A stretch of DNA of 29,509 bases, taken from assembly GCA_037380845.1 (NCBI GenBank), contig JARRRI010000032.1, positions 1-29,509 of the forward strand, read 5' to 3'. The stretch comes from Candidatus Sulfobium sp. (lineage in GTDB: Bacteria > Nitrospirota > Thermodesulfovibrionia > Thermodesulfovibrionales > UBA6898). Below the pieces are notes generated by a model. The model saw only the letters and a list, made by a program, of their open reading frames with translations, searched no databases and was not told the origin of the DNA. How positions within the stretch are numbered: the first letter of the stretch is position 1; each line of letters begins with the position of its first letter. This document shows positions 1 through 29,509 of this stretch, piece after piece. Made by a program: the position numbers and the translations under genes.

Positions 1-99
1 CGTCTCCACCATTCCCTGCCATCCAAGCTACACGGCTTCCGGCTCTTGCCGTGACGGGACTCTCACCCGCAAGTAAGCAGTACCCTTCGCTGGGCACGC
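1..99 (-). mobile_element. 5' end (start of domain I) of a group II intron, class C-like; continues beyond the left edge of the window
   Basis: The minus strand from 99 reads GCGTGCCCAGCGAAGGGTAC-TGCTTACTT-GCGGGTGAGAGTCCCG-TCACGGC-AAGAGCCGGAA-GCCGTG-TAGC. This gives a GUGYG-like 5' end (GCGUG variant), a GUGCCC/GGGUAC hairpin, the GGGUGAGAGUCCCG element and a further stem ending in UAGC. The order matches the 5' end of bacterial IIC introns as I recall it. The RT ORF and domains V/VI are outside the window. Confidence 0.8.
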
Positions 100-120
100 T
101 CAATAGTCAAGTCTGACCCC
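100..120. repeat. REP-like palindrome arm TCAATAGTCAAGTCTGACCCC (minus strand GGGGTCAGACTTGACTATTGA), forming the intron 5' exon
   Basis: Directly abuts the intron 5' end. Its core AAGTCTGACCCC recurs at 134-145. It resembles GGGGTCAG-type extragenic palindrome arms (recollection, not searched). Confidence 0.5.
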
Positions 121-153
121 ACCAGGCGCCACAAAGTCTGACCCCACCAGGCG
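109..153. repeat. 20-bp exact direct repeat AAGTCTGACCCCACCAGGCG (109-128 and 134-153)
   Basis: Read directly from the sequence; period 25 bp. Confidence 0.95.
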
Positions 154-159
154 GCATTG

Positions 160-261
160 ATGAAGCAGGTCAAGGTTCTCAGTGCAAAGATGGAAACCAC
201 TCAGAATTTACTTATAGAAGGGTGTCTGAGGGATTTCCTGAAGACCACAAAAAAGAGTTAA
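160..261 (+). pseudogene. Probable N-terminally truncated ribbon-helix-helix DNA-binding protein remnant (MKQVKVLSAKMETTQNLLIEGCLRDFLKTTKKS)
   Basis: 33-aa ORF whose pattern resembles the two helices of RHH proteins (K.L.ILSA....QN.LIE..L.D.L.K). An in-frame stop at 139-141, inside the repeat, cuts off the region that would encode the beta-ribbon. Confidence 0.35.
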
Positions 262-361
262 GCTGCCTTGTCCGGCAGGTTAATTCCCCCGTAATTTTGT
301 TGTCGGTGGGATGCGAGTAAAATCGCTACAGATAAGCCTATCACTGATCGCCCGCTTTATA

Positions 362-541
362 TCAGACTACTGAAATCCTGAAAAGTTCATTGCTTAATAA
401 TTTAACTGAAACCGCAGCAATTTTTAAATTCTTTGTTTGAAGGGTCTTCTTAATGATCCGGCACCCGAAAATATCCCGTAGGTCTTTTGGTATCTTCGCA
501 CGGAAATAGTAGTATCCCGGAAAGCGGTAAAGATGTCTCAC
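362..541 (-). pseudogene. Truncated tyrosine integrase remnant: DUF6538-like N-terminal DNA-binding domain only
   Basis: GTG at 541 with GGGAG upstream gives 59 aa, (M)RHLYRFPGYYYFRAKIPKDLRDIFGCRIIKKTLQTKNLKIA. This fits the DUF6538 pattern (Y..R...YYFR..VP.DL....G...I..SL.T). The region is AT-rich, lies next to the tRNA 3' end, and no catalytic domain follows. Confidence 0.7.
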
Positions 542-565
542 AAGGCTCCCTTCCGCCCCAAAAGA

Positions 566-585
566 TGACCTAAACGGTGACCTAA
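566..585. other. Candidate integrase arm-type binding sites: TGACCTAA x2 at 12-bp period
   Basis: TGACCTAA at 566-573 and 578-585, between the tRNA 3' end and the integrase remnant. Confidence 0.45.
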
Positions 586-614
586 TTTGGGACTGAAGCC
601 TATGAGTAAAGAGG

Positions 615-648
615 TAACCCATTAAAATCCTTATAAATCAATGGGTTA
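615..648. promoter_or_regulatory. Inverted repeat TAACCCATT/AATGGGTTA containing an IHF consensus site
   Basis: Arms at 615-623 and 640-648. Positions 636-648 (AATCAATGGGTTA) match WATCAANNNNTTR exactly, immediately 3' of the tRNA CCA end. Confidence 0.55.
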
Positions 649-650
649 AA

Positions 651-727
651 TGGTGGCGGTGCAGGGAATTGAACCCCGGACACTGCGGATATGAGCCGCA
701 TGCTCTAACCATCTGAGCTACACCGCC
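651..727 (-). tRNA. tRNA-Met(CAT), elongator type
   Basis: 77-nt cloverleaf GGCGGTGTAGCTCAGATGGTTAGAGCA-TGCGG-CTCATAT-CCGCA-GTGTCCGGGGTTCAATTCCCTGCACCGCCACCA with encoded CCA. The G1-C72 pair and the lack of three consecutive anticodon-stem G-C pairs of the GGG/CCC type argue against an initiator tRNA. Confidence 0.96.
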
Positions 728-774
728 CCTGAAAAAGACGTCGATCCCCGAAACGCCGGAACAACGAGAATATA

Positions 775-783
775 ATTATAACA
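775..783 (-). promoter_or_regulatory. Extended -10 promoter (TGtTATAAT) for tRNA-Met
   Basis: Perfect TGnTATAAT on the minus strand, ~48 nt upstream of the mature tRNA. No clear -35. Confidence 0.6.
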
Positions 784-833
784 GAAAAAGGCAATTTTCC
801 TCGCGCCAAGCAGCAAAGACACAAAAAAATTCG

Positions 834-963
834 CCACGGAGACACGGAGGCACGAAGTTGAAAAGATTTGCGGGGGAAAAAATAAAGAGACATGAACTGA
901 TGCAGCCTGGATATTTCCGCCCTTTCAGCAGAAATTTCTGTTACACTCTCAGTGTCTCCCTGG
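834..963. repeat. REP/MITE-like inverted repeat element (CCACGGAGACACGGAG ... CTCAGTGTCTCCCTGG)
   Basis: 16-bp arms at 834-849 and 948-963, 14/16 complementary, enclosing an AT-richer spacer between rodA and the tRNA. Confidence 0.6.
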
Positions 964-982
964 TAAACTGCCTTTTTCCGGG

Positions 983-2098
983 CTAATAAAACAACGCGAA
1001 GCGGCGGGTACGCACGTTTATCAGTACCCCCACGGAGATGAAATTGGAGAGCAGAGCGGTGCCGCCGTAGCTCATGAACGGCAGGGGTATACCCACCACG
1101 GGCATCACGCCGAGGGTCATGCCTATGTTGACGAAGAAATAGATCGTAAACATAAGCGTGATCCCGAGGGCCAGCATCCTCCCGAACCCGTCTTTCGCCT
1201 TGAGCGCAGTGTCAAGCCCGCGCATGATCAGGAGGAGGTAGAGGGCAAGAAGCACGATGCACCCCGCAAAGCCCCATTCCTCCGCGAATACCGCAAATAT
1301 AAAGTCGGTATGCCGTTCGGGGAGGAACCTGAACGGCCCCTGGGTCCCCTTCAGATAGCCTTTCCCGAGAAACTCCCCGGAGCCCACGGCTATCTTCGAC
1401 TGGTTTATGTGGTAGCCGATTCCGGCCGGGTCCGCCTGCGGATCGATGAAGGCCACGAGCCTGTTCTTCTGGTAGTCCTTGAGCCCCGTCCACATTATGT
1501 TGCCCAGGAAAGGAAGAGAAATTATGCTGATGGCAACGATCATGATGACCGCTTTCTTCTTCAGCCCCTTGGAAAGTATCATCGAAACAAATATTGCAAA
1601 TACCACGACCGCCGTGCCCAGGTCCGGCTGTTTGAAGAGGAGCCCGAAAGGGATAAAAACTACCATGAAGAAGACCTTGAGAAGCTCCCCGATTCCCGCC
1701 GGGCCGGTCATTCCGCTTAAATACCGTGAAAGCATCAATACCAGCTTGAAGAATTCGGAGGGCTGAAACGCCACGGGACCCAGGCTTATCCATCTCTGCG
1801 CCCCCATGCCTACCTTCCCCGAGACAAGCACTACGCCCAGAAGTATCAGGCCCACTACATAGGCTATCAGTGCCGTCCTGGCAAGCCATATGTAATCGAA
1901 GCTCACAAAGACGACCAGCCCCGCAACCCCTATCGCAAACCATATCATCTGCTTCAGGAAAAGGGGTGACTGGACGGCCGCCATGGGCTGGCGGGTCGCA
2001 CTGAAGATAGTCATGACCCCTATAGCCGATATCGCCACCACGGTCAGGAAGGTGATCCAGTCGAAATTCTTTACCAGCCTCCTGTCAATTCTGAACAT
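983..2098 (-). CDS. rodA: Rod shape-determining SEDS peptidoglycan glycosyltransferase RodA
   Basis: GAQRWI, FQPSEF, QPDLGT, GYHINQSKIAVGSG, FLPERHTDFIF and PFMSYGG motifs; lies downstream of mrdA. Start placed at ATG 2098 (MFRIDRR). Confidence 0.97.
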   Translation of the reverse strand: MFRIDRRLVKNFDWITFLTVVAISAIGVMTIFSATRQPMAAVQSPLFLKQMIWFAIGVAGLVVFVSFDYIWLARTALIAYVVGLILLGVVLVSGKVGMGAQRWISLGPVAFQPSEFFKLVLMLSRYLSGMTGPAGIGELLKVFFMVVFIPFGLLFKQPDLGTAVVVFAIFVSMILSKGLKKKAVIMIVAISIISLPFLGNIMWTGLKDYQKNRLVAFIDPQADPAGIGYHINQSKIAVGSGEFLGKGYLKGTQGPFRFLPERHTDFIFAVFAEEWGFAGCIVLLALYLLLIMRGLDTALKAKDGFGRMLALGITLMFTIYFFVNIGMTLGVMPVVGIPLPFMSYGGTALLSNFISVGVLINVRTRRFALFY

Positions 2099-3908
2099 CG
2101 GCGACCGCCTTCTCACCTTTCGCCGCCCTGGCGGCGTTTTCCAGAAACTCCTTTTTCTTTTCGGGGGACAGCATATAGGCCTCTATGGCCGCCTTGGCTA
2201 TCGGGGAAGCCGCGCTTCCTCCGTGGCCTCCGTGTTCGACCAAAACGGAGGCTGCTATCTCGGGCTTGATGATAGGCGCAAAGGCGACGAACCACGCGTG
2301 GTCCCTGTACTTTTCCGGCAAGTTGCCGGAAGACTTTCGGATACCGACCACCTGTGCCGTCCCTGTCTTACCGCCTATAAGGGTCACGTCGGACCTGGCC
2401 GCCCCGGCCGTACCGTGCGGTTCGTTCACCACGCCTGCGAGGGCCTCCTTCACGGTTTCCAGCGTCGGGGCGCTCACCCCCGCCTTCATCTCCAGAACCG
2501 GTTTGGCGTCTTTCAGAATAAGGGGTTTGTAAACATTGCCGCCGTTTGATACGGCGCTTATCATCACTGCCTGCTGTATTGGTGTCACCAGCACATATCC
2601 CTGCCCGATGGCGTTGACGAAGGTCTCCCCGAGATACCACGGCTTCTTCTTTTTCTCTTCCTTCCAGCGCGCGTCGGGGATCAGCCCCGCCTTTTCCGTG
2701 CCGATCGTGATGCCGGTCTTTCTCCCCAGACCGAACCTGACCGCATACTCATGGATCCTCTCTATGCCCAGGAGCCTTCCCACCTCGTAAAAAAAGACAT
2801 CGCAGGACTCCACCAGCGCCCTGTGGAGAGATATGTGGCCGTGTCCGCTGTGTTTCCAGCAACGGAATCGCCATCTGCCGACGCTTATCGCACCCCTGCA
2901 GTCTTCTACCGTCTTGTCGTCGATGACGTGCGTCTCCAGTCCGGCGACGGCATCGATTATCTTGAAGGTCGAGCCAGGCGGATACTGGCTCTGGAGCGCC
3001 CTGTTCAGCATCGGCTTTTTATCGTTGTCGCTCAGCGCCAGCCAGTCGTCATAGCTAATCCCCTTCACGAATTTGTTGGGGTCGAACTCGGGCGAACTGA
3101 CCATCCCCAGGACCTCGCCGGTATCCGGTTTCAGTGCCACAAAGGCGCCGGCCCTCCCTTTGAAAGCCTTATCCGCGGCCTCTTCCACGGCCATATCTAT
3201 GCTGAGAACCAGGTTCTGCCCTTTCACCGGAGGGACCTCCTTAAGGAGCCTTATCTCCCTCCCCAGGGCGTCCACTTCGATGATCCTCTGGCCGGCGATA
3301 CCCCTCAGACTCTTGTCGAACAGTCTCTCCGCGCCCCACTGTCCGATAAAAGCCCCAGGGGGCACATCGCTGAATTCCGGGTTTTTCGCCTGTCTTGGAG
3401 TGGGCTTGCCGAGATACCCTATCAGGTGGGCTCCGGCAGGTCCGTAAAGGTATTTCCTGCTCTCCCCTACGTCGATAAAAAGCCCCGGAAAATCGGAGCG
3501 GCGGGCTTCGATGAAGCTCACATCGGGAAAGGACAGACCCTCCTTAAGTCTTACGGGAATCATGGGACTCCGTCCCGTATTGGAGAGCTTCTTCTCTATT
3601 TCTCCGGCCGGCACGTCGATCATAGCGGACAGGGCCGGTATCCTGCTCCTGTCGAAATCCGCCGGCATGACGGATACGGAAAAATAGGGGACATTCTTTA
3701 CCAGGGCAATCCCGTTTCTGTCGTATATGATGCCCCGCGGGGCGGGTATCCCTATCACCCGCATCCGGTTGGACTCGGACATCTTCCTGAATTCATCCCC
3801 CTGCAATATCTGGAGCTGCCAGAGCCTGGCAGCTATGACCAGGAACCCCAGTACGATGATATACCCTGCGGTGGCGATCTTGTCACGACCCTTCTTCTCA
3901 GTCAGCAT
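2085..3908 (-). CDS. mrdA: Penicillin-binding protein 2
   Basis: N-terminal TM helix, APRGIIYDRNG, SxxK (STFK), SCD (the PBP2-type SxD) and KTGTAQ; mre operon context. Confidence 0.97.
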   Translation of the reverse strand: MLTEKKGRDKIATAGYIIVLGFLVIAARLWQLQILQGDEFRKMSESNRMRVIGIPAPRGIIYDRNGIALVKNVPYFSVSVMPADFDRSRIPALSAMIDVPAGEIEKKLSNTGRSPMIPVRLKEGLSFPDVSFIEARRSDFPGLFIDVGESRKYLYGPAGAHLIGYLGKPTPRQAKNPEFSDVPPGAFIGQWGAERLFDKSLRGIAGQRIIEVDALGREIRLLKEVPPVKGQNLVLSIDMAVEEAADKAFKGRAGAFVALKPDTGEVLGMVSSPEFDPNKFVKGISYDDWLALSDNDKKPMLNRALQSQYPPGSTFKIIDAVAGLETHVIDDKTVEDCRGAISVGRWRFRCWKHSGHGHISLHRALVESCDVFFYEVGRLLGIERIHEYAVRFGLGRKTGITIGTEKAGLIPDARWKEEKKKKPWYLGETFVNAIGQGYVLVTPIQQAVMISAVSNGGNVYKPLILKDAKPVLEMKAGVSAPTLETVKEALAGVVNEPHGTAGAARSDVTLIGGKTGTAQVVGIRKSSGNLPEKYRDHAWFVAFAPIIKPEIAASVLVEHGGHGGSAASPIAKAAIEAYMLSPEKKKEFLENAARAAKGEKAVADVQN

Positions 3909-4353
3909 GGCGCGGCCTTATGAATATGCCCGCCGGGGCGCTCAGAAGTGATTGTATGGCGGCTATATAAAGAGCTGTAGTGGGCATGGCGGGCATCCCC
4001 TGGAAGAAGCTCCTCAGCAGAAAGACGACGGAGTTGTCGACGAAGGTCAGCATGCCGATCGCCATTGCCCCCAGGACGGGGGTCCACATGAAGATGCCCC
4101 CGGAGACAAAAAAGGAGGCGAAAAAACCTATCAGCCCTTTTGCAAGCAGGTTGGGCCCTATTATCGCCGAGGATACGCTGTCTTCTATCGCGCCTATGAG
4201 GACCCCGATCACGAGACCGCGGCGCTCGCCATAGCGTATTCCCGCATAGTATGCCAGGAGCGCGGTGAGATCGGGTTTTACATCAAAGAAGGAAAGCCTG
4301 CTCTGAAGGAAAAGAGCCAGGAAAACCGCAATCACCCAACCGATATATTTCAC
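3898..4353 (-). CDS. mreD: Rod shape-determining protein MreD
   Basis: 151-aa hydrophobic protein with PDL..L and G.I.D motifs, between mreC and mrdA; GTGA overlap with the mreC stop. Confidence 0.9.
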   Translation of the reverse strand: MKYIGWVIAVFLALFLQSRLSFFDVKPDLTALLAYYAGIRYGERRGLVIGVLIGAIEDSVSSAIIGPNLLAKGLIGFFASFFVSGGIFMWTPVLGAMAIGMLTFVDNSVVFLLRSFFQGMPAMPTTALYIAAIQSLLSAPAGIFIRPRHAD

Positions 4354-5132
4354 TTTACTATCGCCACTTCCTCCAGTTTGGCGCCGTCCTGGAAAGGCGT
4401 CACCTCGATATACTGAAACATCCCGCTTCTGCTCTCCCTGTCGACCTTCGAGACATATCCGGCCGGTATCCCCGGCGGGAAGAGCCGGTCAAGCCCGGAT
4501 GTAATCACCACCTCCCCGACTTTGACATCTTCGTCCTGGGGAACGTACCTGAGCATGCAGACACTGCCGCCGGTACCCGACAGGACACCCTCCTTACGGC
4601 TGTCCTCCAGTCTCACGGCGGCAGAGAAATTGATGTCCGTGACAGGCAGCAGGTCAGAGTAGGAACCGGCAACGTTCAGGACCTTTCCGGCAAGGCCCAG
4701 GGGCGTCACGGCCGCCATGTCCCTTCGCACTCCGTCTTCACTGCCCTTGTCTATCACCAGTATGCGGGACCACCTGTCGACGCTCTTTCCGATAACCTCG
4801 GCGGCGGCGACAAAGTCGACTTTTTCGTCACGGAGATCGAGGAGGCCCCTCAGACGCCTGTTTTCGAGCAGCGCCTCCCGGTACTTCTGCCTCTCCCTCA
4901 ACAGCTCGTCGACCCGCCGCCTCAGCCTTGCATTTTCCTCTTCACGCAGGGTGAACTTTCTGAAAGGGGCCGCAATTGCCCTTCCGAGGTAGTGGACGGC
5001 GGCATGGGAGTTGTCGAGCATCACATTCAGAAAATCGCCGGACCGTGCGTGTTCTCTACTGCTCTGGTAGGTCATTAATGCAAAGGCGATTATCACCACG
5101 GCAAAAAAGAGAAAAGTCCTTCTTTTGGGCAT
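4350..5132 (-). CDS. mreC: Rod shape-determining protein MreC
   Basis: N-terminal TM helix, coiled coil (EEN.RLR...ENRRLR.LL), IDKGSEDGV and TSGLDRLFPPGIP. Confidence 0.96.
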   Translation of the reverse strand: MPKRRTFLFFAVVIIAFALMTYQSSREHARSGDFLNVMLDNSHAAVHYLGRAIAAPFRKFTLREEENARLRRRVDELLRERQKYREALLENRRLRGLLDLRDEKVDFVAAAEVIGKSVDRWSRILVIDKGSEDGVRRDMAAVTPLGLAGKVLNVAGSYSDLLPVTDINFSAAVRLEDSRKEGVLSGTGGSVCMLRYVPQDEDVKVGEVVITSGLDRLFPPGIPAGYVSKVDRESRSGMFQYIEVTPFQDGAKLEEVAIVK

Positions 5133-5134
5133 TA

Positions 5135-6166
5135 TCAGTTTATGGCTACTCTCCGAAGCATCTCAAGTTCATCGAGCATCTTCCCCACACCCAGTACGAC
5201 GGCGGTAAGCGGGTTCTCAGCTACGATTACGGGCAGGCTGGTCTCTTCTTTTATAAGGCTGTCCAGCCCGCGGAGAAGGGCCCCTCCCCCGGCAAGGACT
5301 ATGCCCCTGTCGACGATATCCGCGGCGAGCTCGGGCGGCGTATTCTCAAGGGCCACCTTGATGGTATCCACGATCACATTCACCGGCTCGGAGAGGGCCT
5401 CCCTTATCTCGTCCTCATTTATGGTGATGGTCTTGGGTATGCCGGAGATCAGGTCCCGGCCCTTGATGTTCATCACGCGCTTCTCCTGGCCCTCCGGTAC
5501 ATAAGCGGAGCCAAGTTCTATCTTTATCTGTTCGGTCGTCATCTCGCCGATCATCAGGTTGTACCTTCTCTTTATATAGCCCATTATTGACTCGTCCATC
5601 TTGTCGCCGCCCACCCTGACAGCCTTGCTGTAGACCACGCCGTCGAGGGAAATCACGGCGACGTCGGTGGTGCCGCCGCCGATATCCACGATCATGTTTC
5701 CGGACGGTTCTCCCACCGGCAGCCCCACGCCGATGGCCGCGGCCATCGGCTCCTCGATAAGATAGACCTCCCGGGCGCCCGAGGCCTCGGCTGCGTCCTT
5801 TACGGCCCTCTGCTCCACCTGGGTTATACCTGACGGCACCCCTATGATCACCCTCGGCGATACGAAGCTCGCCCTGTTATGGACCTTTTTGATAAAGTAT
5901 TTGAGCATCTCTCCGGTGGCGTCGAAATCCGCGATGACCCCGTCCTTCATCGGTCTGAGGGCGGTTATGTTGGCGGGTGTCTTGCCGAGCATCCTCTTGG
6001 CGTCCGTCCCCACGGCAACGGTCTTCTTGTTGTCCTTCCTTATAACGACAACGGACGGTTCATCGCATACAATACCCTTCCCTTTTACGTAAACAAGAGT
6101 ATTTGCGGTGCCGAGGTCTATAGCGAGATCGTTCGAGAATAAACCGAGTATCTTTTGGAAAAACAT
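5135..6166 (-). CDS. mreB: Actin-like rod shape-determining protein MreB
   Basis: [37 protein letters not shown] and GGGALL; GGAGG RBS. Confidence 0.99.
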
Positions 6167-6185
6167 CGTGCCTCCACAGCAGCAG

Positions 6186-6590
6186 TCAGGTTTCTACCAC
6201 TATCGTCCCGGCAATGGTGTCGCCGAGACGCGCTCCATCGTCGCTTCCCAGAATCAGTACAAATTCAACGCAAAATGCAGCCAGAATGAAGACCCAGCCG
6301 ATCAGCGGAATGCCCCACAGGACGTATCCGATCGCAAGCGTGCTGTTTCTCAAAATGGACTCTCTGAAAGAACAGGGTGCCAGCGTTTCTTTCGACAGGA
6401 CCTTCAGCCTGATCAGCTTTTTGCCTATGCTCCTGCCGTCAAAAAAACCGTCCCCGAGGAGGAGGTAGGTCAGGCCGGCAAAATATCCCGCCTTGGGTAT
6501 CACTTCCATGGCCGCGGCGATCAGAATAAAGTCGATGATTTTCGCCGCGGTCCTCAAAAGAAGTCCCGCTCTTTTTTGCTCCTCCGACAT
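6186..6590 (-). CDS. RDD family membrane protein
   Basis: AGLLLR.AA.IID, G.SIGKKL..LKV, R....RN and RLGD.IAGT.VV match the RDD pattern. Confidence 0.9.
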
Positions 6591-6595
6591 CTCAA

Positions 6596-6625
6596 ATAGT
6601 AACAGAAGCCTCTGCCGTATTTCAA
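6596..6625 (-). promoter_or_regulatory. Sigma70-like promoter of RDD-mre operon, probably leaderless
   Basis: TTGAAA (6625-6620), 18 bp ending in TGt, TACTAT (6601-6596), 5 nt, then ATG (6590); no SD. Confidence 0.65.
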
Positions 6626-6933
6626 TGGAACCGCCGGGTTATCAGTCTTCATCAGCGTCCGACAGTTGAACACCCGTCAACCTGAAATCTCCCCTCACCC
6701 GTGTCAGCGATATGGTCCTTGAGCATAAATCCGGCGGACACGCCGACAAAGCCGGATCACCGGAAATTTCCCCTACTAGCGGGGGGGCATGGGGTCGATT
6801 CCTTGTCGTGATCCCTTGTTGAGCCTCCGCTTTTTGGCTTCACAACTCCTTTGCCCTCCTTTTTCACACGGAATTAAATGAAACTCCCTTGTCACTTCAT
6901 GGCAGCCCGTACTGGAATTCAGCCGAAACAGCG

Positions 6934-6942
6934 TGGTAAAAT
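6934..6942 (+). promoter_or_regulatory. Candidate extended -10 (TGgTAAAAT) for DUF1015-gap-pgk
   Basis: TGG-TAAAAT about 35 nt upstream of ATG 6977; -35 weak. Confidence 0.4.
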
Positions 6943-6976
6943 ATCGAATCTTTTTTTCTCAGGGGTATATCAATCC

Positions 6977-9255
<2,279 letters not shown>

Positions 9256-9258
9256 CAA

Positions 9259-10494
9259 ATGGCCAGGAAGAACAACGCAAATACGCTTTCGATCAAGGAC
9301 GTCCTCAATAAACTCTCCGTCGACGAGCTTGATATAGGAGGCAAAAGGGTCTTTATACGGGCGGACTTCAATGTACCTCTGGACGACAACCTCCGCATTA
9401 CGGACGACAGCAGGATACGCTCTACAATCCCGACCATCAATTATGCCATCGACGAAGGCGCGAAGGTCATATTGGCCTCCCACCTGGGGAGGCCGAAGGG
9501 AAAGCCGGACCCCAGGTACAGCCTGGCTCCGGTTGCCAAAAGACTCCACAGGCTGCTGGGGAAAGAAGTCATATTCGCCCCGGATTGCGTGGGACCGCAG
9601 GTGGAAAGCCTGGTGGCGAAGATGAACGACGGCGATGTCCTGCTCCTGGAGAACCTGAGATACCACGCCGAAGAGGAAAAGAACGACGAGGAATTCGCAC
9701 GCATGCTCTCGCGACTGGCCGATTTCTATATAAACGACGCTTTCGGCGCCGCTCACAGGGCGCACGCATCGACTGTCGGGATCCCCAACTTCCTGCCGTC
9801 GGCCGCAGGTTTCCTGATGAAGCGGGAAATAGAGTATCTCAAGGGGGTAGTGAACAATCCGGTGCGGCCCTTTGTCGCCATCCTGGGAGGCGCGAAGGTT
9901 TCGGGCAAGATAGGGGTTCTGGAACATCTGGAGGCCAAGGTCGACAAGGTGCTGATAGGCGGCGGTATGGCTTTTACGTTCATCAAGGCGATGGGGTACG
10001 AAGTCGGGGATTCCCTCGTCGAAAACGACATGCTCGATATGGCCCAGAGGATCAGGAAGAAACTCAAGAACGCGGGGATAAAATTCTATCTGCCGGTGGA
10101 CTGCGTGATCGCCCAGAGCCTTGAGCCGGGTGCGGAGACCAAGATAGTCCCCACCATGGAGATACCGAAGGGTTGGAGGGCACTGGACATAGGACCCGCC
10201 ACTGTAAAGCTTTTTTCCGAGGCGCTCGCGAATGCGAAAACCATATTATGGAACGGACCGATGGGTATTTTCGAGATCGACGCGTTCTCCAGGGGGACCT
10301 TCGCCATCGCGCACTCGGTCGCCGACGCTTACGCCCTGACCATTGTCGGGGGAGGCGATACGGACCTTGCGGTCCACAGGGCCGGGGTCTCGGACGCCCT
10401 TTCATTCATATCAACAGGAGGCGGCGCCTCCCTGCAGCTGCTGGAGGGAAAGGAGCTGCCCGGCATAGCCGCTCTGACTGACAGGAAGACCTAA
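9259..10494 (+). CDS. pgk: Phosphoglycerate kinase
   Basis: RADFNVP, SHLGRP, LLENLRY, DAFGAAHRAHAS, GGAKVSGK and STGGGASL. Confidence 0.99.
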   Translation: MARKNNANTLSIKDVLNKLSVDELDIGGKRVFIRADFNVPLDDNLRITDDSRIRSTIPTINYAIDEGAKVILASHLGRPKGKPDPRYSLAPVAKRLHRLLGKEVIFAPDCVGPQVESLVAKMNDGDVLLLENLRYHAEEEKNDEEFARMLSRLADFYINDAFGAAHRAHASTVGIPNFLPSAAGFLMKREIEYLKGVVNNPVRPFVAILGGAKVSGKIGVLEHLEAKVDKVLIGGGMAFTFIKAMGYEVGDSLVENDMLDMAQRIRKKLKNAGIKFYLPVDCVIAQSLEPGAETKIVPTMEIPKGWRALDIGPATVKLFSEALANAKTILWNGPMGIFEIDAFSRGTFAIAHSVADAYALTIVGGGDTDLAVHRAGVSDALSFISTGGGASLQLLEGKELPGIAALTDRKT

Positions 10495-10574
10495 CAGACG
10501 TAAGAGTGTGTCGGCCTGGGTGGTTACCGCCGGCAAAGAAGGATAATATATTTCCTGAAACGGCCTGAGCAATC

Positions 10575-10609
10575 AAAAAATCCCCGGTGGGCAGACGCCC
10601 GCCGGGGAT
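10575..10609 (-). terminator. Rho-independent terminator between convergent pgk and speD
   Basis: 13-bp stem ATCCCCGGTGGGC / GCCCGCCGGGGAT (10580-10592 and 10597-10609, one non-WC pair) with a 4-nt loop. It is followed by a U-tract on the minus strand and may act in both directions. Confidence 0.8.
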
Positions 10610-10664
10610 ACTGTTTCACTGTACCCGTCATCACCGGAAAAGCCCTCCCGGACTCTTTTAAGAC

Positions 10665-11072
10665 TCAGAGCACATGTTCGTATACTGAGTCGGAAACCTT
10701 GTGCGGCAGCTTTTCGTTAGTATGAGAAAGTATTCCTCTCTTCAGTTCGACCACAGAGGGACTCCTGCTTTCGAACTGTTCTATGAGGAACGACGCCGCA
10801 ACCTCAGGTTTGATGACGTCGCCGCAGGTAAAGATATCCACGGCCGCATATGAATATTCCGGCCATGTATGTATCGACAGGTGTGATTCTGCTATTACGA
10901 CCATACCGCTTATGCCGAAAGGATTAAATTCGTGGAAGGAGATGTCTACAATAGTAGCCCTGGCCTCTCTGGCTGCCGAGACCATTGCGTCCTTGACCCT
11001 GTTGAGGTCCTTCAGAATTTCGGGGTTGCACTCCCTCAATTCTATCAATAAGTGGGTACCTAAAGCATGCAA
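10665..11072 (-). CDS. speD: S-adenosylmethionine decarboxylase proenzyme (pyruvoyl-dependent, SpeD/SpeH type)
   Basis: G.HLL.EL..C, FH.F.P.G.SG.V.IAESHLSIHTWPE (E-S cleavage site) and DIFTCG. Start probably TTG 11072; GTG 11090 is an alternative. Confidence 0.92.
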   Translation of the reverse strand: MHALGTHLLIELRECNPEILKDLNRVKDAMVSAAREARATIVDISFHEFNPFGISGMVVIAESHLSIHTWPEYSYAAVDIFTCGDVIKPEVAASFLIEQFESRSPSVVELKRGILSHTNEKLPHKVSDSVYEHVL

Positions 11073-11129
11073 TCCTCTACCCCCCTTCACCTGTTCTGAT
11101 TCAGCGCCTCACGCGCTCTTAAGCTAAAT

Positions 11130-11159
11130 ATAATATAGGAGAACCGGGGATATTGTCAA
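11130..11159 (-). promoter_or_regulatory. Sigma70-like promoter of speD
   Basis: TTGACA (11159-11154), 18 bp, TATTAT (11135-11130). Confidence 0.7.
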
Positions 11160-11187
11160 GCCGCAGAGGATGTTAAACGGCCGCAAT

Positions 11188-12072
11188 TTACGGTATTACC
11201 TTGTTCAGTTGATACTCGACGATCCCGGACGCGCCGGCCTTTTTCAACCTGGGGATAAGGTCCCGGACAGTCCTTTCGTCGATCACCACGTCCAGGTCGT
11301 ACCACCCCTCGTCCGAAAGGGCCGAAATGGTGGGCGAATGCATGGACGGGAGAAGACTCATCACTTTCTTCAGGTCTTTGCGGCCCACGTTCATCTTGAG
11401 TCCCACCTTGTCTTCGGCGGCAAGGGCCCCCTTCAGGAGCATGACGATATTCTTCATTTTCTCCTGTTTCCATGCGTCCTTCCATGCCTTTTTGTTTGAG
11501 ATGAAGCGCGTGCTCGATTCCAGCATGGTTTCTATTATCCGGAGGTTGTTGGCCCGCAGGGACGTCCCGGTTTCGGTGAGCTCGACGATCGCATCGGCAA
11601 GGTACGGCGGCTTCACCTCCGTGGCACCCCAGGAAAAGTCGATCTGTGCACTCACCTTCTTTGATCTGAGATATCTCCTTGTAAATCCCACCAGTTCGGT
11701 GGCGATCCTCTTGCCGTTAAGGTCCCTGATGCTCTTGATCTTTGAATCGTTCGGCACCGCAACGACCCACCGCACGGGCTTGAAGCCCTCTTTTGCATAA
11801 ATCAGCTCCGCGACTTCCTTCACGTCTGCCGCCTGGTCCATAATCCAGTCATATCCGGTGAGACCGCAGTCAAGTATCCCGCTCTCCACATACCTTGCCA
11901 TCTCCTGCGCCCGTATCAACATGGCCTCGATCTCCGAATCATCGAATACCGGGTAATAGGAGCGCCCGGAGACCGATATATGATAGCCCGCCTTTCGAAA
12001 TAGTTTCAGAGTTGATTCCTGCAGGCTTCCTTTCGGAAGGCCTATGCGGAGAATTTTCTTTTTTGACCTCAT
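11188..12072 (-). CDS. hisG: ATP phosphoribosyltransferase, long form
   Basis: [25 protein letters not shown] and [12 protein letters not shown], plus a C-terminal regulatory domain ([11 protein letters not shown]). Confidence 0.98.
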
Positions 12073-12091
12073 CAGCTTTCCTTTCTTTTCC

Positions 12092-13378
12092 TTATTGACG
12101 CTTGCCCCTCTTCCGGATCCTTATCGTATTGCCGTGGGCCTCCAGTCCCTCTATGTCCGCGACGGTCTCGACGGTCCGCGATATCCTCATGAAGGCCTTC
12201 CGGGTAAACCCCACAACGCTCGATCTCTTGTAGAAGTCGTAGACGCCGAGGGGCGAGGAAAATCTCGCCGTGCCCCCCGTGGGGAGAGTATGATTCGGAC
12301 CTGCCGCATAATCACCGAGTGATTCGGGACTCCATGGTCCAAGGAACACGGCACCGGCGTTCTCTATCAAGGGAAGGAACTCCGAGGGCGACCCGGTCAT
12401 TATCTCCAGATGCTCGGGAGCTATGAGGTTTGCGATGGCGGCCGCCCGCGACAAGTCCCTGGTAACCATGGCTGCGCCGTAGCTCTCCATGGACGCCTGC
12501 GCGATCTTCTTCCTTCGCAGTCCTGACAGCTGGTCCGCAACCTCCCGGGAAACCTCCAGTGCGAGGTCGTGAGAATCGGTAACAAGTATGGGGGAGGCGA
12601 GTTCGTCGTGTTCGGCCTGACTCAGAAGGTCCGCAGCGATAAAGCGGGGGTCCGCACTCTCGTCCGCGATGATCAGTATCTCGCTGGGTCCTGCGATCAT
12701 GTCGATGTCCACCAGTCCGAATACGAGTCTCTTGGCGGTAGCCACGTAAATATTGCCCGGCCCTACGATCTTGTCCACGCTCCTTATGCTCTCCGTTCCG
12801 TACGCCAGGGCACCCACGGCCTGCGCGCCGCCCACTCTGTAGACTTCCCTGACGCCGAGCATGCGTATCGCTGACATCACATAGGGGTTTAACTCGCCGC
12901 CCGGAGCCGGCACGCATACCGCGATCTCGCCCACACCGGCCACCTGGCAGGGGATAACATTCATCAGCACCGTCGACGGGTATGCCGCTTTTCCTCCGGG
13001 GACATATACGCCCACCCGGGCGAGAGGACGTATCATCTGGCCGAGCACGACATCTCCCCCGGTTACAGACCACGAGCTTTCCCTCTGGTTTTCATGAAAT
13101 TTTCTTATCCTTCTGGCAGCCGCCTCCAGTGCCTTGACGGCCTTCAACTCTGCACGTCCGGCAGACCTCCTGATTTCCGCCGCGTCCAGCCTCAGCCTCG
13201 CGGCCTTCCGCTCATCGAACCGGCGCGTATATTTCAGGACCGCACGGTCACCGTCTTTTTTAACATCCGCCAGTATTTTTCGTACGTCCTGCTCGACAGA
13301 ACGGACGCCGTCCGCTCCCCGGGAACGGAGCCTCCCGATAAAATCCGCTATCTCTTTGTTTTTCCTGATGATCCGCAT
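12092..13378 (-). CDS. hisD: Histidinol dehydrogenase
   Basis: [44 protein letters not shown] and [13 protein letters not shown]. The start is ATG 13381 or 13378; the latter fits the predicted TSS. Confidence 0.98.
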
Positions 13379-13380
13379 CA

Positions 13381-13452
13381 TTAGATTCTAATGCGTCGTC
13401 TTCTTTTTATTCAAGTTTAGATTCTAATGCGTCGTCTTCTTTTTATTCAAGT
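13381..13452 (-). repeat. Exact 36-bp tandem duplication containing the hisD promoter (TTGAAT-18-TAGAAT) twice
   Basis: TTAGATTCTAATGCGTCGTCTTCTTTTTATTCAAGT at 13381-13416 and 13417-13452. The minus-strand unit is acTTGAATaaaaagaagacgacgcatTAGAATctaa. Confidence 0.93.
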
Positions 13453-13654
13453 TTTGTGCGGTCCGCACCGGCCGGGAGACAGTGAAGCGCGGCGGTCCTC
13501 GAGTGGTCTGCCGGCGTCTTTCCGGAAGCCACCGAACGTTAAGTTCCCATTTATGTGGAAGATGAATAAAATCATGTCGTCATTACAAGACTTTTTCGCC
13601 GCCCCTCCCGTGCTGTTTACGACATGGGCGTTAAGAGTCACGGGAAAGTTGTTA

Positions 13655-13683
13655 TTGACATATTTTTCCTGCTCCAGTAAAGT
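13655..13683 (+). promoter_or_regulatory. Sigma70-like promoter of GAF/HD-GYP gene, probably leaderless
   Basis: TTGACA (13655-13660), 17 bp, TAAAGT (13678-13683), 5 nt, then ATG (13689); no SD. Confidence 0.7.
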
Positions 13684-13688
13684 TGACT

Positions 13689-14999
13689 ATGTCGGAAGTC
13701 GGTGGCAGGAACGATAATTCGGCGATCCACGAAATAAGCAGGAAAACCCGCCTTTCTATCTCGGTGATCACCTTTGTGATCGTCGTTCTGTTCGCGGTGA
13801 TTGTCCGGTACCTCTACAAACCGTTCTCTTCGAGCCTTAATTTTCTTCCTGATATATCCATCGGCCTCATCGTAGGCATCACCTTCTTCCTTTCTCTTAT
13901 AGGCCTCTTCCTTTCGGTCGGGATGTCAAGGCAGGTCCTTCGTATTGTCAGGGACTACGGCAATCGCCTGGAAAGGCTCCTGAACGTTACCAGGGATTTG
14001 AGAGAAGAAGTATACGGTGACATTCTGCTGGAGAAAATAATGGAGAGCGCCCTGTCAATGACGAACTCCGACGCGGGTTCCATCCTGCTTGCAGACAACG
14101 GGAAACTAGTGTTCAAGGTGGCGAAGGGGGAAAAGTCCGACGAACTCGTCGGTACGGCGGTCGAGACCGGCAAGGGGATAGCCGGATGGGTGGCGGAGAC
14201 AGGTACACCGGTGCGTGTTCCCGACGTCACAAAGGACGACCGTTTCAGCCCGGACGTCGATGCCCGGGCAGGACACGCCGCAAATTCCATCCTTTGCGTA
14301 CCCCTCAAAACGAACTCGGGAGTCATCGGGGTGCTGGAGCTCCTGAACAGGAAGGAATATCCTTACCGGGAACGCGACGAGGAGATCATTAATTATCTGG
14401 CGGAGCAGGCCGCAATCTCTATAATAAAGACCAGGTTCTATGAGGACCAGAAGAACTACGAGATCCACGTGACGGATATGCTGCTGGAGGCCATAGACTT
14501 TCATCTTCCCGAAAAAAAGGGGCATTCCAGAAGGGTGGCGAGATACGCCAACATGATAGCCAGGAGCCTCGACATGTCCGAAGAGGAAAAGAAGAAACTC
14601 TACTTCGCAAGCCTCCTGCACGATGTCGGCTTCCTTAAGATAAGCTCGGACAACGCATTCAAAAAGGAAGAGTTCATGAGACATCCCGTTGTAGGATACG
14701 AGATGATCAAACCGGTCAATTTCTATTCAGACATCGCCCCCTTTATCCTCTACCACCACGAAAGGTATGACGGATACGGCTATCCCGAACGGTTGAAGGG
14801 AAGCGACATTCCACTGGAGGCCCGGGTTATCGCTGTTGCGGAGGCCTTCGACGCGATGATCAGCATCACTTCGTACAAGGTCCCGGTGAATTTTGACGAA
14901 GCGGTGGCTGAATTGAGACGCAAGGCGGGCACACAGTTCGACCCCTGGCTGGTGGACGTGTTCGTGTCCGCCGTCGAGCCTCAACACGTGATGCAATAG
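13689..14999 (+). CDS. Membrane-anchored GAF + HD-GYP domain protein (c-di-GMP phosphodiesterase-like, partly degenerate)
   Basis: Two N-terminal TM helices, a GAF domain (GSILL, GIAGWVAETG, SILCVPL, IGVLELLN) and an HD-GYP domain (GHSRRVA, LLHDVG, HHERYDGYGYP, IPLEARVIAVA, GTQFDP). Confidence 0.92.
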   Translation: MSEVGGRNDNSAIHEISRKTRLSISVITFVIVVLFAVIVRYLYKPFSSSLNFLPDISIGLIVGITFFLSLIGLFLSVGMSRQVLRIVRDYGNRLERLLNVTRDLREEVYGDILLEKIMESALSMTNSDAGSILLADNGKLVFKVAKGEKSDELVGTAVETGKGIAGWVAETGTPVRVPDVTKDDRFSPDVDARAGHAANSILCVPLKTNSGVIGVLELLNRKEYPYRERDEEIINYLAEQAAISIIKTRFYEDQKNYEIHVTDMLLEAIDFHLPEKKGHSRRVARYANMIARSLDMSEEEKKKLYFASLLHDVGFLKISSDNAFKKEEFMRHPVVGYEMIKPVNFYSDIAPFILYHHERYDGYGYPERLKGSDIPLEARVIAVAEAFDAMISITSYKVPVNFDEAVAELRRKAGTQFDPWLVDVFVSAVEPQHVMQ

Positions 15000-15047
15000 G
15001 TGCCGCCCAATTTATTGCCGGGATTCCCGGAGACCGGCTGATACAAA

Positions 15048-17738
15048 ATGGACGCCGATCAAAAGATCAGCATTACCGATAAATTCCTTGACGCCGCAAG
15101 GTCCTATCCCGAAAACGTCCTTTTCCATTATTTCGACGAGGGATGGAAGTCACTCTTTTACAGTGAATTTTCCAGGCGGGTAAGATGTCTGGCGTCCTTT
15201 CTGGCTGCTAACGGTATCGGGGCCGGCGACAGGGCGGCGATAATATCCGAAAACAGGCCGGAGTGGTGTTCCGCATATTTGTCGATAATCATGGCGGGCG
15301 GGACGGCCGTTCCAATAGACTCCCAGCTCGGCCCGGAAGAGATAGCAAACCTGCTCGGCGACTCGGAATCAAAAACGGTCTTTCACAGCCGGAAGACCGG
15401 CCCCAACCTCCTCGCAGCCCGGGAAATAATTTCATCTGCTTCCGGGGTTTCCCCGTTACTTGTGGACTTCGACTCCCCGGGATATGAGATGCTCCTGCAG
15501 ACAGCGCCGGCCGTTCCTTTCGCGAAGCGGGGCGGGGAAGATACCGCGTCCATCATATACACGTCCGGTACCACCGGCAGGCCCAAAGGCGTAATGCTCA
15601 CCCACGGCAATTTCTGCGCGGACGCCCAGTCGCTCATAGAGGCCGGGATAGTTTCTCATGAAGACAATGTCCTTGCGGTCCTGCCCCTCCATCATACGTA
15701 TGCCTTTATGTGCACCTTCCTGGTGCCCCTTTTTCTCGGAGCTTCCATAACCTACCCGGAAAGCCTCAAGGGGCCTGACCTGACGACCGCCTTGCAGGAC
15801 CGGAAGGTAAGCGTCCTGGTAGGAGTTCCTCAACTCCTGGACGTAATAAGGACAGGCATGCTGCAGAAGATGGAGGGCATGCCCGGACCGCTGCCCGTCT
15901 TCCTCGCCGCGGTCAGGAGGGTCTCAGGTTTTCTGAGGGAAAAATTCGATATCAATCCCGGCCGCATCTTCTTCCGCAGCGTGCATGCTGCGTTAGGGAA
16001 AAATTTCAGGTTCTTTGCCAGCGGCGGAGCGAGGCTGGACCCCTCGGTAATGAAAGATTTGGAAGGCCTGGGTTTTACGGTCCTCGAGGGATATGGTCTG
16101 ACGGAGACGTCTCCGGTGGTGACCTTCAACCCCTTTTCGAAGAGAAAGCCCGGATCGGCAGGCAGGCCCCTGCCCTCCGTGGAAATCAGGATCCTCTCGC
16201 CGTCCGGGACCGGGGAAGGGGAGATAGCGGTAAAGGGTCCGATGGTCATGAAAGGCTACTACCGGAACCCCTCGGCCACTGCGGAAACATTGCAGGAAGG
16301 GTGGTTCAGGACCGGCGACATCGGCAGGCTTGACAGCGAGGGGTATCTCTTCATAACCGGCCGTTCGAAGGAGGTGATTGTCCTTGGTTCGGGCAAGAAT
16401 ATCTATCCCGAAGAGGTGGAGAAAGCCTACCTCGCGTCTCCCGTGATCAAGGAAATCTGCGTCCTCGGCACGAAGGAGGGCAATGCCCTTCATGCCGTGG
16501 TAGTGCCGGACCTCGATTATGCCAGGGAGAAGCGTATTTCCAATATCCAGGAGGAAATCAAGTGGGAGATCAGGGAGATATCCAGCAGATTGCCCTCCTA
16601 TATGAGGATCACGGGACTGTCAGTCCGAACCGAGCCGCTGCCCAGGACGCCTTTGGGCAAACTGAGAAGGTTCATGATCACGGAGACCGCTCCTGTACAG
16701 GCCCGGGCGGACAGGATTAAAAAAGGGGGAAAAGTCCCTGAAGACGAGATTTCCCGGAAGGTTCTCGACTCCCTTGAACAGTTTCTCGGAAAAGGTGAGG
16801 AACCGGGGGAGGACGATAACCTCGAACTGGACCTCGGCCTTGACTCTCTGTCGAAAATAGAACTCGCTGCGTCACTCGAGAAGGCCCTTTCGACAAAGCT
16901 TGAGGAAGATTTCCTGTTTGACGTAAACACCGTGAGGGAACTTACGGAAAAAATACGGAAGCAGGCAGCGGCAATTTCGGCCGCCGGTCCACCCGTACCC
17001 TCCGGGTGGAAAGAAATTCTTTCACGGGAACCCTCGAAGGAGGACCTGAGCCTCGTATCCCTCGAAGAGCCAGGAAAGAAAATGCTGCCCGCCTTCATCA
17101 TCCATTCGGTTCTGAGGACGCTGTTCAGGATTTTCTTCAGGCTCGAAGCCGAAGGGCTTGAAAACATTCCCGCCGACGGGAACTTCATTGTAACGCCGAA
17201 CCACACCAGTTATCTTGACGGCTTTGTGGCCGTTCTTTCGCTCCCTTTTTCTTATTTCAGGCGCATGTATGCCCTCGGCCTCAGCGAGTTTTTCGCGGGA
17301 CGCATAAAGGGCTGGTTTGCAAAGACTGCACACGTCATCCCGATCGATTCCTCCGCATACCTGAGCAAGGCCCTGCAGGTATCTGCGCACGTTCTGGCGA
17401 AGGGCCGTTCGCTTATTGTCTTTCCTGAGGGAGGCCGGTCATTCGACGGCACTCTCATGGAATTCAAAAAGGGCGTGGGGATACTCGCGGTCGAGGCGGG
17501 CATTCCTGTTGTCCCGGCTTATATACAGGGTACCTTCCGGTCGCTTCCCCGCGGCGCGGCTTTTCCCCGGCCGGAAAAGATACGGATAATTTTCGGCCAG
17601 CCTCTGCGGGCGTCCTCCATCGACTTCACCCATAAGAAAGAAGATACCGACGACTACCAGCACTTCGCCGATCTGCTTAAGAAAAGGGTGGAGGAACTGA
17701 AGGACGCTGAAAAAGCCGGATTGGGAAGCAAAACCTGA
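15048..17738 (+). CDS. Long-chain acyl-CoA synthetase-like adenylation domain fused to acyl carrier domain and PlsC-type acyltransferase
   Basis: Adenylation motifs YTSGTTGRPKGVMLTH, EGYGLTETSP, GWFRTGD.G and GRSKEVIVL.SGKNIYPEE; LGLDSL phosphopantetheine site; acyltransferase motifs NHTSYLD and FPEGGRS. Confidence 0.93.
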   Translation: MDADQKISITDKFLDAARSYPENVLFHYFDEGWKSLFYSEFSRRVRCLASFLAANGIGAGDRAAIISENRPEWCSAYLSIIMAGGTAVPIDSQLGPEEIANLLGDSESKTVFHSRKTGPNLLAAREIISSASGVSPLLVDFDSPGYEMLLQTAPAVPFAKRGGEDTASIIYTSGTTGRPKGVMLTHGNFCADAQSLIEAGIVSHEDNVLAVLPLHHTYAFMCTFLVPLFLGASITYPESLKGPDLTTALQDRKVSVLVGVPQLLDVIRTGMLQKMEGMPGPLPVFLAAVRRVSGFLREKFDINPGRIFFRSVHAALGKNFRFFASGGARLDPSVMKDLEGLGFTVLEGYGLTETSPVVTFNPFSKRKPGSAGRPLPSVEIRILSPSGTGEGEIAVKGPMVMKGYYRNPSATAETLQEGWFRTGDIGRLDSEGYLFITGRSKEVIVLGSGKNIYPEEVEKAYLASPVIKEICVLGTKEGNALHAVVVPDLDYAREKRISNIQEEIKWEIREISSRLPSYMRITGLSVRTEPLPRTPLGKLRRFMITETAPVQARADRIKKGGKVPEDEISRKVLDSLEQFLGKGEEPGEDDNLELDLGLDSLSKIELAASLEKALSTKLEEDFLFDVNTVRELTEKIRKQAAAISAAGPPVPSGWKEILSREPSKEDLSLVSLEEPGKKMLPAFIIHSVLRTLFRIFFRLEAEGLENIPADGNFIVTPNHTSYLDGFVAVLSLPFSYFRRMYALGLSEFFAGRIKGWFAKTAHVIPIDSSAYLSKALQVSAHVLAKGRSLIVFPEGGRSFDGTLMEFKKGVGILAVEAGIPVVPAYIQGTFRSLPRGAAFPRPEKIRIIFGQPLRASSIDFTHKKEDTDDYQHFADLLKKRVEELKDAEKAGLGSKT

Positions 17739-17768
17739 TATCTTTGTTATTTACGCGTCTCTTGGGGC

Positions 17769-18401
17769 TCAACTGCCGTTAAGTCTTTGGAGCTTTTCGC
17801 GGATGGTCTGCTTGACGGCCCTCAGCCCCTCCGTCCTCAGCGTGTCCAGGATCTCCTGCGAGGCCAGGCCCTTCAGGAATCCTTCCCTCTTCGCCTTCTC
17901 CCTGATCCCTGCAAGGGCTTCCACCCTGATTTTTCGGGCGAACCTCAGATAGCCGGAAAATTCCGGACCGTAGGTTTTTTCGAGTTCTTTCCGGAGCGTC
18001 CTCGCCATTGCCGGGCTGGCTCCGCCCGTGGATATCGCGACCGTGAGAGGTCCCCTCCTGACAACTGAAGGTGCGATAAAATTGCACTCCGAAGGCACGT
18101 CCACCACATTCACCAGCGCCGGTGCGTCCCGTGCAACGCGGGAATTGATCTGTTCCGAATCCGTTGCCGCGATCACGAGAAAACTGCCCCGGAGATCGCC
18201 CCTGCGGTAGCTCCTGGCCAGATGGCCGATGCGGCTGTCGGCTTTGGCCCGGTTGAGTCTTTTCGTAAGCGACGGGCTGACGACGATGATCTCGGCACCC
18301 GCCTCCATCAGGGAAAGGACCTTCCTCTCGGCAACCCTTCCACCGCCGACAACGACGGCCTTCTTGCCTCTCAGATCCAGAAATGCGGGATAATAGTTCA
18401 C
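17769..18401 (-). CDS. sirC: Precorrin-2 dehydrogenase / sirohydrochlorin ferrochelatase (CysG N-terminal, SirC/Met8 type)
   Basis: YYP.FLDL.GK, VVGGG.VAERK, LVIAATD, VNVVD.P..C.F..PS and AISTGGASP. Confidence 0.92.
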   Translation of the reverse strand: MNYYPAFLDLRGKKAVVVGGGRVAERKVLSLMEAGAEIIVVSPSLTKRLNRAKADSRIGHLARSYRRGDLRGSFLVIAATDSEQINSRVARDAPALVNVVDVPSECNFIAPSVVRRGPLTVAISTGGASPAMARTLRKELEKTYGPEFSGYLRFARKIRVEALAGIREKAKREGFLKGLASQEILDTLRTEGLRAVKQTIREKLQRLNGS

Positions 18402-18418
18402 AGGACGGAAGGCTTGGG

Positions 18419-19189
18419 TTATTTCTTGCCGACCTGGAGTGAAGAGAGCTGCTTTTTCGCGCGGGCCGCCAGGGGGCTGTTCGGATAGCTGTCGAGGAGT
18501 TTGCCAAAATATTCCGCCGCCCTGTCATCCAGCCCCTTCTCCCTGTAACAGATCGCCAGGTCGAGCAAAACGCGGTCCATGTTCTTGTATTTGGGATATT
18601 TTCTGACCAGTCCCTCAAACCTTCCGATCGCCGCATCATAGGAATCCTTGTTCATGTAAAACTTCCCCACAAGGAACTCGTAGTCCGCGATCGTGTTCCA
18701 GCATTTCTGTATCCGCAGGGCGATTATGTCCCCGTAAGGGTTCCTCGGATAGTCCCGTTTAAGCTTCTGGAACTCGGCAAGCGCCTGGGCAGCTCCGCTG
18801 TATCCGCGCTCCGGCCCCTCTATCTGGTCGAAATATATCATGGCTATCTGGTACTGGGCATAGCACGCAAGTCTGTGATCGGGGAACATATCGATGAACT
18901 TTCTGTATTCCGCCGCAGCCAGTTCAGGTTCTTCCTCCTTGACATAGGAGTCTGCGATCCTTAGCTCGGCCAGAGGGGCGAATTTCTTTGAGAGGTCCCG
19001 GTTCCTTATCTCAAGCAGGATCCGCCTGGCCGCGTCATAGTCTTTGTCGTCTATGAGCTTGTTGGCCTTGGCAAATGACCTCTCCGCGTTGAATCCTTCG
19101 TCCGTTGCCGGCTTGACGGTGGCTTTGCCGGAACAGGAAACGAGGAGGACCGTCAGAAAAAGAAGGGACAACAACCGCACTTTTTTCAT
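18419..19189 (-). CDS. bamD: Outer membrane protein assembly factor BamD (lipoprotein)
   Basis: Lipobox LLVSC and TPR repeats (AEL.IAD.Y, FP.H....YAQY, YP.NPY, LA/IA.YE..VG.FY, AAI.RF). Start placed at ATG 19189. Confidence 0.9.
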   Translation of the reverse strand: MKKVRLLSLLFLTVLLVSCSGKATVKPATDEGFNAERSFAKANKLIDDKDYDAARRILLEIRNRDLSKKFAPLAELRIADSYVKEEEPELAAAEYRKFIDMFPDHRLACYAQYQIAMIYFDQIEGPERGYSGAAQALAEFQKLKRDYPRNPYGDIIALRIQKCWNTIADYEFLVGKFYMNKDSYDAAIGRFEGLVRKYPKYKNMDRVLLDLAICYREKGLDDRAAEYFGKLLDSYPNSPLAARAKKQLSSLQVGKK

Positions 19190-19195
19190 TGTCTT

Positions 19196-19225
19196 ATTAA
19201 AACGCCATCCCTCTCCGTAAGTCAA
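19196..19225 (-). promoter_or_regulatory. Candidate promoter of bamD-sirC, possibly leaderless
   Basis: TTGACT (19225-19220), 18 bp, TTTAAT (19201-19196), 6 nt, then ATG (19189). Confidence 0.5.
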
Positions 19226-19262
19226 GCTCAGGTGGAACGGCGCGGCGCGGCCTTCCGCAAAC

Positions 19263-19292
19263 TTGCCAAAGGCCTTCTACGGGTGGTATCTT
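19263..19292 (+). promoter_or_regulatory. Promoter of radical SAM-rng-larE operon, probably leaderless
   Basis: TTGCCA (19263-19268), 18 bp ending in TGG, TATCTT (19287-19292), 5 nt, then GTG (19298). Confidence 0.6.
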
Positions 19293-19297
19293 TAAAA

Positions 19298-21772
19298 GTG
19301 AACTTTTCCCTTTTTCACAGACCCAGCAGGTACATCAACGGCGAGTTGAATTCGACCCGCAGGAAAGCCCCTCTAAGGGTGGCTCTCGCCTTCCCGGACG
19401 TATACGAGATAGGGATGTCCCATCTGGGGCTCAAGATACTCTATTCCATTATCAATGCCATCCCTTACGCCTCGGCTGAAAGGGTTTTTTCCCCCTGGAC
19501 GGATCTCGAGGACTACCTCAGGAAAAGCGGAACTCTCCTCGCCTCTCTCGAATCGCGGACTCCTCTGAAGGAGTTTGATATCGTCGGATTCAGCCTCCAG
19601 TATGAACTTTGCTATACCACTGTTCTGAACATGCTCCATCTGGGCGGCATACCGCTGAGGTCCGAAGAGCGCCTGGACGGAAAGCCGGGACCGCTCGTTA
19701 TTGCCGGCGGACCCTGCACACTGAACCCACACCCAATGGCGGCATTTATCGATGCCTTCCTCGTGGGGGACGGCGAGGACGCCGTAAAAGAGTTGATCGC
19801 CGTGTACCAAGAATGGAAAAAGGAGGGAACGGGCAGCCGCATCTCTCTCCTTGAGTCCCTTCGGAAGATCGAGGGCATATTCGTGCCGGCCCTCGGTAAA
19901 GACCATGAAGTCAGGCGCCGCATCATACCTTCTCTCGAGGATGCCCCGTTTCCGGTCGCACCGGTGGTGCCTTTTACCGGCATAGTACATGACAGGATAA
20001 ATATCGAGATCGCACGCGGCTGTTCCATGGGATGCAGGTTCTGCCAGGCAGGAATGGCTTACCGGCCTGTCAGGGAAAGGTCTCCCGGGAAGATACTCGA
20101 GCTGGCGGAGGCCTCGCTGAAACACACCGGATACGAGGACATCTCCTTCACTTCCCTCAGTTCCGGTGACTACTCCTGCCTTTCGCTTCTCCTTCAGAAA
20201 TTCAACCGGAGGTTTTCCGGCAGCAGGGTCGCGATATCGCTGCCCTCTCTGAGGGTGGCATCGATAAACAGCGACGTACTGAAGGAAATCCGGTCTGTCA
20301 GAAAGACCGGTTTCACGATCGCGCCGGAGGCAGGGACGGAACGTCTGAGGGCCGTGATCAACAAGGATTTCAGGGAAGATACATATCTCCGGGCGCTGGA
20401 GACGCTCTTCAGGGAGGGATGGCACAATCTGAAGCTCTATTTCATGACCGGACTTCCCACCGAGACCGAAGAGGACATATCCGCCATCCCGGAGATGGTA
20501 CTTCAGGCGATAAGGATATCGAAAAGACTGAGGGGAAGGCACCTGAATCTGAGCGTCGGGGTCTCTCCTTTCATACCCAAGCCTCATACGCCGTTCCAGT
20601 GGTTCGGACAAAACGACATTGCCGGACTGAAGGAAAAAGACGATTACCTGAAGAGGGCCTTCCTCAGAAGGGGTGTAAAGTACAAGGGCCATAACGAGGA
20701 GATGTCCCTCCTCGAAGCGGCCCTGGCGCGCGGAAATGCCGGCCTTTCCGGGCTGATCGAGGAGGCATGGGCATCAGGATGCAGACTCGACGCCTGGACC
20801 GAGCTCTTCGATTTCGACAAGTGGAAAAGGGCCATGGAAAAGACGGGGATAGACGCCCGCGATTTTGCCGTGAGAGAGTATGGGCCGGACTCGCGGCTCC
20901 CGTGGGACAATGTTTCGACCGGGGTGGAAAAGGCTTATCTGCGGAAAGAATACCGCAAGGCATTGTCGGCCGCTTTTACTAAGGACTGCAAGAGGCAGTG
21001 CCACAGCTGCGGCCTTAAGTGCGGTCCGGGCTCTCCCGCGGCTGAGAGTGAAACTGCGGCCGCCAAAAGTCCGGCACTTTCGGCCGGGACGGCCGGCAGA
21101 GCACTTCAGGGCGTATCGGTCAAGCTGAGGATGAGGTTTGCAAAGACCGGGCGGACCAGGTATCTCTCTCATCTTGAATTGACGACGGCGCTGATACGGG
21201 CTATGCGGAGGGCGGAATTTCCACTGAAGTACTCAAGCGGATTCCATCCCTCTCCCAGAGTGTCATTCGGGCCGGCTCTGTCGGTGGGAGTGGGCGGCCT
21301 GAAGGAATATCTGGATTTCGAAATCTTTCCCCCTTTTGACGCCGCTTCCGCCCTCGCGAACCTCAACGCGACGCTGCCGGAAGGGCTGCGCGCGGACAGG
21401 ATAACCGCCCTTTACGGCAGGGAGAAATCGCTTAACAGTTTTATTGTAAGATATACCTACGAAATCAGGAGTGAAAAGGGTCTTTCCCTGTCTGAGAAAT
21501 TTACAGGGAAGGAAGAGATGATCGTAATGAGAAAAGATGCGCCGATAGACTTGAGGCGGATGATAGAGGAAACCGAAAAGATGGACGACCGGACATTCCG
21601 CATCACTGTCCGCGACATCGGGGATATAAAAGTACGGCTGGACGAAGTTCTGTCCGGGCTCTTCGACGGCCCTCCGGAGGACCTGGAGGTCACCAGGACC
21701 GCCATGTTCGGCTGGCAGGGCGACTGGGTCGAGCCGCTGGAAGGTGAAAAGGTGTGGACAGCGAAATCCTGA
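19298..21772 (+). CDS. TIGR03960-type B12-binding radical SAM protein fused to C-terminal TIGR03936/DUF2344 domain
   Basis: PSRYINGELNS, FPDVYEIGMSHLG, CxxxCxxC (RGCSMGCRFCQAG), TIAPEAGTERLR, LPWD and a C..C..CG..C cluster. The C-terminal domain has RFAK.G..RYLSHLE, YS.GFHP.PR.SFG.AL.VG. Start placed at GTG 19298. Confidence 0.92.
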   Translation: MNFSLFHRPSRYINGELNSTRRKAPLRVALAFPDVYEIGMSHLGLKILYSIINAIPYASAERVFSPWTDLEDYLRKSGTLLASLESRTPLKEFDIVGFSLQYELCYTTVLNMLHLGGIPLRSEERLDGKPGPLVIAGGPCTLNPHPMAAFIDAFLVGDGEDAVKELIAVYQEWKKEGTGSRISLLESLRKIEGIFVPALGKDHEVRRRIIPSLEDAPFPVAPVVPFTGIVHDRINIEIARGCSMGCRFCQAGMAYRPVRERSPGKILELAEASLKHTGYEDISFTSLSSGDYSCLSLLLQKFNRRFSGSRVAISLPSLRVASINSDVLKEIRSVRKTGFTIAPEAGTERLRAVINKDFREDTYLRALETLFREGWHNLKLYFMTGLPTETEEDISAIPEMVLQAIRISKRLRGRHLNLSVGVSPFIPKPHTPFQWFGQNDIAGLKEKDDYLKRAFLRRGVKYKGHNEEMSLLEAALARGNAGLSGLIEEAWASGCRLDAWTELFDFDKWKRAMEKTGIDARDFAVREYGPDSRLPWDNVSTGVEKAYLRKEYRKALSAAFTKDCKRQCHSCGLKCGPGSPAAESETAAAKSPALSAGTAGRALQGVSVKLRMRFAKTGRTRYLSHLELTTALIRAMRRAEFPLKYSSGFHPSPRVSFGPALSVGVGGLKEYLDFEIFPPFDAASALANLNATLPEGLRADRITALYGREKSLNSFIVRYTYEIRSEKGLSLSEKFTGKEEMIVMRKDAPIDLRRMIEETEKMDDRTFRITVRDIGDIKVRLDEVLSGLFDGPPEDLEVTRTAMFGWQGDWVEPLEGEKVWTAKS

Positions 21773-23259
21773 TCAATGTCACCAGGGGGGAGACCAGGGT
21801 AGCACTGCTTGAGGGGGGGCAGGTGGTGGAGTTCTATATAGAGCGAAAGCGTGATGCCAGCCTCGTCGGCAATATATATAAGGGGAAGATCGTCAAAATA
21901 CTCCCCGGTATGCAGTCCGCCTTCGTCGATATCGGTTTCGAAAAGGCCGCCTTTCTCTACGTTGCCGACATCAAGGCTGATACGGATGAATACGCGCCTC
22001 TTTTCGAAGATGCGGAGAAGGACAATTCCATAGAGCTCATCCCCAGACGGGGGCGCTCCGAAATGACCATCGAGGATATCATACAGGAGGGCCAGGAGAT
22101 ACTCGTTCAGGTCTCCAAAGATCCCATCGGAAGCAAGGGGGCCAGGGTCACATCCTATGTCACCCTGCCGGGGAGGTATCTGGTCCTCATGCCGAACGTG
22201 GACCACATCGGGATATCCAGAAGGATCTCCAACGAAGAGGAGCGGAACAGGCTCAAGGGTATTGTGGAAGGTATAAAACCGCCTGGTTACGGCCTCATCA
22301 TCAGGACGGCGAGCGAGGACTCGACCGAAGAGGACATCGGAAAGGACCTCGAGTTCCTTCTCCTTCTCTGGGAAAACATCCAGGAGAAGAAGGACCGCGT
22401 CCCGGCGCGGGGGCTTCTTTACAGCGACCTGGACCTGGTGTCCAGGAGCGTCCGGGACCTGCTCAGCCAGGACGTGGAGCGGCTGACGATCGATTCAGCG
22501 GAAGAATATAACAGAATCATCGAATTTGTGAACATGTATTTCCCGAAACTGCTCAACAAGATCGAACTCTACGAAGAGACCGAACCGATTTTCGACGCCT
22601 TCGGCATAGAGCTTGATATATCAAGGGCTATCGGCAGGAAGGTCTGGCTGAAGTCCGGCGGGTATATTGTGGTCGACCAGACCGAGGCGATGACTGTCAT
22701 CGATGTCAACACAGGCAAGTTCGTGGGCAAAGAAGGTCTCGAAGACACAATACTGAAGACGAACCTGGAGGCGGTAAAGGAAATCGCCTACCAGATCAGA
22801 CTGAGAAACCTCGGAGGCATCATCATAATCGATTTCATCGACATGGACAAACCGGAAAACAGGGAGAAGCTTTTTAACGCCTTCACCGAAGCAATGAAGA
22901 AGGACAGGGCGAAAAATACCATCTTCCACATATCGGAACTGGGGCTTATCCAGATGACGAGAAAACGTGTCAGGGAAAGCCTCGGAAGGACGCTCAGCAC
23001 CACCTGCCCCTATTGCGAGGGCAAGGGGTTTGTGAAATCTCCGGAAACCCTCTGCTATGAGATACTGCGGTCGATAAAGAAGATGGCCAGGCACGGCGCC
23101 AAAAGGATCATCATCACCGGTCACCCGGTGGTTGCGGAGATGCTCTCCGACGAGGAGATGCTCGGCATCGAGGATGTGGAAAGCCGTTACGGGGTCAAGG
23201 TAATGATCCGGGCCGACAACAAGATGCACCAGGAGAATTACGAGGTCAGCTCCCTGTGA
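21754..23259 (+). CDS. rng: Ribonuclease G (Rne/Rng family)
   Basis: GNIYKG.I..ILPGMQSAFVDIG (S1), KDPIGSKGARVT, VIDVNTG, LRNLGGIIIIDFIDM and the CPYCEG Zn-link; 501 aa with no long C-terminal scaffold. Confidence 0.96.
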   Translation: MDSEILINVTRGETRVALLEGGQVVEFYIERKRDASLVGNIYKGKIVKILPGMQSAFVDIGFEKAAFLYVADIKADTDEYAPLFEDAEKDNSIELIPRRGRSEMTIEDIIQEGQEILVQVSKDPIGSKGARVTSYVTLPGRYLVLMPNVDHIGISRRISNEEERNRLKGIVEGIKPPGYGLIIRTASEDSTEEDIGKDLEFLLLLWENIQEKKDRVPARGLLYSDLDLVSRSVRDLLSQDVERLTIDSAEEYNRIIEFVNMYFPKLLNKIELYEETEPIFDAFGIELDISRAIGRKVWLKSGGYIVVDQTEAMTVIDVNTGKFVGKEGLEDTILKTNLEAVKEIAYQIRLRNLGGIIIIDFIDMDKPENREKLFNAFTEAMKKDRAKNTIFHISELGLIQMTRKRVRESLGRTLSTTCPYCEGKGFVKSPETLCYEILRSIKKMARHGAKRIIITGHPVVAEMLSDEEMLGIEDVESRYGVKVMIRADNKMHQENYEVSSL

Positions 23260-24107
23260 GGACTGAAGAGAAGACGGCCGCCGGGAAAAAATTCCAGGCT
23301 CTTCTGGAGCTGCTTGGGAAGGCGGGCAGCGCCGTTCTCGCTTTCTCGGGGGGAGTGGACAGTTCCTTCCTCCTGAAGGCCATGAAGACCGCCGGCGTAA
23401 GGACCCTGGCGGTGACCGCTGTTTCCGAAACCCTTCCGGCCAGGGAGAAGGAGAAGGCTGTTTCCTTTGCGAGGCAGCTGGGCATGGAACAGAGAATCAT
23501 CAGGACCGGGGAACTCGGCAACGAGTCGTTTGCAAGCAACCCGCCCGAGCGATGCTTCTACTGCAAGGATGAACTTTTCAGCAAGCTGGCGGCCATCTCG
23601 CGTGAGGAAGGCTGCGGATTCGTCTTCGACGGAACTAATTCCGACGACCTCCGGGACTACAGGCCCGGCCGGCTGGCCGCTGAACGCCATGGGGTAAGGA
23701 GTCCTCTCGCGGAGTGCGGTTTTTCGAAGGCCGAAATCCGCACCATGTCGAGAGAGCTCGGTCTCGACACATGGGACCGTCCTTCATCGCCCTGCCTCTC
23801 CTCCAGGTTTGCCTACGGAACAAGGATAACCGCACCGGCGCTGAGAAGGGTGGAAAAAGCGGAGGAATTTCTGGAAGGCTTCGGCCTGCGTGATCTGAGG
23901 GTAAGAGACGACGGCAGCACGGCTCGTATCGAAGTCAGAGAAGAAGACATGCACATACTGCTCGATGCCCGCAATCGCCGTCTGATTGCCGGCAAGCTGA
24001 AGTCGCTTGGCTACAAATTCGTATCTCTCGACCTCGAGGGGTACAGGAGCGGCAGCCTGAACAGGGTGCTGGACCGTCCGGAAGCTCAACGCCCCCCTGC
24101 CCGATGA
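23256..24107 (+). CDS. larE: LarE-family ATP-dependent sulfur transferase (TIGR00268, PP-loop)
   Basis: AFSGGVDS, N...RCFYCK, DG.N.DD..DYRPG, SPL.E.G.SK.EIR, SPCLSSR and GYRSGSLN; GTGA overlap with rng. Confidence 0.92.
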   Translation: MRTEEKTAAGKKFQALLELLGKAGSAVLAFSGGVDSSFLLKAMKTAGVRTLAVTAVSETLPAREKEKAVSFARQLGMEQRIIRTGELGNESFASNPPERCFYCKDELFSKLAAISREEGCGFVFDGTNSDDLRDYRPGRLAAERHGVRSPLAECGFSKAEIRTMSRELGLDTWDRPSSPCLSSRFAYGTRITAPALRRVEKAEEFLEGFGLRDLRVRDDGSTARIEVREEDMHILLDARNRRLIAGKLKSLGYKFVSLDLEGYRSGSLNRVLDRPEAQRPPAR

Positions 24108-24180
24108 AGCTGATACGGTAAATATTAATCCGGCTGCCAAATAGGTCCTGTTTATAAAGTTGACGTTTTCTGGTTTGCCT

Positions 24181-24278
24181 GTCATCCCTGCCTTCCCTGC
24201 CGATAGGGATAAGCAGGTGCTGACCTTTCAGGAAGGTCCCCGACTCTCAAAGGCCTTGGGATTGCCGGATAACCGGCA
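24181..24278. repeat. Multi-hairpin intergenic segment, possibly a degenerate GTCAT(T/C)CC-type REP element
   Basis: Starts GTCATCCC. Contains hairpins CCTGCCTTCCCTG/TAGGGATAAGCAGG (24187-24217), GACCTTTC/GAAGGTC and TGCCGG/CCGGCA. Confidence 0.35.
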
Positions 24279-24329
24279 TAAGTGTGAATTCAATCGTGAG
24301 ACGTTTTATAATTAAGAGTATCCTCAACT

Positions 24330-25541
24330 ATGGGCAACGATTTGTCACGATTCCTTGAAGACCTGGATAAATGCGTGCGATGCGGAAGCTGCAAGGCCGT
24401 CTGTCCGACGCATAATCAGGAGCCCCTGGAGCCGATGGGGGCCAGAGGGAGGATTATGCTGCTCAGGGCCCTTATCTCGGGACAGGCGGTACCTTCGCCT
24501 CTTATGAATGAGAGGATTTTCAATTGCATCCTCTGCGGGGCCTGCAGTTCGGCCTGCCCTCTCGGCATGGACGTAGGCGAGGCGATTTACCGGGGCCGCG
24601 AGCTTCTGTGCAGTACCGACAAGGGAAGAAACCGCCTGAGGTCCGCAGCGAAGTTAGCATTGCGCCGGCCGGGGCTGACCTTCAGGCTTCTCCGGACGGG
24701 CAGACCTTTCCTGCTTAAACTGGTCAAAAGGGGGACGGTCCCCTTCCTGCCCGATCTCCCCCGGCATCCACTGGGGAGGGAACAGCAGGTGTTCAAGGTC
24801 TCGAGAAAAAAGGGGCGGGTTGCCGTCTTTACCGGCTGCAGCGTGAATTACCTCTTTCCGGCCCTGGCCGAGTCTCTTATACACGTGCTTCATCGGTTCG
24901 GCTATGAGGTAGTCCTTCCCAAGGGTGAAGTATGTTGCGGGGCGCCGCTGAGGGCCCTCGGTCTCGGAAAAGAGGCCGCCGGACTGGCGAGAAAAAATCT
25001 GGGCGTATTCAGCAGGCTCAACGTTGAAGCGGTCCTGAGCCTGTGTCCCACCTGCACCGACACGCTCAAAAACGGGTACAGAAAGCTGATCGGGACCGGC
25101 CTCGATAACGCAGCCGATATATCCGTTTTCTTCAGGGACAAGCTGACACCGATGAAAAGTATAGGCAAGACCTCGGTTTACCATGACCCCTGCCACCTGC
25201 GGTACGGGCTGGGTATAAGAAAGGAACCGCGGGATATCATCAGGAAGGCCGGCATCGGGCTCGCAGAAACGGACAGTTCAGGTTGCTGTGGCTTTGGCGG
25301 GCCTTTCTGTTTTTCCGCAAGGGCCCTTTCCGGCAAACTGCTTGAGAAAAGGACCGCGGAAATCACCCGGGCCGGTGCCGATGCAGTTGTCACCTCATGC
25401 CCGGGGTGTATCCTTCAGCTGACCCGGACAATAGGGGACCGTCCCGTATTGCACCTTGTTGAGTTGATCGAAGAGGCATATTGCCTGAGGGCGCCGGAGA
25501 ATGAGGAAATCGAGGTGCAGACCGCTGTGGTAAAAAAGTGA
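24330..25541 (+). CDS. GlcF-like (Fe-S)-binding oxidoreductase subunit (2x 4Fe-4S + 2 CCG domains)
   Basis: CVRCGSCKAVCP, CILCGACSSACP, F.GC, CCGAP, CPTC, YHDPCHL, CCGFGG and TSCPGC. Confidence 0.9.
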   Translation: MGNDLSRFLEDLDKCVRCGSCKAVCPTHNQEPLEPMGARGRIMLLRALISGQAVPSPLMNERIFNCILCGACSSACPLGMDVGEAIYRGRELLCSTDKGRNRLRSAAKLALRRPGLTFRLLRTGRPFLLKLVKRGTVPFLPDLPRHPLGREQQVFKVSRKKGRVAVFTGCSVNYLFPALAESLIHVLHRFGYEVVLPKGEVCCGAPLRALGLGKEAAGLARKNLGVFSRLNVEAVLSLCPTCTDTLKNGYRKLIGTGLDNAADISVFFRDKLTPMKSIGKTSVYHDPCHLRYGLGIRKEPRDIIRKAGIGLAETDSSGCCGFGGPFCFSARALSGKLLEKRTAEITRAGADAVVTSCPGCILQLTRTIGDRPVLHLVELIEEAYCLRAPENEEIEVQTAVVKK

Positions 25542-25567
25542 AGTCTTTCGGGAAGAGCGACGAAGGT

Positions 25568-27592
25568 ATGACAGATATAAAGAGCAGGCTGAACCCCGCC
25601 CAGTTTCAGGCAGTGACTGCGACCGACGGACCCGTTCTCGTCATCGCGGGCGCCGGGTCGGGAAAGACGAGAGTCATCGAATACCGGGTGCTCCATCTGG
25701 TCCGCCAGAAGGTCGCCCCTTCCTCCGTTCTCCTCCTCACATTCACCAGGAAGGCCTCGCGGGAGATGCTCTCCCGGGCCTCAAAACACGACCCCCGGTG
25801 CAAGAACGTAGAAGGGGGGACATTCCATTCCTTTGCCTTCAAGTTATTGAAGCGGTACGCAAGGATCATCGGCTTTCCTTCTTCCTTCGCCGTCCTCGAC
25901 GAGAGCGACGCCGGGGAGGCGATCCACAGATGCGCCGCACGGATGGGCCTTTACGAGCGGGAAAAGCGGTTCCCGAAGAAAGACAGTCTGAGGTCGATCA
26001 TAAGCATGTCCATAAACAAAAACACCTCCATCGGAGAGATAATCAAGAAGGAATATCCGCATTTCATGGAAGATATCAGGGACATAGAGAACCTCAGGAC
26101 CGAATACGCAAAATACAAGATCGACAGGAATTATCTCGATTACGACGACCTGCTCGTGTTCCTAAGGATCCTGCTGGACAATTCGGAGCTCAGGGAAAGG
26201 CTTTCCCGGAAGTACCGGTATATCATGGTGGATGAATACCAGGATACGAACAAACTGCAGGGCGATATCGCCTTTCTGCTGGCCGAAAAGCACCGCAACA
26301 TCATGGCGGTCGGCGACGACGCCCAGAGCATTTACGGGTTCAGGGGGGCTTCCCATGAAAACATCATGAAATTCCCGGAGAGGTTCCCTGAATGCACGAT
26401 CGTCAAACTGGAGGAAAATTACCGCAGTTCACAGACCGTGCTTGACGTGGCGAATGCCGTCCTGGAGAACATGAAAAACAAGTATTCCAAGTGTCTTACG
26501 TCGGCGAAGAAGGAGACAGGGCGGAGGCCGCAGCTCCTCTTCTTCAGGGACCCATACGAGGAAGCCGAATGGGTGGCGGAAATGGTAAAACGGCAACTCG
26601 ACGAGGGCGTTCCTCTCAGTCACCAGTGCATTCTCTTCAGGTCGATGTACCTTTCCATCCAGCTCCAGTCAGAGCTGAGCCGGAGGAACATTCCCTACGA
26701 AACTTTCGGAGGACTGAAATTCTACGAGACCGCGCACGTGAAGGATATATTGTCACACCTCAAGATCATAGTGAACCCGAAGGACGAGCTTGCCTGGAAC
26801 AGGGCCCTTATGCTCATCGGGAAAATAGGTCCCAGGACAGCTGCCAGGCTCACTGACGAATTCACAACCTGTGGTTCACTCCAGGAAGTCCTCGCAAAGG
26901 GGTTGCCCGGGCATACGAAAGGACGGGCCTATTCAGAGGGTCTGGCACGACTTGAGACCGCACTGCGTGAGGCGGGAGATGAGAATATGGCCGCCGGAGA
27001 TCGCTTCGAGATAATGATGAAACACTATCTGCCGCTGATGAAGGACAGATACGACGACTGGCATCTCCGGATGAACGACCTGGAGGCCCTCAGGCAGATA
27101 GCCATGCGGTATGCCTCCCTGGAGGAACTCATCGAGGATTTTGCCATAGAGCCCCCTGAAAGAGGGGTCTGGAGGGTGGAACCGGAGACCAAGGAGGAGG
27201 AAAAACCGCTTGTACTTTCCACCATTCATTCCGCCAAGGGGCTGGAGTGGGACTCGGTATTCATCATGGGCCTCGTAGACGGTGTGCTGCCGGTGACATT
27301 CGCTCTGGATAGCGAAGACGACCTGGAGGAGGAGCAGAGGCTCTTTTATGTTGCCGTCACCAGGGCCAAAAACAGGCTGTTTCTCACTTTGCACCATGAA
27401 GGCATGAGGGGCGGCATCTCCAGATTCAACAAGGTTTCACGGTTTGTAGACATTCCCAATGTGCTGGCAAAACTAGATGTCGGGGGGACATATGGACAGC
27501 CTGTCGAAAAATCGGCCGAAGAGGAAGCCGACTCCTCACGCCTTTATGACAAGTCAGCTCTCCTGAAGAAAATTATCGATTCTTACAAATAA
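25568..27592 (+). CDS. uvrD: UvrD/PcrA-family SF1 ATP-dependent DNA helicase
   Basis: LNPAQ, AGAGSGKT, TFTRKA, VDEYQDTN, VGDDAQSIYGFRGA, LEENYRS, STIHSAKGLEW and EEQRLFYVAVTRAK. The start is ATG 25568 or GTG 25538. Confidence 0.93.
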   Translation: MTDIKSRLNPAQFQAVTATDGPVLVIAGAGSGKTRVIEYRVLHLVRQKVAPSSVLLLTFTRKASREMLSRASKHDPRCKNVEGGTFHSFAFKLLKRYARIIGFPSSFAVLDESDAGEAIHRCAARMGLYEREKRFPKKDSLRSIISMSINKNTSIGEIIKKEYPHFMEDIRDIENLRTEYAKYKIDRNYLDYDDLLVFLRILLDNSELRERLSRKYRYIMVDEYQDTNKLQGDIAFLLAEKHRNIMAVGDDAQSIYGFRGASHENIMKFPERFPECTIVKLEENYRSSQTVLDVANAVLENMKNKYSKCLTSAKKETGRRPQLLFFRDPYEEAEWVAEMVKRQLDEGVPLSHQCILFRSMYLSIQLQSELSRRNIPYETFGGLKFYETAHVKDILSHLKIIVNPKDELAWNRALMLIGKIGPRTAARLTDEFTTCGSLQEVLAKGLPGHTKGRAYSEGLARLETALREAGDENMAAGDRFEIMMKHYLPLMKDRYDDWHLRMNDLEALRQIAMRYASLEELIEDFAIEPPERGVWRVEPETKEEEKPLVLSTIHSAKGLEWDSVFIMGLVDGVLPVTFALDSEDDLEEEQRLFYVAVTRAKNRLFLTLHHEGMRGGISRFNKVSRFVDIPNVLAKLDVGGTYGQPVEKSAEEEADSSRLYDKSALLKKIIDSYK

Positions 27593-27654
27593 CCTGACCG
27601 GAATTATTTGTATAGTGCGACCTTCGCCTCCTTCTTTTTAAATATGTTTTTGCA

Positions 27655-27751
27655 CGTCATTCCCGCGGTTTCCAGGCGGGGAACCCATGTTTCCTTTTTT
27701 TGCAAGACCTTGTGGGACAATGGGTTCCCGATTACTGCCCCGGGAATGACG
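27655..27751. repeat. ~97-bp palindromic REP/MITE-like element (CGTCATTCCCG ... CGGGAATGACG)
   Basis: Perfect 11-bp outer inverted repeat (27655-27665 / 27741-27751) plus a 10-bp inner inverted repeat GGGAACCCAT/ATGGGTTCCC (27679-27688 / 27720-27729). Confidence 0.8.
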
Positions 27752-27909
27752 ACAAGGGATCTTTCTTCAGAAGTCCGGTGTAACAGACCGTTTACCGCTG
27801 CTCATGAGGAAGACAGGGCATGACCAGACCTGCGATTATCCGCATTGCCGTCGGCAAGAAAGGCAATATTTTCGTTATAATAGGGCATCCATTCCAAAAA
27901 GGAGTGCCG

Positions 27910-28569
27910 ATGAAATTTTTTATCGATACTGCAAACGTTGAAGAGATCAGGAAGGCAAACGAACTTGGCGTTCTGGACGGTGTTACGACAAACCCTTCTC
28001 TTATCGCGAAGGAAGGGAAGGACCCTGTCGCACTTCTGAGGACGATCTGCGGAGTTGTGGACGGTCCGGTAAGCGCCGAAGTCGTGGGTCTGACGGCCGA
28101 CGGGATGGTAAAAGAGGCCCGTTCCCTGGCAAAGATCAATAAGAACATCGTAGTTAAGATACCGATGATTGAGGAAGGGCTCAAGGCTGTGAAGAAACTC
28201 TCGGCCCTCGGCATCCGAACAAATGTCACGCTCGTTTTTTCTTCCCCCCAGGCGCTGCTCGCAGCAAAGGCGGGGGCGAGTTTTGTAAGCCCTTTCGTCG
28301 GCCGGCTGGACGACATCAGTCATGTGGGCATGGGCCTGGTAAGCGAGATAGTCGAGATCTACGAAAACTATCTCTTCGAGACGGAAATCATAGTCGCCAG
28401 CATAAGGAACCCTCTCCATGTGGTCGAAGCGGCGCGGATGGGCGCCCACGTCGCCACTATCCCTTATGCCGTTATCAGGCAGCTCGTCAGGCACCCCCTG
28501 ACGGACGCAGGGCTTGAGAAATTCCTCAAAGACTGGGAAAAGGTCCCGGTGAAAAAGAAGGCAAAATAA
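27910..28569 (+). CDS. tal: Small transaldolase (TalC/FSA family)
   Basis: [15 protein letters not shown] and the Schiff-base VVKIP. SAEV (Glu) and SPFVGR (Phe) indicate transaldolase rather than fructose-6-phosphate aldolase. AAAGGAG RBS before ATG 27910. Confidence 0.93.
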
Positions 28570-28603
28570 TGATCAATGATCAAGGAATGTCGGGAGGAGC
28601 ATA

Positions 28604-28816
28604 ATGCCTATATACGAATACGTATGCAACAAGTGCAGTGAAGAATTCGAAAAACTCGTCTTCGGGAACAAGGCTGTAGACTGTCCCAAGTGTTCGTCGG
28701 AAGACGTCAGGAAGAAAATGTCCACCTTCGGGATGAGCGGGGTCGATAAGCCTTTCGCAGGGTCTGATTCAGGATGTACCTCCTGCAGCAAAGGAACCTG
28801 CTCTTCCTGCAAGTAA
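28604..28816 (+). CDS. FmdB-family zinc ribbon protein
   Basis: MPIYEY.C..C...FE, CPKC.S..V.K..S.F and a Cys-rich tail (CTSC..G.CSSC); GGAGG RBS. Confidence 0.93.
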   Translation: MPIYEYVCNKCSEEFEKLVFGNKAVDCPKCSSEDVRKKMSTFGMSGVDKPFAGSDSGCTSCSKGTCSSCK

Positions 28817-28938
28817 CAACCACGCCTGCCTACCCCGCAACCCGGATTTAACCGGGGGCACACAGACAAACAGGGATAAAAACGGCTGTGTTCACTTGGG
28901 AGCGCCTCACCTTCCGGACGAATGGCGAGAAGGCTTCA

Positions 28939-28961
28939 AGGTCTCAGGGAGGCCTCTTTTT
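28939..28961 (+). terminator. Weak candidate terminator after tal-zinc ribbon
   Basis: AGGTCTC-agg-GAGGCCT followed by CTTTTT; short stem with a G-U pair. Confidence 0.3.
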
Positions 28962-29022
28962 GGTTTCCTTCCGGGCCGTTTTGCGCGTTGCAGGTTAGAA
29001 ACTTCCGGCTTTAACGGGACTG

Positions 29023-29448
29023 TTATTCAGTCGGGTAAACGAAAGGGTTGGCTCTCTTGATTCCCGCGACCTTCAGCGGAACGCCTTCCATGACAAAAAC
29101 CGCCATGCCCCTGTCTTCCTTCTTTTTTTCGCCGACAACCCAGCTGCCGGTCCACGAGATGTTCACGAGCACCTTGTCTTTGTCTATCTCCACCCACCTC
29201 GGGGTAAAGGTCAGTTCGAGCGAGTCAAAGGAAACATTGCCTTCCGTGATGTCCTGGTAGCCCTTTTCAGTCGAGTTCCGGCGGAGAGCCTCGAAGTCCC
29301 TGTCGATAAAGTCCTGCCTGATCCTGTCCGCCAGGTGAAACGCGGCAAGAGCAGTCTTCGATTCCTGGGACACGGGCTTGACCTCCTTTTTTCCGCAGGC
29401 AACGAGAATAAAGAGAACGCAACAAAGCAGAGCTATTTTCTTATACAT
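29023..29448 (-). CDS. Hypothetical lipoprotein
   Basis: Signal peptide with lipobox LVAC-GKK, AAAGGGG RBS, 141 aa; no family recognised. Confidence 0.8.
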   Translation of the reverse strand: MYKKIALLCCVLFILVACGKKEVKPVSQESKTALAAFHLADRIRQDFIDRDFEALRRNSTEKGYQDITEGNVSFDSLELTFTPRWVEIDKDKVLVNISWTGSWVVGEKKKEDRGMAVFVMEGVPLKVAGIKRANPFVYPTE

Positions 29449-29509
29449 AAGGCCCCTTTCGCTAATATATGAACAATCTGCTAATAATAAAACGTGGGAA
29501 CTTTTTTTC

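Follow-up and report, generated by a model that had tools for sequence, protein, structure and literature searches.

Background

Class F, or g2-type, introns of bacteria, whose proteins are without an endonuclease (En) domain, are said to have been presented by Simon in 2008 as carrying a IIB-like RNA. RmInt1 of Sinorhizobium meliloti, which is also En-less, homes into ISRm2011-2. Introns 'hiding' within insertion sequences are described in PMC7306698, and according to reviews the group II introns of bacteria are mostly intergenic or reside within other mobile DNA, and the IIC introns use hairpins as targets (PMC12584367, PMC7306698 and PMC4424553). For introns without an endonuclease, cDNA priming at replication forks is established (PMC4424553). 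The classes can be told apart by RNA and protein traits. The traits of classes E and F listed by Nagy et al. 2013 (PMC3753933) are a domain V loop of 5 nt, an RNA of 450-700 nt and long domain VI stems. The FADD motif is a hallmark of g2 introns (Toro and Martinez-Abarca 2013, PMC3552965), and the IIC structure 4FAW is assigned to the Rfam type D1D4-3 (PMC3965019).

A second group of relevant systems is formed by the REP and REPIN sequences, which are associated with RAYT transposases (Nunvar 2010, PMC2817692). The two groups have met in Pseudomonas putida KT2440, where a group II intron is REP-associated in 2 of its 9 copies (Tobes and Pareja 2006, PMC1525189). Our search of the literature on group II introns with REP, RAYT, REPIN or Brocadia found no description of a lineage that uses such repeats as its site, and the nearest entry was the table of Tobes and Pareja 2006.

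Here we analyse a contig of 29,509 nt (the window) from Candidatus Sulfobium sp. The window is the entire contig C32 of genome G000, an assembly of 104 contigs and 3.18 Mb, and position 1 of the window is the contig end. It is at this end that an intron of about 1.9 kb, mobile and En-less, appears to have retrohomed into the 27-nt end of a RAYT-type element, at GGGGTCAGACTTGACTATTGA^CATTTG, as a member of a lineage with the reverse transcriptase motif SADD that uses this motif family as its normal site. We consider this account likely. Genomes, contigs and loci are denoted below by G, C and L, respectively.

Results and discussion

The intron start and its boundary

The minus strand of window positions 1..99 carries the opening 99 nt of a group II intron (the start of domain I), recognised from Rfam, from the boundary of a repeat and from a second copy on contig C17. 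The minus strand reads ...GGGGTCAGACTTGACTATTGA and then GCGTGCCCAGCGAAGGG..., with the exon/intron junction between positions 100 and 99; a longer stretch around this same junction is ...cgcctggtGGGGTCAGACTTGACTATTGA followed by GCGTGCCCAGCGAAGGGTACTG... In the second copy, C17:70-190 equals C32:1-121 with 1 mismatch in 121 positions, and the C17 copy extends 69 nt deeper into the intron than C32 does, which gives 168 readable intron nucleotides in total. C17:2-141 on the minus strand matches the Rfam model RF02003 (group-II-D1D4-4) with 108.2 bits (E 2.6e-24) and covers the full model, and the stub in the window (C32:7-72) scores 31.7 bits against this model, below the cut-off of 49. The closest relative of the 168 nt is L037, which is 92% identical over all 168 nt. 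The relatives are 80-92% identical to the G000 intron at the 5' end, and it is from them that the EBS1 loop, the protein, the 3' end and the 3' exon of the G000 intron are deduced.

The boundary was examined in Logan contigs from four marsh-metagenome runs (X1, X2, X7 and X8), which were compared with C17:1-600. No contig covers the full stretch, and the cover from X1 ends at position 200. A unitig of 1,875 nt in X8 stops precisely at C17:168, which adjoins the exon, and a unitig of 1,895 nt in X2 has the same far end. Differing flanks branch off at C17:168, which places the intron start at GCGUG and gives the repeat a length of 1,875 nt. The junction is tied to at least four flanks in the Logan contigs, and in X2 the depth of the intron unitig is 114 as against 31, 45.5, 5.3 and 8 for the motif-bearing flanks. 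The two G000 copies, on C17 and C32, also have a common junction and differing outer flanks. Many contig ends in G000 overlap by exactly 119 nt, which indicates that the intron is the repeat that broke the assembly. In one X8 branch the intron start is joined, head-to-tail, to letters equal to the 3'-terminal ones of related introns such as L025 and L041 (...CCTTGACCCTAC).

The remainder of the intron was sought in the G000 assembly. Domain V was not found there (the best match to RF00029, 19.2 bits on C40, is unrelated), nor was a GIIM or maturase domain; repeats of about 1.9 kb are absent from this bin, in which the shortest contig has 2,693 nt. The clustering of G000 contig ends did not find the intron 3' end among them. 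The exact exon/intron junction had 0 matches in the genomes of other species, and a search of plasmid DNA returned a single weak match of 84 nt. A likeness to the intron start in a flank on C19 had no Rfam match and was dropped as due to chance.

The surroundings of the junction

The 5' exon, GGGGTCAGACTTGACTATTGA (100..120, minus strand), makes up the outermost 21 nt of a terminal repeat of 27 nt, GGGGTCAGACTTGACTATTGACATTTG, as seen from the other copies of the repeat and from inverted copies around a Y1_Tnp ORF. In the window the intron lies inside a TTGACA hexamer, as TTGA^CA. Folded as single-stranded DNA, the 27-nt stretch forms only a hairpin of 4 bp, GTCA/TGAC (-2.2 kcal/mol, z -0.98), and 33 of 200 shuffled sequences fold equally well. 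No terminator adjoins the exon and there is no T-tract.

Outside the motif there is a unique flank (121..133, minus strand, ...tgtggcgcctggt), the outer 8 nt of which recur at 146-153. This recurrence is part of a 20-nt direct repeat whose second copy lies at 134..153 (annotated on the minus strand; plus-strand letters aagtctgaccccaccaggcg) and which is also present at 109-128. Of its 20 nt, 8 belong to the flank and the others to an incomplete motif start (GGGGTCAGACTT). Duplications of this 'flank plus partial end' kind were found at 18 of 90 motif copies as against 2 of 533 control positions.

Further from the junction, an ORF of 86 aa (362..622, minus strand) matches DUF6538 with 53.9 bits (cut-off 27) and is oriented like the intron. 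It looks truncated, and resembles the stump of an island integrase, where DUF6538 is the usual N-terminal domain. A tRNA-Met gene with the anticodon CAU (651..727, minus strand) is transcribed toward the intron, and read-through from this gene or from the DUF6538 ORF could transcribe the intron.

The repeat as the end of a probable RAYT-type element

RAYT-like (Y1/HUH) transposase genes have this motif as their inverted ends, and it occurs also as solo copies and REPIN-like doublets in Nitrospirota and Brocadia. As a 20-21-mer it has five copies in G000, two of them occupied by the intron (C17 and C32) and three intron-free (C77, C19 and C93, the last with one change). The GGGGTCAG motif is not a chance sequence. 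Its 22-mer recurs with 100% conservation 15 times among 40 relatives, in four of them (7 exact copies in G016, 5 in G040, 2 in G006 and 1 in G021). A query of 190 nt made of exon plus intron found no match to the intron part in these 40 relatives. The unoccupied motif continues with CATTTG, the copy on C77 reading GGGGTCAGACTTGACTATTGACATTTG, and most of the 15 exact 22-mers in the relatives continue with ACAT(T/C)TG.

A complete unit is on G016:C25, where two inverted copies of the motif (L011 518 and 1521), 1 kb apart, flank an ORF of 315 aa. This ORF matches the Pfam family Y1_Tnp with 57.1 bits (cut-off 23) and the NCBIfam family REP_Tyr_transpos with 78.9 bits, just below the cut-off of 80. 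On G048:C93 (L088) an inverted partner motif is found at +1036. In G000 only the right end of such a unit is visible, on C77: positions 1-516 encode the last 171 residues of a 68%-identical protein, and the motif then forms the right end (C77:510-531). G040 has four identical starts of the RAYT unit with differing outer flanks, which shows that the unit is mobile and multi-copy. RAYT genes start downstream of the motif at L007, L008, L012, L015, L019, L046, L052, L088 and L090, and in L046, L052, L088 and L090 the motif lies directly before the start codon.

Variants of the motif are also enriched in the genomes that host the introns. Counts in the Nitrospirota genomes G041-G044 are 13, 7, 1 and 24, as against 0-1 for the reversed control, and in five Brocadia-type genomes they are 5-15, as against 0-3. 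In G044 inverted doublets of the motif, 71-108 nt apart, fold with -24.3 kcal/mol (z -7.65) and are REPIN-like; the five motif copies of G000 include no doublets. Any palindromic partner is supplied by another copy of the motif, at a distance of 70-1,000 nt. Within the solo copies of the G000 relatives a search by eye for cargo, for example TnpB, met only ordinary ORFs.

These elements resemble the REP/RAYT systems in having a Y1 gene between two inverted short repeats, and in their dispersed solo copies and inverted doublets. They differ from them in that the single repeat is not palindromic, that its head is GGGG rather than GTAG or GTGG, that the number of copies per genome is low (5-24), and that in G040 the whole unit is multi-copy, in the manner of an insertion sequence.

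The motif as the probable homing site of an intron lineage

Metagenomes scanned with the opening 22 nt of the intron yielded 10 loci, and a protein-guided scan of species genomes, for which the 433-aa protein of L031 was used, yielded 11 loci in metagenome-assembled genomes (MAGs) of Brocadia/Brocadiaceae, Nitrospira, Nitrospirae and Thermodesulfovibrionales. We counted 16 sites (C17, C32, L022/29, L023-L027, L028/30, L032, L034, L036, L038, L040, L060 and L097), L031 and L037 being excluded for having too little flank. The pattern [GA]G[GA]GTCA stands 20-22 nt upstream of the 5' junction in 15 of these 16 readable sites. The exception, L027, lacks the motif at its junction, and homology to the intron is confined there to about 170 nt.

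Over more than 60 nt the joined exons of L034 are identical to the unoccupied loci L075, L080 and L095, which fixes both boundaries of the intron. The readable 3' exon of L026 has 14 nt. Directly downstream of the intron in L039 come ACAAATAG, a TATAAT and the ATG of a RAYT gene, so that a RAYT homologue lies within 30 nt; by tblastn this is the only one of 21 loci with a RAYT homologue beyond the intron. The exons of the outgroup introns, from a Bacillus plasmid and a Bradyrhizobium plasmid, are unrelated to the motif.

The GGGGTCA motif family appears to be the normal homing site of the SADD lineage in Nitrospirota and Brocadia-type genomes. Homing of the lineage into the repeat is supported by the 15 of 16 junctions, by the identity of empty sites with joined exons and by covariation between EBS1 and IBS1. 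In P. putida KT2440 the intron likewise adjoins REP sequences; here the association extends to 15 of 16 junctions and involves a fixed base of the repeat.

An earlier note, written from the letters of the window, had already read the minus strand as a group II intron that starts with GCGUG, and both the RF02003 match on C17 and the end of the repeat at this boundary bear it out. The same note described the exon as having no terminator, which agrees with the folding result, took the exon for part of a REP-like extragenic palindrome, near which HUH/Y1 transposases of the RAYT kind were to be sought, and suggested that an intron lineage may home into such palindromes. A repeated extragenic motif tied to these transposases is supported by the inverted copies around the Y1_Tnp ORF, and a lineage homing into the motif by the junctions, empty sites and covariation just described. 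The count of intron-free copies for which it had called gave three in G000 and 15 exact 22-mers in four relatives, with RAYT genes adjoining several. What it proposed about class and hairpins fared less well and is taken up below.

Reading of the site by EBS1

About 215-225 nt into the intron there is an EBS1 hairpin, GCCU-GUCAAUNNU-AGGC, whose GUCAAU-type loop pairs with the final 4-6 bases of the exon. The loop is fully paired with exon positions -4 to -1 in 7 of 10 introns. In L025, L026, L031, L034 and L097 the pairing is between CAAU and ATTG. L036 has a covarying change, with CAAG paired to CTTG, and in L038 both the loop (CUUCAAUUU) and the site have moved by one base, the site to AATTGA^C, which is the register of TATTGA^C in the window. 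Mismatches in the 4-bp pairing were seen in 3 of the 10 introns, one each in L032 and L037 and two in L040.

We found no covarying EBS2 among nine introns in a complementarity search with G-U pairs allowed, which was swamped by low-complexity matches. The sites common to all nine introns in this search pair with the invariant GGGGTCA and so are untouched by covariation. A delta-delta' pairing with the first base of the 3' exon was also tried and rejected: it fits the 3' exons that start with A and fails for L036 and L038, which start with C.

The class of the lineage

The protein of the relatives has 433 aa, contains RVT_1 and GIIM domains, matches TIGR04416 with 385 bits and ends after domain X, without an endonuclease domain. 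Of 9 lineage members, 8 have SADD as their RT5 motif. The best relatives among solved proteins are those of IIC introns (7uim, 188 bits, and 6ar1, 185 bits, as against 142 bits for IIB and 129 for IIA); introns on plasmids of Bacillus and Bradyrhizobium, for which no structure is solved, are closer, with 52-54% identity, and have the motif FADD. In the RNA, D1D4-4 is the best Rfam model both in C17 and in 6 of 6 relatives. Domain V matches RF00029 at four loci of the relatives with 40.5-48.4 bits and has the form GAGG-GAAAA-CCUC, with a loop of 5 nt. Domain VI is long, the intron continuing for about 120 nt beyond domain V. The RNA has 654 nt in L025, which is without an ORF, and about 706 nt outside the ORF in L026.

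Judged from these letters of the relatives, the lineage looks class F-like and not IIC, and we have filed it as class F-like on account of the D1D4-4 match, the 5-nt domain V loop, the long domain VI, the RNA of 650-700 nt and the FADD relatives; the traits were read in relatives, none of them being visible in the copy in the window. With the class F or g2 introns, as described in PMC3753933, it shares an En-less protein, a 5-nt domain V loop, a long structured domain VI and the size of the RNA. The named relatives on Bacillus and Bradyrhizobium plasmids have FADD, and the Bacillus one also starts with GCGUG. The lineage differs from them in its SADD motif, in having no covarying EBS2 that we could find and in homing into a multi-copy transposon end. 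Its likenesses to the IIC introns that use terminators or attC sites are the absence of an endonuclease domain, a short EBS1-IBS1 pairing, multi-copy intergenic targets and the closest solved proteins. Its target differs from theirs, however, being a conserved sequence without a stable hairpin, and the insertion is inside the repeat rather than a few bases past a stem; the RNA is larger than the IIC ribozyme, which has about 400 nt, and best fits another Rfam model.

Alternative explanations

The earlier note had taken the intron for a class C-like one and, by analogy with IIC-attC introns, had proposed that it recognises a DNA hairpin, its exon being one arm of a larger palindrome that the 3' exon should restore. 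The short EBS1 pairing of 4-6 bp with no EBS2 found, the protein without an endonuclease domain, whose best solved relatives (185-188 bits) are IIC, and the capacity of inverted doublets of the repeat to form long hairpins are all in keeping with this proposal. However, the 5' exon is conserved as a sequence and not as a structure: the single motif has no stable hairpin, and an inverted TGACCCY was found in 0 of 11 3' exons, 9 of them with at least 475 nt, so that the complementary arm did not materialise. The D1D4-4 match, the 5-nt loop of domain V, the domain VI of about 120 nt, the RNA of 650-700 nt and the FADD plasmid relatives at 52-54% identity likewise tell against class C, and of these the loop, the domain VI and the size of the RNA are traits of classes E and F. 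We regard hairpin recognition by a IIC intron as highly improbable here. By eye, the flanks of L025 show a weak imperfect palindrome around the site, which is not general. That the window holds merely a dead fragment, a truncated stump beside the motif like the piece of about 170 nt at L027, might be supposed from the 99 nt that are visible, from the missing domain V and GIIM in its own assembly and from truncated or rearranged copies elsewhere (L027, L029 and L030). Yet in 3 of the 4 runs (X2, X7 and X8) the flank of the locus is joined to the motif, the pieces starting 30 letters before the flank, and in X1, X2 and X8 a contig of 1,764-1,895 letters spans the intron. The depth of the intron is about 3x that of a single flank, and the contig break, with its 119-nt overlaps, is what is expected of a long repeat. 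The chance that the copy is such a stump is therefore very slight.

A further possibility is that the intron is a passenger, which entered a transposon end once and owes its extra copies to movement of the RAYT element or its end, with no independent retrohoming. Both G000 copies have the same 21-nt exon, with a single difference in 121 bases between the intron copies; in L024 the tandem 'flank plus end' duplication spans the whole motif and 39 nt of the intron, as if these were one end; and the RAYT unit of G040, with its four identical starts in different flanks, is itself mobile and multi-copy. All this would fit a passenger. On the other hand, about 1.9 kb inserted between the outer 21 nt and what remains of the end should cripple that end. 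Related introns occupy divergent variants of the motif in different phyla with matching changes in EBS1, empty sites are identical to joined exons, and of the 11 intron copies whose 3' exon could be read, 10 lack a RAYT homologue in the downstream DNA examined. Passive transport thus seems to us quite improbable, though less so than the two explanations considered above, and retrohoming of the intron into the repeat end is the reading that we retain.

A proposed mechanism of insertion and its consequences

If the intron retrohomes into the repeat, the EBS1 loop would pair with the last 4-6 exon bases at insertion, and the invariant GGGGTCA, 15-21 nt upstream, may be recognised by the protein of the intron or by a segment of its RNA that does not vary. 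As the protein has no endonuclease domain, cDNA synthesis would probably be primed at replication forks. The insertion has two effects on the transposon: it cuts off the outermost 21 nt of its end, and it splits the predicted -35 hexamer TTGACA that the repeat supplies to the RAYT promoter. In Brocadia carolinensis (L088) the left end of the element is unoccupied and has TTGACA-16-TATAAT, a 12/12 promoter match with an upstream TG, before the RAYT start. In the occupied copy L039, in which the intron lies at TTG^ACA, as against TTGA^CA in the window, the hexamer becomes TACACA. In L090 the -10 element is TGTAAT, so that the promoter scan missed the motif hexamer. The intron may thus be viewed as a parasite of the transposon, whose many copies would serve as safe landing sites.

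The arrangement recalls RmInt1, likewise an En-less intron with a natural site in another mobile element. The target here, in contrast, is a short terminal repeat, including its solo and doublet copies, and not the transposase gene, and both the end of the element and its promoter are cut.

A bolder proposal is that the SADD lineage is a dedicated hyperparasite, which finds the GGGGTCA end as single-stranded DNA at forks or in HUH intermediates, splits the -35 hexamer so as to silence or retune the transposase, and crosses between phyla together with the repeat, the 'flank plus partial end' duplications being the product of an undescribed insertion or nick-restart mechanism. We put this forward as a speculation, and a doubtful one.

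Conclusions

The window and its relatives extend RAYT/REPIN-like systems to Nitrospirota and to anammox bacteria. They also imply that introns of this kind break metagenome-assembled genomes exactly at their insertion sites. The motif variants, the one-base shift of register and the empty sites together make up a natural series in which the specificity of En-less introns can be studied from an EBS1 of 4-6 bp. For a lineage that looks class F-like, the terminal repeat of a RAYT/REP-type element would be a new kind of multi-copy landing site, used in at least two phyla, and because the intron cuts both the transposon end and its promoter, it would bring two parasites into direct conflict.

Flank duplications and a promoter element in the repeat

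In our analysis a tandem repeat of 7-15 nt of flanking sequence was frequently found immediately outside the GGGGTCA head of the motif; the spacer between the two flank copies consists of 0-12 nt from the beginning of the motif. Such a duplication is present in 18 of 90 motif copies, compared with 2 of 533 control positions. It is found in the window itself (109-128 and 134-153), in contig C77 of the same genome (521-560) and at the motif loci L008, L013, L021, L024, L025, L040, L084, L086, L092, L095, L096 and L100; in L024 the duplicated copies enclose the entire motif together with 39 nt of the intron. We know of no transposition scar that this duplication at the motif head matches.

The inner part of the repeat also supplies the -35 hexamer of a consensus promoter of the RAYT gene, which in the unoccupied element end L088 (1133-1160, minus strand) has a 12/12 match. 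Upon intron insertion the hexamer becomes TACACA. The corresponding positions are 1125-1154 in the occupied end L039 and 100-103 in the window.

The intron lineage and its derivatives

Group II enzymes usually carry YADD at reverse transcriptase domain 5. In the intron-encoded proteins of this lineage the motif is SADD in eight of nine members (lineage loci named: L024, L026, L031-L034, L036 and L037). The relatives from Bacillus and Bradyrhizobium have FADD.

An intron derivative of 654 nt that has no ORF (L025:449-1102) is inserted in a GGGGTCA motif upstream of a sugar-transferase-like ORF. In a contig from the marsh-metagenome run X8, at the position corresponding to the intron boundary of contig C17 (L002, position 168), the first base of the intron is fused to letters that related introns have at their 3' end. 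This head-to-tail junction, which has a depth of 21.8 compared with 87.8 for the intron, could represent tandem intron copies or a circular form. In two related assemblies (L022 and L029) intron nt 1-105 directly abut a copy of nt 1-726 in inverted orientation. This head-to-head arrangement stems from a rearrangement or is an artefact of the assembly.

Genomic surroundings and related elements

In window 362-727 a tRNA-Met precedes a DUF6538 ORF of 86 aa; the ORF resembles the integrase stump of a tRNA-targeting island, and the repeat and intron lie approximately 210 nt beyond it. Two further RAYT-like genes are present in the window's genome, one in C35 (25979-26837), broken into two ORFs, and one in C22 (84882-85829), with 50% and 31% identity, respectively, to the G016 Y1_Tnp protein; a motif search of this genome did not find GGGGTCA near either gene. 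The start of C67 and the end of C81 have 140 nt in common (97%), beginning with CATTTG.

In G041, a Thermodesulfovibrionales genome, two motif variants adjoin each other at L051 and L063. The first variant is GGGGTCAGGTCTTGTTTCTTG, and 75-90 nt further lies a copy resembling the window's variant, complete in L051 and without the GGGGTCA head in L063. This proximity suggests that different repeat families have inserted into or next to one another.
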